Positions 1-64,000 of a DNA stretch of 64,000 nucleotides are shown here, in pieces. Position numbers and translations under genes: made by a program. Below the pieces are notes generated by a model. The model did not search any database. It had not been told where the DNA came from and saw only the letters and a program-made list of their open reading frames with translations. Source of the DNA: an uncultured virus (IMG/VR IMGVR_UViG_3300008259_004339) (taxonomy: Duplodnaviria; Heunggongvirae; Uroviricota; Caudoviricetes); IMG/VR virus record IMGVR_UViG_3300008259_004339, positions 1 to 64,000 of that record; one strand, 5' to 3'. How positions within the stretch are numbered: position 1 is the first letter of the stretch; the number at the start of each line of letters is the position of its first letter.

Positions 1-250
1 TCTTACGATCACCATTCGAAGATGTAACTATCTTATAAAATCGTTTACCAATTGAACGAATTAGTGTTGGGTTGATAAGTGTTTGAAATTGACTAAAATC
101 AAACTTATCGCCTGGTTGTGGTTCGTATACAGCATATTCAGCTGGGGTAATTTCTCTACTAGTACCATTCGATGAAGTAACAATAACTTTAGCTTCAGTT
201 TCAAAAAGTGTATCATCCAAATCGAAAATGCGTAATTTCTTTGTTTTCAT
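1..250 (-). CDS. HAD-superfamily hydrolase-like phage protein (runs off window start)
   Basis: Manual translation from ATG at 250: MKTKKLRIFDLDDTLFETEAKV..., with HAD motif I (FDLDDTL); ATGA overlap with the upstream gene's stop. Confidence 0.7.
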   Translation of the reverse strand, partial: MKTKKLRIFDLDDTLFETEAKVIVTSSNGTSREITPAEYAVYEPQPGDKFDFSQFQTLINPTLIRSIGKRFYKIVTSSNGDRK

Positions 251-1731
251 CCTCTTAATGCCTTTAATAGTTTCTTATATAACGATTCTTTCTTAACCAA
301 TTGATCCAATGGCACATTTCTATACTTTTGTCTTATTTGTGCAATAGGCATACCATATTGCTTTTCAGCTTGGGCTATCAAACTATATCTATCTTGTTTT
401 TCTTTTGACATGGCGTGTAGTTTGCGTTGAATAGATTTAGCAACCACATCTTTTACATTATCTGTATAGTTTTTTATACCAGCATTCAATAGATCGTTTA
501 GTATCTTGATTTCAATTTCCAAACTATCTACTTCTTTTTCTAAATTTTGTTTTTCCGTTGGAGTAAATGTAGCACCCGTTGAATGTAGTTTACCTCGTTT
601 TTCAACAAACTCTTGAGTCTTATCATCAACTACTTTCTCAATCGTCTCACCTTGAGTTCTTTTATCAAGTTCCAAAGCAGATGGCGGAAAACTAAAACTT
701 ACACCTACAGGCATAAGAGGAATATCAGACTGATTTATTTTAACAATAATAGTATTTCCATCAATAAATTTTATTTCACCATATGTGTCATAACCTTTGT
801 ATTTTACTTTATCACCCACTTTAAATTCTGTATTATTAATGACAACAGGTTCCAAAAACCAAGAAGAAAACGTTTTTTCAGAACCAACACTAACACCTTC
901 AACATCTGTATCCGTTATTCTTATAGTAATTTTATCTCCGGCAATAGATACAACCACTCCAGAAGTCTTCATTCCTCTAACTTTCACATTATCACCCACT
1001 TTGAAACTGACTGGATTACCTCCAGTTTGTAAGTTCCTAGAAGTAGTATCAGTAGTATTTGAAGTGGTAGTTCGTGAAGGTTTTTCCGATATTGATGGAC
1101 CATCGTTGTAAAAGTTATCATATGTATAAAAATTCATACTTGGTTCATACAAACATTCTTTGGGGTCATATCCATTGAACTCTATAACCTTATCATATTG
1201 ATCTTTATACTTAATTATTCTATCTCTTTTAGAATCCCAGAATGTTACAATAATACCTTTGCCACTTGGTATTGTAGTTTCAATCTTTAAATGAGAATCA
1301 TCAACCACATCTTTAGCATCATCTACCTCAAATATTCTACCCTTCAAAAGTGGATCAGCATAAATACCAAATCTACCTATACCTTTTAAAAGATTTTCTA
1401 TATCTAAATGACCTCCCCCACTATTACTGTTCTTTAAGTTAGTTATTGCTCTTTGTCCCCAATAATCAAGCTGATTATCAGAATTCATACTTGTATCCAA
1501 TTTGAGACTTGGCTGTTTGGATAGTTCGTCTACATCCTTTAAAACTTCGGGGTCATCACAATAAAATTCTTTTTTAACAAGACTATATCCAAATATAGCA
1601 TTTTTACCACTCTTTTCATCTTTATATACAAGAAAAGCACATTTGTTCGCTGGGCTACGATAACTATATGTCTTTTTCTTATAATATACAGTATCTGGAT
1701 TTTCTAACAGTAAGTCTCTAAATAGCTTCAT
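247..1731 (-). CDS. Hypothetical protein with two SH3/KOW-like repeats
   Basis: 494-aa ORF; repeats FKVGDNVKVRG...and FKVGDKVKYKG...; preceded by ATATTTATA motif. Confidence 0.7.
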   Translation of the reverse strand: MKLFRDLLLENPDTVYYKKKTYSYRSPANKCAFLVYKDEKSGKNAIFGYSLVKKEFYCDDPEVLKDVDELSKQPSLKLDTSMNSDNQLDYWGQRAITNLKNSNSGGGHLDIENLLKGIGRFGIYADPLLKGRIFEVDDAKDVVDDSHLKIETTIPSGKGIIVTFWDSKRDRIIKYKDQYDKVIEFNGYDPKECLYEPSMNFYTYDNFYNDGPSISEKPSRTTTSNTTDTTSRNLQTGGNPVSFKVGDNVKVRGMKTSGVVVSIAGDKITIRITDTDVEGVSVGSEKTFSSWFLEPVVINNTEFKVGDKVKYKGYDTYGEIKFIDGNTIIVKINQSDIPLMPVGVSFSFPPSALELDKRTQGETIEKVVDDKTQEFVEKRGKLHSTGATFTPTEKQNLEKEVDSLEIEIKILNDLLNAGIKNYTDNVKDVVAKSIQRKLHAMSKEKQDRYSLIAQAEKQYGMPIAQIRQKYRNVPLDQLVKKESLYKKLLKALRG

Positions 1732-1745
1732 AGTAGTTATAAATA

Positions 1746-1919
1746 TTAATCAAATCTACTCTTATGCTTACTTTTAAAGTGTTTTAACCGTTCCATTATC
1801 TCATCACGTTGTTTATCACTATAAAATGACCACTCTCGCAACTCTTCCCAAGTACGACCACATCCTTCACATAGTTTAGCATCCACAACCACACAGATTC
1901 TTTTACACGGAGTTTTCAT
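1746..1919 (-). CDS. DUF1289-family small Cys-rich (putative Fe-S) protein
   Basis: Manual translation MKTPCKRICVVVDAKLCEGCGRTWEELREW... (57 aa); pattern PC-x3-C...CxGCGRT-x2-E-x3-W. Confidence 0.75.
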   Translation of the reverse strand: MKTPCKRICVVVDAKLCEGCGRTWEELREWSFYSDKQRDEIMERLKHFKSKHKSRFD

Positions 1920-1934
1920 ATTATTTTATTACAC

Positions 1935-1961
1935 AAAAAAACCCGTCATTTACGACGGGTT
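1935..1961 (-). terminator. Rho-independent terminator
   Basis: AACCCGTC-ATTTAC-GACGGGTT hairpin followed by a U-run on the minus strand, just downstream of the ORF ending at 1969. Confidence 0.8.
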
Positions 1962-1968
1962 AAATAAT

Positions 1969-2727
1969 TTAAATGTTTTTTGCTTTTTCTATAATTTCTT
2001 TTAACTTTTTACTGGTCTTAGCATCCATTGCTGCTTTCTTCATTGGTTCTTTCTTATTACCATCTTTATCTAAATCTAAGAAATCAGGTTTTGCACCTTC
2101 TTCGTAACATTCATCACATTCCATTTCTCCCATCATCTTATCAATATCAGCTTCTTCTAATCTTCTGCCAACATATGGAGTAAGAATTTTCTTGATTTTA
2201 CCAAATAATTCAGCATCACCCTTGTCACCAGCAAATTTGTTCTTATCACCGTGTTTGTCAATTGTCTTGACAAATGACTTGGTAATCTTGCTTGGATCTT
2301 CTGCTTTTGGAGCTTCAGCAGCTTTCTTCACAGGTGCTTTAGGAGCTTTAGGAGCTTCTTTCTTTGGTTCTTCCTTAGCAGCACCTTTTTTCTTGGTTTC
2401 TGCCATTTCTTCTTCGTAGACTTCTTGAATTAGTTGTTTTAGATCTTCTTTTCTCAATCCATCATACCATTTTCTACCAGTCTCACTAAACCTATAATCC
2501 CATTTTAATGTATACCTACTCTGTAGTTCTTTAACCAACGCCGTAGCATACCCTCTACGACGATGTTCATATCGTATGTTTATGAATTCTATACACACAA
2601 TTTCATCATAACTATTATTTTTATAATATTTACAAAAACCCACCGAGTTTTTCTTGTTATTTAATATTTCACAGTTATACTCGTCTCGGTTATTATTGTA
2701 ACCCAAATATGTGTGAATAAACTCCAT
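1969..2727 (-). CDS. Apparent fusion of a GNAT acetyltransferase-like N-terminus and a Lys/Ala-rich virion-type protein
   Basis: N-terminal HRRRGYATALV (GNAT motif A); abrupt switch to RKEDLKQLIQEV, a K/A/P-rich linker and KPDFLDLDKDGNKKEPMKKAA; may be two genes joined by a deletion. Confidence 0.55.
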   Translation of the reverse strand: MEFIHTYLGYNNNRDEYNCEILNNKKNSVGFCKYYKNNSYDEIVCIEFINIRYEHRRRGYATALVKELQSRYTLKWDYRFSETGRKWYDGLRKEDLKQLIQEVYEEEMAETKKKGAAKEEPKKEAPKAPKAPVKKAAEAPKAEDPSKITKSFVKTIDKHGDKNKFAGDKGDAELFGKIKKILTPYVGRRLEEADIDKMMGEMECDECYEEGAKPDFLDLDKDGNKKEPMKKAAMDAKTSKKLKEIIEKAKNI

Positions 2728-2730
2728 ATA

Positions 2731-3423
2731 TTAACCGTGACATAACCACGCCTGTATGTTGAATCTCTTGTTTTCCCAAGCCAAATCCTTTGGAGCAGTA
2801 ATTTCACTACAAGCGTGAAACACTGTGGATGGAAAGATTGCTAACTGATTGCTTGTAAGTGGCAATCTGTATGTATGGTTTTTATACATAAAGTATTGTT
2901 CTCCACCCTTCATCACACTTGGATCTTTAACCAAAGTAAGTGCAAATGTAAATGCATTTTGTTTGTTTACATCTACACCATCCCAAGTCATTCCACTAAC
3001 TGACAAATCTCGGTGCCAGTTATAATAACCACCATCACCATAATTAATGATGTGGTACTTATACAAGTATCTGTACTTAGCATAAGCAGTGAGTTCTTCA
3101 TTTTTAGCGTGGGTTAAAAAATCTAATATACCCTGATGAAAGATATATTTGCTTAGATTTGATACATAATAACCCAAATCTTTGTTCTTTTCAGCTTGAT
3201 CATTGTTAAATGGAAGCCAAACATCTTGTCCAGTACACAATGGACTCAATGGTTCATCTGGATTATAAGCAGCACCATCATTGTAACCACCACTCCAATG
3301 TGGTACACCAAAATGTGGCTTTAACTTGACAAAATCTTCATACAATTTAGTAACATAATCTCGGGGAAGAAAATTATCAATTACTACAAGTGGAATGTGT
3401 TCGTGTTCTACAGGAATATACAT
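2731..3423 (-). CDS. 2OG-Fe(II) oxygenase
   Basis: VVIDNFL start, HRD motif, GGE, IFPSTVFH distal His, conserved R in KRFNIQAW. Confidence 0.85.
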   Translation of the reverse strand: MYIPVEHEHIPLVVIDNFLPRDYVTKLYEDFVKLKPHFGVPHWSGGYNDGAAYNPDEPLSPLCTGQDVWLPFNNDQAEKNKDLGYYVSNLSKYIFHQGILDFLTHAKNEELTAYAKYRYLYKYHIINYGDGGYYNWHRDLSVSGMTWDGVDVNKQNAFTFALTLVKDPSVMKGGEQYFMYKNHTYRLPLTSNQLAIFPSTVFHACSEITAPKDLAWENKRFNIQAWLCHG

Positions 3424-3437
3424 AACAATTTATTTTA

Positions 3438-4142
3438 TTAATTATACCAACCAGATACGCTTATTCTTTCTTTGTTTGAGTTATTAACAACCTGTGTTAC
3501 ACAATGTGGTGCTACTCCAGCTGTTACTTCAAAAATTACCAATTTATTAAAAGATGGATTGATCGCTCTGATATTGTTTTTGTCTCTCAAATCAAAATAT
3601 AACCCACCAAAATCAGGATTCCAATCTTTGGTCAAATGACACACAAATGCCAATTTACCGTTAACATCATCTGTATGATTGCTCAAAAAGCAGTTTTCAG
3701 CATAACGACTCACAAAGGTTTTGTCTCCCATCGTAATTTCCAAATCAGTTACACTATTAATAAACTCAATCATTTCTTTACCGTTAAAGAAAGCCATTGT
3801 TTCTTCATAAACAACGGATTTAGCCTTTTCCATAACACCTGGCATAGTTTTATAGAAAAAATAACTGAATAAATTGTTATCTCTAGCGTTACAAGCGTGT
3901 TGATAAGCTTGTTCCATAACATATCTATTACCCGGAATATTTTGCCACCACTCCCAATCACCTTCATATCTAAGTGACGGCATATATGTAGCAGACCAAT
4001 ATTCTTTGTTCATTTCGGTTGTATAGTACTTATACAACTTTTCAGCATATTCTTCTGTCAAAAAGTTATCTATTACAACTCGTCTGTTTTTAACAAACTC
4101 TTCTTTATAAGCAGAAACATTGATATTCTTTATATTAATCAT
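3438..4142 (-). CDS. 2OG-Fe(II) oxygenase (prolyl-hydroxylase-like)
   Basis: VVIDNFL, HTD motif, LTKDWNPDFGG, FNKLVIF, PHCV, ERISVSGWY. Confidence 0.88.
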   Translation of the reverse strand: MINIKNINVSAYKEEFVKNRRVVIDNFLTEEYAEKLYKYYTTEMNKEYWSATYMPSLRYEGDWEWWQNIPGNRYVMEQAYQHACNARDNNLFSYFFYKTMPGVMEKAKSVVYEETMAFFNGKEMIEFINSVTDLEITMGDKTFVSRYAENCFLSNHTDDVNGKLAFVCHLTKDWNPDFGGLYFDLRDKNNIRAINPSFNKLVIFEVTAGVAPHCVTQVVNNSNKERISVSGWYN

Positions 4143-4145
4143 ATA

Positions 4146-4376
4146 TTAACCGTTTAAAACGTTTTTAACGCAACCCTTTGATAGATGCAGAATTTCATCC
4201 AATGTTTCTTTTACACGAATACCAGCACCATTATGCGCTGTAATAATCGCTGTGTGTTTACCACTTACACTGGGTTCCATACTAATGGCCCTATCCAAAT
4301 TAAATAGAATAGGAACATAAGTGCGTGTATTATCGTGATTGAGATCCAACTGATTTAGTTTAATTAAATGTGCCAT
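4146..4376 (-). CDS. FlbD-like small protein
   Basis: LIKL...ILFNLDRAISME...VKETLDEIL resembles the FlbD family pattern. Confidence 0.55.
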   Translation of the reverse strand: MAHLIKLNQLDLNHDNTRTYVPILFNLDRAISMEPSVSGKHTAIITAHNGAGIRVKETLDEILHLSKGCVKNVLNG

Positions 4377-4447
4377 ATTATCTACTATAATATATCAAAT
4401 ATTTGTGGCGGTCAAGTAAAATATGAAAATATAATAACTACTTATAG

Positions 4448-4846
4448 TTGATGTCAGTTACTAATACATTTGCGTCAGTTTGTGATACGTGGAGTTCATA
4501 TTGTTTCACTTGGGGAGACTGTATAGCAGGTGCTTTAGAAGCAACACAAGGAGGAGCACGCAATCCACAAGAATGGGGTGATCATCCTTTTGACAATTAT
4601 GAAGACCAACAAAAAGCACTGTTGGATTATCAAATAAAAAATCCTGTTAAAAGAGCTAGATTAGTTGATATACTATTGCAGTGTCAAAATAAAAAATATA
4701 AGAAAACTATTGAAATACCCGACAAAAAGATATTTATAAAAGTAAATGACGTTAACTTCATTCTTAATACATTAAATGAGGTAGGAGTTGACATTAAAAA
4801 TATAAGAAAGTACAAAGACGATGAGCTACAAAATTTACTTGGATAA
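4448..4846 (+). CDS. Hypothetical protein
   Basis: 132-aa ORF, first of a plus-strand trio; TACTTATA upstream. Confidence 0.65.
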   Translation: MMSVTNTFASVCDTWSSYCFTWGDCIAGALEATQGGARNPQEWGDHPFDNYEDQQKALLDYQIKNPVKRARLVDILLQCQNKKYKKTIEIPDKKIFIKVNDVNFILNTLNEVGVDIKNIRKYKDDELQNLLG

Positions 4847-5333
4847 AGAAGAAACATTTGAATGTGAAGCTAGTATTAAAAATGCTTCTTACAAAAATAG
4901 CTCAGCTCGATTGATCATTGAAAGTGAAGATGTTAACTTAGTATTCTTTGGCAGCGTAGATAAAAATACTATCACTGTACCCATCAAGAGTCTCAAAAAG
5001 TACTTTACTGAAAGTGATACTGCCAAGATTAAATTGGAAGTCATTGTAGAAAATCAATTGGTTACCCCGTGGGAAAGTGAAGTACAATTTGATAATTATA
5101 ATAAGGTGGAAATCAAAGAAATCAAAAATATCAAACAATCACCACTTGTAGAAATTAAACTCAAAGAAGAACAAAAAGAAGTTGTTGTAGAAAAATCACA
5201 ATCAGTAGAAAATGCAAAACAAAATCTATTGAGAAATCTTAATGAGGAAATCAAAAAGATAAAATCAAACGGTAAATTAAATAAAGAGGCAAAAAAAGAA
5301 TTAATTAAAAATCTACTACAAAAAGATTTATAA
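4821..5333 (+). CDS. Hypothetical protein
   Basis: 170-aa ORF overlapping the previous gene. Confidence 0.7.
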   Translation: MSYKIYLDKEETFECEASIKNASYKNSSARLIIESEDVNLVFFGSVDKNTITVPIKSLKKYFTESDTAKIKLEVIVENQLVTPWESEVQFDNYNKVEIKEIKNIKQSPLVEIKLKEEQKEVVVEKSQSVENAKQNLLRNLNEEIKKIKSNGKLNKEAKKELIKNLLQKDL

Positions 5334-5348
5334 TTAATATAATATGAT

Positions 5349-6962
5349 ATGCCTCAGTTTCCATCTCAAAATCTAAATACACAAAAAATTTGTGAGTCAT
5401 ATCCCAGATTACTCCAAATCTACAGTAGTAGCTTAGTCCTCAATGGCACAGGCAGCCAAATTCAACTTTTAAATGTAACATCAAGCAATTCTTTAAGCGC
5501 TAGTTACGCACCTTGTAGTTGCCCCATAATGCAAACTGGTAGCACCTACCCAATCACATCCAGTTGGGCACTTTATACAGTCACAGCAAGCTATATACAA
5601 ATAACAAATGTAAGCTATCCTGTTAAAAAAATATTTAATAACTATACAATATCATATACTACCGATTATACAATCTTATGCGATGCTACAAGTGGATCAT
5701 TTGATGTCAAATTACCAAATCCAGTGGGTAATACTAACATCTATAATATAAAGAAAATAGATACTAGTGGACACCGCGTTAATGTCACAGTCTCAAACGC
5801 TTCATTTATAGACTACGATCTAACTCAAAGTATCTCTCATAAAGGAACAAATATGGTAGTTTTTGATATCAAAACAGTAGGAAGTGCTACTGTAACTTGG
5901 AATAGTGGTAGTGCTCAAAGCACATTTAGAGTTACACAAACAAGTGGTAGTAGAGCTATAAAACAAACCAAACGAATATTTGTTTATCAACCGGGTAAAA
6001 GTCAGCAAGTCATTTGCACAAGTAAATTTGGTACGGGAGTAGACGGTATAAAAAAGAGCATAGGTAGCTTTGATGATGATGATGGATACTTCTTTCAGAG
6101 TAGTGGCAGTAGCTTTGGCATTGTACTTAGAAAAACTATTAATAAGATCAAAACTGATACTTTTGTCAGTCAAAGTAGTTGGAACCTAGATAAAATGAAT
6201 GGATCAGGTCCAAGCGGTAACATATTAGATACCAATAAAGCACAAATTTATACAATAGATTATGAATGGTTAGGCGTGGGTAGAGTAAGATATGGCGTGG
6301 TACAAAAAGGTATAGTAATTTATGTACACGAAATAAATAACTACAATAGTTTAGAAACAGTGTATCTACGTAATCCCAATTTGCCTATTAGATTCGAAAT
6401 AACTACCCACAAAAATACTACAACTGGCAGCTTACTGACACAAATATGTAGTACAGTCATAAGCGAAGGCGGTTTTCAAAACACCGGAAAAAGAGTAGTA
6501 GCAGCAAATTATGCAGGAGCTGCAATTGCTTCAGCAGAATACGATGGCGTATTATTTTTAAGATACAATAGCATCTCTTCAAAATGCGCTCAAATAATAC
6601 CAGAACAATTGGATTTTTTAGCAGAACCAGGCAATAATAGTCCTTTTAGTGGTAGATGGGATTTGCTAGTTAATCCAACTGTTACAGACCCTTTAACTTG
6701 GCTCAATGTCACAGGATCAGTAGTCACACAAATAGCCACAACCAATACAGGTAATGTCATTATAAATCCTGGTACAGTCATAGCAACAGGATACTTTTCC
6801 GGCACAGGCGGAGCAGGCGTTGGTGATAAAGTAGCACTGGATCCATATTATGGGTTGGGTAGAAAAATAGATAATACAAGCGACATATTAGCCATTGGTA
6901 TAAAAACCTATAATAATACTTACACAATATACCCAGCACTCGTTATAAGAGAACTAACTTAA
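5349..6962 (+). CDS. Putative virion structural / tail-associated protein (possibly two fused genes)
   Basis: S/T/G-rich beta character, SASYA/TSSWA/TASY motifs, DYTILCDATSG...LP...IKKID module; abrupt change near 5860. Confidence 0.6.
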   Translation: MPQFPSQNLNTQKICESYPRLLQIYSSSLVLNGTGSQIQLLNVTSSNSLSASYAPCSCPIMQTGSTYPITSSWALYTVTASYIQITNVSYPVKKIFNNYTISYTTDYTILCDATSGSFDVKLPNPVGNTNIYNIKKIDTSGHRVNVTVSNASFIDYDLTQSISHKGTNMVVFDIKTVGSATVTWNSGSAQSTFRVTQTSGSRAIKQTKRIFVYQPGKSQQVICTSKFGTGVDGIKKSIGSFDDDDGYFFQSSGSSFGIVLRKTINKIKTDTFVSQSSWNLDKMNGSGPSGNILDTNKAQIYTIDYEWLGVGRVRYGVVQKGIVIYVHEINNYNSLETVYLRNPNLPIRFEITTHKNTTTGSLLTQICSTVISEGGFQNTGKRVVAANYAGAAIASAEYDGVLFLRYNSISSKCAQIIPEQLDFLAEPGNNSPFSGRWDLLVNPTVTDPLTWLNVTGSVVTQIATTNTGNVIINPGTVIATGYFSGTGGAGVGDKVALDPYYGLGRKIDNTSDILAIGIKTYNNTYTIYPALVIRELT

Positions 6963-6965
6963 ATT

Positions 6966-7041
6966 TGGTGGGTCAAACCGGACTTGAACCGATAACCAAA
7001 GAATTATGAGTTCTACGCTCTAACCATTGAGCTATTGACCC
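6966..7041 (-). tRNA. tRNA with CAT anticodon, Ile2-type (lysidine) more likely than Met
   Basis: GGGTCAATAGCTCAATGGTTAGAGCGTAGAACT-CAT-AATTCTTTGGTTATCGGTTCAAGTCCGGTTTGACCCACCA; canonical cloverleaf resembling bacterial tRNA-Ile2. Confidence 0.9.
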
Positions 7042-7064
7042 GTAAATACTTTTACTTTAAAAAA

Positions 7065-7157
7065 TGGTGGCTCCGTAGGGAATTGAACCCTATCAGCACC
7101 CAAATCTAGGGATTATACAGATTATAAGTCTGCCCATGCACCATACATCACAGAGCC
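7065..7157 (-). tRNA. tRNA with TAT anticodon (Ile) and long variable arm
   Basis: GGCTCTG/CGGAGCC acceptor, GCAGA-CT-TAT-AA-TCTGT anticodon arm, 24-nt variable region, TAGGG-TTCAATT-CCCTA T arm, ACCA end. Confidence 0.85.
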
Positions 7158-7170
7158 ATTTTAAAAAAAC

Positions 7171-7243
7171 TGGAGCGGGTCCGAACTTTGCATTTCGCCT
7201 TCTGATCTGGTAGACCAGCGTGCCCTCTTTACACTTGACCCGC
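7171..7243 (-). tRNA. tRNA-Gly(ACC), atypical T arm
   Basis: GCGGGTC/GACCCGC acceptor with U73 (Gly identity), CTGGT-CT-ACC-AG-ATCAG anticodon arm, T loop TGCAAA, TCCA end. Confidence 0.75.
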
Positions 7244-7253
7244 ATTTAAATTC

Positions 7254-7540
7254 AAATAGGAAGGACTAATGATTACCTCCAAGTTTCACAATATGCACCG
7301 TTATTCATCCACAATCCATAAAGTTAATTACTCTCTATGTTAACGATTGATGGGATTGGTTTCCCACAACGACCTACGATATATCATTTATTTTAGCTAC
7401 GATGTCGTTACGCTTGAATTATAGGTTGTACGACCCACAATCCGCCATAGACTTACACTGCACATTATTACTCCAACCAATAATGATTCTTCACCACTAT
7501 TGTGCGTTACCCCTATACAAAGGTTGTTCCGCCACTATCT
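7254..7540 (-). ncRNA. Candidate ~287-nt highly structured ncRNA
   Basis: ORF-free spacer between tRNAs; closing stem AGATAG/CTATTT, nested helices CACAATA/TATTGTG and GGATTGTGGGT/ACCTATAATTC, several hairpins; boxA motif directly upstream. Confidence 0.65.
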
Positions 7541-7541
7541 T

Positions 7542-7557
7542 AAATTGTTAAAGAACT
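7542..7557 (-). promoter_or_regulatory. rrn-type boxA antitermination motif
   Basis: AGTTCTTTAACAATTT versus E. coli rrn boxA TGCTCTTTAACAATTT; recurs before several RNA genes. Confidence 0.65.
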
Positions 7558-7566
7558 ATCAAAAAA

Positions 7567-7642
7567 TGGTGCCTATGACTGGATTCGAACCAGTACTACC
7601 GAAATTTTAAGTTTCGTGACTCTGCCGTTGGTCTACATAGGC
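7567..7642 (-). tRNA. tRNA-Leu(TAA) with short variable loop
   Basis: GCCTATG/CATAGGC acceptor, CGAAA-CT-TAA-AA-TTTCG, 5-nt variable loop, TTCGAAT T loop, ACCA end. Confidence 0.9.
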
Positions 7643-7644
7643 AT

Positions 7645-7660
7645 AAATTGTTTAAAGAAC
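7645..7660 (-). promoter_or_regulatory. boxA-like motif
   Basis: GTTCTTTAAACAATTT between the promoter at 7680-7707 and tRNA-Leu(TAA). Confidence 0.6.
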
Positions 7661-7679
7661 CATCACTTACTACTCTTTT

Positions 7680-7707
7680 ATCTTACCACATCATCTTCTG
7701 ATGTCAA
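7680..7707 (-). promoter_or_regulatory. Sigma70-type promoter
   Basis: TTGACA-N16-TAAGAT with GTGG immediately before the -10. Confidence 0.75.
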
Positions 7708-7723
7708 CTGCTTTTTCAAAAAA

Positions 7724-7800
7724 TGGTAGCTAGGGTCAGATTCGAACTGACACTGTACACTTTTTGAGAGTGCTGCCTCCTGCCTTTGGGCTACCTAGCC
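7724..7800 (-). tRNA. tRNA-Leu(CAA) with short variable loop
   Basis: GGCTAGG/CCTAGCT acceptor, GCACT-CT-CAA-AA-AGTGT, 5-nt variable loop, GTCAG-TTCGAAT-CTGAC, ACCA end. Confidence 0.9.
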
Positions 7801-7809
7801 ATTTAAAAT

Positions 7810-7918
7810 TGTTCTTCCAATGGATTTGCACCATCATTTACGATATGGAAGAGTTACCGTTAGACTTTCACGAATAGTAGAGTCATTATTAATGTTTCTC
7901 TACGCACGATATAGTTCC
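7810..7918 (-). ncRNA. Candidate small RNA ending in a tRNA-like minihelix
   Basis: GTAGAG/CTCTAC hairpin, then TCTTCCA/TGGAAGA acceptor-like stem enclosing ATGG-TGCAAAT-CCAT T-arm-like hairpin, ending ACAA. Confidence 0.45.
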
Positions 7919-7924
7919 TAAATT

Positions 7925-8018
7925 TGGTGGTTCCGCCCGGATTCGAACCGAGACCGTGCTCAAATCTAGAGCTTATCAACGTTATAAGCGTTGCGTTCTA
8001 CCGTTAAACTACGGAACC
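7925..8018 (-). tRNA. tRNA with TAT anticodon (Ile) and long variable arm, second copy
   Basis: GGTTCCG/CGGAACC acceptor, CAACG-CT-TAT-AA-CGTTG, 24-nt variable region with GCTC-TAGATTT-GAGC hairpin, TTCGAAT T loop, ACCA end. Confidence 0.88.
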
Positions 8019-8024
8019 ACTAAA

Positions 8025-8101
8025 TGGTAGCGGGGGAGTGAATTGAACACTCTACCTTCCGGTTATGAGCCGGACGATCTATTCCGTTGATCTACCCCGC
8101 A
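8025..8101 (-). tRNA. Initiator-like tRNA-fMet(CAT)
   Basis: TGCGGGG/CCCCGCT with 1:72 mismatch, TCCGG-CT-CAT-AA-CCGGA, overall similarity to bacterial fMet tRNA, ACCA end. Confidence 0.85.
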
Positions 8102-8124
8102 AATTTTTAAAAGAACATCAAATC

Positions 8125-8767
8125 TTATATCTTAGCTTTGTCTCTATCTCTTTCATATCCTTTAACTTCAATAAAGACATTATCATAATCTAATAATTTA
8201 AAGTCTGGAAAATATCTGTGGTAAGATTCATTCCAATAATATTGGAAATTTTCTTCAATCTTATTTGACCATCTTATATTATTTTTGTTTAAATAATCTA
8301 TTACCAATAATTCCCATTTACCAAGACAACTAGTTTCATTACCTAAACTATCTATAGTCTTAATTGTTTTAACTCTACCACAAACATTTTTACTAGAATA
8401 AGATTCTGGATTATCATCCACTGCTTTCTTCATTTTCAATGAATGTTCCAACCTTTTTTCTTTAGTCCAAACTTTCTTCTGTACTTAACTTAAAGTTTCT
8501 ACCTCTATAAATAGCCGCACATTTATTGCCACAAAAATATACTTTTTTTCGTTTTCTTTTTTTAGAAAACAAAATTATCTGATTACATTCACAGCATTTT
8601 AATGGATTTTTTTCATAATCATCAATAGAGAGTATAGTCCTTGATTTTGCAAAACATTGCAAACTACAATATTTTCTATTTCTTTCTCTAGCTCTAGAAT
8701 TGTATTTTATTATAGAACTACAAACATTACATTTATTTGGATTTAACAAGTATTCTTCTTCTGTCAT
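8125..8767 (-). mobile_element. Homing-endonuclease-like gene (Cys-rich N-terminus plus PD-(D/E)XK nuclease), split by a frameshift near 8455-8475
   Basis: ORF 8462-8767 has CxxC/YCS/FCGNKC zinc motifs; ORF 8125-8451 has KWE...YFPDF...FIEVKG; the second frame reads through as KVWTKEKRLEHSLKMKK. Confidence 0.65.
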
Positions 8768-8842
8768 ATCTAATATATATTAGAGAGCCAAACAAGAATA
8801 CATTTTATTTACACAAAAGTTAAAATTTCAAGGAACAATAAA

Positions 8843-8914
8843 TGGTAGCTGGTATGAGTGCTGCCCTCATTAAAGATTCCGTATGAAAGAATCTTGCTTG
8901 CTGAAGCCCCAGCC
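8843..8914 (-). tRNA. Atypical tRNA-like gene, CAT anticodon, extended anticodon stem
   Basis: GGCTGG/CCAGCT acceptor, GCTT-CAGC-AAGC mini D arm, 8-bp AAGATTCT/GGAATCTT stem with TT-CAT-AC loop, ATGAG-GGCAGCA-CTCAT T arm, ACCA end. Confidence 0.65.
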
Positions 8915-8922
8915 ATTACAAA

Positions 8923-8997
8923 TGGTCGCTCGCCTAAGAATCTCACTTAGTTACCAATGGTTATGAGCCATCGTCAAATAATAACCTGCCGCCAGCT
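8923..8997 (-). tRNA. Atypical tRNA-like gene, CAT anticodon (degenerate fMet-like)
   Basis: AGCTGGC/GCGAGCG acceptor with mismatches, CAGGT-TATT-ATTTG D arm, GATGG-CT-CAT-AA-CCATT, CTAAG-TGAGATT-CTTAG, ACCA end. Confidence 0.6.
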
Positions 8998-9128
8998 GTT
9001 TAAATTGTTTATAAAGAACTATCCTAAAAATTATGTTGGGTGTATCTATTGAATACTCTATCCACCCAACAAACAGAGTATACCATGCGCTAACCCCGCA
9101 ACCAAGAAGTTTTCAACCAAACATCAAA

Positions 9129-9204
9129 TGGTAGAGCCACAGAGAATCGAACTCTGATCTATTCCGTGAAAGGGAATTATCCTAAACCGTTAGACGATGA
9201 CTCC
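9129..9204 (-). tRNA. tRNA-Glu(TTC)
   Basis: GGAGTCATCGTCTAACGGTTTAGGATAATTCCCT-TTC-ACGGAATAGATCAGAGTTCGATTCTCTGTGGCTCTACCA. Confidence 0.92.
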
Positions 9205-9212
9205 GTTAAATG

Positions 9213-9426
9213 AACTGGTAATATTCATTGAGTTACTTATCTACGTAAGCATCGCTGTGTAGCGGACATTTTTCAGCACAGCACACAGTTGTGTTTGGGT
9301 TAATCATTTAATATGTTTAATGATGAAAGTCAAATTCTACACGGAAAAAATGCTTTCGTAATCAATCACGATACTTAAAAGTGTAGTTGTCCCACAATAT
9401 ATGATTTACTTCGTTTATTACCAGTT
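9213..9426 (-). ncRNA. Candidate ~214-nt structured ncRNA
   Basis: Fills the Lys-Glu tRNA spacer; perfect 11-bp terminal stem AACTGGTAATA/TATTACCAGTT; inner helices CTACAC/GTGTAG, CATATATTGTG/CACAACTGTGTG, TCGTGAT/ATTACGA. Confidence 0.6.
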
Positions 9427-9430
9427 AAAA

Positions 9431-9507
9431 TGGTGGCCCCGGTGGGACTCGAACCCACGACCAAAAGCTTAAAAGGCTTCTGCTACTACCAACTGAGCTA
9501 CAAGGCC
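9431..9507 (-). tRNA. tRNA-Lys(TTT)
   Basis: GGCCTTGTAGCTCAGTTGGTAGTAGCAGAAGCCT-TTT-AAGCTTTTGGTCGTGGGTTCGAGTCCCACCGGGGCCACCA. Confidence 0.93.
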
Positions 9508-9510
9508 ATT

Positions 9511-9528
9511 AAAATTTGTTAAAGAACT
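9511..9528 (-). promoter_or_regulatory. boxA-like motif in the tRNA operon leader
   Basis: AGTTCTTTAACAAATTTT directly upstream of tRNA-Lys, downstream of a GGGAG-AAGCA-CTCCT hairpin. Confidence 0.6.
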
Positions 9529-9598
9529 ATTACTTACAGATGTTCTAGAGGAGTGCTTCTCCCACCACGCTGAAAGAACAAATACTTACTACTTCTTT

Positions 9599-9626
9599 AT
9601 CTTACCACTAAGTTTTCAAAGATCAA
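9599..9626 (-). promoter_or_regulatory. Sigma70-type promoter of the tRNA operon
   Basis: TTGATC-N16-TAAGAT with GTGG; downstream sequence nearly identical to that of the 7680 promoter. Confidence 0.7.
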
Positions 9627-9743
9627 CTTCTTTTTTCAAGAAGTTTTGAGGTAAATTATAAATATATACAAATATTCGTAAAATTACCAAAAAGATTATT
9701 TTTTAAACTTCTAAGTTATACTTATAAGTAAATAACTTTTATT

Positions 9744-10469
9744 ATGACATTAGAAGATCAAAATAATAAATATAAAAATTGGTATTATCGTATAATACAT
9801 CATCGTTTAAACAATCCGGTTTTAAACCAATATACAGAAACACATCATATAATTCCAAAGTGTTTAGGTGGGTTAAATTGTTCATCGAATTTAGTTGAAC
9901 TGACTGCTAGAGAACATTATATATGTCACCTTTTATTAACTTCTGTATTTCCATCTTCTTCCGTAGAATATAAGAAAATGTGGAAAGCGTTTGCTTCAAT
10001 GGCTTGGTATAAAAGCGAAAATCAACTTAGAGAATACAAAATAAATAATAGAATTTATCAAAAATTAAAAATCGAATTCAGTAAAATTCAATCACAACAT
10101 CAATCCGGCACATCTAATAGTGGTTATGGAAAAAAATGGTATCACAATGTAGAATTAAAATTAAGCAATAAATTTTATCCAAACAAAGTTCCTAATGGAT
10201 GGGTTTCTGGTAGGGTTATTAACTGGGATAAGTATTTCCTTCCAAAATTCGATTCAAAAGAAACAGAATGTATTCGTTGTAAAAAAATATTTTTACCTAG
10301 AACTTCTGTTCACAAATACTGTACAACTACGTGTGCCGATAAACATCTTTATAATTCCGATACAAAGAAAATTATTATTGAAAAGAACGGTATTACTAAA
10401 TTGACCAAACGAGAAAATTTACATATGTATAAAAAATATGGATGGAATTTAATAGATAGGCTTTATTAA
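9744..10469 (+). mobile_element. HNH homing endonuclease
   Basis: YTETHHIIPKCLGG...NLVELTAREHYICHLLL; antisense insertion in the tRNA array. Confidence 0.88.
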
Positions 10470-10471
10470 AA

Positions 10472-10552
10472 TGGCGCTCCGGGAGGGACTTGAACCCCCA
10501 TTTTCATCCATTTATGCACTTAGGGCTTAGAAGACCCCGCCAGTACCGGAGC
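10472..10552 (-). tRNA. D-armless tRNA-Arg(TCT) with long variable region
   Basis: GCTCCGG/CCGGAGC acceptor, only TACTGGC in place of the D arm, GGGGT-CT-TCT-AA-GCCCT, 22-nt variable region, GGGGG-TTCAAGT-CCCTC, GCCA end. Confidence 0.75.
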
Positions 10553-10564
10553 ATTATGGTATAA

Positions 10565-10897
10565 TTACTTACCGTCGCCCAGTTCGTTACGAACAGCTTT
10601 ACCAAGTTCAGTTAGCTGAAACAGTGGTTCGCCATCTTCGTTGTGACCAGATACATATAATAGACCCTCTGCTACCATCTTGTCAACTGTTTCTTTAACT
10701 TCTGCCAAAGCAATTTCATTATAAATGACTTCAGCTTCAGCTTCATCACATTCAAGTTCTTTCATAATTACTTGAATACAGGCTTCTTTTTCTTCAGCTT
10801 TGACTTGTTCTTCTACTTTTGATGTATCTAGATTGGAACAATGATTTAGTAGATCGTCAATTGACCCGGTGAAATTATCGGTAATGTACTTGTTCAT
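10565..10897 (-). CDS. Hypothetical protein (acidic, possible winged-helix C-terminus)
   Basis: 110-aa ORF; C-terminal MVAEGLL...FQLTELGK. Confidence 0.7.
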   Translation of the reverse strand: MNKYITDNFTGSIDDLLNHCSNLDTSKVEEQVKAEEKEACIQVIMKELECDEAEAEVIYNEIALAEVKETVDKMVAEGLLYVSGHNEDGEPLFQLTELGKAVRNELGDGK

Positions 10898-10914
10898 TTT
10901 TATAAATAGTTGAA

Positions 10915-11202
10915 TTAAATACCGTAGACGGGAACATTCTTGTAATAGCGAACGGATCGATCAATCATCTTATTTAGAATCTTGGCGGTAGATACAGGTA
11001 CATTTGTTTTTGGACCCCAACCATTTTCAGCTCGACCTAGAGCAATAGTGAGTGCCTTGCACTTATCAAAACGATCACCTGCTTTTGTATTGGTGTGACT
11101 CCAACCAAATCGGATGGCGCCATCAATTACTGTGGCAACAACCATACCACGGGGTTGACCCTTGCGGTCACGTACCAACTGCTTGAGTGTAGTGTCTTTC
11201 AT
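10915..11202 (-). CDS. Phage hypothetical protein
   Basis: 95-aa ORF, GWS...GDRFDKCKALTIALGRA motif. Confidence 0.7.
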   Translation of the reverse strand: MKDTTLKQLVRDRKGQPRGMVVATVIDGAIRFGWSHTNTKAGDRFDKCKALTIALGRAENGWGPKTNVPVSTAKILNKMIDRSVRYYKNVPVYGI

Positions 11203-11226
11203 ATAACCTTTATTTAAATATTTAGT

Positions 11227-11409
11227 TTACTTTCCCTCGACGTAACGTAGTAGATCACGATTTGGTTCAGTGCCAATCTTTTCATCTACTGTCTGCTTAA
11301 TAGCAGCCTTATAATAATATTCTGCGTATAGATCTGTTAGATGCAACTTTCGTTCTGCGATTTTTGATTTGAGATTGTTAATAACTGTTTGAGTTGTCTT
11401 CGTCTTCAT
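11227..11409 (-). CDS. Hypothetical protein
   Basis: 60-aa ORF co-oriented in the gene run. Confidence 0.55.
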   Translation of the reverse strand: MKTKTTQTVINNLKSKIAERKLHLTDLYAEYYYKAAIKQTVDEKIGTEPNRDLLRYVEGK

Positions 11410-11533
11410 ATTTTGAATTGTAACGTGATGGTTTTACGTCAGTGGCTTGCCACTTCTTGTTAACCTTTTTATTTGATTTGTTGCGCCAATTTCCTTCGTT
11501 GCGTGAACGACGATCTTTGAATGACTTTCCCAT
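11378..11533 (-). CDS. Small basic hypothetical protein
   Basis: Manual translation MGKSFKDRRSRNEGNWRNKSNKK...(51 aa). Confidence 0.55.
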   Translation of the reverse strand: MGKSFKDRRSRNEGNWRNKSNKKVNKKWQATDVKPSRYNSKYEDEDNSNSY

Positions 11534-11610
11534 ATACTACTTTTAAAAATAAATAGTTTAAGAAAAGGGATTAACAAGCTTTTTTTATTAACCCCAATTC
11601 TTAATACCGT

Positions 11611-11880
11611 TTAATTTGCAGAAGTCTGAGTAGGTTCAGCAGTGGTGGTTGTGGCAACAGTGGGAGTTGTGTCGTATGTATATACGATACTTGGCTTACC
11701 ACGCTTACCAGTCTTCTGTGAACCACTGATCTTGTATCGTCCAGCGGTTACACTACGCTTAACGTGCATCCGAATTGTAGGAGCCTTAACGTTAGTGTTG
11801 ATGTTGATCAGATCAACAATGGTGAAATTGCGATCAGTGATTTCGTTTACTGCGGTTGCCTTACGGCCTGTCTTGTTCAT
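11611..11880 (-). CDS. Putative small DNA-binding (winged-helix-like) protein
   Basis: FTIVDL...KAPTIRMHVKR...TGKRGKPSIVY; own promoter at 11920-11947. Confidence 0.6.
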   Translation of the reverse strand: MNKTGRKATAVNEITDRNFTIVDLININTNVKAPTIRMHVKRSVTAGRYKISGSQKTGKRGKPSIVYTYDTTPTVATTTTAEPTQTSAN

Positions 11881-11919
11881 ATTTTTTGTTTTTTGTTAAT
11901 GTTAACCGACTACAAATTT

Positions 11920-11947
11920 ATCTTACCACGCTTTTAGAAAATGTCAA
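11920..11947 (-). promoter_or_regulatory. Sigma70-type promoter
   Basis: TTGACA-N16-TAAGAT with GTGG before the -10. Confidence 0.75.
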
Positions 11948-11957
11948 CGTTCTTTTT

Positions 11958-12142
11958 TTAATTCTTTCGAGCAGCCTCAAAAACCAGAGCATTGGTCAAA
12001 TCGCCAAAGCCATAACGCTTGCCATTGCGGTCAAACGTAGTGTCAGTGCTTTTTTGGTAATAACCAACGTTCTCACCATTGGGACCGTGTGCGTAAATTA
12101 CGCTGCCACTATCCTTTACATATCCAATTCGTGTGCTTTTAC
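11958..12142 (-). CDS. C-terminal fragment of a hypothetical protein (5' part lost in gap)
   Basis: KSTRIGYVKDSG...TFDRNGKRYGFGDLT; unrelated to the SpoU part on the other side of the gap. Confidence 0.5.
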
Positions 12143-12175
12143 NNNNNNNNNNNNNNNNNNNNNNNNNNNNNNNNN
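12143..12175. other. Assembly gap (33 N)
   Basis: Run of N. Confidence 1.
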
Positions 12176-12446
12176 TTACATAAGCAACAAAATCTTCTTC
12201 AGTCTTAATATGGTTAAGATCCGTATAATGATGTGTTCCTACAGTACCACGACGATCCCACTGCTTGCTTCCGCCTACATACATGGCTTCTTTGAAGCCA
12301 AAGAAGTTTGCATTGCGTACCAAAGTGGAGAGATTAAAATCTCCATTAACGTGCATCATAGCAACACCTGCTTCGATACAACTATTTTTACAGTAAGACT
12401 TAATATCGTCCACTGTCTTGCTCTTCAGATGATCCAAAACGTTCAT
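12176..12446 (-). CDS. SpoU/TrmH-family RNA 2'-O-methyltransferase, N-terminal part
   Basis: VAMMHVNGDFNLSTLVRNANFFG matches SPOUT motif 1 (N-x-G/S-x-x-x-R-x-A-x-x-F-G); truncated by gap. Confidence 0.7.
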
Positions 12447-12455
12447 AACAAAACT

Positions 12456-12484
12456 ACTATACCACGTAGTTTATAATAAGTCAA
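12456..12484 (-). promoter_or_regulatory. Sigma70-type promoter
   Basis: TTGACT-N17-TATAGT with GTGG before the -10. Confidence 0.65.
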
Positions 12485-12732
12485 ATCTTTTTCTTAATAG
12501 TCTTCTTGACCTTATTTTCCAAAGTTTTCTTTGGTTCCACTGGAACGGTTGTTACATTTGGTTTGGAGTTAGCGTATTCTTTTTCAGCTTCTTCAATTAC
12601 AGCTTTAATAAACTCAGTGAGTAGACCGCTCCAATTATTTCGTTCACTATCTTCTACGATTGCCAGCTTTTTCCAACGTGGCAATTCTTCAAACTTGCGT
12701 TGATATACTGTTTTATAGAATGATGCAGTCAT
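12481..12732 (-). CDS. Hypothetical protein
   Basis: 83-aa ORF with ATATTTATA upstream. Confidence 0.65.
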   Translation of the reverse strand: MTASFYKTVYQRKFEELPRWKKLAIVEDSERNNWSGLLTEFIKAVIEEAEKEYANSKPNVTTVPVEPKKTLENKVKKTIKKKI

Positions 12733-12744
12733 ATATTATAAATA

Positions 12745-12996
12745 TTAGAATGAAGTGCTCAAACGGCTAGCATATGCCATATTACTGGCTTTTCCCTTAC
12801 GGTACGATACTTTGGAGTAATTGTCAAATGCTTTTTTTGAAGTGATCACAATGCTGCCAGCAGTTTTGTGTCCAAAATGAAGATAACCATACTTTTGGTT
12901 ACGTTTAGCACTGTTTTCGCCACAAGACAAACAAATCTTGTAACCAAGTTCATAACGTTCAGGATGAATTTCGTTTCCACAACCACATTTGATCAT
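12745..12996 (-). CDS. DksA/TraR-type C4 zinc-finger protein
   Basis: CGCGNEIHPERYELGYKICLSCG resembles the DksA/TraR zinc finger. Confidence 0.6.
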   Translation of the reverse strand: MIKCGCGNEIHPERYELGYKICLSCGENSAKRNQKYGYLHFGHKTAGSIVITSKKAFDNYSKVSYRKGKASNMAYASRLSTSF

Positions 12997-13034
12997 ATAT
13001 AAAAAGTATACACGATGATGTGGTTGTGGTCAAT

Positions 13035-13061
13035 AAAAAAAGCGTACCGAGTGGTACGCTT
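13035..13061 (-). terminator. Rho-independent terminator
   Basis: AAGCGTACC-GAGT-GGTACGCTT hairpin with U-run on the minus strand. Confidence 0.8.
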
Positions 13062-13067
13062 GATGTT

Positions 13068-13586
13068 TTAGTTAGTTGGTTCGTGGGGATAGTCCGATCT
13101 TAGATGCTCTAATCTTAACTCCATATTAACAAGTTCTCGTTTAGTGTTTCTCAGTTCACTTTCAAGTTCAGTGATTTTTCTGAGTCTTGCATCAAGAATG
13201 TAATCTGGATCTGAATGTTCTCTATTTTTGATATCTTCTTCTAATGCACATCCAATGTGGTTTGTACCAAAAAGATATTCAACATCATCATTATAGGTAT
13301 TTTTACCGCAATAATTGCATATCCACTTTTCTTTTCGTTCGTTTGTAATAATCTTTTCTAATCTGGTTAGAGTCTCTACTACTTCAGTATTAGATTCGGC
13401 ATTAATAATATCATATGCCCAGTTTAAAGCATTATCTTCACGATCTTTCAACTCAGGAAAGAGTGTAATTAATTCATTCTCAATTAGTCCAATATATGGA
13501 TCGATTTGTTCTTTTTGAACATTTCGGATTTTACGTGCGTAAGTAAGAATGATATTTTTACTTACTGTGTCTATTTCTGTTTTCAT
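13068..13586 (-). CDS. Hypothetical protein with CxxC motif and coiled coil
   Basis: 172-aa ORF; WICNYCGK...HIGC. Confidence 0.65.
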   Translation of the reverse strand: MKTEIDTVSKNIILTYARKIRNVQKEQIDPYIGLIENELITLFPELKDREDNALNWAYDIINAESNTEVVETLTRLEKIITNERKEKWICNYCGKNTYNDDVEYLFGTNHIGCALEEDIKNREHSDPDYILDARLRKITELESELRNTKRELVNMELRLEHLRSDYPHEPTN

Positions 13587-13590
13587 ATGT

Positions 13591-13749
13591 TTATTTAGTG
13601 TTTGTTAAATATTTAAGCACTTCTTTTAGTGTGAAATAAAAGAAAAATGGTATCAATACCGCAAAGAAAATCATCAACACCAATATCAATGCTATTGCAA
13701 ATATACTACCAAATATTAATCCAACCGTCAAATTTATAATTTTACTCAT
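13591..13749 (-). CDS. Small membrane protein
   Basis: Manual translation MSKIINLTVGLIFGSIFAIALILVLMIFFAVLIPFFFYF...(52 aa). Confidence 0.6.
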   Translation of the reverse strand: MSKIINLTVGLIFGSIFAIALILVLMIFFAVLIPFFFYFTLKEVLKYLTNTK

Positions 13750-14017
13750 TTTTTAAAAATTTATTGTAAATCAATTTGCCTAAATTAGCTGCAAATTTAC
13801 GAGCTTTCTTTTCTGGTAAATCATACAAATGTGCGTGAAATACTTCTTCAATCAATACATTGAGTTGTCTACGAGTTAGTAACGTTGGATCTACATGAAT
13901 TTGTGGATTTTTAATATTAGGATTATCACACAAACCAGATGTCGGCCGATTGTGCCATAACGCCGGTTTGTTATAATTTACAGTGTACTCCACACCTTCA
14001 AAATTCTTAAATTTCAT
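13742..14017 (-). CDS. Zincin-like small protein
   Basis: GLCD...IHVDP...LIEEVFHAH (degenerate HExxH). Confidence 0.55.
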   Translation of the reverse strand: MKFKNFEGVEYTVNYNKPALWHNRPTSGLCDNPNIKNPQIHVDPTLLTRRQLNVLIEEVFHAHLYDLPEKKARKFAANLGKLIYNKFLKNE

Positions 14018-14259
14018 TTTAAAAAATCTTTTAGTTGTTTTTGATTTTCTGTATTTAGAATTATATAATCAGACCAAGGTTTACCATGTCGTAATATTTG
14101 CCAACACCATCTTAGTCTTTCTCGCCATGGCAGAATTCTACCACTAAGACCTCTTTCAAACAAGCTCAAAGATACTTCTTCTTCATCTTTAAATTTTTCA
14201 ACAAGAAGTCCGTGTTCAAAACAATCACAAATTAGAAATATTGATTCTTGATCTTTCAT
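14014..14259 (-). CDS. Hypothetical protein
   Basis: 81-aa ORF with 4-nt overlaps to neighbours. Confidence 0.65.
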   Translation of the reverse strand: MKDQESIFLICDCFEHGLLVEKFKDEEEVSLSLFERGLSGRILPWRERLRWCWQILRHGKPWSDYIILNTENQKQLKDFLK

Positions 14260-14840
14260 ATAATTAGTTTACGTTCCAATTTCCAAACATTAGCAATCAA
14301 AAATGAACCAGTAGAATACAACAATCTACAGATAAACCTAATAATTTTATTATATGGTTTGATAACTAATTTATAAAGATTAGTAGATTCAAACTCCTTG
14401 TTCTTTTTAAGTACTTCAATATGAAGTTTATAGTCTTCTTTTCTTTTAGAGTTATCAGTAGCTTCAAACTTAATTAGTTTAATCTTGTCAATAACTCCGT
14501 CAATAAATACAATTTCAAATTCAACCCAATAGTCATATGGTCCATCATTATAATTGTTATAATCATACATATGTATGGTTGTGGTTGTTTTTACATGCGT
14601 CCACCAATCTTTGGTTACTTTTACCATCCCATACTTTTCAAAGAATGTTTTACCGTTTGGATCGCCTTCAATATATTCTCGCTCACATTCATGCAACCAT
14701 AGTGTGCCATCTTCACGGATTTCATAACAATCCAAAGCATTGTCCAAATCTTTGGTTTGAAATCCATTAGGAATATATCCCTTAGTATCTTCTGGTAAAG
14801 GAAGAGGGTATTTACATACTATGTCATCATACATACCCAT
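14256..14840 (-). CDS. Phage hypothetical protein
   Basis: MGMYDDIVC...FQTKDLDNALDCYEIREDG motif. Confidence 0.7.
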   Translation of the reverse strand: MGMYDDIVCKYPLPLPEDTKGYIPNGFQTKDLDNALDCYEIREDGTLWLHECEREYIEGDPNGKTFFEKYGMVKVTKDWWTHVKTTTTIHMYDYNNYNDGPYDYWVEFEIVFIDGVIDKIKLIKFEATDNSKRKEDYKLHIEVLKKNKEFESTNLYKLVIKPYNKIIRFICRLLYSTGSFLIANVWKLERKLII

Positions 14841-14843
14841 AAA

Positions 14844-15077
14844 TTAATTACCTCCATTCTTGTATTCTTGAACATCATATAGAAAACTACGAAATGCTTG
14901 ATAGTCTTCAACATCAGCTTGTAATTCTCCTTCGGTCTTGTAATCCTTGATATATTCACACAACGAATCAATGTAATACCTTGGAATAGTGATGTTTTTA
15001 CCATCAAACTTCAAGTCATCGTGTTGAATAATGATTGGATTGATTACTTTGTCTTTAATTGTTAGTTCCGTTTCCAT
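14844..15077 (-). CDS. Hypothetical protein
   Basis: 77-aa ORF downstream of a TTGACA promoter-like site. Confidence 0.6.
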   Translation of the reverse strand: METELTIKDKVINPIIIQHDDLKFDGKNITIPRYYIDSLCEYIKDYKTEGELQADVEDYQAFRSFLYDVQEYKNGGN

Positions 15078-15154
15078 AGTAGTATTCTATATCTAACTAT
15101 CAAACTTTGTCAATATAAAAAATTATTTCGAAATATAAAAAATAGATATAGATA

Positions 15155-15997
15155 ATGAAAGGGATTATTTTAGCTGGAGGTACCGGTAGTAGATTATATC
15201 CATTAACCAGTACAATAAATAAACAATTGTTGCCTGTTTATGACAAGCCAATGATTTATTATCCATTTTGCACATTATTGTCGTGTGGTATTAAAGATTT
15301 TTGCATTATTTCTTCTCCTGAATATTTGCCTTCTTATGAAAAGCTATTTGGAGATGGCACTCAATTGGGAGTTAAGCTTACTTATAAAGTGCAATATAAG
15401 CCAAGAGGCATAGCTGAAAGTTTTATTATAGCCGAAGACTTTATTGGTGACGATAATGTTGCTCTTATACTAGGAGACAATATATTCCACGGAATGCCCA
15501 GAGTCAAGCCTTTACTTGAAGGTGCAATTATTTTTGGTTATGAAGTTAATGATCCTAGAGCTTATGGCGTTATTGAATTTGACAGTGAAAACAACGTAAT
15601 AAGCATAGAAGAAAAACCAGTTGAACCCAAAAGTAATTATGCGGTACCAGGCTTATATTTTTATGATAAAAGAGTAGTTCAGTATGCTAAATCACTTAAG
15701 CCTTCGAACAGAGGTGAAATTGAAATAACTGATTTGAACTTAATATATCTTGACAAAGCGCAGCTTACTGCTGTAAAATTTGCTAAAGGCACAGCGTGGT
15801 TAGATGCTGGAAGTGCTGAAACATTATTTGAAAGTAGTGCTTATATACAAGCTATTCAATCAAGACAGGGAATTAAAATAGGATGTATAGAAGAAGAGTG
15901 CTACAAGCGCAAATATATAAGCAAAGAGCAGCTTAAAGCGCTTATAGAAAAATTACCAAACAGTGAGTATAAAAAATATTTAAATAAATTATTATGA
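15155..15997 (+). CDS. rmlA: Glucose-1-phosphate thymidylyltransferase
   Basis: MKGIILAGGTGSRLYPLT, KQLLPVYDKPMIYYP, LILGDNIF, EEKP, RGEIEITD, WLDAG. Confidence 0.96.
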   Translation: MKGIILAGGTGSRLYPLTSTINKQLLPVYDKPMIYYPFCTLLSCGIKDFCIISSPEYLPSYEKLFGDGTQLGVKLTYKVQYKPRGIAESFIIAEDFIGDDNVALILGDNIFHGMPRVKPLLEGAIIFGYEVNDPRAYGVIEFDSENNVISIEEKPVEPKSNYAVPGLYFYDKRVVQYAKSLKPSNRGEIEITDLNLIYLDKAQLTAVKFAKGTAWLDAGSAETLFESSAYIQAIQSRQGIKIGCIEEECYKRKYISKEQLKALIEKLPNSEYKKYLNKLL

Positions 15998-16860
15998 TTA
16001 TATTATTCGGATCAATCGGTTATATTGGAAGTGAATTCAAAAAGCAATTAGCTGAATTAAAGCTACCTGTTTTTCTTTGGCCAAATGCGCATAAAACCAC
16101 TTTTGCAGATTTGGAAAAGTGGTATGATGAAGCTGGATACCCACTCATAGGCGCTGTAATAAATGCAGCGGGATATACTGGTAAACCTAATGTGGATGCA
16201 TGTGAATTAAACAAAGAAGCTACTATTCACGGCAATATTGTATGGCCGCAAATATTAACTGATTGGTGTATGTTAAATGATATACCCTTAGCGCATGTTT
16301 CCAGTGGTTGTATATATGAAGGTAAAAGAGCCGATGGCAATCCTTTTACTGAAGAAGATGTACCAAACTTTAGTTTTGCGCAAAATAACTGTAGTTTCTA
16401 CAGTGGTACCAAAGTAATAGGTGAACAAGTAGTAAAGAAGTGGGAAAAGCACTATATTTGGAGATTACGAATTCCATTTGAAGAGTTTGATAATTCTAGA
16501 AATTATATAAGCAAAATATTAAAGTATGAAAGACTGTTAGATGCTGAAAATAGTGTAAGCAACAAACAAGAATTTGTAAGTGCTTGTATTCAAACTATTA
16601 CCAAAGAAGTTCCATATGGTACATATAATGTGACCAATGGTGGTTATATCACGACCAAGGGTGTAGTAGAAAAGTTTAAGAATACAATTGCAAAAGGCAA
16701 AACCTTTACATTTGTGGAAGAAGATGAATTTTATAAAAATGTAGTCAAAACACCCCGATCAAATTGTGTGATGAGCAACGAAAAATTATTGTCAACTGGA
16801 ATCAAAATGAGAACAGCAGACGAAGCCTTTGACTATTGCATTAACAATTGGACCATATGA
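15994..16860 (+). CDS. rmlD: dTDP-4-dehydrorhamnose reductase-like SDR (possibly bifunctional epimerase/reductase)
   Basis: GSIGYIG, NAAGYTGKPNVDACE, SSGCIY, YSGTK, PRSNC. Confidence 0.8.
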   Translation: MIILFGSIGYIGSEFKKQLAELKLPVFLWPNAHKTTFADLEKWYDEAGYPLIGAVINAAGYTGKPNVDACELNKEATIHGNIVWPQILTDWCMLNDIPLAHVSSGCIYEGKRADGNPFTEEDVPNFSFAQNNCSFYSGTKVIGEQVVKKWEKHYIWRLRIPFEEFDNSRNYISKILKYERLLDAENSVSNKQEFVSACIQTITKEVPYGTYNVTNGGYITTKGVVEKFKNTIAKGKTFTFVEEDEFYKNVVKTPRSNCVMSNEKLLSTGIKMRTADEAFDYCINNWTI

Positions 16861-17813
16861 ATATATTAGTAACAGGAGCATGTGGATTTATTGGAAGTCA
16901 CTTTATAGAAGAAATTCTAAAAAGGGATGATGTTGTTATGGTTTATAACATTGATTGTGGTACTTATGCTGCAAACAAAAAACTTCCCTTTCAAAAAGAT
17001 CCTAGATATCACAGATTATCAATGAACATTGCTGCGCCTTATTTTCCAGATCAAAAGAAATATATTGATTCATTAAATTTAGATTATGTGATTCATTTTG
17101 CAGCAGAATCGCACGTGGATAACTCTATCAAGGGACCAAAAAGATTTATTGAAACAAACATTATTGGTACTTTTAATCTGTTAGAAATGCTTAAGGGTAC
17201 AAACATAAAGAAGTTTATCCACGTATCCACCGATGAAGTGTATGGATCATTGAATCACAAAGAAGGATCTTTTACTACAGACAGTCCTTATAGAGCAAAT
17301 AATCCATATTCAGCTACTAAAGCTGCCAGCGATCTACTGGTTAGAAGTTATAACAAAACTTATAATTTCCCAGCGATTATTACCAATTGCAGCAACAACT
17401 TTGGGTCCAGACAATATACCGAAAAGATGATTCCAGTATGTATTCAGAAACTTCTCAACAAAGAAACCATACCTTTATATGGTAATGGGTCGAATGTAAG
17501 AGATTGGATCTATGTCAAAGACCACGTTAATGCACTTATATGCGTTCTATTAGATGGTAAAATAGGAAAACAGTATTTGATAGGGTCTGACAACGAACTA
17601 TCTAACTATGAGCTTATACACGTGATTAAAGAGGTATATAGTACCATAACTGGAATAGAAGTAGACTGGGAGTGGTTTAAATATGTTGAAGACCGTAAAG
17701 GACACGATAGTAGATACAGCATTGACAATCGTGACTTCAAGATGGAGTTTCCTCAATTTAACACAACTAAATTTGATATTGCTATTTTGGAAACGGTTAA
17801 ATCATATTTATAA
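16857..17813 (+). CDS. rmlB: dTDP-glucose 4,6-dehydratase
   Basis: TGACGFIGS, HFAAESHVDNSI, HVSTDEVYG, PYSATKA, RDWIYVKDH, DRKGHD. Confidence 0.95.
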   Translation: MNILVTGACGFIGSHFIEEILKRDDVVMVYNIDCGTYAANKKLPFQKDPRYHRLSMNIAAPYFPDQKKYIDSLNLDYVIHFAAESHVDNSIKGPKRFIETNIIGTFNLLEMLKGTNIKKFIHVSTDEVYGSLNHKEGSFTTDSPYRANNPYSATKAASDLLVRSYNKTYNFPAIITNCSNNFGSRQYTEKMIPVCIQKLLNKETIPLYGNGSNVRDWIYVKDHVNALICVLLDGKIGKQYLIGSDNELSNYELIHVIKEVYSTITGIEVDWEWFKYVEDRKGHDSRYSIDNRDFKMEFPQFNTTKFDIAILETVKSYL

Positions 17814-17816
17814 TAT

Positions 17817-18203
17817 GTGCCCGTTAGAATTTATTCTAAAGAAGCCAAGGACTTAACTCTCTTTGAAGAAAAGAGTTGTGGAAAGCTGATATCTTCTGGA
17901 TCGATTTATTCGGTGTATGTTGAGTGTTGTACCCCAGATAAAAAAATACCAAATAGAGTGTTTTTAGCCAAGGACAATGGTAAGATTGTAGGGTGGTCCA
18001 TTATACGACTAAAGAAAAAAATGGGAGTTAATGGATACTTTGAGTTTATGGTTTATATCAAACGTCTTTATAGACGTAAAGGTATAGCTACAAAGATGTA
18101 CAAAAGATCTCGCAAATACTTCAACTTGGAAGATGACGATATAAAGGTATACAAAACAGACAGAGCCAATATTAGTTTCTTTGACTCTGTTATGGAGTCA
18201 TAG
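17817..18203 (+). CDS. GNAT-family acetyltransferase
   Basis: VYIKRLYRRKGIATKM acetyl-CoA motif. Confidence 0.7.
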   Translation: MPVRIYSKEAKDLTLFEEKSCGKLISSGSIYSVYVECCTPDKKIPNRVFLAKDNGKIVGWSIIRLKKKMGVNGYFEFMVYIKRLYRRKGIATKMYKRSRKYFNLEDDDIKVYKTDRANISFFDSVMES

Positions 18204-18566
18204 ATTCTTATTGTAGATAGCCAATTTTGGATTTGCATATCCAAACTTTTTTACCAATTGACCAGCTACACTATTTGCTTCATCTTCAATTTCGCCACCT
18301 ATGTCTTGGGTAGGTTCATTTAACTTACCAGTCTCATTTTGTTGGTGGTGAATTAGTTCGTGCGCTATACTACGTAAAACATCGGCTAAACCTCTATCTT
18401 TGCAATAGACCTTAACATCGCCATTTGTTTGATTGTAATAAGCATATGTTCTTAAATCGTCGTCTCGTTGTTTTACCAACTTGACTTTGAATGGTCGATT
18501 TAAAGTCAATTCATCGCTGACAAATTTGATGAATTTAAGAATTGTGTATTTACTCAATTTATCCAT
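18198..18566 (-). CDS. HExxH zincin metallopeptidase-like protein
   Basis: RSIAHELIHHQQ...EDEANSVAG. Confidence 0.75.
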   Translation of the reverse strand: MDKLSKYTILKFIKFVSDELTLNRPFKVKLVKQRDDDLRTYAYYNQTNGDVKVYCKDRGLADVLRSIAHELIHHQQNETGKLNEPTQDIGGEIEDEANSVAGQLVKKFGYANPKLAIYNKNL

Positions 18567-18567
18567 A

Positions 18568-19020
18568 TTAGAGTCCTGCTTCTTTATAAGACATCTTTAT
18601 TTTACCCGAGTCGATCAAACGCTTGCGGTTTTGTAAATGAAGATTCTTTACGTTGTCTTTGTTTTCCCCAAGATATTTTACAGCAAAACCCTCTTCAACG
18701 AGAGAAACATTCAACACTTCTTTAGATTCAGGATTGATAATTTCACCCAACAGTCTGCCAAACTTTTCACTATCATCGCTTTTGTGAGTGCGTAAAATTA
18801 TTTGTTTTTTACAATTCTCAACAAATTCTTTAGCATATTCTTTGCTTGCTAATCCAAATACCTTTTCAATTTTATCACTGGTGCGACTTTCTGGGGTATC
18901 AACTCCCAATAATCTTACACTTTGATTAGATAGTACCACATTGAACCCCAAGTCAATGTCAACAACAATTGTGTCACCATCTACAACATTTATAACCTTA
19001 GCGTGATATTCGTATGGCAT
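18568..19020 (-). CDS. Thermonuclease (staphylococcal nuclease-like)
   Basis: VVDGDTI...VRLLGVDTPESR...EKFGRLLG. Confidence 0.9.
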   Translation of the reverse strand: MPYEYHAKVINVVDGDTIVVDIDLGFNVVLSNQSVRLLGVDTPESRTSDKIEKVFGLASKEYAKEFVENCKKQIILRTHKSDDSEKFGRLLGEIINPESKEVLNVSLVEEGFAVKYLGENKDNVKNLHLQNRKRLIDSGKIKMSYKEAGL

Positions 19021-19021
19021 A

Positions 19022-19381
19022 TTATGATAGTGTTAACAAATACTTTAGTTTGTTTAACTGCGCTAACATTTCATCTCTGATATTAAACAGATCAGTATCA
19101 GACTTTTCTAAAGACTTTGGCAATTCGTTTACCAAATAGTCAACATATTTATCCGCAAAATCTGTCGGAGATATATCTTTGTAGTTTTCTAATTCTATTT
19201 TAAATCCGTTACTACTTTCAATTCTTCCGTATTTACCCATAAAGACTTCAATGAATTCATCGATTAAACCAGAAAATTCGTCGTATGCTTCACCCAAAGC
19301 TTGATGTTCTGCATTGCTTTTAGTTTGCCAATGATGTATTTTTAACTGGTTATGTAATGTCAAAAGATTGGTTACTATCAT
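19022..19381 (-). CDS. Ferritin/Dps-like four-helix protein
   Basis: KIHHWQTKSNAEHQALGEAYD...DEFIEVFMG...NIRDEMLAQLNKLKYLLTL. Confidence 0.8.
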   Translation of the reverse strand: MIVTNLLTLHNQLKIHHWQTKSNAEHQALGEAYDEFSGLIDEFIEVFMGKYGRIESSNGFKIELENYKDISPTDFADKYVDYLVNELPKSLEKSDTDLFNIRDEMLAQLNKLKYLLTLS

Positions 19382-19448
19382 AATAGATATAAATATCATA
19401 TTCATAATAAAATAACCAAAACAAAAATAAATCGATTATTTATACTCA

Positions 19449-19784
19449 ATGAAAGCAGTTATATATTTTGTCTTTAATGACAACGAAGAAAATTACATAG
19501 AAGATATTCAAAAAAAACTAACTTATGATGTCAAACAATTTGTTATAACCGATATAAGTAACCCAAACAAATCAATATATAGTAAAATTGAAAACATATT
19601 TTATTTCAAAGATATGACATCGTGCTTAAATAACTTGACTGTAATATTAACTTATCTTGAAATATTCAATTATAAAGAAATAATGTTGTTTAACGTAAAC
19701 AAAACTTACAATTGTGATCAAATAGTTTATAAAGATATATTAAAAGTTAAAAAAGAGTTCTCCGTTGTAAATAGCATTTTGTGA
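19449..19784 (+). CDS. Hypothetical protein
   Basis: 111-aa ORF. Confidence 0.5.
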   Translation: MKAVIYFVFNDNEENYIEDIQKKLTYDVKQFVITDISNPNKSIYSKIENIFYFKDMTSCLNNLTVILTYLEIFNYKEIMLFNVNKTYNCDQIVYKDILKVKKEFSVVNSIL

Positions 19785-20759
19785 TGCGTCAAAAGTTTTG
19801 ACCAATGTGTCATTTATTACAATCTTTGTATTTTCAATTAAATTTGAATCTACATACGAATAGTACCAGCATCCAGGATAAACTATCGTGTCTTCGTGAC
19901 AGATATTTCCTACATAAATCTTCAGACGTACAGGTTCTGACAATAAAACACTTGAATAATAAAAAACGGGTTTATTATTGATTATATCATAAATAAAATT
20001 ACACCTAGCATCGTCAATTAAACTTCTATAAGAATATACTTGATTTAAATCTGAATACTTAAAAATTTCAGATAAGTGTCTAGTTTCTTCTAATATATTA
20101 CATTCCGACGATTTGTATTTTTTAACTAACTTGGTAAAAACTGTTTCAAAAAATTGACCATAAGTATCTACGTCACTATTCTTATATTCGTATTCGGTAT
20201 AAGCGGCATTTTTTACAATATCGAACATTGTGTTAACTTTGCCAAAATTGAAATATGTTGAATATACTTGTTCGTTGCTTGTTAATAATCTTTGAAAACA
20301 AAAAGTAATTAGATCGTATTCACTTAATTTTTCAAAATATTTTCTTACATTTTGTAAATCGTGGTTATGAATATAATGATCGTCTTCAATATAAAAATAA
20401 TTATCATATCCAAGACAATTAGCATAACTTATCAATGAACGATAATTACGAAGTAAAGATGGAAAATGTGTATCGTGGTAAAACATTACTTTATGATGTG
20501 AATTTATATCATACATAAAATAACCACCACCTGATGCTTTGTAGTAATTATAATAAAACTTCTTATCACATTTGTGACTAGTATAGTCATAAATCAGATG
20601 TTTTGACTTTTCCACAATATAAGAAGGTAAAAAATCAGTTGTAGATAGTGTTATTATATCATAACCCAAATTTAAAAGTTGTTTGAAATTCTTCAAACAC
20701 ATTTTTGATCTATTAACTGAATTGGGACTGGTTAAAAATAATATAACATTTTTAGACAT
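19740..20759 (-). CDS. Hypothetical protein, possible GT-A-like fold
   Basis: 339-aa ORF; LGYDNYFYIEDD DxD-like motif. Confidence 0.55.
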   Translation of the reverse strand: MSKNVILFLTSPNSVNRSKMCLKNFKQLLNLGYDIITLSTTDFLPSYIVEKSKHLIYDYTSHKCDKKFYYNYYKASGGGYFMYDINSHHKVMFYHDTHFPSLLRNYRSLISYANCLGYDNYFYIEDDHYIHNHDLQNVRKYFEKLSEYDLITFCFQRLLTSNEQVYSTYFNFGKVNTMFDIVKNAAYTEYEYKNSDVDTYGQFFETVFTKLVKKYKSSECNILEETRHLSEIFKYSDLNQVYSYRSLIDDARCNFIYDIINNKPVFYYSSVLLSEPVRLKIYVGNICHEDTIVYPGCWYYSYVDSNLIENTKIVINDTLVKTFDASQNAIYNGELFFNF

Positions 20760-20762
20760 AAC

Positions 20763-20960
20763 CTAAGTAACTACTTCAACTTTACATTTAGTCTTATTAA
20801 AGAATCCTTCGTCAATTAAATACTTAACTGTCAGATCACAACGATTTTTAAAATCATAAAAAGCAATCTCAGAAGGTTTCCAGATACGGATAGTGCTGGC
20901 ATCTTTTATTTCAAATTTTATACCATTTACATATCCGCTCTTTTTAGTACTACTGAACAT
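20763..20960 (-). CDS. Hypothetical protein
   Basis: ORF with ATATTTATT upstream; VKYLIDEGF. Confidence 0.6.
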   Translation of the reverse strand: MFSSTKKSGYVNGIKFEIKDASTIRIWKPSEIAFYDFKNRCDLTVKYLIDEGFFNKTKCKVEVVT

Positions 20961-21067
20961 TATTAATAAATATATCAGTGTATTCAAAGGATATTAAAAT
21001 ATAGTCGGCACACAAATATAAAAATTTTGACAGATGAAAAGTATAATTAACAAACTATGTATTGAAA

Positions 21068-21535
21068 ATGAAAATTGAGTTACAATGTTATTTAAAGAAA
21101 AAGTTCCCAGAAATGTATCCGGATAATTTGTCATTCGATTGCGATGATGGTTGGTTTAGACTTTTGTTGTGGTTGAGTCGATATCTTGAAATGTATATCA
21201 CTCAACAAAATGAAATGGCAAAATCAAATCCACAACATTATCTGCCAGTAAAACAAATTGTTGCTAAACAAGTAAAACAAAAGTTTGGCACATTAAGATT
21301 TTATTATGAGGGTGGAAATCAACACACCGAATCAATAATTGAATATACAACATTTATATCAGGTTATATTTGTGAACAAACAGGCACCACTATGGATGTT
21401 GGTTATAACCACAATGGATTTGTACAAGTACTACACAAAGATTTAGCCAGAAACAAAAATGATTTTAACTTCGTTGATGACGAAGAGTTACGAACAATAC
21501 TAAAAACATATGACCAAAAAACTAACGCTCAATAA
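21068..21535 (+). CDS. Phage hypothetical protein
   Basis: CDDGWFRLL...QVKQKFGTLRFYY...ICEQTG. Confidence 0.75.
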   Translation: MKIELQCYLKKKFPEMYPDNLSFDCDDGWFRLLLWLSRYLEMYITQQNEMAKSNPQHYLPVKQIVAKQVKQKFGTLRFYYEGGNQHTESIIEYTTFISGYICEQTGTTMDVGYNHNGFVQVLHKDLARNKNDFNFVDDEELRTILKTYDQKTNAQ

Positions 21536-22109
21536 TGATGATATATCCGATGTATCTCAAGATAAACAAAAATTCGTATCTGTCATTGACAACAACGAGT
21601 TATACTTTTACAACGATGTAAATACAGAATCAGCACTTGTAGTAAACAAAACTCTAAGTGATCTAGCTAGACAACTACTAATAGCACAAATTACATTTGA
21701 TCTACAAGAAACTCCCCACATCAAATTACACATCAATAGTGATGGTGGTGAAGTATTTGGTGCATTGAGTATAGTAGATAGAATTCAAGCATCCAAAGTA
21801 CCTGTACATTCATATGCAGAAGGATTAGTAGCAAGCGCTAGCACACTAATCAGTGTAAGTTGTCACAAACGTTATATACGTAAAAACACTATCTTATTGA
21901 TTCATCAAGTAAGAAGTTGGTTTGAAGGTACATACGAAGACTTCAATGACGAAAAACAAAATATGGATTTGATAATGAAAGTTGTCAAAGACATATATTT
22001 GAAACATACAAAGTTTACTGAAGACGAATTAAATACACTGTTAAAACGTGACATTTATTTGAACGCAGAAGACGCAATCAAATACGGATTAGCTGATGAA
22101 ATCGTCTAG
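21510..22109 (+). CDS. clpP: ClpP-family protease
   Basis: LHINSDGGEV, GLVASAST (catalytic Ser), LLIHQ (His), RDIYLNAEDAIKYGLADEI. Confidence 0.9.
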   Translation: MTKKLTLNNDDISDVSQDKQKFVSVIDNNELYFYNDVNTESALVVNKTLSDLARQLLIAQITFDLQETPHIKLHINSDGGEVFGALSIVDRIQASKVPVHSYAEGLVASASTLISVSCHKRYIRKNTILLIHQVRSWFEGTYEDFNDEKQNMDLIMKVVKDIYLKHTKFTEDELNTLLKRDIYLNAEDAIKYGLADEIV

Positions 22110-22428
22110 AGATAAAGAAGGATACGTATATATCATCAGTAATTGTAACTTTCCTGGTTATTACAAAGTGGGAGTCACTAATGATATAAAGTCAAGATTA
22201 CGTACATATCAAACAGCATCTCCACTGCGTAACTATAAAATTGAATATTATGTTCAACACCCAGATTGTTATGAAGCGGAGAAGAAAATAGCTGAAAAGT
22301 TAAGATATTTTGCTACCGAAATCAAAAATGAATGGTTCAAATGTGACTTGGAATTGGTCAAGGGAAGACTAGATGAAAGTTTAGAACCCGAAGAAAATGT
22401 GTTGACTTTTATAAAAAGAGGTGTATAG
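22096..22428 (+). CDS. GIY-YIG (T5orf172-like) nuclease
   Basis: GYVYII...YKVGVT...SRLRTYQT...EKKI...NEWF. Confidence 0.85.
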   Translation: MKSSRDKEGYVYIISNCNFPGYYKVGVTNDIKSRLRTYQTASPLRNYKIEYYVQHPDCYEAEKKIAEKLRYFATEIKNEWFKCDLELVKGRLDESLEPEENVLTFIKRGV

Positions 22429-22429
22429 T
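22402..22429 (+). promoter_or_regulatory. Sigma70-type promoter
   Basis: TTGACT-N16-TATAGT. Confidence 0.55.
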
Positions 22430-22441
22430 TATAATATAGTT

Positions 22442-22918
22442 ATGAATACAATAGCTAATAAATTGATCTGTTTGAACCTAAGTTGGACCGAATGGTTGAA
22501 ACTACCTATTCGCTCCTGGGACTTGGTAATCAATTCAGCTCATATGTCTGTACGTGTACCAACTGTTATCATCGCTGTTAATTTCAGCAAAATGCCTGTA
22601 AAGTCATTTAAGGGAAAACCCAGCAAAGATGCAATTTACAATCGTGATAATGGTATCTGTCAGTACACAGGCAAGAAGATTGATCGTCACTCAGCTACTG
22701 TAGATCATATTCTACCTCGTAGTAAAGGTGGAGAAGACAGTTGGACCAATCTGGTACTGTGTTCACGGGATATCAATTCTAAAAAAGGTAATAGGTTGAA
22801 TACAGAAGCTGGTTTGAAGTTGATCAAACAACCTAGTATTCCACAACCAATTCCAGTGTCAGCTTTGATTAAAGAAGCAAAACACAAAGATTGGGAACAC
22901 TTTTTGATGGGTGTTTAA
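22442..22918 (+). CDS. HNH endonuclease (probably with an internal in-frame deletion)
   Basis: IYNRDNGICQYTG...TVDHILPRSKGG..SWTNLVLC..INSKKGN. Confidence 0.85.
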   Translation: MNTIANKLICLNLSWTEWLKLPIRSWDLVINSAHMSVRVPTVIIAVNFSKMPVKSFKGKPSKDAIYNRDNGICQYTGKKIDRHSATVDHILPRSKGGEDSWTNLVLCSRDINSKKGNRLNTEAGLKLIKQPSIPQPIPVSALIKEAKHKDWEHFLMGV

Positions 22919-22946
22919 ACAAATATTAACTAATTGTAAAATATAC

Positions 22947-22981
22947 AAATATATAATCTTAACCGATTATATATTTTTTTT
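22947..22981 (+). terminator. Probable terminator hairpin
   Basis: AAATATATAATC-TTAACC-GATTATATATTT followed by T-run. Confidence 0.55.
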
Positions 22982-22989
22982 GCGCCTGT

Positions 22990-23166
22990 ATGAAAAAGAA
23001 CAAAAGCATCACCGTCAATATCAATGGAAACGAAGTGGTTTTGGATGAAACGGAAATCAAATTTTACCTATCCGAAACCAAAAAGAAAAAGGTCAACAAA
23101 TCTAAAATAGAAAAATTCTTTACAAACTTAGGTAACATTTTTAATAAAAATAACGAATCTAATTGA
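22990..23166 (+). CDS. Small hypothetical protein
   Basis: Manual translation MKKNKSITVNINGNEVVLDETEIKFYL...(58 aa). Confidence 0.55.
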   Translation: MKKNKSITVNINGNEVVLDETEIKFYLSETKKKKVNKSKIEKFFTNLGNIFNKNNESN

Positions 23167-23177
23167 TATTTATTGTT

Positions 23178-23765
23178 GTGAATCAATACGACAAATTCTT
23201 ATTAGAAGCCTATAAAGGTGGATTACGTGCGTGGTTTGGTAAAGGACCAGTGGGTAGTAGCAGTGGGGGTGGGTGGGATCGATATGATAGTACAGGCAAA
23301 AAAGCGGGTAAATGTGGTGATGCTAAACAAGGAAGTAGTTACAGTGCCTGTTTAGGTAAAAAGTATGCTGCGAGACTAAGAGCTAAAGGTGGTAAAAAAG
23401 CAATTGCTAATTGGGTAAAGAGAAAGAAGTCTGCACAAAGATCAGCTGGTAGAGGAGAAAAAGGTAGTGGTGGCAAAGGACAATCTCCTGTAAGAGTAAG
23501 TTATAAAGAAGAATTAAGTGAAATATTTGTAATTTCACAAAAACAAAATCTTAAAAAAGATTTAATTAATTTTTTACGTGGTGAATTTCAAAATGGTCGT
23601 TTAAAACCAGTACACGGTGGAGTAAGTACAACAGAATTTAAAACTGATGATTGGTTGGAAAACATCGCAGATCATACAATCAACCATTTGATTAATTATT
23701 TTGAAACAATACGTAATTCAACAGAACGTAATATTTACTCAACTGTACCTATATCTTCTAACTAA
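23178..23765 (+). CDS. Basic, Gly-rich putative virion-internal protein
   Basis: FLLEAYKGGLRAWFGKG...GGWDRY...GKCG...ACL; ATATTTATT upstream of GTG. Confidence 0.65.
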   Translation: MNQYDKFLLEAYKGGLRAWFGKGPVGSSSGGGWDRYDSTGKKAGKCGDAKQGSSYSACLGKKYAARLRAKGGKKAIANWVKRKKSAQRSAGRGEKGSGGKGQSPVRVSYKEELSEIFVISQKQNLKKDLINFLRGEFQNGRLKPVHGGVSTTEFKTDDWLENIADHTINHLINYFETIRNSTERNIYSTVPISSN

Positions 23766-23825
23766 GATTATAATATTAAATAGTATTGAAAGTTAGATAG
23801 TTATATAGTAAACTATAAGAAATAT

Positions 23826-24125
23826 ATGAGTTACTATATCAAAGACACAACGATAAATAAGGTCGTAACATTTAACGATCTAAATGAGGTAGTTAATTAC
23901 CTAGAAAATTTATGCATCAAGAAAAATGGTAAACGTCGTAAAGACTTTATGTTTGATATGTCTGAACTTGGACATGGTTATGATGATCCACAGGGTATAA
24001 ATTTTACCAATTTGATGAGTGATTCTTTTGAAGTTGGCGCATTAAAGAAAGATGGTAGATTGGTGCGTACCAACATTCACGAATTGGCTAGAAATAACAA
24101 GTACCGTAGTGAAATGGGTGATTGA
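23826..24125 (+). CDS. Hypothetical protein
   Basis: 99-aa ORF. Confidence 0.65.
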   Translation: MSYYIKDTTINKVVTFNDLNEVVNYLENLCIKKNGKRRKDFMFDMSELGHGYDDPQGINFTNLMSDSFEVGALKKDGRLVRTNIHELARNNKYRSEMGD

Positions 24126-24128
24126 TTT

Positions 24129-25736
24129 ATGATTAACTTGGATATCAAGTGGTCTGATCCAGTTCAAGTAGAAAAAAACGGAGACGTAACGTTTCAACGT
24201 GAATGGGTAATTACCCCATCTTACCTCAATCAGTTCTTTGCTTATTGGAAGGTAAATAAATTAATGTTGAAAAGCAAAGGTTACGGAGTCGTTAAAAGAG
24301 AACAAGACTGGATTCTTACACAGACCAATGATAATCCAACATTATTCAAAGATCCAAAAAAACCCAAACAAAAGGTAGATGAAGCTCTACCCTTATATGA
24401 AGTCAAAACTCCAGATGGATTGCGTCCTTGGCAAGTTGGTGCGGTAAGTAAGATAGTATCTTCAATTAAAAAATGGGGTGCTGCCGTTGATGGTAGTGAC
24501 GTAGGCATCGGCAAGACTTACACAGCAACAGCTGTAGCTAGAGAATTGAATATGGACATTATGATTGTATGTCCTAAAGCGGTTAAAGAAAGTTGGAAAC
24601 GGGTTATTAAAAATCACTTTAAGATGTGGGGTAAATGTGTAGGTATTACCAACTATGAAGCTCTACGTACTGGTAAATCGGATAATATGTTTGCATCATA
24701 TGTAAAACGTAGAGATACCCACCGTAAAGAATTCGTCTGGAAAGTTCCCAAAAATACTTTAATCGTTTGGGACGAAGCACAAAAACTAAAGAATGCCAAG
24801 ACCAAGAATAGTGAAATGTGTATGGCAGCTCTCAAACAAGGTTACAAGATGTTGTTTTGTAGTGCTACTATGGCTACCAATCCACTTGAACTACGCACAG
24901 TAGGACAATGTATTCAACTGTTCAAGAACAATAAACAATATTACGAATGGGCTTATGCACACGGTGTTACTAGAGGTAGATTTGGATTAGAATTTCGTGG
25001 TAATGTGGATGCTCTAAAGAAACTAAGCAATGACATATTTGTTAATAGAGGTATTCGTCTCAATCGCGATTCCATTCCTAACTTCCCAGAAAGTCAGATT
25101 ATTGCTGAATGTTATGAAATGGAAAAAGAAGACCAAGACAAAATCAATTCAGCATACGAAGAAATGCAACTTGAATTGTTGAAGATCGAAAAACTACTAA
25201 AAAAAGATAAAAGGAGTAGTGAACTTACAGCAATACTAAGAGCTAGACAAAGAGTAGAAATGATCAAAGTTCCACTTTTCGTTGAAATGGTGGAAGAAGC
25301 TCTAGAAAACAATATGAGTGTTGTTGTATTTCTAAACTTCTCAGAGACTATTGAGGCACTTAGTCAAAGGTTAAATACTAAATGTATTGTTAACGGTGAA
25401 GCTAAATATGCAAAAGCTCGTCAACAAAACATCGATGATTTTCAAGCAGATAAACAAAGGGTTATATTAATAAATCTCGCCGCTGGTGGTGCTGGTTTGA
25501 GTTTACACGATGTTACTGGTAAGTATCCTCGTTTGGCTTTGATCAGTCCATCTTACTCGGCTGTCAATATGAGACAGGCAACGGGTAGAGTATGGCGTGA
25601 CAGTGCAAAAAGTAAAAGTATACAAAAGATTGTGTTTGTGTCAGGCACAGTCGAAGAAAAAGTATGTAACAGTGTAAATCAAAAGTTAGCTAACTTGGAT
25701 TTACTTAACGATGGAGATATGAACTATGTTAAATAA
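24129..25736 (+). CDS. Superfamily 2 (SNF2-like) helicase
   Basis: LRPWQ, DVGIGKT (Walker A), WDEAQ, SAT, AGGAGLSL, QATGRVWR. Confidence 0.9.
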   Translation: MINLDIKWSDPVQVEKNGDVTFQREWVITPSYLNQFFAYWKVNKLMLKSKGYGVVKREQDWILTQTNDNPTLFKDPKKPKQKVDEALPLYEVKTPDGLRPWQVGAVSKIVSSIKKWGAAVDGSDVGIGKTYTATAVARELNMDIMIVCPKAVKESWKRVIKNHFKMWGKCVGITNYEALRTGKSDNMFASYVKRRDTHRKEFVWKVPKNTLIVWDEAQKLKNAKTKNSEMCMAALKQGYKMLFCSATMATNPLELRTVGQCIQLFKNNKQYYEWAYAHGVTRGRFGLEFRGNVDALKKLSNDIFVNRGIRLNRDSIPNFPESQIIAECYEMEKEDQDKINSAYEEMQLELLKIEKLLKKDKRSSELTAILRARQRVEMIKVPLFVEMVEEALENNMSVVVFLNFSETIEALSQRLNTKCIVNGEAKYAKARQQNIDDFQADKQRVILINLAAGGAGLSLHDVTGKYPRLALISPSYSAVNMRQATGRVWRDSAKSKSIQKIVFVSGTVEEKVCNSVNQKLANLDLLNDGDMNYVK

Positions 25737-26061
25737 AAATAATTACTTGGTTAAATCCGCAAACTGGTCTATGACGATATCAATTGACGAAACTATATTT
25801 GATGATCCTCATATAGAAGCTTGTACACGATGCATTGAAGATAAAATTAAAACTTTAAAAGAAGACGATGACTTTTTAGTTAATCCTATAATGGTTGTTA
25901 AATCATTAAAAAGGAAAAATAGCAAAGAAAAAATAGTAAATACATACAAAGTACTTTTGAATGCATCATTTCCATTTAGAGCGGAAACTCTACGTAGAGT
26001 ATTTTACAATAGCACTGAAATAGATTTAGCTAAAGAACCAATATCATCATCTAAATACTAA
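25726..26061 (+). CDS. Hypothetical protein
   Basis: 111-aa ORF overlapping the helicase end. Confidence 0.65.
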   Translation: MLNKNNYLVKSANWSMTISIDETIFDDPHIEACTRCIEDKIKTLKEDDDFLVNPIMVVKSLKRKNSKEKIVNTYKVLLNASFPFRAETLRRVFYNSTEIDLAKEPISSSKY

Positions 26062-26804
26062 TGAACAATATATTTGATAACGAAGAAATAACTCGAAAGT
26101 TAAAAGAACTTGAAGACCTTAAAATTAAAGTTGAGAAATTATTGTCATTGAGTGAAATTGGAGAAGACGTAAAACTTGAAATTGAACAAATAAGAATATT
26201 GCAGGGAAAAGGCATTACTATTCCCCACTTAGAAAACCAATATGCAGATCAGCTTTATCCAAAGCGTCCTACAGATGGTAAAAAAAGAAAACCAATTACC
26301 GAATCTGAAATATTAGAAGCAATCGAACGAACTGTTTCAGCTAGAAAAGCAGCAAAGTTTTTGGGAGTAAGTTATCCTACGTTTAAAATGTATGCTAAAA
26401 AATATGGCGTACACAAAACTAAAGGATGGCCTATTGTAAAAACTTCTCGTCCGCGTGGTCCAATTAATCCATATAGAGGAAAATATCCTATTAATGATAT
26501 ATTGGATGGTAAACATCCTGAGTTTCCAGTACATAGACTAAAAGATAAGTTGATTAGATCAGGCATCAAAAAAGCAGAATGTGAACAGTGTGAATTTAGA
26601 GAAAGACGTATACTTGATGGTAAGTTACCATTATTGTTAAATTTTGAAGACGGTAACAACAAGAATCATAAAATAGAAAATATGAGACTGCTTTGTTACA
26701 ATTGTACATTTACGAGTGGTAAAGGTTATATCAGCAAAGGACCAAAAATATTTGATCCTGATATACTACAAGATAGTAAAAAGATTTTGCGTCAGAGATT
26801 TTAA
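26061..26804 (+). CDS. HTH plus degenerate HNH nuclease-like protein
   Basis: SARKAAKFLGVSYPTFKMYAK (HTH); CEQCE...LLNFEDGNNKNHKIENMRLLCYNC. Confidence 0.75.
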   Translation: MNNIFDNEEITRKLKELEDLKIKVEKLLSLSEIGEDVKLEIEQIRILQGKGITIPHLENQYADQLYPKRPTDGKKRKPITESEILEAIERTVSARKAAKFLGVSYPTFKMYAKKYGVHKTKGWPIVKTSRPRGPINPYRGKYPINDILDGKHPEFPVHRLKDKLIRSGIKKAECEQCEFRERRILDGKLPLLLNFEDGNNKNHKIENMRLLCYNCTFTSGKGYISKGPKIFDPDILQDSKKILRQRF

Positions 26805-26824
26805 CAACTATACATAATATTACA

Positions 26825-27298
26825 ATGAATAATATAAATCATCTATTATCTCAAAATGGCATACTATCATCATTCAATATATGTAAAAAAGTAAGTCCCA
26901 CAAAAGTAAAGAATATAAAAAATAAGTTGTTGAAAAATGGTGTACCCGAAAATAAAATTGAAGATGAAGTGTATAAACATATTATAAATAATCACATAGA
27001 TGATTCAATAATTGATGATATACCAGGAATAATATTAGAAGGTGCGCCACCTAAAATCAAAATTTCTCCAGCAGTTCAAAAGAAAATAGCATCGGCATCA
27101 AATGAGATTAGTGAATATTTCAAAAAGAATAAATTTACAAAGGAAGAAATAATATTGTATATACAAGCTGTATTTTTTCTTTGTAGTATCACAAATGATG
27201 ATGTTGCGGATTTTAAAGAAAAATATAATATTAATAACAGAGAAGATGAAGACTATTTAGATGAAGAGGACGAAGACGAAGAATCAGGTTTTGAATGA
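26825..27298 (+). CDS. Hypothetical protein, acidic tail
   Basis: 157-aa ORF. Confidence 0.65.
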   Translation: MNNINHLLSQNGILSSFNICKKVSPTKVKNIKNKLLKNGVPENKIEDEVYKHIINNHIDDSIIDDIPGIILEGAPPKIKISPAVQKKIASASNEISEYFKKNKFTKEEIILYIQAVFFLCSITNDDVADFKEKYNINNREDEDYLDEEDEDEESGFE

Positions 27299-28410
27299 AA
27301 TATCTTATGGAAATATATAATATTAATGATGTTGTTCCGTTTATGGAAAACAAAAAAGTTGCATTTGTTACAGGTGTGACTGGTCAAGATGGCAGCTTTA
27401 TGGTAGATTATCTGTTGAAAAACACAGACTATTTCATCGTGGGGGGTGCTAGAAGACTAAGTATCAAAAATCACGAAAACATTAGACACTTAGAAAACAA
27501 CCCCAGATTTAAATTAGTTAACTTTGATTTGAGTGATGCACATAGTATTAGCAAAATTGTAGAAAAGTTAAAACCAGAGTACTTTATTAATTTGGCAGCA
27601 CAGACATTTGTTGGTAGTAGCTGGGACTTTCCAGCTCAAACTTGGGAATGTAATACTACTGGGGTAATTCACATCCTAGAAGCTATTCGTCAACATAAAC
27701 CAACTTGTAGATTCTATAACGCTGGTTCATCCGAAGAATATGGCAACGTCGCTTATGTGCCGCAAGATGAAAATCATCCATCCAAACCTCGTAGTCCATA
27801 TGGAGCAAGCAAATCAGCTGCTAGACAACTGGTTAAAGTGTATAGAGAAAGTTACAATTTGTATGCGGTACAAGGTTTGTTGTTTAATCACGAAGGTACC
27901 AGAAGAGGAGAAGAGTTTGTTACCCGTAAGATTACCAAGGGGGTAGCTAGAATTAAAAAAGCAATATCTGAAGGTAAATCGTTTCAACCAATTGAATTGG
28001 GTAATGTTAAAGCTAAAAGAGATTGGAGTGATGCCGAGGACTTTGTTGATGGTATTTGGAAAATGTTAAATCAAGAGACACCAAATGAATATGTACTTTC
28101 AAGCAATGAAACACATACTATTGCTGAGTTTGTATGGTATGCATTTAAAGCGGCTGATATTGATGGTGGGTGGCATGGAGAGGCTGAATCTGCTGAGTTT
28201 AGTATTACTACACAAGATGCAATAAAATATGAACCTGTATCTTCTGTATTAGTCAAGATCAATCCTAAATTTTATAGACCAGCGGAAGTGGATTTGTTGT
28301 TAGGAGACAGTACCAAAGCTAGAAACGAATTAAAGTGGGAACCAAAAACTTCATTTGAACAACTTGTTGATAAGATGGTTAAAAACGATCTTAAACAAAT
28401 CGGACTATGA
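27295..28410 (+). CDS. gmd: GDP-mannose 4,6-dehydratase
   Basis: VTGVTGQDGS, NLAAQ, PRSPYGASK, LFNHEG, FVTRKIT, RDW, FYRPAEVDLLLGD. Confidence 0.95.
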   Translation: MKYLMEIYNINDVVPFMENKKVAFVTGVTGQDGSFMVDYLLKNTDYFIVGGARRLSIKNHENIRHLENNPRFKLVNFDLSDAHSISKIVEKLKPEYFINLAAQTFVGSSWDFPAQTWECNTTGVIHILEAIRQHKPTCRFYNAGSSEEYGNVAYVPQDENHPSKPRSPYGASKSAARQLVKVYRESYNLYAVQGLLFNHEGTRRGEEFVTRKITKGVARIKKAISEGKSFQPIELGNVKAKRDWSDAEDFVDGIWKMLNQETPNEYVLSSNETHTIAEFVWYAFKAADIDGGWHGEAESAEFSITTQDAIKYEPVSSVLVKINPKFYRPAEVDLLLGDSTKARNELKWEPKTSFEQLVDKMVKNDLKQIGL

Positions 28411-28805
28411 GTGAATCCTATACATTATATAACGAAACAGTAATGGATCATTTTATAAACCCACGTAATATGGGTGATATAAAAGAAGCCGATGCTGTTG
28501 GCGAAGTTGGCGCAGCTGCTTGTGGAGACATAATGAAAATTAGTCTCAAAATAGATGAAACAACCAATCGTGTAATTGATGCTAGATTCAAGACGTTTGG
28601 TTGTGGTAGTGCTATAGCAGCTTCATCTATGGCTACAGAATTAATAAAAGGTAGAACAATAGAAGAACTTGAAAAAAACTTTAGTAATGATAATATAGTA
28701 GAAGCATTGGGTGGTTTACCACCAGTAAAAATTCATTGTTCGGTATTAGCACACGAAGCACTTAACGCAGCGTTAGAAGATTACAAAAAAAGAAAAGGAA
28801 TATAA
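28407..28805 (+). CDS. iscU: Fe-S cluster scaffold protein IscU/NifU
   Basis: DHFINPRNMG, ACGD, FKTFGCGSAIA, LPPVKIHCS. Confidence 0.95.
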   Translation: MSESYTLYNETVMDHFINPRNMGDIKEADAVGEVGAAACGDIMKISLKIDETTNRVIDARFKTFGCGSAIAASSMATELIKGRTIEELEKNFSNDNIVEALGGLPPVKIHCSVLAHEALNAALEDYKKRKGI

Positions 28806-28808
28806 ATT

Positions 28809-29069
28809 ATGTTTAATAACAAAATACAAGGAATGAATCAAACCCCAAATGTTAATTTTGGATTGAAAGATACACAATCGGTACAATGTACTGAATGTCA
28901 AGGCGCTGTTTTTCAAAACGGTGTTATGTTTAGAAAAGTAAGTAAAATCCTAGCTGGTACAGATAAAGACGCATTGGTACCAATTAATATACCATACTGT
29001 GTCAACTGTCTGGAACCATTGGATGAACTATTACCATCCGAATTGAGAAAACAAAAGTTCAGTCTTTAA
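28809..29069 (+). CDS. Small zinc-ribbon protein
   Basis: CTEC...RKVSKIL...YCVNC. Confidence 0.7.
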   Translation: MFNNKIQGMNQTPNVNFGLKDTQSVQCTECQGAVFQNGVMFRKVSKILAGTDKDALVPINIPYCVNCLEPLDELLPSELRKQKFSL

Positions 29070-29072
29070 AAC

Positions 29073-29096
29073 AAAACCCCCGAAAGGGGGTTTTTT
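29073..29096. terminator. Bidirectional Rho-independent terminator
   Basis: AAAACCCCC-GAAA-GGGGGTTTTTT between convergent genes. Confidence 0.9.
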
Positions 29097-30484
29097 CATT
29101 TATAATTGTATTTTTGTTTGATGGTTTTTGGATAGTACCGTAAAACATCCAAAACGTCTTTGTCATTATATGTTGCCCATTTTTGTCTATCATCATTATA
29201 CCAATTATGATACACCTCCATATTAAATGGAGATTCTAATGTGTAATTTATTAATGAATCGGTAATAGACAAAAATTCTTTTTCTGCGCCAAATTTACCG
29301 CATATGATTTTGTTACCAATCTTTTTAGCGGTATATGTACACAAACCAAACCCCTCACCTCTATTTAGAGTAAAATAAACATCTCCAAATTCGTGTATTA
29401 AGTTTATTTCATCGTCATTTAAGTCATCAAAGCAAAATATAATTGGTGGGATATTATCATACGTATTGAGAAGTTCTGCAAATTTATACTTCAACATTTC
29501 TTTTTGAGAAATGGTAAATTCTTTGAAATATGTTTTGATAAACAAACATACATTATCATCAGCTGTGAATTTTTTACAAAAAGTAGAAACAACTTGATTC
29601 AGGTTTTTTCGTTCGTTATACTGACTTATGTTATAATAAACGGTATTATTATCCAATATTGTTTTAATAAAAGAATCTGATTGAACATATCGGTTGTCTT
29701 GATATAAATAAAATTTATTTAAAACGTTGGATACATTTAAATCTTTATTGTTTACAAAGCTAAACACATCGTGATACCATATATTAATCTTTTTATTAAT
29801 ACCACTTTCTGTAAATGTCTTTTTATTAAAATGTGATGGCACAATTACTTCGTGTACAACACTAGAATTGATAAATTTCACCCAATCTTCGTGTAAGTGT
29901 GTTGTTTCCCAGGTTGTAAGGCCGTACACTTTTTTTGCAATTCTAAAATATTTTCCAACATCGTCCCACCCACTGGGGATGTTATGTACTATTATCGAAT
30001 CGTAAACTATATTAGGATCGTATTTATTTTCGCAGTTAAAAACTTCCAACTCCTCATCATTACACGGTTTATATGTAGAAGTTCCAAATAAATTATTTAT
30101 CCAATGAACTTTAAAATCGTTTTGTAATAATTGAAATATATAATTTCTAGCAGAATAGCTATATCCACTGTAATTATTTTGGGAAATATAAAGAACATTT
30201 TTTCCGTTTATAAAACTAAAATTTTTGAAAAGATGTGTAAATATTACTTCGTATGTATCAAGTCTTATTATTTTGAATATGATGTCATTTTTGAAAAAAT
30301 CTATACCTTTATTTAATCCCGAATAATATCCAGAATTAGCGTGTAGTTTTATAACTTCACTGTGTTGTGGTATTTTTGTAATATAATCCTCCCACAAAAA
30401 TAATGCTGGTACATTATCAATATCAGAATCAACCAAAACTTCAAGATTAAGAGGGGAGTTTTTAGCATTAATTAACTTTACCAT
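29096..30484 (-). CDS. GT-B (GT4-like) glycosyltransferase
   Basis: SGYSYSAR, TTWET, VIVPSHFNK, NERKN, RGEGFGL. Confidence 0.85.
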   Translation of the reverse strand: MVKLINAKNSPLNLEVLVDSDIDNVPALFLWEDYITKIPQHSEVIKLHANSGYYSGLNKGIDFFKNDIIFKIIRLDTYEVIFTHLFKNFSFINGKNVLYISQNNYSGYSYSARNYIFQLLQNDFKVHWINNLFGTSTYKPCNDEELEVFNCENKYDPNIVYDSIIVHNIPSGWDDVGKYFRIAKKVYGLTTWETTHLHEDWVKFINSSVVHEVIVPSHFNKKTFTESGINKKINIWYHDVFSFVNNKDLNVSNVLNKFYLYQDNRYVQSDSFIKTILDNNTVYYNISQYNERKNLNQVVSTFCKKFTADDNVCLFIKTYFKEFTISQKEMLKYKFAELLNTYDNIPPIIFCFDDLNDDEINLIHEFGDVYFTLNRGEGFGLCTYTAKKIGNKIICGKFGAEKEFLSITDSLINYTLESPFNMEVYHNWYNDDRQKWATYNDKDVLDVLRYYPKTIKQKYNYK

Positions 30485-30505
30485 AACAAAAATAACTATC
30501 TTAAA

Positions 30506-30841
30506 CTAGTCAAGTAACATTTTTTTATTATTTACTTTTTCTACGATTCCCATTTTATTCTTCAACATTCGTAATGTTGACTTAGGATTCATTTTACCAA
30601 AGTTAAATCCCATTATACCATATTGTTGACAAAACTCTTCCAATGCTTCTATATCTTTAGGATCATACTGTTCTACTTCGGCATTAATATAACCATTATC
30701 ATCTGATGTATTTGATTGTTTACGTCTCAACATAGCTTGATATGGGTCAAAAGCATTAATAGATGATACAGGCGCACTCTGTTGACGCATTACCATCATA
30801 GCTTGTAAGTTACCCATTGGTACTGTTGGCCATTCATTCAT
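30506..30841 (-). CDS. Hypothetical protein
   Basis: 111-aa ORF. Confidence 0.65.
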   Translation of the reverse strand: MNEWPTVPMGNLQAMMVMRQQSAPVSSINAFDPYQAMLRRKQSNTSDDNGYINAEVEQYDPKDIEALEEFCQQYGIMGFNFGKMNPKSTLRMLKNKMGIVEKVNNKKMLLD

Positions 30842-30844
30842 AAC

Positions 30845-32401
30845 TTAGAAATAAGTTGTAAAACCAAAGTATTCTCCGAGAGGCTTTAACGATTCTAATT
30901 TAAGAAACCGATGTCTGCCTATATCAGCGACAACTTTATCTTTACTATACCAAGATGGTAATTTACCGCCGGATCGTTGTTGTGTGGTTACATTTAAAAA
31001 ATGATTTGCACCTTTAGTAATGTCTTTTAAAGAACCACTTTTTGCTTTATTAACTAAATCGAGTGCGAGTTTAAATCTTGTATGACTCTTCTTTGAATCG
31101 ATATATTTTTTAATATCATTGATATCTTTTTTATTAACTTTATTCCATCCGCTAAATTGATATGGTTTTAAACATTGCATCGATGCTTTTCTAATGTCTC
31201 CGTTAACACGATTCATAATTACATTTAAAACAGCTTGCATACCCTCGTAAGCATTCTTTTCTCCACCAGCTTCGTCTACGATTGTAGCAGCAATAACATC
31301 TTCAACTGTGTATGGTTGATTCTGAGAAGGTTTTTGAACATTTTGAGTTACTGTAGCTTGATTTGCGGGTTTTATTTTAGCCGCATCAACATCTCCAGAC
31401 ATTGCACCCAATCCAATTGCTCCTGCAGCAACCCAGTCTTTCCAACCTTCTTCAAGATTATGCGCAATTTTCACTTCATCAAACTTTCTGCCTTGTGGAC
31501 CAAAATGGTCTAGATGATGATAAACATCATCCAAATATTCACCGGCTAAGTTTAACTTAGCTTTTACCCAATCCTCCAACTCAGAGTTTGGTTGTAACAT
31601 TGTTTCCAATTCTTTAGCATCACTGTTAAGTTGTTTCAAAGCACCCATAGCCATACTGCTATTGAATTCTTTTAACATATGACGTACAACCGCTTCATAT
31701 ATTTCTTTTACTGGTTTACTCTTTGTCTTTTTACCCATCTGTCTTAGTCTTCTAGCTTTACAATGTGCCTTTTGACTAAAACCTTTGGGGTTGTTACAAT
31801 TTATACGCTTTTTATACTTATTTGTCCATTTTTCATCTATCTGATCGTCAGAAGTACCAGCTTCTTTTTCATCCCGATAAAACTTCAAATAATCACGTAC
31901 CGTAGCCACATAATCGCATGCGTGATTTAACTTGGCTTTTACCCAATCTTCCAAGTTATCATTTACATCAAACATCGATTGTAGTTTTTCACTATAATCA
32001 ATAATTTTAGTAACATCACTTTGAGCCATTTCTGCGTTTTCCGACTTTAAATTATTAACTTGATGTTTAATACGATTTATTTCAGACATAATTTCATTTA
32101 AAGATCGATCTTCCCAATTATTAAGATCTATTTTACCTGTTTGATGTAACTTAACTAAATCACTATGATTGAACGAATGCTTTAACAAACCTTTTAATTT
32201 GGTTGTCAATTCTGGAAATCTATCACCCAAACCAACAATAACAGACCCAACAGAACTTTGCGTAACAATGTCGCCAGTAGGTATTTTACCTTTTCCAATT
32301 GCTTTTATTTTTTCAAGTTTTGAAATCATTTTTAAAGCATAATCTTTATACTTTTGAAATGCTTTATAATTTGCTAACGCTGAATTGTCTGTTTCGTTCA
32401 T
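30845..32401 (-). CDS. Modular virion-type protein with duplicated LEDWVKAKL domain and C-terminal SleB-like cell wall hydrolase
   Basis: Two LEDWVKAKLN modules, KWTNKYKKRINCNNPKGFSQKAHC module, IAATIVDEAGGE...VLNVIMNR...QFSGWN...KGANHF...IGRHRF. Confidence 0.8.
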   Translation of the reverse strand: MNETDNSALANYKAFQKYKDYALKMISKLEKIKAIGKGKIPTGDIVTQSSVGSVIVGLGDRFPELTTKLKGLLKHSFNHSDLVKLHQTGKIDLNNWEDRSLNEIMSEINRIKHQVNNLKSENAEMAQSDVTKIIDYSEKLQSMFDVNDNLEDWVKAKLNHACDYVATVRDYLKFYRDEKEAGTSDDQIDEKWTNKYKKRINCNNPKGFSQKAHCKARRLRQMGKKTKSKPVKEIYEAVVRHMLKEFNSSMAMGALKQLNSDAKELETMLQPNSELEDWVKAKLNLAGEYLDDVYHHLDHFGPQGRKFDEVKIAHNLEEGWKDWVAAGAIGLGAMSGDVDAAKIKPANQATVTQNVQKPSQNQPYTVEDVIAATIVDEAGGEKNAYEGMQAVLNVIMNRVNGDIRKASMQCLKPYQFSGWNKVNKKDINDIKKYIDSKKSHTRFKLALDLVNKAKSGSLKDITKGANHFLNVTTQQRSGGKLPSWYSKDKVVADIGRHRFLKLESLKPLGEYFGFTTYF

Positions 32402-32418
32402 AGATCTTAATTTGAATA

Positions 32419-33675
32419 TTATTCTAGACTTTCTTTTAACTTACGAAGTGTTTTAGCCAATCTTGCTCTTTGGCCCATTTTTCCACCTTTTTTTGCAGCT
32501 GCGGCTAATTTTTTAGCTGGAATCTTTTCTCCAGCTGGAACGTGTAACGCTTTCTTCAAAGCGCCTGGTTTGCTAATGGCTTTTTGTATCCATTGTTTTT
32601 TAGCTTCATCCATTGAATCGGATTCGTCGGATGTAACATCATCAACAGATTCACCACTTTCGCCACCAGCCTTAATTGGCAATTGATCGCTGCTCATATT
32701 ATCAGCTTTAGCTTCCACATCATCTTCAGCGGGTACTACGGCATTTGCATCTTCTGGTCCAGCTGGAGTTTGTTCTGCATCTTCTCCCGCAGGAGTTAAT
32801 TGTGTCATTAATAAATCGTGTAGTTTTTGAGCAAGTTCACGATCCAATGTAATAGTTACAGATTCTTTTTCTGCATCTACATTAACATCATCTTGTTCCA
32901 TTTCACGAATCATTTTTTTGATAGCTTCTTTTAGTTGTTGTTTATTCATAGTTTGTTTGCTTTCTGCATATCCGACAAAATCATATCCACTGCCATTTGT
33001 ACCAGATCCAGTCATTGTTGCATCTGATGGAAATGGACTTTCCATAGCTTGAGCTGGATAAGATTCACTCATTCTCCAACCGCCGCCTTTTCTCTTGTAC
33101 CATTTAGCGGCCCAACCATTAGCATAAGCTGAAGGATAAACATCAAATTTAGATCTTGCTGCGGATTTGGCTCTAGACCATAAAGCAGGATTGGTTGGCT
33201 TCGGTTTTCTTTTACCTTTGCCTTTCTTTCTTCTTTTCTTTTCGTCCAATAAAGCTTCTTCTAAGCTATTAAAAGTTTGACCTTCCAATTCGATGTCAAT
33301 AGTCTTATTTACAATGGGTTTACTGCGTCTTCCATCAACTTCTCCATTTGACGTACCACCAATAGATCCACCCATATTTCCTTTTTTTAATCCACCCATA
33401 CCAATTCTTGCTGGATCATTTAAACTTGAATTGGGGTCACCAAATCCAGAACTAGTACCTGCTTGAAATTCCTTAGCCAATCCAGCATTAACTAATTTTG
33501 TATAATACTTAGGATCTTCGGTTAAATGATCCACAGCAATTTCTTTAGCAATTTCTACATCATTGGTATGTTCCATCTCAATTTGTATACCGGTACTTAG
33601 TTGAGTAGGATCAACTTGATCTGGTGGTGTACTGTCACCTTCTCCTCCTGGTAATTTTAATAAATTATTAATCAT
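32419..33675 (-). CDS. Modular putative virion-internal protein
   Basis: Modules GIQIEMEHT...DHLTEDPKYYTKL; PTNPALWSRAK...YPSAYANGWAAKWYK; WIQKAISKPGALK...RARLAKTL separated by L/M-x-E linkers. Confidence 0.75.
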   Translation of the reverse strand: MINNLLKLPGGEGDSTPPDQVDPTQLSTGIQIEMEHTNDVEIAKEIAVDHLTEDPKYYTKLVNAGLAKEFQAGTSSGFGDPNSSLNDPARIGMGGLKKGNMGGSIGGTSNGEVDGRRSKPIVNKTIDIELEGQTFNSLEEALLDEKKRRKKGKGKRKPKPTNPALWSRAKSAARSKFDVYPSAYANGWAAKWYKRKGGGWRMSESYPAQAMESPFPSDATMTGSGTNGSGYDFVGYAESKQTMNKQQLKEAIKKMIREMEQDDVNVDAEKESVTITLDRELAQKLHDLLMTQLTPAGEDAEQTPAGPEDANAVVPAEDDVEAKADNMSSDQLPIKAGGESGESVDDVTSDESDSMDEAKKQWIQKAISKPGALKKALHVPAGEKIPAKKLAAAAKKGGKMGQRARLAKTLRKLKESLE

Positions 33676-33868
33676 TCTTTAGTCCTTGTTGAAATTTTGA
33701 AAAGCTTTTACCACTACCAGCTCCTGGATCAATCATCCATCTACGACCTCTCATTGGATCGCTACCAACACTTGGATCGTGAAATCTGCCGTCGCCAATA
33801 TAGTGCCAACCTTTGTGAAGTGGATCGGCCTTACGGTATGTGGGTTTATCTTTAGCAAAGTTAGCCAT
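33668..33868 (-). CDS. Small hypothetical protein
   Basis: 66-aa ORF tightly packed between neighbours. Confidence 0.6.
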   Translation of the reverse strand: MANFAKDKPTYRKADPLHKGWHYIGDGRFHDPSVGSDPMRGRRWMIDPGAGSGKSFSKFQQGLKND

Positions 33869-33869
33869 A

Positions 33870-34403
33870 TTAGTTCCAGTTTCTACGTTGTTTTTTTGCT
33901 TCGTGCAAATTTCTCATTATTTCAGCTATAGCTTTTTCTTGTGGGGTACGATAATCTGTTTCATCTATCTTTTCAGGTTCATCTGTTATATCCAACATAT
34001 GAAGTTTACTGTAGTATTGAGGATCTTTCTTTAGATTATTCACAACATTTTGTTTAGCCACTTGTTTATCTTTTAGCACAAGTTTCTTCATTTCATAATC
34101 AATACCCATAATAACTTCATCAGGAGTTACTTTGTATTTGATTTTTTCAACATCTCCCACATAATCTCTAGGATTTTGACCAGTATATGGACCAAATGGA
34201 GTTACTTTTGACATTGAATCTTTAGCACTAACTGTAATTTTACTTTTATCTGTCAGTGTGCCAAAATGATTTGGATCTTGAGATACGTCGGGACTCGCAA
34301 AGGTAGATAAATCAGAAGCACCAGAAACAGCTCCTCCTTGAGCGAAAGGTAAACCTTGCATCATTCTGTCGCCGAGATCCCCCAATTCTTGTAGTTTAGA
34401 CAT
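33870..34403 (-). CDS. Hypothetical protein with module paralogous to the 32419-33675 N-terminus
   Basis: GIDYEMKK...NLKKDPQYYSKL; ATATTTATA upstream. Confidence 0.7.
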   Translation of the reverse strand: MSKLQELGDLGDRMMQGLPFAQGGAVSGASDLSTFASPDVSQDPNHFGTLTDKSKITVSAKDSMSKVTPFGPYTGQNPRDYVGDVEKIKYKVTPDEVIMGIDYEMKKLVLKDKQVAKQNVVNNLKKDPQYYSKLHMLDITDEPEKIDETDYRTPQEKAIAEIMRNLHEAKKQRRNWN

Positions 34404-34510
34404 ATACTTATAAATATATCAAAAAAGATTAATGTGTTAATTGATTTATATGTAATATATTTTTACTTACAGTGAATTGATTTATATTAAAATTATATAT
34501 ATAAGATGTT

Positions 34511-35119
34511 ATGACAAGAATTGTAAATGAATTATATGTAACTGAGTGTATTACGTTTCCTAGATGTGGACACACGTGGTTAAGTAGAATATTAAAGTAT
34601 TATTTTAAAAACGATCTTAATTACTGCGAAATGTACAATAATCCGGAATTGATGATTGATGTAAATGAAAATACGAACTTACAAAAAAATCACGATATTC
34701 ATTTATACACCCCAGTTAAAAATGATAGAAAATATCTTATACAAATAAGAGGTGCCGAAAATTGTCTAAACTCTTACTATAAATTAGAAGTGGAAAACAT
34801 AGATAATAATTATTTTAAAAAAGAAATGGGTTCAACGGATTTAATAAACTTTCAAGAATATAGACGCTATAACGATTGGATTGAAGAAAAGAAAATTTTC
34901 TATAATCATTTTTTGAATAAATGGGTTTTCAAATATATACCCAATTCAAAAATTGTTATATATGAACATTTAAAAGACAATACTATTGAAGAAGTATTGT
35001 CTATAATAAAGTTTATGACTGATAAAGATGGTGATAGAGAAAAATTATTAATTGCAATAGAGAACTCAAATGAACCACATTTAGTAAATGAACAATTCAA
35101 AGAAAAATATATTGTGTGA
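34511..35119 (+). CDS. Sulfotransferase-like protein
   Basis: ITFPRCGHTWL (5'-PSB loop-like), KNHD, IR...SYY, IVIYEHL. Confidence 0.7.
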   Translation: MTRIVNELYVTECITFPRCGHTWLSRILKYYFKNDLNYCEMYNNPELMIDVNENTNLQKNHDIHLYTPVKNDRKYLIQIRGAENCLNSYYKLEVENIDNNYFKKEMGSTDLINFQEYRRYNDWIEEKKIFYNHFLNKWVFKYIPNSKIVIYEHLKDNTIEEVLSIIKFMTDKDGDREKLLIAIENSNEPHLVNEQFKEKYIV

Positions 35120-35120
35120 A

Positions 35121-37829
35121 TTATATATATTTATATTGATGCATAATTACTTTTAAATTGGTTTCTAACATATTCAATCTTTGTTTTTCATTATAACAAA
35201 AATCTCCACAACCTGAATAAGACGACGGCAACCATCCTACTCTTTTAAAAGAATCTTCTTTAAGTTTATTATAAATACGAATTCCAAGACCAAAATCCCA
35301 AGGACCAACTTCGTCTACGTGTTCGCTTTTATTTAAAATAGTACCGTATAATTCTTTATTAAAAAACTCACACATTTTTTCTGTATTATAAAATGTAAGT
35401 GCGCCATTTGTATATATTGATATAGGTGAAGCGTGATCAATATTTATTGATACTTTACATTCTTTTGAATAGTTGTATACATAATCTTGAATACTTTGAA
35501 AAAAATTACCTATTGCTAGTTTAGGCATTCTAATTGCTGGTGTTCCTGTAATAATTGGTTCATATGGCCAAGCTAAATGTTCTTGCCATAATATATCAAA
35601 CCAATAATCCTTAGATATTAAACAGTCCCATTCGTAACAAAAGAAATAATCCCAACCTTTTTCTTTAGCAATTCGTATACCTTCTACAAATGCCCAGAAT
35701 GCATATTTATCACATTTTCTATATAAACCAGCTTGCATTTCTTCCATTTTGTTAAATTTAACAAAATTAACAGCATCTAAATTGCTATCCGAATACACAA
35801 CAAATGGAATATTATATTTTGATAATTTATAATCATTTATATTATCAATACATTTTTTAATACCATCGTTCATTTGGTGAACATAAAAAATGATACCGAC
35901 CTTTAAATTGTTTTTAATATGTAAACTTTTTACCTTAGAATAAATTTTTATAAAATTGCTATCAACTATTTTTTTTCTGTTAATATCAATTTGAGTAGCG
36001 CTAGAATCGTGACTTATACATTTAACGCATTTTTCTTGAAAAAATAAGAACAAATTATCTGAATTCTTAGTAAAATGCGACCAAATGTATATATCGTTTC
36101 CCACAACGAATGATGGACGTTCATAAAAAAATTTATCATTTCCGTGAGTTTGTTCCCATTCAATCAAACAAGAAAGAAGTTTATCAGTTGGAAAAATTCC
36201 ATGAATAGGCGATAAAGAATATCCCTGTCTAATAATGTAATCTTTTATTACGTCTACTTTGTACACCCCAGTTTTTAACTCTATATCCAAAGTTGAATTT
36301 AACTCGGTTTTTTTAGTAATGAAATTTTCTACCGATCCTTTCCAAACTCCAAATGCGCAATTTTCGTTCATTAAATTTACTGCATTTTTAACTTCGGATA
36401 AGATGATGTCATCATCGTGAAGAATAGTAACCCAATTTGTAGTTACATTTTTTAATCCTTCAATCCAACATAAATTATTATTTCGTTCATCTTCTATGAT
36501 AACTACTTTATGTTTTTTGGATAACTGTTTTGCCCAATTAACATATTCAAAATTAAATCCTGACACTACTATTACTATATTGGTGATACCAGCGTCAATA
36601 ATAGATTGATAAGCTTTTTTTCCAAATGAAAGTCTATCTCCGTGACACGTTAATAGTACTGTATAATTATCTAAATTAGATGAATGTTGGACTTTTGGAA
36701 ATTGAAAAAATTTATCTGTGTGAGTTTCAATATAAGATAATTTTTTATATGAAATGTCGTCTTTATAATAAAAGATAGCGTTCATACCAATAAAGTTTGA
36801 TACTTCATTTTTCCACATCGTAAATCCATTTACTCTAATTCCCAATTTTCTATTGTCTTGACTTTTTGGATCAATATCACTTGGGGTAAATGTACTAGAT
36901 TCACATCTTATTTCCACTACATTATTTAATGGAATCTTAACAAACAACTTTTTATCTTTTTCAGCACTAACTGTTGTAAACAACTGGTAATCATCACTAT
37001 CTTTATATTTTGTATAAAACTTTACAGTTGCTGCGTATGGTAAGTTGGCAGATTCAATCGAAATGAAATCGTAATTAAAATTGTTTATTTGTACAAAAAA
37101 CAATTCAGATGTCCATCTCCAGCACAATTCATCTGTTCCTTCTAAATTATGCCATCCACGACCAAGAACTATTTCCACAGAATCATCTATATCTATTATA
37201 GAATTCGATGGTTTATTTACAATATATAAACAAGAAAAATGGTCATTTGGATCTCCGTATACATTAAACTCTTGATTGTCAGTTCTTTTATTAGAAACAG
37301 GCACATAATTGTTTTTTTGTAAAATTTCCCAAGTATTTTTATAAATGCCATTTACCGATTCATCATTAAACCTGCGTCCTGACACAAGCAACTTATCGGT
37401 CATATTTCTAATATCATTAAGATAAACGGTTAAATCGTCCTCATTAATATGTTGAAAAACTAAAGTAGCAAATATAAAGTCAAATTTTATATTTTTTATA
37501 AATGCCCAATCAGAAATAAGTTGAACATTTTTATACTCTTCTAATTTTTTATTATATCTCCTTAAAGAGTATTCTTCAACACGTGATAACATTGAACTAT
37601 TGTCATATCCAATAATAGTTACATTTGGAAATTTATTAGCAATATCAAGTGTATTTCTACCAATACCACAACCAAAATCCAATATCGTAAAATTTACATC
37701 TGTAGGTATGTAATTATACAATAATTTATCTGAATTAATGTTATCTACAGACTTATCCGTTATAATTAACGAAGCTAATTTGTCGATAGAAATTTTACTA
37801 ACAACATCCCAATTATTAAATTTAAACAT
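35121..37829 (-). CDS. Multidomain protein: SAM methyltransferase plus beta-sandwich plus GT2-like glycosyltransferase domains
   Basis: ILDFGCGIGR...LVFQHI; GWHNLEG...WRWT...DNRKLGI; WVTILHDDD; FCYEWDC. Confidence 0.75.
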   Translation of the reverse strand: MFKFNNWDVVSKISIDKLASLIITDKSVDNINSDKLLYNYIPTDVNFTILDFGCGIGRNTLDIANKFPNVTIIGYDNSSMLSRVEEYSLRRYNKKLEEYKNVQLISDWAFIKNIKFDFIFATLVFQHINEDDLTVYLNDIRNMTDKLLVSGRRFNDESVNGIYKNTWEILQKNNYVPVSNKRTDNQEFNVYGDPNDHFSCLYIVNKPSNSIIDIDDSVEIVLGRGWHNLEGTDELCWRWTSELFFVQINNFNYDFISIESANLPYAATVKFYTKYKDSDDYQLFTTVSAEKDKKLFVKIPLNNVVEIRCESSTFTPSDIDPKSQDNRKLGIRVNGFTMWKNEVSNFIGMNAIFYYKDDISYKKLSYIETHTDKFFQFPKVQHSSNLDNYTVLLTCHGDRLSFGKKAYQSIIDAGITNIVIVVSGFNFEYVNWAKQLSKKHKVVIIEDERNNNLCWIEGLKNVTTNWVTILHDDDIILSEVKNAVNLMNENCAFGVWKGSVENFITKKTELNSTLDIELKTGVYKVDVIKDYIIRQGYSLSPIHGIFPTDKLLSCLIEWEQTHGNDKFFYERPSFVVGNDIYIWSHFTKNSDNLFLFFQEKCVKCISHDSSATQIDINRKKIVDSNFIKIYSKVKSLHIKNNLKVGIIFYVHQMNDGIKKCIDNINDYKLSKYNIPFVVYSDSNLDAVNFVKFNKMEEMQAGLYRKCDKYAFWAFVEGIRIAKEKGWDYFFCYEWDCLISKDYWFDILWQEHLAWPYEPIITGTPAIRMPKLAIGNFFQSIQDYVYNYSKECKVSINIDHASPISIYTNGALTFYNTEKMCEFFNKELYGTILNKSEHVDEVGPWDFGLGIRIYNKLKEDSFKRVGWLPSSYSGCGDFCYNEKQRLNMLETNLKVIMHQYKYI

Positions 37830-37831
37830 AA

Positions 37832-38833
37832 TTAAAAATTTTTAATTTGATTATAAATCCATTCGTAGGTATTTTTTATACCTATATCCAGTGGTTGCGT
37901 AGGTGACCAATTCATTTTTTCTTTATATAAACAATTGTTTGAATTTCTACCACGTACACCCGTAGGACATTTAAAACCATATTTTTTATAAAATTCTTCT
38001 CCCGCAATATTACTTATTTTAAGATTTTTACCAGACAATTTAATTGCCATTTGAGCTAAATCGTTTATTGATACCATCTGTTCAGACCCAATATTTACGG
38101 GTCCAATAAAACTATCTTGTCGCATAAGTCTCAAAATACCTTCTATACATTCGTCTATATAAAGAAATGAACGAGTTTGCAATCCATCTCCCCATACTTC
38201 AAACGTAGAATTGTTTTCCGATTCAATCGCTTTGCGACACATAGCGGCAGGCGCTTTTTCTTTGCCACCTTTATATGTTCCGCATGGACCAAATATATTG
38301 TGAAACCTAGCAATTCTAACGTCTAACTTATAATTTCTATTATAGGCTAAATATAATCTTTCACTAAATAATTTTTCCCAACCATATTCACTGTCTGGTT
38401 CAGCTGGATAAGCATCTTTTTCCGCACATTTTGGATTGTTCGGATCCATCTGATTATATTCAGGATATACACAGGCACTAGATGAATAAAATACTTTCTT
38501 TACCTTTTTCTTAACACATTGATGTACTACATTAAGATTAATTAATGCAGAATTATGCATTACATTTGCATCATTCTGACCTGTAAAAATATACAAAGCG
38601 CCACCCATATCAGCCGCTAATTGATACACCTCATCGATGTTTTCTGAAATTACAGATTCTACAATGTTAGAATCGGTTAAATCTCCTAAAATAAATTCGT
38701 CGGCATAATTATGATATTCATTATTTTTGATATCAACTCCACGGACCCAATAACCCTCTTCTTTTAGTTTTTTAACCAAATGTCCACCTATAAAACCACC
38801 AGCGCCTAATACTATAGCTCTTTTTTGAAACAT
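37832..38833 (-). CDS. GDP-mannose 3,5-epimerase-like NAD-dependent epimerase
   Basis: GAGGFIG, YQLAADMGG, YSSSACVYP, YGWEKL, KEKAPAAMCRK, GVRGRNS. Confidence 0.88.
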   Translation of the reverse strand: MFQKRAIVLGAGGFIGGHLVKKLKEEGYWVRGVDIKNNEYHNYADEFILGDLTDSNIVESVISENIDEVYQLAADMGGALYIFTGQNDANVMHNSALINLNVVHQCVKKKVKKVFYSSSACVYPEYNQMDPNNPKCAEKDAYPAEPDSEYGWEKLFSERLYLAYNRNYKLDVRIARFHNIFGPCGTYKGGKEKAPAAMCRKAIESENNSTFEVWGDGLQTRSFLYIDECIEGILRLMRQDSFIGPVNIGSEQMVSINDLAQMAIKLSGKNLKISNIAGEEFYKKYGFKCPTGVRGRNSNNCLYKEKMNWSPTQPLDIGIKNTYEWIYNQIKNF

Positions 38834-38834
38834 A

Positions 38835-39791
38835 TTATTTATTAATTGATTTGATAATTTTAGCAACACATGCCATAAACGTAATTTCCTTGTCTACGAC
38901 CATACTGCTCTGATATACATATTCTGCGATTTCTATAATAATTAATGTTTCTTTACCAACTGCATATTCGTCAATCCTAGAATATAGTTCTGTATAAAGT
39001 TCTTCAAAATTACGGGTACCCGCATCATTAATCAATTGGCGAATTTCATTAAATGACTTGCCATTGGTCTTAGCAGACTTTAATAAGTCAATTAACTTGT
39101 TCTTCAAATCAAAGCTAGCACCTTGACTTTGCAAGATCTTCAATTTACCATCCGAAGAACTCTGTTGAATAAAATTGATGATCTTACGAACGTCAGGATA
39201 AAAATCCTGAACAATCTTCTTTAGATCCACCAATTCATACTTGATAGATTCTTTATCCAAAATATTCTTGATATGTACAGCTACATCTTTTAATGAAGGT
39301 GGTTCAAGTTTAAATACCTGACTACGACTACACAACGGATCAATAATCTTTTCAACATAATTACACGTTAAAATGAACCTGGTAGTACTACTATAAGTCT
39401 CCATCAAGTTACGCAAAGATGCCTGACTGCTAGCTGACAAAAAGTCAGCTTCATCCAAAATAACAACTTTCAATGGATTGAAACCAGTTGAAGCTGCAAA
39501 TGGCTTAATAGTTTCACGAATAAACTCCACCTTGGTATTATCACTAGCATTAACATACATAACATCACATTCAATGTTACTTGTTAGAATTTTTGCCAAT
39601 GTAGTCTTACCAGTTCCAGCACCACCGTGTAAAAGTATATGTGGAATGTGTTTCTTATTAATAAAATCTTGAAAAACTGCTCTGATACTGTCAGAGCAGA
39701 TATAATTGTCTAGTTTCGATGGACGATATTTTTCAGCCCAAAGACTATGTTGTTCCACACCATCTGACTTTTCTTCAACAAAGAAACTCAT
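38835..39791 (-). CDS. Clamp loader AAA+ subunit (T4 gp44/RFC-like)
   Basis: LWAEKYRP, GGAGTGKTT, NASD, ILDEAD, FILTCNY, SR. Confidence 0.93.
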   Translation of the reverse strand: MSFFVEEKSDGVEQHSLWAEKYRPSKLDNYICSDSIRAVFQDFINKKHIPHILLHGGAGTGKTTLAKILTSNIECDVMYVNASDNTKVEFIRETIKPFAASTGFNPLKVVILDEADFLSASSQASLRNLMETYSSTTRFILTCNYVEKIIDPLCSRSQVFKLEPPSLKDVAVHIKNILDKESIKYELVDLKKIVQDFYPDVRKIINFIQQSSSDGKLKILQSQGASFDLKNKLIDLLKSAKTNGKSFNEIRQLINDAGTRNFEELYTELYSRIDEYAVGKETLIIIEIAEYVYQSSMVVDKEITFMACVAKIIKSINK

Positions 39792-39799
39792 AATTAGTA

Positions 39800-40537
39800 T
39801 TAATCTACGCTCTTGATGTCAATTAGATAATAAGAACTATTGAATAGATCGTTATTAAACTCAACGTGAGCAATACCAGCATCACTGATCTTCAATACTG
39901 CATTTTCACAATCACTATTGCTAGTCAAAATCTCTTTTAGATACTTAGCACTAAAGTGAATAGTCTTACCAAGAGTATCTTTACCTTCTGTTGGCTTGAT
40001 ATCGATATTAATACGATTGCTATTAACACTGCTATATCCAATAGTTAACTTGATCTTATCCTTTTTATCTTTGATAAAAGTCATTGTATCAACATCACTC
40101 AAAGCACTCTTAGCTTTAACGAATGTAGTAACAAACTCCTTCGTAAGAGGAATCTCTAAATTGAACGGAGGCAACTTTTTGAGATCTGGAACCTTTGGAA
40201 TCACAGTCAAATCAGCAGTAACGTACTGTACATCAGTACCTTCACTGTTCAATGATAGTGAAACAATCTTCTCTTCACGCTTGTTATATGAGATGTTAAC
40301 GTCCTCCGTTAGAACATTCAACAACTTCTTTAGCTTGGTAGTATCATTGATACCAATCTCAGAATCAGTCAAACCCGCGTCATCTTTAATCACAACATAA
40401 CTGATAACGTTTTTATCATCACTAATTGATGCTGTTTTGATTTGTTTGTTGCTGTTGTCAACGATCCATTTAACACTTTCAATGGTACCGTTGAGTGAAT
40501 ATTTGTCGATAAATGTAGTTAATATTTGTTTCTTCAT
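39800..40537 (-). CDS. Sliding clamp (T4 gp45/PCNA-like)
   Basis: 245 aa, two-domain beta-rich pattern, between clamp loader and PolB, ends SSYYL. Confidence 0.75.
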   Translation of the reverse strand: MKKQILTTFIDKYSLNGTIESVKWIVDNSNKQIKTASISDDKNVISYVVIKDDAGLTDSEIGINDTTKLKKLLNVLTEDVNISYNKREEKIVSLSLNSEGTDVQYVTADLTVIPKVPDLKKLPPFNLEIPLTKEFVTTFVKAKSALSDVDTMTFIKDKKDKIKLTIGYSSVNSNRINIDIKPTEGKDTLGKTIHFSAKYLKEILTSNSDCENAVLKISDAGIAHVEFNNDLFNSSYYLIDIKSVD

Positions 40538-40570
40538 ACTCTATAATGTTAACCGATGTCGATTTGTTTG

Positions 40571-40978
40571 TCAATTGTTGAATTCAAAAAATAATCCCAC
40601 GTTTTCATTGCTGTGATTCTTTTCAGAAAGACACTTTATACCCTCACTGTATAAATCACTTGGTGATACATAAAAGCAACCAATTTTATAATCTGCATAT
40701 GCGACTGTTCTCATTTGATAATATACCTTCACATTGCTACTATCATTGGTTCTAAACTCAATATAGTAAACCTTTGGGTCACTTAGTCTATATAATTGAT
40801 TTTTAGGAATAAACAGTTTATCACACAGCATTTGATTGGGTGTAAATTCTACATATGGACCCCGTTGACCAATTACCACACGTTCATATTTACGAGCAAT
40901 AACTGTATCATAACTGGTTTTCAACTCTAACGACGATCCCTCTTCAGGAATAGTCAATAACTCACTATATTTTTTCAT
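40571..40978 (-). CDS. Hypothetical protein in the replication operon
   Basis: YERVVIGQRGPYVEF...KVYYQMRTVAYADYKIG. Confidence 0.7.
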   Translation of the reverse strand: MKKYSELLTIPEEGSSLELKTSYDTVIARKYERVVIGQRGPYVEFTPNQMLCDKLFIPKNQLYRLSDPKVYYIEFRTNDSSNVKVYYQMRTVAYADYKIGCFYVSPSDLYSEGIKCLSEKNHSNENVGLFFEFNN

Positions 40979-40984
40979 AACTTT

Positions 40985-43636
40985 TTAAAAACTAAAAAAC
41001 TCTTCCAATTTAACATCTGTCTCATTTGGATAACTCCAATTCAACACATTATAAAAGTCTAACAACTTGCCTTTAAGTTCTTGTTCATACATAGCATTTC
41101 TGTCTACATATTGTTCAATGAACTCCATAATACGATCAGGATCAGTACCATCAGCTTTCATAGCAATACCCTCAATACCATATTGGTTTTGTTTTAGATA
41201 TACCCACTTGATCTTTTGACCGTGGAAAATCTCAGGTACATCTTTGTCTAACTTCCAAGTCTTCAACAAATCATTATAAGCCAAAGCAGCTTTAGCTTGT
41301 GCTGGAGTACCATCCATAAACTGAAATGGATGTCTGGTCTTTGGATTATAATCATTATCTCCATTTTGACTCTTAAACTTTACACTAGTATTCTTTGCAA
41401 TCTCAATAACTGGATAAGTAGACATCTTATCTTTAAATTCAAGAATACTAGCATCAATTTGATCTTTTGGGAGTTTACGTAACATATCATCCAAGAACTT
41501 TTGCATAAACTTACGAAATCGAATTGGAAAGCTGGTACGAACTACGTCAATACCCTTTACTTCCATTTCATCACACTCAATACCAGCTTTGTTGATAATA
41601 AACTGAGCATATCGTTTCTTAGCCAACCAGAAACTGGTCTTAGCAATAACTTCTTGTTTTGCATCAAAACGATGTTTCTCAATGTTGAAGTAACGTTTTG
41701 CCATTACATCATAAAACTTATTGACAAACGATTGTACATCGCCAGTTACTTTCAAAATAGCCTCAGTCATTGCCTTTTCATCATTTAGATCGATATCAGG
41801 CATATTCTTTTTAATGATAGGTAATGCACTAGCAAAACAACTATCTGTATCTGTATAGATAACCCAATCTCCTTCTTTCTCATTCAATGAACGTTTGAAA
41901 CACTCATTGATAGCTTTACCAGTAGATTTGATAATATCTTGACCAGTTATGGTAACAGCGCTCGCATTATCCTTGTCATAAAATCTAAAGATCGGTAGAC
42001 CCAATACACCATAGATTGAATTAAGTAATACTTTTTGTACTTTTTGACGACCATCATAAAATTCATATTTTTCCCATTCTTTTAAATCCGCATGCTTCTT
42101 AGCAAGTTTACGAAGATCTTTACGTTCATCGAACCACTTTACTAGAATTTCTGGAATAACCCCAGTCTTGTCTTTCTTACACATTACACCATTACTAGCC
42201 ACACTCAAATTGCTTTGGACAACCAATTGTTTAAATTCATCATTGGTATAAACTGTAGATCCAACGTGATACTTGCCAATCTTGTCTTGAGCAAACAATC
42301 TAGCATTAAATGCGTACAATCGTTGTTCAAGATATTGAGCAAATGGAGTCTTCTTTTGAGCACTATCACCTAGATTCTCATAATCCTCACGAATTTCTTT
42401 GGTACGATCTTCTACATAAGAATTATCATATTCAATCTTATTAATTACTGCTACTTTAGTTTCAGGCGATAAGTTAAGACTGATGATGATATTCGGATAC
42501 ATTGATGTAAGGTCCAAGTCAAAGACCCAATCATAACGACCGGGAGTAGGAGCTTTAACATAAGCACCTTCAAAACCTTGTTCATTATCTTCCATTTGAG
42601 TTTCATATTCATCACGACCATCCAATGATTTATTTTTAGCGACTTGTCCTTTACGACGTAGATACATAAGAATAGCACCTTCAATGAAACGAGAACTCAT
42701 TTCATACCATTCATATGGAACGTGACCTTTGTGACAAATAGCCCTTGCCAATTCAATAAACTGTAACTTCTTTTCTAGTGCTACAATGATTTGTACGTCG
42801 TTCAAGTTATATTCAATATACTTGTTGATATCAGCTTTGTACAAATCATCCAAACTACCTTTATAGGCAATCTTTTCCATACCCACGATCTTTTTACCAA
42901 TAGCACCAAGAGCATAACTAGCTTCTTGTTTAATATTAAGCTTCTTGTAAAGAGTCATATAATCCAAATGAGTTACCCCAGCTACAATAACTTTCTTATT
43001 CCAGTCATTGATATAAGCAACTTGAATTGGACTCAAACGTTTTGCATTGTTTGGACCAACGATATTTTTCATACGACGGAATAGATACGGCATGTCGAAG
43101 TTATCACTGTTCCAACCAGTACTAATAGTAGGTTGAATTTCTTCCCATTTGGTAAGAAAGTGCATCAATAGACTATCTTCATCTGTAAAACTACGTACTT
43201 CTACATTTTCTTTAACGAAGTCCTGTAGCTTATGTTCTTTATCCAAAATGAAAGCTGTATATTTAGATGTACAACTATCATAAATAGCAATAGCTGTAAT
43301 TTCTTTATCAGCTTCTTCTACGTTTGGAAAGCCACCTTCGGTACTAACCTCAATGTCAAGATATACAACACGATGTCCTTCAGAAGGTTCGTCACTGTCC
43401 TCGTAAGCATCAATCAAGATGCGAGTTTCTGCTGGAACATCACTTTCAAATAAACTTGGGTCTTTTGGATTGAATTTGTATACCTTTTCCAATTCGTCTC
43501 CATAAATACTACGATACATTCCACCTTCACGCTTTCGATAAGCATATGGACGATACGGAACCGTTACATATCCTTTTTTATCATCCCACAAGTGAATAAT
43601 GTTATCTTTCTTTGAAACAAATATATTTTGATACAT
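40985..43636 (-). CDS. polB: Family B DNA polymerase
   Basis: Exo motifs DIE, GWNSDNFD, YNLND; DLTSMYPNII, KVLLNSIYG, YTDTDS, KKRY. Confidence 0.97.
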   Translation of the reverse strand: MYQNIFVSKKDNIIHLWDDKKGYVTVPYRPYAYRKREGGMYRSIYGDELEKVYKFNPKDPSLFESDVPAETRILIDAYEDSDEPSEGHRVVYLDIEVSTEGGFPNVEEADKEITAIAIYDSCTSKYTAFILDKEHKLQDFVKENVEVRSFTDEDSLLMHFLTKWEEIQPTISTGWNSDNFDMPYLFRRMKNIVGPNNAKRLSPIQVAYINDWNKKVIVAGVTHLDYMTLYKKLNIKQEASYALGAIGKKIVGMEKIAYKGSLDDLYKADINKYIEYNLNDVQIIVALEKKLQFIELARAICHKGHVPYEWYEMSSRFIEGAILMYLRRKGQVAKNKSLDGRDEYETQMEDNEQGFEGAYVKAPTPGRYDWVFDLDLTSMYPNIIISLNLSPETKVAVINKIEYDNSYVEDRTKEIREDYENLGDSAQKKTPFAQYLEQRLYAFNARLFAQDKIGKYHVGSTVYTNDEFKQLVVQSNLSVASNGVMCKKDKTGVIPEILVKWFDERKDLRKLAKKHADLKEWEKYEFYDGRQKVQKVLLNSIYGVLGLPIFRFYDKDNASAVTITGQDIIKSTGKAINECFKRSLNEKEGDWVIYTDTDSCFASALPIIKKNMPDIDLNDEKAMTEAILKVTGDVQSFVNKFYDVMAKRYFNIEKHRFDAKQEVIAKTSFWLAKKRYAQFIINKAGIECDEMEVKGIDVVRTSFPIRFRKFMQKFLDDMLRKLPKDQIDASILEFKDKMSTYPVIEIAKNTSVKFKSQNGDNDYNPKTRHPFQFMDGTPAQAKAALAYNDLLKTWKLDKDVPEIFHGQKIKWVYLKQNQYGIEGIAMKADGTDPDRIMEFIEQYVDRNAMYEQELKGKLLDFYNVLNWSYPNETDVKLEEFFSF

Positions 43637-43643
43637 ACAACCA

Positions 43644-43871
43644 CTATACCTTCAATTTAGCAACAAGTCCAGTGAAAACTGCGTGATGTTCTTCTTTTAC
43701 GTGTTGCGCACATTGTAATATTCTATCCATCAACCGTTTATGTTTAATTGAAACGAATAAACACGGTTCAAGTTCTTCTCCGCTTAACACAGGTGGATTA
43801 ATTTTATTAATACAGAACCATAACATTGCTAATTCGTCTTCTGTGAGAGACTCTAGATGATCTAATTTCAT
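43644..43871 (-). CDS. Hypothetical protein
   Basis: 75-aa ORF in operon. Confidence 0.6.
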   Translation of the reverse strand: MKLDHLESLTEDELAMLWFCINKINPPVLSGEELEPCLFVSIKHKRLMDRILQCAQHVKEEHHAVFTGLVAKLKV

Positions 43872-44602
43872 TTTAATTTAAAACCAAAAATATTTTGTCC
43901 GTAGTTTACAAATAAAGTATTGTCTAATTTTACCTTCAAAGTTTGAATAGATTTGCTATGAGCATCTTTTTCTTCATCTTCTACTTCTTTGATACTGAAA
44001 CTGTTGCCCATCTTGGTAACAGTTGCTTCTCTAGCATTTAATATAACTTGGGGAGTAACAACCAAATAATCTCCCTCTTTTAAATCTTTCTTCTTCTTTG
44101 ATTTACTATCCAATACAGTTGCGTTACCACCAACAACATATATCTGTGTATATTTATCACCTGACTTTATAAAGAAACTTGTTTTATTGAATACAACCGA
44201 ACATAAAGAAGTTAGAATTGTATTTGTAGTAGCACTTTCACTGACACAGTATAACTCACCATTACTCGTAAAGTTAAACATTGCGTCTTTTACTTTAACA
44301 ACCTCAGGCAATTTGAAATTATTATCATATTCAGTACTTGTTTGATTGAAGTATGTACTGGTGCTTTCACGTTGGTGTATAGCAATTCTATATGGAAACA
44401 CATATGTAGCGGTACTATTGGTTTGGGTGTTTATATTCAAACTGTTAGTAAGTGTAAAGGTATTATTAATTTGGGCGTTTAACACACTAAGTTTATTGTT
44501 AATAACCTCGGTTATTTCAATTTGTTCATTTGTGTCATATAGATACAGATCATTGGCGACAAGATTTAGAGACATTAATAGAAGTAATAGTATTTTTTTC
44601 AT
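43868..44602 (-). CDS. Secreted FecR-like beta protein
   Basis: Signal peptide MKKILLLLLMSLNLVA; TQIYVVGGNATV...LKEGD. Confidence 0.55.
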   Translation of the reverse strand: MKKILLLLLMSLNLVANDLYLYDTNEQIEITEVINNKLSVLNAQINNTFTLTNSLNINTQTNSTATYVFPYRIAIHQRESTSTYFNQTSTEYDNNFKLPEVVKVKDAMFNFTSNGELYCVSESATTNTILTSLCSVVFNKTSFFIKSGDKYTQIYVVGGNATVLDSKSKKKKDLKEGDYLVVTPQVILNAREATVTKMGNSFSIKEVEDEEKDAHSKSIQTLKVKLDNTLFVNYGQNIFGFKLK

Positions 44603-44625
44603 ATACAATATATAGTTTTTATAAG

Positions 44626-44653
44626 TTGACTATTTTAAATTATAGTGTAAGAT
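44626..44653 (+). promoter_or_regulatory. Sigma70-type promoter
   Basis: TTGACT-N16-TAAGAT, 6 nt before the ATG at 44660. Confidence 0.65.
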
Positions 44654-44659
44654 AATGTA

Positions 44660-45547
44660 ATGTCAACTGAAGAAATTAAAGAAATAAAAAAGAAACGAGT
44701 CAGTTTTAGCCAATATTCTACATTTCTAAAATGTCCCCAAAAGTGGTATTTGGATTATGTTAAGAATCTTCGTGTTAAAGATGATAATATTAATACCACG
44801 TTTGGAACTGCCATTCATCATGCATTTCAAACCTATCTTACATCCTTATATAAGGAAGGGGTAGGTATTGCAGACTCGTTGGATGTAAAGAAGTTATTCT
44901 TAGATAAGTTTAATGAGGAAATCAAAAAGGTAAAAGATGTAAAAGAAGAAGAATTTACCGACTTCATTTTTGATGGTAATGATATTATAGATACATTCTG
45001 TAAATCTGCTAATAGACTCAAATACTTCTCTACCAAAGACTATGAATTGGTTGGTATCGAAATTCCACTAGAAATACCCATTAAAAATAATGTTGAGTTC
45101 GTTGGTTTCATTGATTTGGTATTAAAAGAAAAAAATAAAGAATACTATAAAATCATTGATTTCAAGACATCTAGTAGCGGATGGAACAGTTATATGAAGG
45201 AAGATCCTACTAAGTTAGCGCAATTGCACCTGTATAAAAGTGTTTATAGTAAAAAGTTTAATGTGCCCCTCAATTCAATTGAAGTAGAATTTTTCATTGT
45301 TAAACGTAAACTCTATGAAAACGTATCATTTCCACAAAGTAGAATTCAAGTATTTAAACCAGCTGCCGGACCTGTAATCATAAAGGAATCCATTAACTCT
45401 TTTATTGAATTCTTAGATATTGGATTTAATTCTGATGGAACTTATAACACATCCATAGAATATCCCAAAATCCCAGGCAAAGCCAAGAAAAATTGTAAAT
45501 ATTGCATTCACCACAAAACAAACTGTGATGCCAAGGCTTCTAAATGA
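44660..45547 (+). CDS. PD-(D/E)XK (RecB/Cas4-like) exonuclease
   Basis: SFSQY..FLKCP, FGTAIH, GFIDL, IIDFKTS, QLHLY, C-terminal CKYC...C. Confidence 0.9.
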   Translation: MSTEEIKEIKKKRVSFSQYSTFLKCPQKWYLDYVKNLRVKDDNINTTFGTAIHHAFQTYLTSLYKEGVGIADSLDVKKLFLDKFNEEIKKVKDVKEEEFTDFIFDGNDIIDTFCKSANRLKYFSTKDYELVGIEIPLEIPIKNNVEFVGFIDLVLKEKNKEYYKIIDFKTSSSGWNSYMKEDPTKLAQLHLYKSVYSKKFNVPLNSIEVEFFIVKRKLYENVSFPQSRIQVFKPAAGPVIIKESINSFIEFLDIGFNSDGTYNTSIEYPKIPGKAKKNCKYCIHHKTNCDAKASK

Positions 45548-46542
45548 AAATAGGAATATTTTTAGATAAGTTTTTAAACAATCAACTTCCGAGTTTTTAT
45601 GTTAAAGGCAATGAGTCGTTTTATTTAAAAAATGACAAATTAATGGAAAATACTTTTAAAGTCAAAGAAGCATGGTTTTCTTGGACTGATTGGTGTCAAG
45701 GAATTTTTATAAATTTATCAGAATTTAATTCAGTACCAAAATTTGACTTAGATATTATATTTGTTTGTTTAGAATGGCATACTGATAAAATAGACGAAAT
45801 AAGAAAAGCTTATCCAAATGCTTTAATTTGCGCAATTATAAAAGAACTATATTTTATCTCATCGATTGAAGATCGTATAAAATTTTTTAATAAATGTGAT
45901 CGAATTTTATCAATGTACAAAAATATTAACGTGTCAATGAATTATTCATACAAATTTAATAAAAACGTAGATTGGTTGCCTTGTCCAATTGATGTTTATA
46001 CCTATGAAAAGTTATTTTCAAAACAAAAAAAAGAAGATAAGATTGTAATATATTTGCCTAAATGTACATGGAGACAAGGAGATGCCGAAAAATTCGGTAA
46101 GTTTTTATCGAAAAAATATAATATTGATTATATTAAGTTAGAAACTTCTTCTATGTACGATTTTTTAGATTTAGTATCAAAATATAAATATATCTTGAAT
46201 ATGGATCCTGAACCCCAATTAGGACAACAAACAATATACAACGCGATATTCAAAAATATGACTATTGGCGGATTAAATGATGCAAATAAAATTTTATATC
46301 CAGAGACATCAACCAATGATGTTAATATATTAGAGAATATATTTTGTAAATCTTTAAATGACATTAATTATTTTGATGTTATAGTAAATAAATCGTACAA
46401 ATCAGTAATTGAAACATATTCTTATGAATCAGTCACAAATAGATTTACTAATATTTTAAAGACTTCAAACGAAAAACCTAAAATCAAAACTAATATTAGG
46501 CCTTTAATTTTAAATACGCACGTTACAATAAAAACAATTTAA
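45544..46542 (+). CDS. GT-B-like glycosyltransferase
   Basis: WLPCPIDV, LGQQ motif, similarity to 54503-55450. Confidence 0.55.
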   Translation: MKIGIFLDKFLNNQLPSFYVKGNESFYLKNDKLMENTFKVKEAWFSWTDWCQGIFINLSEFNSVPKFDLDIIFVCLEWHTDKIDEIRKAYPNALICAIIKELYFISSIEDRIKFFNKCDRILSMYKNINVSMNYSYKFNKNVDWLPCPIDVYTYEKLFSKQKKEDKIVIYLPKCTWRQGDAEKFGKFLSKKYNIDYIKLETSSMYDFLDLVSKYKYILNMDPEPQLGQQTIYNAIFKNMTIGGLNDANKILYPETSTNDVNILENIFCKSLNDINYFDVIVNKSYKSVIETYSYESVTNRFTNILKTSNEKPKIKTNIRPLILNTHVTIKTI

Positions 46543-46554
46543 AATAATACAAAA

Positions 46555-46586
46555 ACATATGTACATATATACATATACACATATGT
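46555..46586 (+). repeat. Four tandem 8-bp repeats (ACATATRY), putative operator
   Basis: ACATATGT-ACATATAT-ACATATAC-ACATATGT ending 1 nt before the ATG of the RHH gene. Confidence 0.8.
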
Positions 46587-46587
46587 T

Positions 46588-46806
46588 ATGGACCAAGTTG
46601 TTACTACAGTAAAACTCAATCAAGAGTTATATAATCAATTTAAAGAGCTTAATATTCGTGGTAGAATATCATTTCAAGACTTTGTAAATAAGTGTTTGGA
46701 AAGATATTTGACCGATTCGAATTTTCAAACAGAAATAAGCGAAAGCGTTTGTCAAAAATTAAGTTATAATCAACCATTTCAACTATCTACAAAGGAATCT
46801 AAATGA
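46588..46806 (+). CDS. Ribbon-helix-helix transcriptional regulator
   Basis: TTVKLNQELYNQFKEL...ISFQDFVNKCLERYL, beta-strand plus two helices. Confidence 0.75.
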   Translation: MDQVVTTVKLNQELYNQFKELNIRGRISFQDFVNKCLERYLTDSNFQTEISESVCQKLSYNQPFQLSTKESK

Positions 46807-47357
46807 AGAAGAAAAAAATATTATTATTGAGCGACGATCTAAGAATGCATAGTGGTATCGCAACAATGTCAAGGGAACTTGTCTTAGGCACCGTACAGCA
46901 TTACGATTGGGTGCAAATAGCTGGTGCCATTAAACACCCTGAACAAGGTAAAATCGTTGATATGAAAGAAGCTGTTGATAAACTCAATGGACGAAATGAT
47001 AACTATCTCAGATTATATCCTGTAGATGGTTATGGTGATGAAGAAATTCTATTTCAAATCATGTCTCTAGAAAAACCAGATGCAATTATGCACTTTACAG
47101 ATCCACGTTTCTGGGGATGGTTGTACAATATTGAAAATCAGATTCGTTCTAAAATTCCTCTAACCTACTTAGACATTTGGGACGATCTACCATATCCTAT
47201 GTGGAACAAACCATTTTACAAATGTTGTGACGCATTGTTCGCTATTAGCAAACAAACAGACAATATTAACAAATGGGTACTAGGACCAGAAAATTGTACC
47301 AGTATCTTTGGAGACTTTGACAACAACGGAAACATTATAAAGAAGGAGAACCTATAA
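46803..47357 (+). CDS. GT4-like glycosyltransferase, N-terminal half
   Basis: KILLLSDDLRMHSGIATM, FTDPRFW, IWDDLPYP. Confidence 0.8.
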   Translation: MKKKKILLLSDDLRMHSGIATMSRELVLGTVQHYDWVQIAGAIKHPEQGKIVDMKEAVDKLNGRNDNYLRLYPVDGYGDEEILFQIMSLEKPDAIMHFTDPRFWGWLYNIENQIRSKIPLTYLDIWDDLPYPMWNKPFYKCCDALFAISKQTDNINKWVLGPENCTSIFGDFDNNGNIIKKENL

Positions 47358-47358
47358 T

Positions 47359-48330
47359 ATGCCAGTAAACGGAAAACATCTATTGCATTTGGTGCCACAC
47401 GGTATTAACAGCAATGAATTTAGAGTATTGGAAAAGAATAATCCAGCTGTTCAAAAAATTAAAAAAGAATTGTTGGGTGACGGCGATTATAATTTCATTG
47501 TAGCATTTAATAGTCGAAATGCACATCGTAAACACCCCGCCAATCTTATTCTAGCATTTAGAACATTTTGTGATTCTTTGACAAAAGAAGAAGCTAGTAA
47601 ATGTGCATTGGTAATGCATACTGATAAAGTATGTGAAGCTGGTACAGATTTGGTTGCAACGATTGCGTCGATTTGTCCAGAATACAAGGTCGTATTAAAC
47701 GAATCTCGTTGGTCACCAGACGAAATGTGTGCTTTTTATAACTTAGCCGATGTGTTGTCAAATGTAAGTTCTAATGAAGGATTTGGTTTGAGTGTTGCAG
47801 AAGCTATTATGTGTGGTACACCTGTCATAGCTACTGTAACAGGTGGTCTACAAGATCAACTAGGTATCGTAGATGATAATGGTAATGCAATTGAATTTAA
47901 TTTGGAATTTGGTACAAATGCATCTGGAAAATATACAAATCACGGCAAATGGGCTAAACCAGTATGGCCCAAAGTACAAAATATGCAAGGTAGTCCACCT
48001 ACCCCATATATTATGGATGATTTAACAAATTATTCAGACATTGCAGATGCAATTATGTATTGGTATCTAGCCGGTTCCGAAAAGCGTGAAGAATGTGGAT
48101 TGGAAGGTAGATTGTGGGCAATGAATGAAGGTGGTATTAATGCAAAGAATATGTGCGATCAATTCATCAAAGCAATGGATTTCACTATTGAAAATTTTAA
48201 ACCAACTAAAAAGTTTGATATTTTCACTGAGTATGGTTATGATATTAAGAGTCAACCCAATGGAAAGATGGGTATAGATTTGCATAAAATTAATATTGAT
48301 AAGATCAAACAAGAAGTATCGGCTCTATGA
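47359..48330 (+). CDS. GT4-like glycosyltransferase, C-terminal half
   Basis: VPHGIN, NSRNAHRK, YNLADV, SSNEGFGLSVAEA..CGTPVIATVTGGL. Confidence 0.85.
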   Translation: MPVNGKHLLHLVPHGINSNEFRVLEKNNPAVQKIKKELLGDGDYNFIVAFNSRNAHRKHPANLILAFRTFCDSLTKEEASKCALVMHTDKVCEAGTDLVATIASICPEYKVVLNESRWSPDEMCAFYNLADVLSNVSSNEGFGLSVAEAIMCGTPVIATVTGGLQDQLGIVDDNGNAIEFNLEFGTNASGKYTNHGKWAKPVWPKVQNMQGSPPTPYIMDDLTNYSDIADAIMYWYLAGSEKREECGLEGRLWAMNEGGINAKNMCDQFIKAMDFTIENFKPTKKFDIFTEYGYDIKSQPNGKMGIDLHKINIDKIKQEVSAL

Positions 48331-49019
48331 AGATTCAAGTATTAAAGAACGAAGATTATAAAGAAACAAGTAATTTGCCAAAGAAAGGTACTGATAGAGC
48401 TACTGGTTTTGATGTAATTGTTACAAGTGGCCCAGAGATAATTGGGGAAACATATGATAACGGTGCATACAAACGAGTAGATTATATTCAGTATAAGACC
48501 AATCTTAAACTAGCTGTACAAAAAGAAAAAGTGTTTAGTAATTTTGGTCATACCGATTTAGACTATGACATTCTAGCATTTCCTCGTAGTAGCGTTAGTA
48601 AATATAATTTAGTATTGGCTAATTGTATTGGATTGATCGATGCAGATTATCGTGGAGAAGTATTACTTCGTTTTAAATATCAATGGCAACCAGAAGACTA
48701 TAAAATTAGAACCGATAATCTATTAGAAGGAACTGTAAATTATAGTAAACTCTACAACAAAGGTGATAAGGTTTGTCAACTTAAAGTAACCAAAGTTGAA
48801 AATGTAGAATTTATTCTGGTAGACGAATTAGATTCTACAGATAGAGGTGATGGAGGATTTGGCAGCACCGATGTTAAAAAAAAAGATAACGTAGTGTCTG
48901 AGTCAAGTAGTCCCAATACAATTGAATCATTATATGCAAATTTAAATAAATCGGAAACACCGAAAAAATATAGTCAGTTAATCGCAGAAAGAGACAACAA
49001 TCAATTTAATCAAAAATAA
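48327..49019 (+). CDS. dut: dUTPase
   Basis: ATGFD, PRSS, GLIDADYRGE, DKVCQL, RGDGGFGST. Confidence 0.92.
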   Translation: MKIQVLKNEDYKETSNLPKKGTDRATGFDVIVTSGPEIIGETYDNGAYKRVDYIQYKTNLKLAVQKEKVFSNFGHTDLDYDILAFPRSSVSKYNLVLANCIGLIDADYRGEVLLRFKYQWQPEDYKIRTDNLLEGTVNYSKLYNKGDKVCQLKVTKVENVEFILVDELDSTDRGDGGFGSTDVKKKDNVVSESSSPNTIESLYANLNKSETPKKYSQLIAERDNNQFNQK

Positions 49020-49020
49020 T

Positions 49021-50364
49021 ATGAGCAAACCATTATGTTTAATTTCAGGTCCAGTATTTAATCGAAGTGGATATGGCGATTGGGCTACGACAGTAGCCAA
49101 GAGCTTAATTCGTCAGAACAAATACGATGTTAAAATTGCGCCCACTAGATGGGGAGCGTGTCCAAGCAAACGATTCTTGGAAGATCTAACAGATCCAGAA
49201 GATAAGTTGGTAGCTAATTGCATTCTACAAGGAAACTTGAATAAGCAACCAGAATTGTTTATTCAATTGACCATCCCCGAAGAATTCCAACAAGTTGGAA
49301 AGTACAATATTGGTATGACAGCTGGTATTGAAACAACAATTTCACCTGGAAGTTGGATCGAGGGTATCAATAGAATGGACCTTACAATTGGTCTATCAGA
49401 ACACGTTAAAAAGGTATTCGTGGATACCAAGATGGTCAAGCAACACGAAAATGGTCAAAAAGAACAAATTCAAGTAAATAAACCAATTGAAGTTTGTTTC
49501 TGGGGGGTAGATACCAATGTTTATAAGAAAACCGATCAAACCGTAGAAACTGTCAATGAATCTCTAAGTAAGATTCCAGAAAAGAACGCATTTCTATTTG
49601 TTGGTCAATGGACTCACGGCGGACTATACAATGATCGTAAAGATATTGGAAATCTAATCAAAACATTCTGCACAGCATTCAAGAATAATAATCCAAATGA
49701 TAGACCTTGTTTGATTGTAAAAACAAGTGGCAGTGGATATAGCACAGTTGATCGTTTTGATATGTTGGACAAGATCAAAAGAATCAAAAGTGCATTTGGA
49801 GACAATTGTCCAAACGTATATCTATTGCACGGCGAACTAAGTGACGTTGAAATGAATGCATTGTTAAATCACGAAAAGATTTTAGCGCACGTATCATTTA
49901 CTCACGGTGAAGGATTTGGTCATCCAATGTTACTATCTACATTAAGTGGAAAACCACTACTAGCTCCAAATTGGAGTGGTCAATTGGATTATCTAAATGA
50001 GAAATATGCTAATTTATTGCCAGGTACACTAGTAGATGTAGATCCTAAGTCTGTTAACCAATGGATTCTAAAAGAAAGTAAGTGGTTTAAAGTTTCTTAT
50101 TCTCTAGCAGAAGACAAATTTAAACAATTGTATTTTGCTCGTAAGAGTGATAAGTTTACTAAACCAGCCGAATTACTTCGTGCTGAAAATGAAGAAAAAT
50201 TCAGTTTACAATCGATGGATCAAAAGTTGTGGGGTATACTTGATAAGTATGTACCGAAGTTTGCTACAGAAAATTCATTTGTATTACCCAAATTAAAATC
50301 ACTTAATACATCAGAAAACAAAGAAGAACAAAAGATTGTTCTGCCAAAACTAAAGATGCTATAA
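49021..50364 (+). CDS. GT4-like glycosyltransferase
   Basis: RSGYG, TAGIET, FVGQW...DRKD, THGEGFGHP, WSGQLDY. Confidence 0.85.
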   Translation: MSKPLCLISGPVFNRSGYGDWATTVAKSLIRQNKYDVKIAPTRWGACPSKRFLEDLTDPEDKLVANCILQGNLNKQPELFIQLTIPEEFQQVGKYNIGMTAGIETTISPGSWIEGINRMDLTIGLSEHVKKVFVDTKMVKQHENGQKEQIQVNKPIEVCFWGVDTNVYKKTDQTVETVNESLSKIPEKNAFLFVGQWTHGGLYNDRKDIGNLIKTFCTAFKNNNPNDRPCLIVKTSGSGYSTVDRFDMLDKIKRIKSAFGDNCPNVYLLHGELSDVEMNALLNHEKILAHVSFTHGEGFGHPMLLSTLSGKPLLAPNWSGQLDYLNEKYANLLPGTLVDVDPKSVNQWILKESKWFKVSYSLAEDKFKQLYFARKSDKFTKPAELLRAENEEKFSLQSMDQKLWGILDKYVPKFATENSFVLPKLKSLNTSENKEEQKIVLPKLKML

Positions 50365-50365
50365 T

Positions 50366-51013
50366 ATGTTTCTATCATATCTAGTCACAACGCATAATGA
50401 AACTGATTGTTTGGACGCATTATTGTCTAAATTGACCAGTACTAAAAAAACTAACCACGAAATTGTTTTATTGGATGATTATTCTGATAATCCAACTACA
50501 ATTTCCATTATTGAGAAGTATAAGTCATCTATTAATTTTCAACAAAAGAAATTACAGAATGATTATGGTGCTCATAAAAACTATGGCATTAGTTTATGTA
50601 AAGGTGAATGGATATTTCAAATTGATGCGGATGAATTGCCAACCGATGTTCTTCTTGAAAATATAGATGTATTATTACAATCTAACGCAAACAATGAAAC
50701 ATTGTGGTTACCCCGACTCAACTATTTTGTTGGGGTAACACAAACAGATATTGAAATGTGGGGTTGGAATTATCACGATGGTATGATTAACTTTCCTGAT
50801 TACCAATCCCGTCTTTATAAAAATCTTCCTCATATTAGATACGAACGTAGATTACACGAAAAGGTTGAGGGATATAAGTCTTATGCCTTTATACCTCCTC
50901 AAAAAGATATTGCTTTGATTCATAACAAAACAATTGAAAAACAAAGAGAAACAAATATGAAATATAACAAAAACTTTAGCCTTAATGAAAACAAAGGTTA
51001 TGCTGTAAAATAA
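50366..51013 (+). CDS. GT2 glycosyltransferase
   Basis: VTTHNE, LDDYS, KNYG...WIFQIDADE, FPDYQ.R...LHE. Confidence 0.88.
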   Translation: MFLSYLVTTHNETDCLDALLSKLTSTKKTNHEIVLLDDYSDNPTTISIIEKYKSSINFQQKKLQNDYGAHKNYGISLCKGEWIFQIDADELPTDVLLENIDVLLQSNANNETLWLPRLNYFVGVTQTDIEMWGWNYHDGMINFPDYQSRLYKNLPHIRYERRLHEKVEGYKSYAFIPPQKDIALIHNKTIEKQRETNMKYNKNFSLNENKGYAVK

Positions 51014-51014
51014 T

Positions 51015-51590
51015 ATGACTATTGACGAACTTTTAAAAGATATACCAGATAAATTTGAACATAGTACAACTACAAGTCATAAATTTAAACGTGATGTGTT
51101 TGAGTTTTTTGATAAGCCTGAATTTAAACAAAGTGTTTGTTTGGAAATAGGAGCTAATTTAGGATACTCTACTAGAATTTTAAGCTATTTGTTTAAAGAG
51201 GTAGTAGGTTTTAATTTGGAAAGTGCTAAAGAAGCTATAGAGTTCAATAAACATCGTACAAATGTAAGATATTATACACAAGACGTATATAATACCCAGT
51301 TGCCATTAGATTATGGAGATGTCTTTTTTATCGATGCACAACACACTTATTTTGCAGTTATAGATGATACAATTAGATCTCTTAAATTTAAATCTACAAA
51401 CGGATTAAAGAAGTATTTTATTTATGACGATATTGGAGGATTTCCAGAATTAAAACAGGCTATGGATGATTTGGTTAAAAATGAATACATTAAAATAGTA
51501 AAACCAATTGGTTATAGTCCTGATGAAACTTTTATTAGTAAACTCCCCAAATTAAGTGCTTATGAGGGATATATTTGCGTTGAGGTATAA
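51015..51590 (+). CDS. Class I SAM methyltransferase
   Basis: LEIGANLGYST, FFIDAQHTY..V..D, IYDD. Confidence 0.8.
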   Translation: MTIDELLKDIPDKFEHSTTTSHKFKRDVFEFFDKPEFKQSVCLEIGANLGYSTRILSYLFKEVVGFNLESAKEAIEFNKHRTNVRYYTQDVYNTQLPLDYGDVFFIDAQHTYFAVIDDTIRSLKFKSTNGLKKYFIYDDIGGFPELKQAMDDLVKNEYIKIVKPIGYSPDETFISKLPKLSAYEGYICVEV

Positions 51591-51593
51591 TTT

Positions 51594-52241
51594 ATGAATA
51601 ACATTGAACTAAGAAAAAAATACGGAGATCATCCAGAAAACCCGATATACACCTATCCAGATCATTATTTTGCTAATAAAGATGGATTCACTATTCACAT
51701 CACAAATTGGTTGACATTTTTATCAAAATTTGAAAATGCTCCCAATCTTCAATTTTTAGAAATAGGCACTGGAAACGGTAGATCCGCCGTGTGGACTTTG
51801 GAAAATATTTTAACACATCCAACTTCCAAATTAACAACTGTTGATATAACAGAAAATCTACATTACAAAAAAGGTGCTTCGTTTAAAGGAATGGTATTGG
51901 AAGAAGACATACTGGTATCGGTTAGACAAAATTTACAGCCTTATATAGATCAAAATAAATGTGAATATGTTTTGGAAGATTCAAAATTATTTTTAAAAAA
52001 ATTCAATCCAAATGTGGATAAAATTCTAGATTTTGTTTATATTGATGGCAGTCACGAACCAGATCACGTAATTTATGAATCTTGTCTGTGTTTTGAAATG
52101 TTAAAGCCAGGAGGATATATGTTATTTGATGATTATGGTTGGGGAAATTGTAGATATGGAATAGAATCTTTCTTATTGTGTTATCAAAACAAAATAAAAG
52201 TATTACATAAAAACTGGCAAGTACTGGTAGAAAAATTATAA
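51594..52241 (+). CDS. Class I SAM methyltransferase
   Basis: LEIGTGNGRSA, FVYIDGSH, LKPGGYMLFDDY. Confidence 0.88.
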   Translation: MNNIELRKKYGDHPENPIYTYPDHYFANKDGFTIHITNWLTFLSKFENAPNLQFLEIGTGNGRSAVWTLENILTHPTSKLTTVDITENLHYKKGASFKGMVLEEDILVSVRQNLQPYIDQNKCEYVLEDSKLFLKKFNPNVDKILDFVYIDGSHEPDHVIYESCLCFEMLKPGGYMLFDDYGWGNCRYGIESFLLCYQNKIKVLHKNWQVLVEKL

Positions 52242-52245
52242 TGTT

Positions 52246-52803
52246 ATGAGTAAATATGGATTATTAGACCCAGGAACATGCATACCAGTATTAGAAGTTG
52301 CATTTGCAGTATACCAAATAAATTCGGTATTGGAATTTGGATGTGGTATATGGAGTACTGGTTGTTTTGTTAGAAATAGCAAACAGACCACATCTATCGA
52401 AAATGTAGAAGAATGGGTGAAATTTGTAAAACAAGAATACAGTCACAAAAATAATTTGGATGTTGTTCATTATACAAAACCAATGAATGAATACTTCAAT
52501 GAAACTAAAGAAAATTATGATCTAATTTTTATAGATGGAAATGACCGAAAAGAATGTTTACAATCCGCATTTTATAGAAGTCCAATAATTGTTTGTCACG
52601 ATATGCATACCAACGAATTCAAATGGCAATCAGTTAAGGTTCCAAGTGATTATAATCTGATGTTATATACAGGATGTGAACCTTATATAACAGGCATATT
52701 TGGACATAAAGATATATTCTTAAAAGAAAATTTACTGAATAGAAAAAATTATAAACACAAAAACACATATATCGACGAATCTTTTTGGGTAATGGGAAAT
52801 TAA
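52246..52803 (+). CDS. Class I SAM methyltransferase-like protein
   Basis: VLEFGCGIWST, YDLIFIDG, VCHD. Confidence 0.75.
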   Translation: MSKYGLLDPGTCIPVLEVAFAVYQINSVLEFGCGIWSTGCFVRNSKQTTSIENVEEWVKFVKQEYSHKNNLDVVHYTKPMNEYFNETKENYDLIFIDGNDRKECLQSAFYRSPIIVCHDMHTNEFKWQSVKVPSDYNLMLYTGCEPYITGIFGHKDIFLKENLLNRKNYKHKNTYIDESFWVMGN

Positions 52804-52809
52804 AAATAT

Positions 52810-53532
52810 ATGAAAAACGTAATAATATTTCAAGATTTCGTTGACACTATCACATATGGTAGAAATTATAAAATTGAAGAGTTGTATAAATACTTTCGTG
52901 CGCAAATTGATAATAGTTTAAGATTTGGTTGGAGTCCCAGTGATATCGTAGTTGTTACCAATTTGGACTTCTCTTATAAAGATGTCACTATTATCAAAAC
53001 AAATAGATTGTGTAGATACAATAGATATTTTAATAAACAATATGGAATTTGTGAATTATTAGAAGAAAACTTAATTGATGATGATTTTTGGTTTCACGAT
53101 TTTGATGATTGGCAAATTAACAAATTTGAATTTCCAAAATTTGACGGTGTAATTGGTATGGCAAAGTATATAAATAACACACAGTGGAACACAGGATCAA
53201 TTTTTATAAAAAAGTCAAGTGTTAATATTTGGAGACTAATTGTTGATTTTATGGATGCCAATAAAGATCTTCTCAAAAATCACGGAGATGAAAACATAGT
53301 TAATTATGTTTATGGTCAATATTTTAACGAACTCAGTCCATTCTTTTCTCATCTAAATACCAAATACAATGTTGGTGTAACCGGATTTCAGTATAGATAT
53401 GATATGGCAGAAAAACCAGTGTGTATATTGGCATTTAAACCAGACGATTCTGTTGGGTATAATTTAATGTTAAATAATAACTTGATTGATACCGAATTAC
53501 AGAGTATATTTGTTGAACATAAACTAGTATGA
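52810..53532 (+). CDS. GT-A (GT8-like) glycosyltransferase
   Basis: WFHDFDDW, WNTGSIF, DE, LNTKYNV. Confidence 0.6.
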   Translation: MKNVIIFQDFVDTITYGRNYKIEELYKYFRAQIDNSLRFGWSPSDIVVVTNLDFSYKDVTIIKTNRLCRYNRYFNKQYGICELLEENLIDDDFWFHDFDDWQINKFEFPKFDGVIGMAKYINNTQWNTGSIFIKKSSVNIWRLIVDFMDANKDLLKNHGDENIVNYVYGQYFNELSPFFSHLNTKYNVGVTGFQYRYDMAEKPVCILAFKPDDSVGYNLMLNNNLIDTELQSIFVEHKLV

Positions 53533-54506
53533 TCGTTCAGAATAAATATGCAATCGGTGTACACGTAATGTTCTATGAGATAGAAATGTTGTCTTCATAT
53601 GTGGATGGATTATTGAATCTATTGTCAACTGTAGATAATAAAGAAAATGTTTTAATAGACTTTGCATTTAATGTTTCACAATTCTTCGAAACTATTGATA
53701 CCTCTAAAATAACAAAAGAAGAATTGATAAATAAATTCACAATTCAAGTAAATAGAGTAAAAAACGCTACATTTACTATAGTAGATAATGATGATTCATT
53801 TTATACTCAGACTAACTACCGTAGAGAATTTAATACCAAGTATAGTTACTTAGTTGATTATTTAATCTGGGGAGAAACTGATAGTTTATTTCCAAAAGAA
53901 GCTATTGTATCTTTGGAACAACTAACACCTGTAGTTAGAAAACAAGGATTATATAGATTTATAGCTTGTTTTGCTGATAGAAAACTATGGGACAACAGTT
54001 GGGATGTTACTGTACATCCTAAATTTATAAATCATAAATATGATGATAAAGATGTAGATAATATCAATCAGGCCAAATCTTGTATGTCAATCGAACAAAT
54101 GAATTTGATTAATTCAGAAATAAAAGAAATTGATGTACAAACTATTAATTATCCAAAGATTGATGGTTCTTGTTTGGTGCTAACATCAGATTTAATTAAG
54201 AGCGGTGTTAATATACCACCTTGCTTTATTCATAATGACGATGAAAGTTTATCAATGATGGCACAAAAAATACTAGGAACAAATTATTTACAAATAGTAT
54301 TTAAAAACGTCTTGAAGGTTCACGCTCGTAGACATCCAAATAAACGTATGTATATTGCGAATGAAAACAACCCCAGAGGATTTTGTGGAAAAGAAAAGGG
54401 AGATTGGTGGCAAGTTTTTAAGCAAATGTCACAGCACAATCTAAATACGCTTTTTAATAATACCGGCAAGTTTTATACATACGAAGACTTTAAGAAGAAT
54501 ATATGA
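53529..54506 (+). CDS. GT-A-like glycosyltransferase
   Basis: YRREFN...IWGETDS, DGSCLV, HNDD. Confidence 0.6.
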   Translation: MIVQNKYAIGVHVMFYEIEMLSSYVDGLLNLLSTVDNKENVLIDFAFNVSQFFETIDTSKITKEELINKFTIQVNRVKNATFTIVDNDDSFYTQTNYRREFNTKYSYLVDYLIWGETDSLFPKEAIVSLEQLTPVVRKQGLYRFIACFADRKLWDNSWDVTVHPKFINHKYDDKDVDNINQAKSCMSIEQMNLINSEIKEIDVQTINYPKIDGSCLVLTSDLIKSGVNIPPCFIHNDDESLSMMAQKILGTNYLQIVFKNVLKVHARRHPNKRMYIANENNPRGFCGKEKGDWWQVFKQMSQHNLNTLFNNTGKFYTYEDFKKNI

Positions 54507-55450
54507 ATATTTGTTTTATCAGTCAAAACGGACACATCGGTAAAATACCACGAAACTTTTCAAACTGCCGTACAGAATTTGCTTGGCAAATTGCGTTAAA
54601 TGCAGATCATCTATCATTTGATTATATATGTAAAAATAAAGTACCTACGTATGATCTAGCTATTGTAATACTGCCAAAAAAACTAGAAATTATTGATACA
54701 AACTTGGTACTAGATGTTTGTAAATCGATTGGTAAAAAAGTAGCAGTAATGCAAGAAGGCCCGGCTTGGTATTATCAAGATTACAAATATGTAGATCAAG
54801 TTAATTATATTAACTTTTTAAGTGAGATGGATTTCTTGTTGGTCCATAATAAAAGTGATATTTCATATTTTAAGGGTATATTTAAAAAACCTACTTTTAA
54901 TCTTCAATCGTTAATGATAGAAGATATTGTTAAAAATATACCCCGTGAAAATAATGGTATGCCTATTATAGGCGGTAACTTTTGTAGTTGGTATGGAGGC
55001 GTAGATAGTTATTTTGTAGCACAAAACTTTAATAAACCTATCTTTATTCCAAGTATGGGTCGTAAGATAGAAAATGAAGATCAGTTTCCAAGTTTACATC
55101 ATCTACCATATTTGATGTGGAATGAGTGGATTAAAACACTTGCCAATTTTAATGTGGGCATACACTTAATGCGTACACACGCCGCCGGTACATTCGCTCT
55201 CAACTGTGCTTATCTGGGTATACCTTGCATTGGATATAAAGGATTAGATACACAGGAAACCTTACATCCTGAATTAAGCGTTAATATAGGTGATGTTCAA
55301 AAAGCAAACGAATTAGCAATTAAATTACGAGACGATAAATCTTTTTATAATCACTGTGCAACATCATCTAGAGATTTATATCAAATATATTATACAGAAG
55401 AAAAATGGTTGAGTAATTGGAATACAATTTATGAGCAAATTAAAAACTAA
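54503..55450 (+). CDS. GT-B-like glycosyltransferase
   Basis: HLMRTHAAGTFALNCAYLGIPCIG. Confidence 0.7.
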   Translation: MNICFISQNGHIGKIPRNFSNCRTEFAWQIALNADHLSFDYICKNKVPTYDLAIVILPKKLEIIDTNLVLDVCKSIGKKVAVMQEGPAWYYQDYKYVDQVNYINFLSEMDFLLVHNKSDISYFKGIFKKPTFNLQSLMIEDIVKNIPRENNGMPIIGGNFCSWYGGVDSYFVAQNFNKPIFIPSMGRKIENEDQFPSLHHLPYLMWNEWIKTLANFNVGIHLMRTHAAGTFALNCAYLGIPCIGYKGLDTQETLHPELSVNIGDVQKANELAIKLRDDKSFYNHCATSSRDLYQIYYTEEKWLSNWNTIYEQIKN

Positions 55451-56234
55451 GATTGGAATTGTTGGTAATGGATATGTAGGTAAAGCATTCTACAATTTTT
55501 TTAAGAACCACTATGATGTTTTTATATATGATCCTGCGTATGAATTATCAAATACCAAAGATGACATTAATAAGTGCGATTTAGCAGTAGTTTGCGTTCC
55601 TACCCCAGAAAATGAGGATGGTAGTTGCAATACCACTATCGTTGAAGAAAGTATAAGTTGGATTCAAACTCCTCTAATTCTTTTAAAATCAACAGTTGAA
55701 GTTGGTACCACTGATAGATTAATTGAGAAATTTAAAAAGAATATTGTATTTAGTCCTGAATTTGCAGGTGAATCCAAACACTGGACTCCTGAATCTTTCA
55801 CAAACGATGTTAAACAAACTCCTTTCTTTATTTTCGGTGGTAAAAAAGAACTTTGTTATAAAATCATTGAAATTTATACGCCAATTACGGGTCCAAGCAA
55901 AACCTATAGAGTCACCGATCCAATAAACGCAGAATTGGCAAAGTATATGGTCAATACTCATTTAGCATTGAAAGTTGCTTTTTGTAATGAGATATATGAT
56001 CTATGTCAAAAACTCGGTACAAATTACTACGAAGTTAGAGACTTGTGGTTATTGGATCCTCGTACAACAAAATCGCACACAGCTGTATTCACAGGTGAAC
56101 GAGGATTTGGTGGCAAATGTTTTCCAAAAGATACTAAGGCTCTGGTTAAACTAGGGGACAAAGTTAATATGGATCTGTCTATACTAAAGTCCGCTATTGA
56201 AAGCAATGAAAAAATGTTGAAATTGAATGAATAA
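55431..56234 (+). CDS. UDP-glucose/GDP-mannose dehydrogenase family protein (short form)
   Basis: GIVGNGYVG, VCVPTP, KSTV..GTT, FSPEF, AELAKY..N, GFGGKCFPKD. Confidence 0.9.
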   Translation: MSKLKTKIGIVGNGYVGKAFYNFFKNHYDVFIYDPAYELSNTKDDINKCDLAVVCVPTPENEDGSCNTTIVEESISWIQTPLILLKSTVEVGTTDRLIEKFKKNIVFSPEFAGESKHWTPESFTNDVKQTPFFIFGGKKELCYKIIEIYTPITGPSKTYRVTDPINAELAKYMVNTHLALKVAFCNEIYDLCQKLGTNYYEVRDLWLLDPRTTKSHTAVFTGERGFGGKCFPKDTKALVKLGDKVNMDLSILKSAIESNEKMLKLNE

Positions 56235-56991
56235 AAATTGTATAGTAATGGTAGCAATTCAGGACGAAGGTTCTAAGTTTGATCATCAGAAATATTTCAA
56301 TGTATCAAAACAATGTTGGCAAGCTTATTGCAAAAAAAACAATATCGATTTTATCGTAATAGATAAAAAATTACCAGATGTAAAATTCTGTGTCTGGCAT
56401 AAAGAATTTGTGTTTGACTTTATAGGCGACAAATATGACAAAATAGCATTGGTTGATTTTGATACATTAGTACATTGGAATGCGCCAAATTTCTTTGACT
56501 TGTACGAAAATGAATTCGGTGGAGTACTAGAAAATGAAAATCTATTCTGGATAGATAATAGCCTAAGAGCATTCAAGTCGAGTTTTTCAGAATTAAAAGA
56601 TGTAGATATTAAATTATCAGAATATATCAATGGGGGAGTTTTATTCTTCAACAAATCACACAAAGGATTTTTTGATAAGCTCAAAGACTTTTATTTGAGA
56701 AATAAATCTACATTCGATAATTGGAATGTTCCGCACACAGGAAAAGAACAAACGATATTGAATTTATATCTTAAAAAAGAAAACATTAATAAAAAATACT
56801 TTGATTTTAGATTCAACACAATGAGGTTAATTAAAAATGACTGGTTACAATATAACTGGCAATTAAAAGAAGACCAAACACCTTTTTTCATAAAGTACTC
56901 TTATATCTGGCATTTTACAGGCTGTTCTATAGAAGAAAGAAGTTCATTGATGTTAAGCATTTGGGAACAAACAAAGCATCTTTACGTATGA
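56227..56991 (+). CDS. GT8/GT34-like glycosyltransferase
   Basis: WHK, LVDFDT, YINGGV, EQTILN, IWHF. Confidence 0.8.
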   Translation: MNKNCIVMVAIQDEGSKFDHQKYFNVSKQCWQAYCKKNNIDFIVIDKKLPDVKFCVWHKEFVFDFIGDKYDKIALVDFDTLVHWNAPNFFDLYENEFGGVLENENLFWIDNSLRAFKSSFSELKDVDIKLSEYINGGVLFFNKSHKGFFDKLKDFYLRNKSTFDNWNVPHTGKEQTILNLYLKKENINKKYFDFRFNTMRLIKNDWLQYNWQLKEDQTPFFIKYSYIWHFTGCSIEERSSLMLSIWEQTKHLYV

Positions 56992-57743
56992 ATGTAGTTT
57001 ATATAATCAACATTGCTACCGATAAAAAACCCGGTAGAACAGTTCCATATAAATTTGGAATTGAATCTTGGAAACGATATTGCAATAAACACAATGCTAA
57101 ATTAGTTGTTTTGGATGAGCCAATTCTTCCGTATGACGATCTACGTCCTAACTGGCACAAAGTCTTTATCTTTGATTTGTTAGAACAATCAAATATTGAT
57201 GTAGATAAAATTTTAATCGTGGATGCTGATACTATTGTTCATCCAGATGCTCCCAATTTCTTTGATATTGCGGAAGATAAATTTTGCGTAGTAAATAATA
57301 TAGGATCGTATGATTGGTTATTTAGAAGTGTTGAAAATTACAAAAAATACATATTTGGCAATTACGAATTCGATATAACCAAGTACTTTAACTCTGGGGT
57401 ATTAATTTTAAATAAAAACCACAAAGACTTTTTCAACAAAGTTAAAGACTTCTATTTCGCAAATAAAGACAATTTGGTAAAAATGCAAGAAACATTTTTC
57501 ACAGGTACCGATCAACCAGTGTTGAACTTTATGTGTCAAATTGAAAATATCAATATGAAATTTTTACCATATGAATATAATATGCAAGATTTATATCGTA
57601 GAGAAGCACTAAATGAAAATATGCCCTATTTGGATATGGGTTATATATTCCATTTTAATGCTATACCAAATAATGGCGATAACTCCAAAACTATGTATTG
57701 GATGGAAACCACATTTAATAAATTATATGCAACAAATAAGTAA
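56988..57743 (+). CDS. GT8/GT34-like glycosyltransferase (paralog of previous gene)
   Basis: WHK, IVDADT, YFNSGV, DQPVLN, IFHF. Confidence 0.82.
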   Translation: MNVVYIINIATDKKPGRTVPYKFGIESWKRYCNKHNAKLVVLDEPILPYDDLRPNWHKVFIFDLLEQSNIDVDKILIVDADTIVHPDAPNFFDIAEDKFCVVNNIGSYDWLFRSVENYKKYIFGNYEFDITKYFNSGVLILNKNHKDFFNKVKDFYFANKDNLVKMQETFFTGTDQPVLNFMCQIENINMKFLPYEYNMQDLYRREALNENMPYLDMGYIFHFNAIPNNGDNSKTMYWMETTFNKLYATNK

Positions 57744-58284
57744 TAAATATCCAACTCTGATTAAAGGTTCAATTGGAGAAAAAGCTGTTGATCTTATAAG
57801 ATCATTATTGCCTATAAACTCGTCTATTTTAGAATTTGGATGTGGAGTTACTTCGAAATTATTATTAAACTGGTATGATGTATATTCAATAGAACATAAT
57901 ATGAATTGGTTAAATCATCCCAATGCATACCACGTGCCATTGAAACAATATAATGATACCGATTTTAAAACGCCACAAGATATATCGTGTCTTCCATTTT
58001 ATGAAAAACAAGTTGCTTGGTATGATCCAGATAAACTATCTAGTGTATTAAAATTGATACCCAAATATGATTTAATTATTATTGACGGACCAAATGGAAA
58101 CTATGGCAGAGGTGGATTTTATACACACCTAAATTTATTTAATACCGAAGCTCATATGGTCTTTCACGATTTAAACAGACAAGCGGAAATGGAATTGATC
58201 AAAAAGGTATCTGAAAAAGTTGGAAGACCAGCATTTGTTTTGGAAGATGATGAAAAAACAGGAGTTATAAAATCTAACAATTAA
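57727..58284 (+). CDS. Class I SAM methyltransferase-like protein
   Basis: ILEFGCG, SIEHN..W, YDLIIIDGP...GR, VFHD. Confidence 0.75.
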   Translation: MQQISNKYPTLIKGSIGEKAVDLIRSLLPINSSILEFGCGVTSKLLLNWYDVYSIEHNMNWLNHPNAYHVPLKQYNDTDFKTPQDISCLPFYEKQVAWYDPDKLSSVLKLIPKYDLIIIDGPNGNYGRGGFYTHLNLFNTEAHMVFHDLNRQAEMELIKKVSEKVGRPAFVLEDDEKTGVIKSNN

Positions 58285-58325
58285 AAAAAATTTAAAACTT
58301 GGTTTGATAGTATCTATAATAGAGT

Positions 58326-59189
58326 ATGAGAAAATATAACTTCACAAACAAAACATTTTTAGTCACAGGTGGCAGTGGATTTTTAGGTAAACCACTTGTT
58401 AAACGTCTTTTAAACGATGGAGCAAAAGTCCGTGTTTTATCTAGAGACGAGGGCAAATTGATTGATCTAAAACAATCTTTTCCTTCGATTGAGATCTTAA
58501 CAGGTGACGTTTCAGATCCATTTGAAGTTCGTCAAGCTATGCAAAATGTTAATGGTGTATTTCATTTGGCCGCATCCAAACACATTGGCATTGCGGAAAA
58601 ACAAGTACGTGAATGTATCAAATCAAATACACTAGGATCGTTGTACATTTTGGAAGAGTCTCTTAACCATAAATTAGAATTCGTAATTGGTATTAGCACT
58701 GACAAAGCAGCTCAAGTAGCTGGTGTATATGGGGCTTCTAAACTATTGATGGAAAGATTGTTTAAACAATTTGAACAACTCAATCCAAATACAGATTATC
58801 GTATAGTTCGTTATGGTAACGTGTTATACTCAACAGGATCCGTTTTATGCAAATGGAGAGATTTAATCAGTGAGGGCAAAGACTTGATTGTTACCGAGCC
58901 AGATGCTACTAGATTCTTTTGGACAGTTGATCAAGCGATTGATTTAATTTATAACTGTTTGGAAAATTGTACAGATTCCACTCCTTATGTTCCATCTATG
59001 AAAGGAATGAGCATAGGAAATCTACTAGAAGCACTCATTCAAAAGTATGCTCCATCTAATACCAGACCAAATGTAAAAGTTATTGGACTACAACCTGGCG
59101 AAAATAAACACGAAAAAATTCTCGAAAACGGTCCATATAGCAATGAAGTTGATCAATATACTATTGAAGAAATTAAACAACTTATCTAA
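58326..59189 (+). CDS. Nucleotide-sugar 4,6-dehydratase (PseB/CapD-like)
   Basis: TGGSGFLG, SRDEGK, HLAASKH, ISTDKA, YGASK, RYGNV, TRFF, GLQPGENKHE. Confidence 0.88.
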   Translation: MRKYNFTNKTFLVTGGSGFLGKPLVKRLLNDGAKVRVLSRDEGKLIDLKQSFPSIEILTGDVSDPFEVRQAMQNVNGVFHLAASKHIGIAEKQVRECIKSNTLGSLYILEESLNHKLEFVIGISTDKAAQVAGVYGASKLLMERLFKQFEQLNPNTDYRIVRYGNVLYSTGSVLCKWRDLISEGKDLIVTEPDATRFFWTVDQAIDLIYNCLENCTDSTPYVPSMKGMSIGNLLEALIQKYAPSNTRPNVKVIGLQPGENKHEKILENGPYSNEVDQYTIEEIKQLI

Positions 59190-60004
59190 TGAAAATATTA
59201 GTTATAGGCGGTAACCGATTTGTTGGCAAAAAAGTCGCATATGAACTAAGTAAATTAGCCAGTGTAAGTGTACTCAACAGATCTGGAACTGGTCCCGATA
59301 AAGTTAAAGTAATTAAATGGGATCGCAATGAACCATTGACAATTGAAAATGATTATAACGTCATTTTAGACTTTTGTCTTTTTAAACCATCTCAAGCACA
59401 ACATCTTAAAAATTGGTTAAAACCCAACCAAAAATATATCTTTATCAGTAGCGCAGCTGCGTATAAAGATGCAAATTGTTTGTCGTATAACGAAGATATG
59501 CCTATTGGTGGTTTGTCTGGCTTTGGCGATTATGGCGTGGAAAAGGCAGATTGTGAAAATATAGTTAAACAAATAGATACTAACTATATGATTATTAGAC
59601 CGCCATATATTGTTGGTCACGATTGTCCAAGACCCAGAATAAGTTACTATATCAGAAACATAATCAATAATAGACCAGTAGACGTTGCTGGATCTGGAAA
59701 TAAATTATTGAGTTTTATATGGGTCAATGATATTGTTAATACATTGGTGGATATGTCTACTACTAACAAATATAATACTAAAGACAGTTATAATATTGTA
59801 AACGAAGATGTTTATAGTGCCAAAACTCTTATTGAAGAAATAAGTATGTTTTTAAATAAAAAAGCAAATGTTATTGAAAATGGTACCAGTTCTCCGTTTA
59901 TCGATGAACATCTATTGTTATCTCCTTTAAAATTAGGAAGAAAGTTTAGTAGTACCAAACAGAATCTACCTGAATTTCTCGATTATATTAAAAATACGTT
60001 ATGA
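59189..60004 (+). CDS. NAD-dependent epimerase/dehydratase
   Basis: IGGNRFVG, FISSAAAY, YGVEK, IRPPYIVG. Confidence 0.85.
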   Translation: MKILVIGGNRFVGKKVAYELSKLASVSVLNRSGTGPDKVKVIKWDRNEPLTIENDYNVILDFCLFKPSQAQHLKNWLKPNQKYIFISSAAAYKDANCLSYNEDMPIGGLSGFGDYGVEKADCENIVKQIDTNYMIIRPPYIVGHDCPRPRISYYIRNIINNRPVDVAGSGNKLLSFIWVNDIVNTLVDMSTTNKYNTKDSYNIVNEDVYSAKTLIEEISMFLNKKANVIENGTSSPFIDEHLLLSPLKLGRKFSSTKQNLPEFLDYIKNTL

Positions 60005-61143
60005 ATAAATTATCAAGAACAAAGCCTTATATTCCCAAAGAAGACCACAAAGAAATCTTGGATAGAGTTGCTGATATTCTAAATACAGAGTCCCTAGTTC
60101 AGTCAAAGTATGTGTCCGAATTTGAAAACTTGTTCGCAAAGTATTGTGGAACAAAATATGCAGTTGCAACTTGTTCCGGCGGAACTTGTTTGGAAGTAGC
60201 ACTTAGAGCATCTGGTTTGGTTGGCAAAAAGATTATTGTTCCAACTCAAACATTTATAGCAAGTGTAAGTGCAATTGTTCGTTCCAACAATATTCCAGTA
60301 ATCGTAGATATTGATGAAAATACTCATTGTTTAAGTGCAGATGTAATCGAAAGAAGTTTGGACAAAGATGTAGCCGGTGTAATGTTGGTTCATATGGCGG
60401 GATATATTACTCCTGACTATTATAACATTAAAAAACTATGTGACAAACACGGTCTACTATTGTTTGAAGATGCTTCTCACGCAGTAGGAGCTACTATTGA
60501 TAACCTTCACACTGGAAACTTAGGATACGCAGGGTGTTTTTCATTATTTGCTACTAAGATCATAACTACAGGTGAAGGTGGAATAATTACTACCAATGAT
60601 GAAAAATTTGCAGAAACTTGCAAGACATTGAGAAATCACGGAGCTGTTAGAAATCCAACCCCAGTAAACGGTGTAGATTTTGGTGTAAGTTGTGAATTTA
60701 TATCATCCAACTATAAAATGACAGAAATGGTTGCGGCTCTTGGTATCAGTCAGTTGAAACGAGTTAACGAATTTGTTGAGAAAAGAAATATTATAGCAAA
60801 AAGATACAGAGAAAAAATTACAAATCCCAAGATTAAATTTATTGATGTTCCAGATAATATAACCAATACTTGGTGGCACTATATTATAGAATTGCCAAGA
60901 TCTACAACTTTGAATGAAAGATCTGAAATTTGTAAAAAACTATTCTTGGAATATAACATACCCACAGCAAATGCTTATTGGCCAGCTTGTCACCAACAAA
61001 AAGTATTTGAACCATACACTGTAAATCAGTCTTATCAATCAGCAGATGGATTGTTATCTCGACATTTGTCCATCCCTATGTACGTAGAAATGACTATGGA
61101 TCAAGCTGACTATGTTGCGGATGTAATCAATAAAATTGTATGA
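60001..61143 (+). CDS. DegT/DnrJ/EryC1/StrS sugar aminotransferase
   Basis: FE..FA, SGG, VHMAG, EDASHA, FSLFATKIITTGEGG, NYKM. Confidence 0.93.
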   Translation: MNKLSRTKPYIPKEDHKEILDRVADILNTESLVQSKYVSEFENLFAKYCGTKYAVATCSGGTCLEVALRASGLVGKKIIVPTQTFIASVSAIVRSNNIPVIVDIDENTHCLSADVIERSLDKDVAGVMLVHMAGYITPDYYNIKKLCDKHGLLLFEDASHAVGATIDNLHTGNLGYAGCFSLFATKIITTGEGGIITTNDEKFAETCKTLRNHGAVRNPTPVNGVDFGVSCEFISSNYKMTEMVAALGISQLKRVNEFVEKRNIIAKRYREKITNPKIKFIDVPDNITNTWWHYIIELPRSTTLNERSEICKKLFLEYNIPTANAYWPACHQQKVFEPYTVNQSYQSADGLLSRHLSIPMYVEMTMDQADYVADVINKIV

Positions 61144-61829
61144 TCATAAGCATTCATCAGCCAAATTACTTACCTTGGATGGGGTTTTTTGATAAAATAG
61201 CTAGAAGCGATATCTTTGTTATTTTTGATAATGTACAATTTCCCCGAGGTAAACAGCACTTTGGTCATAGAAATTTAATTAAGACAGACGGCGAACCCAA
61301 ATGGTTAACCGTTCCATTAAATGGAAAAAGTGAATTGAAGAACTTTAATGAAATTGAAATCAACCACAACGGATGGAATGATAACCATTTAAATTTGATT
61401 AAAAACTTCTATAAAAAGTCAAAATACTTTAATGTTTATTATGGCGATCTAGAATCAATTCTTAAAGTCAATCATAAAACATTGTCAGATTTAAACAGTG
61501 CTTTAATTAAATATTTCTTAAATGTAATGGATATTAAAACGCAAGTTGTATTTTGCTCGGAAATATGTCCCAATGAGGTTTCTGGCGGAGATCGTATAAT
61601 GTATCTATTAAAAAAATTAAATGCTACAAAATACATTTCTGGTACCGGACCCGGTTCTATGAGATACATTAATGAACAAGAATTTAAGGATAATAACATA
61701 GAATTGATATGGCAACATTATAATCACCCTAAATACACACAGTTATATGGTGACTTCAAACCATATATGTGTATAATAGATTTATTGTTCAATGAAGGTA
61801 CAAATAGCAAAAATATAATTTTAAGTTGA
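61140..61829 (+). CDS. wbqC: WbqC-family protein
   Basis: IHQPNYLPWMGFFDKI, DNVQF...RN.I, WLTVP, YISG, IIDLLFNEG. Confidence 0.9.
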   Translation: MIISIHQPNYLPWMGFFDKIARSDIFVIFDNVQFPRGKQHFGHRNLIKTDGEPKWLTVPLNGKSELKNFNEIEINHNGWNDNHLNLIKNFYKKSKYFNVYYGDLESILKVNHKTLSDLNSALIKYFLNVMDIKTQVVFCSEICPNEVSGGDRIMYLLKKLNATKYISGTGPGSMRYINEQEFKDNNIELIWQHYNHPKYTQLYGDFKPYMCIIDLLFNEGTNSKNIILS

Positions 61830-61830
61830 T

Positions 61831-62481
61831 ATGAAACGTGTAATGGCAATAGGAGCTCATCCTGATGATATTGAATTTGGCTGTGGTGGTACACTATATA
61901 ACCACAAATTAAAAGGCGATTATGTAGTATACGTGTGTATGACCAATACAGAATCTGTAGACGGTACCAATGGAATATTATTGAGAACAGCTGAAGAAAA
62001 TAGATTGGAAACTATTAATGCGGCTAAAGTATTACAATGTGACGATGTAGAGTTTTTACCTTTCAAAGATTTACACGTACCATTTAGTTTTGAGTCAGTA
62101 AGTAAACTTGAGAGTTTAATCAAAAAACATAAAGTAGATACAATCTACACACATTGGGCTGGTGATGCAAATCAAGATCATATTTCAACATTCAAGACCA
62201 CAATGGCAGCTGCTCGATATGTTCCGAATGTATTTTGTTATGAACAAATACCAATTTCAAGAATGACAGAAAATCAAATGGATATTAATTATTACGAAAA
62301 AATAGATAATTCATTTGATAAAAAAATTGAAGCGTCAATGTGTCATAAAAGCCAAATATTAAAGTATGAAAAAGTTGGGTTAAATGTAAAATCTAATTTA
62401 GAGATATTAGCAAGATTTAGAGGTATACAAGGTCAATCTAAGTATGCAGAAGCTTTCAAAATACTCAAAATGGTAAATTAA
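61831..62481 (+). CDS. PIG-L/LmbE-family deacetylase
   Basis: AHPDDIEFGCGG, THW..D..QDH, HKSQ, RG......YAEAF. Confidence 0.9.
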   Translation: MKRVMAIGAHPDDIEFGCGGTLYNHKLKGDYVVYVCMTNTESVDGTNGILLRTAEENRLETINAAKVLQCDDVEFLPFKDLHVPFSFESVSKLESLIKKHKVDTIYTHWAGDANQDHISTFKTTMAAARYVPNVFCYEQIPISRMTENQMDINYYEKIDNSFDKKIEASMCHKSQILKYEKVGLNVKSNLEILARFRGIQGQSKYAEAFKILKMVN

Positions 62482-62483
62482 TT

Positions 62484-63428
62484 ATGATACTCAAAGTAAA
62501 TCCTGAATTTGGTATCGAGCTTGCTCTAGCAATACCATTTGCATACTGGTTACATCAAAATAATCAATTAGACGGTGTAGTTACCAGTAAAGGAATGAAA
62601 CCTTACTATTTCTTCTGCGATAACGTTAAAGAAGAATTTAAAAGCAGAACAATTGATAATGACGCTGCAATGGTTGATGTACCAAATAAATGGATACATC
62701 ACAATGCATTGGCGGTGACAGGCAAAGAATATCAATATCTAACAACCGAAGAACAAGAACAGGTCAATGGTGTATTGGATTATAGTAAGTGGGTGTGTCC
62801 GCCATTCAAAGAATATTATAAAAATGACGAATATAAATTTGATAAACCCGTAGTATTTATCACCAATAAGTATAATATGGAACACGGTGAAATTCCATTG
62901 GGTTATTTTAACATTCCTTGTTTGTATGAGCTATTTGATTATTTTAGAGAAAAGGGATATACTGTAATATACAAGAGAGCTACTAATAAAGAAAAAGAAT
63001 TTACTATAGATCAAAATGAGTATAATTCATTGGAACAAGGTTATCACGATATTACTGCTAATGTGGATGGAATAGGTGTTATAACAGATTTTGAACTATG
63101 TAAGTACTTTGACAATGTGATATTGATAGATGATTTGGTTAAAGAATCAAAGTATAGTTACAATGAAACACAATTAAAAATAATGGCAAATTGTAGTAGA
63201 TTTGTTACAGTTTGTGGCGGAAACTCAATATTATCATCACTTTTCGGTGGCACTGTTATTAGTTATATACACAAGGGAAAAGAATTGCGCCCTAATTACT
63301 TTGGTCCTAATAGTTATTTTCGTAAGCTATCAAATGCTAACATCATTCCTGTAATAGACAATAGTGTTGTGAAAACAGGAATTCACGATTATAGTCAATT
63401 GATGGAACAAGTAAAAATACAGTTTTAA
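62484..63428 (+). CDS. Hypothetical protein, probable glycan-modifying enzyme
   Basis: 314 aa in the glycan operon; EFGIEL, ITNKYN.E, TVCGG. Confidence 0.6.
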   Translation: MILKVNPEFGIELALAIPFAYWLHQNNQLDGVVTSKGMKPYYFFCDNVKEEFKSRTIDNDAAMVDVPNKWIHHNALAVTGKEYQYLTTEEQEQVNGVLDYSKWVCPPFKEYYKNDEYKFDKPVVFITNKYNMEHGEIPLGYFNIPCLYELFDYFREKGYTVIYKRATNKEKEFTIDQNEYNSLEQGYHDITANVDGIGVITDFELCKYFDNVILIDDLVKESKYSYNETQLKIMANCSRFVTVCGGNSILSSLFGGTVISYIHKGKELRPNYFGPNSYFRKLSNANIIPVIDNSVVKTGIHDYSQLMEQVKIQF

Positions 63429-63430
63429 AT

Positions 63431-64000
63431 ATGAAAATTAGTTTTATTCAACCAAGCAGAAACAACCTAAAATATCTTAAATGGAGTTACGAAGCTATTC
63501 GTAAAAATTTAAGTCACAAAGAACATGAAATCTGTGTTGCAGACGACTTTTGGGTCATACAATTTTATATGATCGTCTTATAAACGAAGTTGCTACCAAT
63601 GATGTGGTAATGATCTACCACGCAGATATGTATGCTTGTCCCAACTTCGACAAATATGTAGAAAAGTATATTCAACCAGGTACTATTGTTAGTCTTACCC
63701 GAATTGAACCACCTCTACATCCTCCAGGACCAGAAAAGATCGTACAAGCGTTTGGCACCGAGCCAGAAGAATTTAATGAAGCTGGTTTATTGAAATGGTT
63801 CAATGATACCCGTCTGACAAGAAAAGATAAAACCACAGAAGGAATCTTTGCGCCATGGGCCCTTTATAAGAAGGATTTCCAATCTATTGGAGGTCACGAC
63901 GATCTATACGCACCACAAAGCAAGGAAGACAGTGATATCTTCAATAGATTCTTGTCAAATGGATATAAATTTGTTCAAACGTGGGAAGGATGTGTGTATC
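63431..64000 (+). pseudogene. GT2 glycosyltransferase with frameshift/deletion near 63550, runs off window end
   Basis: MKISFIQPSRNNLKYL...VADDF, then a frame change to LGHTILYD...IYHADM...RIEPPLHP...GGHD..Y.PQSKEDSD. Confidence 0.7.

Follow-up and report, generated by a model that had tools for sequence, protein, structure and literature searches.

A polymorphic inverted-repeat insert in a tRNA spacer of a T4-like freshwater phage, linked to an HNH homing-endonuclease gene

Homing endonuclease genes are known invaders, and archaeal and animal tRNA introns are known to yield circles, being cut out by the splicing endonuclease and joined by RtcB. Homing partnerships with introns are likewise established. 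A free-standing endonuclease is paired with an endonuclease-less group I intron in the case of F-CphI and the psbA intron of cyanophage S-PM2, and again in the case of MobE and the nrdB intron of T4 (PMC2790892, PMC2988022); the insertion can interrupt the target of the enzyme (PMC2790892, PMC2988022). In the tRNA cluster of T4, the gene for the endonuclease SegB lies beside the tRNA-Arg gene; SegB has a tRNA intergenic region as its target (PMC2988022) and drives the preferential inheritance of the tRNA region (PMC2330249). The second of these sources also describes species I and II, non-tRNA RNAs that are cut from the T4 tRNA precursor. MITEs are known in phages too, although they are rare: such vMITEs are reported for a small share of phage sequences (PMC11602168).

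Here, we describe a 214-nt block inserted between the tRNA-Lys and tRNA-Glu genes of an uncultured phage, within a 64,000-nucleotide stretch of DNA that we refer to as the window. As in the F-CphI and MobE systems, a free-standing endonuclease gene is close enough for recombination to a distinct insertion that carries no gene and with which it is co-inherited, and the insert may split the enzyme's target here as well. Unlike the introns of those systems, the block is no self-splicing intron (no intron or ribozyme family of Rfam matched at E values up to 10) and stands between genes rather than inside one, from where it would be removed by tRNA processing. SegB sets a precedent for a free-standing homing endonuclease in a T4-like tRNA cluster; it is, however, a GIY-YIG enzyme, whereas the enzyme encoded in the window is an HNH enzyme of the Mob type, and for SegB we found no description of a partner insert with terminal inverted repeats. 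The block resembles vMITEs in being small and non-coding and in having terminal inverted repeats and a short flanking direct repeat, but it differs from them in being single-copy and confined to one fixed site, with no cellular or other viral copies found. Like species I and II, it would give rise to a non-tRNA RNA cut from a phage tRNA precursor; it is distinguished by its presence in only a minority of related genomes. With the tRNA-intron circles it shares a candidate circle, deduced from one contig, whose ends would be set by tRNA-processing enzymes; in contrast to those circles, these would be a bacterial host's RNase P and the activity that cleaves the 3' trailer. Full-text searches outside subscription journals brought up no account of a phage tRNA spacer that contains an inverted-repeat insert linked to a homing endonuclease or that gives rise to a circular RNA.

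The insert and its tRNA cluster

The window derives from an uncultured large phage with T4-type replication genes, including a family B DNA polymerase (phrog_262, E 1e-173) and a clamp loader, and encodes a virion protein ~30% identical to cyanomyophage and other marine phage proteins. Among GenBank phages, there was no near match to positions 1–25000, and a distant search with 8780–9620 matched the tRNA genes only. At least 88% of the sampled words of 8780–9700 were found in 14 DNA runs (seven studies), which are labeled as freshwater, lake, drinking water or "fungus" metagenomes. The tRNA cluster extends from 6966 to 10552 and comprises eight tRNA genes predicted by ARAGORN and one additional Rfam tRNA match, all of them on the minus strand (Table 1). 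Two of the calls, both tRNA-Ile(TAT) on the minus strand (7065–7157 and 7925–8018), are 93–94 nt long and thus longer than a standard tRNA.

Table 1. Positions in the window of the insert, its junctions and the neighboring genes
Feature	Positions	Strand	Details
tRNA-Glu(UUC)	9129–9204	minus	ARAGORN, Rfam; downstream neighbor of the block
Right junction CATTTAAC (sense)	9205–9212	minus	TTTAAC at 9205–9210 is the right repeat copy
Putative released RNA	9205–9429	minus	Spacer minus its first nt; 225 nt in the A type (window), 221 nt in the B type
Inserted block, 214 nt	9213–9426	minus	Perfect 11-bp terminal inverted repeats, arms 9416–9426 and 9213–9223
TTTTAAC	9424–9430	minus	Entire Lys-Glu spacer in empty relatives; last 6 nt are the left TTTAAC repeat
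tRNA-Lys(UUU)	9431–9507	minus	ARAGORN; Rfam 64.2 bits; upstream neighbor of the block
Promoter-like module TTGATC ... TAAGAT	9573–9642	minus	Upstream of tRNA-Lys; repeat family D3
Free-standing HNH homing-endonuclease gene	9744–10469	plus	241 aa; phrog_655, E 3.9e-36
tRNA-like gene	10475–10552	minus	Anticodon loop CTTCTAA, long extra arm; Rfam 31.4 bits; missed by ARAGORN

The spacer between tRNA-Lys and tRNA-Glu covers positions 9205–9430 (226 nt) in the window. Read on the tRNA-sense strand, it starts with TTTT followed by AACTGGTAATA (9426–9416) and ends with TATTACCAGTT (9223–9213) followed by CATTTAAC. Beyond these two arms, the 64-kb window holds no exact copy of the 11-mer. A perfect inverted repeat of at least 11 bp arose anywhere in the spacer in 2 of 300 mononucleotide shuffles, and the arms of the real one coincide with the termini of the block. 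The first-pass annotation had proposed a perfect 11-bp stem closing the whole spacer, which direct reading of the sequence confirms, as well as a set of internal pairings, all of which are present. Several of these pairings need G-U pairs, the TCGTGAT/ATTACGA loop has only 2 nt, and CTACAC occurs twice.

A scan of IMG/VR for both arms with the appropriate spacing yielded eight contigs, all with the arms at the Lys-Glu site. They represent two types, of which the A type comprises the window and four contigs that are identical across the block, and the B type comprises four contigs with 12 substitutions in the 214 nt and a right junction that is 4 nt shorter. We further collected related loci by scanning IMG/VR and metagenome contigs for the 3' end of the window's tRNA-Lys. 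IMG/VR contributed 16 related loci (plus three unrelated matches), eight empty and eight occupied, and the metagenome contigs contributed 26, of which 24 are empty and two occupied. Together, this gives 32 empty and 10 occupied loci among 42, a total in which contigs common to both collections may be counted more than once. Empty loci have only the 7 nt TTTTAAC or TTTTAAT between the CCA of tRNA-Lys and the start of tRNA-Glu, a spacing that ARAGORN confirmed in L009, L010, L013 and L056. Set against the empty TTTTAAC, the B type reads TTTTAAC, block, TTTAAC, with TTTAAC abutting the block on both sides, which amounts to terminal inverted repeats of 9–11 bp and a direct repeat of 5–6 bp. In the A type, to which the window belongs, 4 additional nt separate the block from the right TTTAAC.

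The block is hence an insertion, polymorphic among relatives, into the otherwise 7-nt spacer of a T4-like freshwater phage. It is no conserved spacer RNA, as 32 of the 42 related loci have the 7-nt spacer and no block. What the first-pass annotation had named as the opposing case was a MITE-like insertion with a target-site duplication, and the terminal inverted repeats together with a TTTAAC repeat resembling such a duplication are indeed found.

In an alignment of five occupied with 22 empty loci that reaches from ~210 nt ahead of tRNA-Lys to 230 nt beyond the junction, not a single column tells the two groups apart, and the insert is the only fixed difference between them in ~600 nt around the junction. 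Three empty loci (L010, L044, L061) have a tRNA-Glu that is 100% identical to that of the window across the aligned 85–97 nt, and in three others (L013, L026, L060) the first 45 nt of tRNA-Glu are as in the window, at 92% identity overall. The tRNA-Glu gene is highly variable and mosaic, with 10 different 5' strings over 43 loci (one of them in a truncated copy only) and with some variants that join the acceptor arm of one type to the anticodon arm of another; tRNA-Lys, in contrast, is near-invariant. The junction type and the tRNA-Glu type next to the block itself occur in four different combinations. In two loci (L039 and L040), tRNA-Glu has a degenerate look.

The promoter-like module 5' of tRNA-Lys recurs at 7654–7723, ahead of another tRNA block, and judging from its position and this repeat, tRNA-Lys, insert and tRNA-Glu should be made as one transcript. 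Further differences among the relatives concern the cluster around these genes. Between 9537 and 9538, a 103-nt hairpin-plus-promoter module, which the remaining 25 of 27 aligned relatives have and which also occurs in an RNA contig (X18 record 10), is missing from the window and L007. Just after tRNA-Glu, between 9113 and 9114, the window is without a ~70–75-nt hairpin module found in most aligned relatives (present in L001, L007, L051 and L010, in a shorter version in L002, and with a further, unrelated insertion within it in L014 and L050). L060 alone has ~120 nt inserted between duplicated copies of the -10 region upstream of tRNA-Lys, with a small ORF whose product would resemble a lipoprotein precursor (a hydrophobic start, then SGC). 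Downstream of tRNA-Glu, the minus strand of 8836–9010 resembles a tRNA(CAT) gene with a large internal insertion, with acceptor-like ends GCTGGCG ... CCAGCTACCA and an anticodon loop CTCATAA; it is called by neither ARAGORN nor Rfam and forms part of a "287-nt RNA" of the first-pass annotation. Two relatives, L013 and L056, carry a regular tRNA-Met of 79 nt at the corresponding position. The cluster also contains, at 8125–8451 on the minus strand, another small ORF of nuclease-like sequence (phrog_15137 endonuclease, E 1.7e-15), and the whole stretch of 8109–8829 is absent from the B-type contigs.

Of the features that define a MITE, the terminal inverted repeats are present, while several copies or a family at other sites were not found. 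Neither a search for the exact arms nor a sensitive blastn of the block revealed a second copy in the 64-kb window. Three internal 20–22-mers matched the same eight contigs in IMG/VR and, in addition, three chance matches (L034, L074 and L078), which we rejected as further copies since they are 20-mer matches within unrelated, G+C-richer coding DNA. In one genome for each of 185,579 species, the paired-end pattern gave two matches without inner likeness (L063 and L064), about the number expected by chance; both lie in bacterial coding DNA and were likewise rejected. IMG/VR contains no tandem DNA copies (right end, 4–24 nt, left end; 0 matches), and the window contains no transposase gene. These searches brought no second copy to light and thus do not establish the block as a classical MITE.

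Linkage to the HNH homing-endonuclease gene

The HNH gene lies 318 nt from the block, upstream of it and on the opposite strand, and its product shares 35–45% identity with proteins annotated as HNH homing endonucleases in T4-like and other large phages. All eight occupied loci with at least 647 nt of upstream sequence (the window, six IMG/VR contigs and L051) carry this gene, compared to none of the 24 empty loci with at least 488 nt upstream; two occupied contigs that start 43 nt upstream of tRNA-Lys and eight empty loci with a short flank were left out of the count. A protein-based scan of IMG/VR returned six close relatives of the HNH gene, every one of them in an occupied contig, and in the empty relatives a tRNA gene stands where the HNH cassette (~9694–10470) is inserted. 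The insert thus belongs to the same haplotype as the HNH gene and is strictly linked to it. These eight cases do not equal eight independent events because only two diverged lineages, A and B, are involved. The HNH gene is intact in both, with a dN/dS of 0.13 at a dS of 0.60, i.e., under purifying selection. The D-loop of tRNA-Lys differs between A and B and both forms occur among empty loci, so exchange has taken place between the HNH gene and the insert and has left the association unbroken.

The tRNA-like gene that adjoins the HNH cassette (Table 1) differs at four or more positions between carriers of the HNH gene and the non-carriers L009 and L011. The target of the enzyme could therefore lie in this gene, with the insert merely hitch-hiking.

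RNA contigs, divergence and folding of the insert

The element is present in RNA-library contigs of four runs from three studies (libraries that may contain DNA), which we compared with positions 8780–9700. Three contigs of 273–359 nt (X15 record 4, X16 record 6 and X19 record 14) run from within tRNA-Glu through the whole insert into tRNA-Lys, and their tRNA-Glu is of a third type, starting with GGTCTGTTCG. X16 and X18 also hold empty-site contigs, in which the letters of tRNA-Glu continue directly from 9424, and X15 and X19 contain short tRNA-Lys contigs beginning at 9424, which would likewise fit empty sites. Contig depth is higher over the insert and tRNA-Lys than over their neighbors, with some stretches uncovered, a pattern that can neither rank expression nor show absence.

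One contig (X18 record 9, 251 nt) reads 9345–9429, then four letters that equal the B-type flank, then 9213–9374. Its first 30 nt are the same as its last 30 nt, a pattern typical of a cycle that closes on itself in a k=31 graph, leaving a head-to-tail unit of 221 nt that corresponds exactly to the B-type spacer minus its first base. In the sense direction, the joint consists of the 3' end of the block, TTTAAC, TTTAAC and the 5' end of the block, and only one split of it fits the genomic flanks: the 3' end then falls on the nucleotide preceding G1 of tRNA-Glu, at the RNase P site, and the 5' end lies 1 nt after the CCA of tRNA-Lys. We rejected other readings of this joint. A circle or tandem formed by recombination between the repeats would carry one TTTAAC, whereas the joint has two; in a transposon circle the nucleotides between the abutted ends would come from one side, whereas the 7 nt found here come from both flanks; and in an integron-like reading, prompted by the GTTRRRY look of TTTAAC on the opposite strand, the cassette circle would carry one core copy and not two.

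These findings indicate a discrete RNA with tRNA-processing ends. The joint could be that of a true circle, or that of a linear RNA whose ends were joined by template switching of the reverse transcriptase, and was seen in one of the four RNA runs. The RNA contigs in the four runs support a place for the block in the tRNA transcription unit, and the joint seen in one of them fits the release of an RNA upon processing of the flanking tRNAs that the first-pass annotation had put forward, so that its interpretation is upheld in part. Among 68 ORFs of the window, which leaves about two-thirds of the ~180-kb genome outside, Pfam searches at E values up to 1e-4 returned no RNA ligase, RtcB or polynucleotide kinase. 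The element does not classify as a viroid-like replicon, its sequence being encoded in phage DNA contigs and matching no ribozyme.

With its 12 substitutions, the insert is 94% identical between A and B. By comparison, the HNH gene has a pS of 0.41 (dS 0.6) between them, and the neighboring non-coding DNA is 85–87% identical. At the rates of this non-coding DNA (13–15%), the probability of 12 or fewer differences in 214 positions is 1e-5 to 6e-4, and the insert is ~7 times less diverged than the synonymous sites of the HNH gene. Across five variants (A, B and three from RNA contigs), 13 of the 214 positions vary. This low divergence points to constraint or to recent exchange and, given such conservation, an RNA function of the block's own is possible.

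In folding predictions, the block appears only modestly better than chance overall. The linear sense strand reaches a z of -1.8 (11 of 200 shuffles fold as well) and the antisense strand -3.3, and the predicted circular fold reaches -1.6 for the A type and -2.6 for the B type. Variable columns are paired in 7 of 13 cases, compared to 58% of all columns. Among the five variants, we found no convincing covariation, as no pair of the consensus fold changes on both sides; in a hand-picked helix of columns 85–90 with 165–170, one pair occurs as G-C, G-U and A-U, and another pair is lost in two of the five variants. At gathering thresholds, Rfam matched only tRNAs in the whole window, and at E values up to 10 the matches in 8700–9700 were weak and implausible. 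The covariance models of Rfam 15, including those for self-cleaving ribozymes, HEARO, Y RNA-like RNAs and tmRNA, gave no match in the block. The ribozyme role once considered for it thus finds no support in any Rfam family, and nothing points to the other two roles suggested at the time, a protein sponge or an anti-defense RNA. Two short ORFs were rejected as coding. The sense ORF of 24 aa is shortened to 15 aa in the B type, and the antisense ORF of 21 aa (9313–9378) has TTG in place of its ATG in the B, X18 and X19 variants and loses its stop in all non-A variants.

Possible origins and consequences of the insert

To account for these observations, we favor, at what we consider roughly even chances, that the block is an intron-like passenger of the HNH homing endonuclease that is removed by tRNA processing. 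The endonuclease would cut genomes without the pair, and repair would copy the HNH gene and the insert together, as in trans or collaborative homing. By splitting the enzyme's target at the Lys-Glu junction, the insert may render its carrier immune. The four combinations of junction and tRNA-Glu types fit repair tracts that extend from a break at this junction, and would thus make the insert the immunity determinant. The insert would be free of cost because RNase P, acting 5' of tRNA-Glu, and the 3' processing of tRNA-Lys would excise it like an intron; since the block sits between two tRNAs and tRNA-processing enzymes would remove it, no splicing would be needed. The 11-bp closing stem could fold the block and bring its ends together, so that the released RNA of 221–225 nt could be ligated into a circle. 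Taken to its full extent, this scenario describes a gene-less, intron-like selfish insert that splits the target of a neighboring homing endonuclease, is excised by RNase P and tRNA 3' processing, and is closed by a ligase into a 221-nt circle that may be functional; we regard this complete chain as unlikely. Several observations run against the passenger account. The tRNA-like gene at the HNH insertion site also differs and could hold the target, neutral joint descent does not predict 12 differences in 214 nt at a pS of 0.41, and the linkage stems from two diverged lineages only. The head-to-tail joint, too, comes from one of four RNA runs and could equally be produced by template switching between linear RNA ends, and homing does not explain the transposon marks, namely the terminal inverted repeats and the flanking repeat.

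These marks suggest a transposon-like insertion as the origin of the block. That it is a classical MITE, a non-autonomous DNA transposon brought into the spacer by a transposase of host or phage with a target-site duplication of 5–6 bp, and linked to the HNH gene through physical proximity, would agree with the perfect 9–11 bp terminal inverted repeats exactly at the block ends, with TTTAAC (or TTTAA) on both sides in the B type, with the small size of a block in which no ORF is conserved between variants, and with the rare occurrence of such elements in phage genomes (PMC11602168). We nevertheless consider it decidedly improbable, given a single copy in the window, in the IMG/VR search with internal 20–22-mers and in the paired-end search of 185,579 species genomes, always at the same site, with the A-type repeat 4 nt away from the block and no transposase in the window. 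A tentative proposal, possible though less than probable, is that the insert is kept for a structured and perhaps circular RNA of ~221 nt, acting as a decoy, a sponge, a regulator of tRNA processing or an anti-defense RNA, with the linkage being secondary. The slow divergence of the insert relative to the HNH gene and the non-coding DNA, the few variable positions among the five variants, the presence of the RNA in libraries with a joint at processing sites and the G-C, G-U, A-U series in the candidate helix speak for this, as do species I and II from the T4 tRNA precursor (PMC2330249). Against it, 32 of 42 related loci do without the block, Rfam has no match, the sense-strand fold has a z of only -1.6 to -2.6, pairing is no rarer or commoner in the variable columns than in all columns, the candidate helix loses a pair through a different change in two of five variants, and recent exchange can also produce low divergence. 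The passenger, RNA-function and MITE accounts are not mutually exclusive. In the reverse course of events, the spacer would originally have been long and would have shrunk to 7 nt through a precise deletion between the TTTAAC copies, which, as 6-bp direct repeats, would leave the very sequence of the empty sites. This course is nonetheless highly improbable, as empty sites are found with at least seven types of tRNA-Glu and with either D-loop type of tRNA-Lys, the long form is restricted to HNH-bearing haplotypes, and the A-type junction would delete less simply to the empty form observed.

Even if the passenger account is wrong, the block represents an uncommon case of a transposon-like insertion that has become fixed in a lineage of lytic phages. 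If the released RNA is a true circle, it would be a natural circular RNA with RNase P-defined ends in a bacterial system, of interest to RNA biology and circular-RNA engineering, and the first DNA-encoded circular RNA from the tRNA spacer of a bacterial virus. If the passenger account is correct, homing endonucleases can pair with inserts other than introns, using tRNA processing as a free form of "splicing". This would widen the range of routes by which selfish DNA settles in phage genomes and would explain why the tRNA clusters of large phages are hot spots for homing endonuclease genes.

Follow-up and report, generated by a model that had tools for sequence, protein, structure and literature searches.

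A phage tRNA-Arg(UCU) gene that appears to carry its D arm behind the anticodon arm

A gene resembling tRNA-Arg(UCU) and lacking a D arm lies on the minus strand at positions 10472–10552 of the 64-kb window (the whole stretch of 64,000 nucleotides analysed here). We asked how such an RNA could be built and whether it is likely to decode AGA. The DNA of the window, with a G+C content of about 32%, belongs to a T4-like phage. Among its genes are those for a family B DNA polymerase (phrog_262) and a clamp loader, together with many for sugar modification, and its closest cultured relative by polymerase is Microcystis phage Mel-JY01 (42% identity). Eight other tRNA genes, detected with ARAGORN/Rfam, are located on the minus strand at 6966–9507 (Met, two Ile-UAU, Leu-UAA, Leu-CAA, Met, Glu and Lys). 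Each of the nine tRNA genes in the window ends in an encoded CCA, with a T-rich stretch after it. Directly upstream of the tRNA-Arg gene is an ORF of 110 amino acids (10565–10897, minus strand), which is common to related contigs and was used as a synteny anchor. On the other side, a homing-endonuclease-like ORF (9744–10469, plus strand; phrog_655, E 3.9e-36) ends 2 nt from the tRNA 3' end.

The gene measures 81 nt including the encoded CCA and scored 96.8 bits with the covariance model R1. Read on the minus strand, it contains exactly the parts listed in the first-pass annotation, that is a perfect 7-bp acceptor stem, a TCT anticodon arm, a T arm, CCA, the heptamer TACTGGC and a 22-nt variable region. 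The acceptor 5' strand (10546–10552, RNA positions 1–7) pairs without mismatch over 7 bp with 10476–10482. It is followed by a 7-nt connector, UACUGGC (10539–10545, RNA 8–14), which has the form UA-N-UGGC in all 63 members of the main family described below and whose nucleotides 11–13 covary with the insertion. The anticodon arm (10522–10538) carries the loop CUUCUAA with the anticodon UCU at 10529–10531, and its stem has a G·U pair at each end in the window gene. Where a variable loop is expected, sequence reading and the Rfam alignment place an insertion of 22 nt (10500–10521). This begins after the anticodon stem with a linker of 4 nt, AAGU (10518–10521, RNA 32–35), of which RNA 34–35 are able to pair with connector C14 and G13. 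The next three nucleotides, GCA (10515–10517, RNA 36–38), form the putative strand of a D-stem in trans and pair with connector U11 and G12 (and G13). They are followed by the D-loop-like UAAAUGGA (10507–10514, RNA 39–46), a region where CAUAA-N-UGGA is invariant in the main family. The tail UGAAAAU (10500–10506) leads back to the T stem; across the family its length is 4–16 nt, and 61 of 62 members have AU at its end. The T arm (10483–10499) reads GGGGG/UUCAAGU/CCCUC, with 97.8% of cells paired over 63 relatives. The acceptor 3' strand (10476–10482), the discriminator G73 (10475) and CCA (10472–10474) complete the gene.

The Rfam tRNA model RF00005 scored the window gene at 31.4 bits, above the gathering threshold of 29, and aligned it with a 15-position deletion for the D arm and an insertion of the 22 nt. 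Scores of the relatives ranged from 27.5 to 31.4 bits, some of them below the gathering threshold. ARAGORN, run on the window, did not report the gene. A D hairpin was found in none of the 63 family members, which leaves them short of a four-armed cloverleaf. Together with the Rfam deletion, this bears out the first-pass annotation in its view that the D arm is missing. Folding of the single window sequence preferred a rod over a cloverleaf and was not better than for shuffled sequences (z -1.03). Promoter and terminator scans at the window tRNA remained at background level.

A D arm might also be lost by a deletion in assembly or sequencing. We found no point that supports this explanation, and we discard it for the following reasons. 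The identical 81 nt are present in other IMG/VR and metagenome contigs. Close variants of the gene differ at up to 5 positions and never in length, while their flanks diverge freely, and one of them has a compensated acceptor pair (C4-G69 to U4-A69). In Logan contigs from 14 DNA runs of 6 studies, all 69 sampled words of window positions 10200–10900 were present, and each run is a possible source of this DNA. The D-less layout was kept in all length variants found. Against the assembly deletion that read mapping had been proposed to exclude, the layout recurs in the Logan contigs, in independent assemblies and in the finished genomes of cultured phages. It is also conserved across 63 relatives, so that the loss of this architecture in homologs, named beforehand as an observation that would speak against the reading, was not seen. 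The raw reads of one DNA run contained nothing from the region and are uninformative for the tRNA. Three metatranscriptome libraries, from an estuary and an unnamed metagenome, had contigs only on the upstream ORF at 10640–10900, where DNA carry-over is possible.

Relatives were collected by nine pattern scans of public collections (seven viral, one metagenome, one genome), and yields are given here for the six scans that brought new or divergent members. Two viral scans with a free anticodon returned 27 loci with 20 true members (7 false) and 35 loci with 20 true members (15 false). Two further viral scans, with the Arg-type anticodon loop fixed, gave 73 loci, all of them true members, and 36 loci with 22 true members (14 false). 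The metagenome scan found 18 loci with 7 true members (11 false). Searching 185,579 species genomes with a strict motif produced 5 loci, of which 1 was a true member and 4 were false. Apart from the window gene, the 63 distinct sequences of the resulting main family stem from IMG/VR, metagenome contigs and one MAG. Its members are diverse: among the 62 tabulated, the acceptor 5' strand occurs in 48 versions, the anticodon stem in 42 and the T stem in 30. A covariance model built from 16 members separated the members (77–97 bits) from ordinary tRNAs (26 bits at most). With this model, 19 sources were searched; one member was found in each of the 12 member-bearing sources. Three other contigs, known from the pattern scans, contain two members. 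A match in Aeromonas phage avDM12-TAAL (35.7 bits) proved to be an ordinary tRNA-Met and was rejected.

In the 63-row alignment 94.7% of the cells were paired, and 17 of the 19 pairs changed on both sides. As a control, shuffled alignments were scored, and 0 of 500 reached any of the measures; partners slid out of register paired in 36–50%. All seven pairs of the acceptor stem were changed on both sides among the 63 relatives (97.5% of cells paired), as were all five pairs of the anticodon stem. The acceptor, anticodon and T helices of a tRNA are each supported by covariation. Besides the connector, the core GCAUAA-N-UGGA is invariant in the main family. The encoded CCA is missing in 19 of 62 members.

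Several contigs contained variations on this theme. Two rewired genes lie side by side or a few kb apart in L171, L174, L146/L147 and L168/L169, and the pairs parsed in L171, L146/L147 and L168/L169 each consist of one UCU and one CCU gene. Contig L071 (149,668 bases; the same in L133:5889-5977) carries a 12-nt tandem duplication of the acceptor 5' strand and the first connector bases, on account of which ARAGORN calls an 89-nt tRNA-Arg(UCU) with a makeshift D arm. In the IMG/VR contig L008, the acceptor and anticodon stems of a tRNA-Arg(UCU) are separated by just 14 nt, and its variable loop is short and normal; here the D arm may be reduced in a different way.

We then examined how the connector and the insertion are paired. 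The first-pass annotation had proposed a helix between TACT and AGTG and a CAT/ATG hairpin presenting the GG. The first of these was also predicted by RNAalifold on six near-identical variants, and it was dropped after the test on 63 relatives. There, only 75% of the cells were paired, without compensation: A9 faced U in 45 and C in 18 sequences, N10 was unpaired in 30, and U11 faced any base. The CAT/ATG hairpin is formable in only 11 of 62 members, and in most members the insertion forms no hairpin.

The correct register came from the divergent subfamilies of cultured phages. The covarying helix joins connector nucleotides 11–13 with the three nucleotides directly 5' of UAA..GG. In the main family these strands are UGG and GCA, in the second gene of Streptomyces phage Mildred21 CCG and CGG, in the Felix O1 type CUC and GAG, in Streptomyces phage BoomerJR CGC and GCG, and in the third and fourth Mildred21 genes ACC and GGU. 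For the 11 sequences outside the main family, 33 of 33 cells paired in this register, compared with 22 of 33 at most in any of 14 shifted registers. In the 57-row alignment A4, pair 11-42 was UA in 46, CG in 9 and AU in 1, and pair 12-41 was GC in 47, UA in 7 and CG in 2, with two rows off by one column. Within the main family, including the window, the trans helix consists of two Watson-Crick pairs and a third pair G·G; in the window N10 is a C and stands opposite a U. The main family also allows alternatives with one G bulged, in which G13 pairs with the preceding U/C (63 of 63) and C14 with the preceding G (61 of 63). These extra pairs (G13-U35 and C14-G34 in the window) require G36 to bulge and show one-sided variation only. 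The proposed covariation check across homologs thus came out for a trans helix between the connector and the triplet before UAA, and against both pairings that had been named. The broader proposal, a rewired cloverleaf, was retained in altered form: the D-loop GG does lie in the variable-region insertion, whose start is indeed paired with the connector, and with the D hairpin absent these features amount to a rewired cloverleaf.

The upper end of the anticodon stem is a point against this structure. In the standard register, pair 27-43 is unpaired in 26 and pair 28-42 in 16 of 63 sequences. Of the 16 sequences with A42 unpaired, 14 are rescued by pairing of 28 with 43, using four pair types. 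Of the 20 sequences with C at position 27, 19 have G as the second linker base, which no other sequence has; with 1.0 bit, these two columns have the highest mutual information of any column pair. The association of the linker G with C27 and the re-pairing of 28-43 support a trans helix that would run on into the anticodon stem. When mutual information was used to look for tertiary partners of connector N10, nothing emerged beyond a weak association with the base that follows UGGA, and this was not of the Watson-Crick type.

On this basis the gene can be mapped onto canonical tRNA positions. The connector reads as U8 and A9, four nucleotides in place of 22–25 and one in place of 26. After the anticodon stem, 4–8 linker nucleotides would be followed by three or four in place of 10–13. 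In the window, UAAAUGGA reads as position 13, A14, A15, the spacers 16–17, G18, G19 and A20. Judged from these assignments, the gene looks like a canonical tRNA in which positions 10–21 now follow the anticodon arm. In the canonical L-shape, position 10 adjoins 44/45, position 22 adjoins U8/A21, and positions 20/21 lie near 48. Given these neighbours, the three new joins should be short, which is a deduction from the canonical fold and not from a computed model.

The bacterial tRNA-Arg identity set consists of A20, C35, U/G36 and A/G73, with A20 as the strongest determinant for E. coli ArgRS (PMC9976931). An A directly follows the GG in 62 of 62 members, C35 and U or G at position 36 are likewise present in 62 of 62, and A/G at position 73 in 60 of 62. 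The window gene has UCU and G73, so that the nucleotides A20, C35, U36 and G73 recognised by bacterial ArgRS would all be kept, provided that the mapping is correct. In the two anticodon-free scans, 16 of 16 distinct members were of the Arg type (UCU, CCU, UCG). The anticodons among the 62 were UCU (41), CCU (16) and UCG (5), but the Arg bias of this large set is partly built in because two viral scans admitted only Arg-type anticodon loops. One relative of the Ile type, found in Mildred21, has a U after the GG. This GAU gene further has a G in place of 16 and a U-A pair in place of 12-23. G16, U20 and U12-A23 are bacterial Ile determinants (PMC9976931), and the features of the Ile-type gene thereby support the position mapping.

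The gene also occupies the place of an arginine tRNA. In 16 related contigs the same 110-aa ORF is followed either by the rewired gene (9 contigs) or by a canonical tRNA-Arg(UCU) (7 contigs: L014, L019 and L020–L024). Thus, the rewired gene substitutes for the canonical AGA decoder in the same slot. The canonical tRNA-Arg that L023 has in this slot shares the 8-mer AAUUGGAU, part of its D loop, with the window insertion. A similar picture was obtained from larger tRNA sets. Among the roughly 44 tRNAs of one complete phage of 150 kb, Arg-CCU, -UCG and -GCG are ordinary genes, and the sole UCU species is the rewired gene. In a Chloroflexi MAG, an array of more than 28 tRNA genes contains ordinary Arg-CCG, -UCG, -GCG and -CCU genes and, between Arg-CCU and Trp, the rewired gene as the sole UCU species. 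In two other phages a rewired CCU gene is the only, or the second, Arg tRNA. The annotated tRNA-Arg of Felix O1 reads ACG, so the rewired gene is its only tRNA of the AGA/AGG type. In the window, AGA accounts for 204 of the 384 Arg codons in 33 ORFs, and the other tRNAs of the phage likewise match A/U-ending codons.

A covariance model search identified main-family genes in four cultured phages. In Alishewanella phage Slicko01 the gene is annotated as tRNA-Ser and in Streptomyces phage Mildred21 as tRNA-OTHER, and in Streptomyces phage Comrade and Pseudomonas phage vB_PsaM_M1 it is unannotated. Weaker matches were three further genes of Mildred21 and a gene of Felix O1. The four rewired genes of Mildred21 (MF155946.1; 73703-73779, 86379-86453, 91367-91442 and 94857-94933) have GAU (Ile), UCU, UCG and ACG among their anticodons. 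Since GAU is included, the design is not limited to arginine. The Felix O1 gene (25951-26029) has no annotation of its own, an annotated HNH ORF covers part of it, and ARAGORN misses it. This type alone has matches in 263 cultured phage records, and its stems covary among the eight sequences compared. Carriers include Felixounaviruses of E. coli and Salmonella, phi92 and relatives, Vequintavirinae, the T5-like phages Sugarland and Kamaji, and jumbo Asteriusvirus phages. Among the 40 matches listed of the 263, most have no annotation at that place, and some are given as tRNA-OTHER or as an ORF. In 5,426 complete E. coli genomes the Felix O1-type gene had no match. Hosts of phages with the design include E. 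coli K-12, Streptomyces and Pseudomonas, which makes it directly testable. HNH endonuclease genes adjoin the rewired gene also in Sugarland, PHA46, Kamaji and Felix O1. Movement of the rewired gene between unrelated phages, and its exchange with canonical tRNA-Arg genes, may be due to homing.

Of the two roles suggested in the first-pass annotation, a functional AGA decoder or a mimic that would escape host tRNases, the comparisons favour an ordinary AGA decoder with an unusual core. The gene probably encodes a functional AGA-reading tRNA-Arg with a transposed D arm and belongs to a large, unannotated phage family. In the mechanism we propose, the D arm would be split and not deleted. Its 3' strand would stay behind U8-A9 as the connector, and its 5' strand and the D loop (canonical 10–21) would be placed after the anticodon arm, instead of the variable loop. 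Connector and insertion would pair in trans and form a short D-stem stacked on the anticodon stem. The stretch A-A-N-U-G-G-A would reach the T loop, with G18 and G19 contacting psi55 and C56, and a tail of 4–9 nt that ends in AU would return the chain to the T stem. The host ArgRS would recognise A20, C35, U36 and G73 as in a normal bacterial tRNA-Arg, and the phage would carry the rewired tRNA because AGA is its main Arg codon. Transcription, processing, L-shape, charging and decoding of the RNA are predictions from sequence comparison. In more general terms, we lean towards a natural class of phage tRNAs with a permuted core and a trans D-stem that works with unmodified ArgRS (in one Streptomyces phage apparently IleRS), RNase P, EF-Tu and ribosomes. 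The restriction of the design to phages suggests that rewiring pays off during infection, for example by escape from a host enzyme that reads the D arm, and the neighbouring homing endonucleases may spread the gene.

Other explanations have to be weighed against the transposed D arm. The RNA could be a tRNA-shaped decoy that does not decode and instead soaks up a host factor directed at tRNA-Arg, such as an anticodon nuclease or a modification or decay enzyme, or resists such a factor by virtue of its rewired D arm. A conserved anticodon loop and elbow would suit such a decoy as well. The design is also confined to phages and mobile tRNA arrays (1 true among 5 matches in the strict-motif scan of species genomes), and the absence of the Felix O1-type gene from the E. 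coli genomes fits an infection-specific role. Against a decoy, the rewired gene replaces a canonical tRNA-Arg(UCU) at the same site and supplies the UCU or CCU species that full phage tRNA sets would otherwise lack. It has also kept the acceptor stem, the discriminator, CCA and the ArgRS determinants, although a nuclease decoy could do without them, and we identified no defence gene or target. We therefore regard a decoy as unlikely.

To our knowledge, bacteria have no tRNA splicing endonuclease, which is relevant to a further alternative, the intron-like excision of the 22-nt insertion to yield a D-armless tRNA of about 57 nt similar to those of animal mitochondria. The position of the insertion between two helices and its treatment by Rfam would be in line with excision. 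Yet bulge-helix-bulge or group I features are not visible in the sequence, and the excised piece would contain the A20 needed for Arg identity. Moreover, the insertion is the most conserved part of the gene and pairs with the connector, and hence is structural. Excision is thus highly improbable. An intron in the anticodon loop or of the archaeal type was rejected by inspection, as the anticodon stem closes directly after the loop. Finally, endonuclease genes next to the rewired gene in the window and in Felix O1, Kamaji, PHA46 and Sugarland, and the failure of ARAGORN on the gene, might be taken to indicate a decaying pseudogene or a functionless by-product of homing-endonuclease traffic. Against this, every helix shows compensatory changes across 63 or more sequences, the core motifs are invariant while the flanks diverge, and one subfamily alone is present in 263 cultured phage records. 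This leaves the pseudogene with an almost negligible probability and the transposed D arm as the preferred reading.

Compared with a canonical tRNA-Arg(UCU), the rewired gene has the same anticodon loop, T arm, 7-bp acceptor stem, A/G73, CCA and genomic slot. The canonical tRNA forms a D hairpin, whereas in the rewired gene the D-stem strands flank the anticodon arm, and the variable loop has given way to the D-stem 5' strand, the D loop and a tail. In the D-armless tRNAs of animal mitochondria, the D-loop GG and the elbow contact are lost and adapted partners are needed. In contrast, the rewired tRNA would keep G18, G19 and A20 in a new place, its T arm and acceptor are canonical, and its hosts are bacteria with ordinary machinery. 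No loss of elbow nucleotides was seen: UGGA in the insertion and UUCRA in the T loop are kept in all members. Similarities exist to the animal mitochondrial D-armless tRNA-Ser(AGY/UCU), namely a short connector for the D hairpin (7 nt here), an extended anticodon helix and poor visibility to tRNA finders (PMC7609411).

Class II tRNAs and phage tRNAs with an extra variable arm, such as the tRNA-Ile(UAU) of the window, share the long stretch between anticodon and T arms. They have a normal D arm and a closed hairpin, whereas the rewired members have no D arm and could form a hairpin in only the few cases given above. Circularly permuted tRNA genes are found in the red alga Cyanidioschyzon, where processing restores a canonical mature tRNA. 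They resemble the rewired gene in that tRNA segments stand in a non-canonical order, but the latter has no evident processing route, and its mature RNA itself would be core-permuted. The engineered mini HisT, a D-armless tRNA accepted by E. coli HisRS, EF-Tu and the ribosome, shows that a bacterial synthetase, EF-Tu and ribosome are able to use a tRNA without a D hairpin (PMC11551756). Unlike the rewired gene it is artificial, the arm is simply missing, and a pnp mutation was needed against its decay (PMC11551756).

The relevant passages of a 2020 review of non-canonical tRNAs place D-armless forms in mitochondria only and leave phages unmentioned (PMC7609411), and a 2024 paper states that all known bacterial tRNAs are canonical cloverleaves (PMC11551756). 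In the full-text literature, apart from subscription journals, supplements and the early T5 and Felix O1 sequencing papers, we came across no account of such a tRNA in phages or bacteria. If our reading is true, bacterial translation would have its first tRNA architecture other than the cloverleaf, overlooked by annotation in Felix O1, phi92, T5-like and jumbo coliphages. A widespread, conserved tRNA with its D arm transposed would show that more than one strand topology can lead to the L-shape and that the backbone can take another course in presenting A20, the identity nucleotide, to ArgRS. Counts of phage tRNAs also come out too low, since ARAGORN overlooks the gene and the GenBank records are blank there, read tRNA-Ser or tRNA-OTHER, or have an ORF over it. 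As the missed genes are decoders of AGA and AGG, this bears on codon-usage arguments for the carriage of tRNAs by phages.

Some minor observations concern the surrounding tRNA genes. The two tRNA-Ile(UAU) genes of the window (7925-8018 and 7065-7157, both on the minus strand) are 92–94 nt long and combine a normal D arm with a variable-arm hairpin of about 21 nt. The same kind is present at L012:3066-3159, L074:149-240 and L135:2902-2994. The stem of its hairpin covaries (GCUC/GAGC, CCC/GGG), and AGAU is kept in the loop. Searches by blastn with the window locus and with this long-arm tRNA-Ile gave no match among cultured phages. In a related phage, a weak match to the wcaG RNA motif (L023:2379-2483; 31.7 bits, gathering 42) lies directly downstream of the tRNA cluster. 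Alishewanella phage Slicko01 has an annotated tRNA-Ile of 106 nt, and the long-arm tRNA-Ile(UAU) is found together with the rewired tRNA-Arg in several unrelated contigs.
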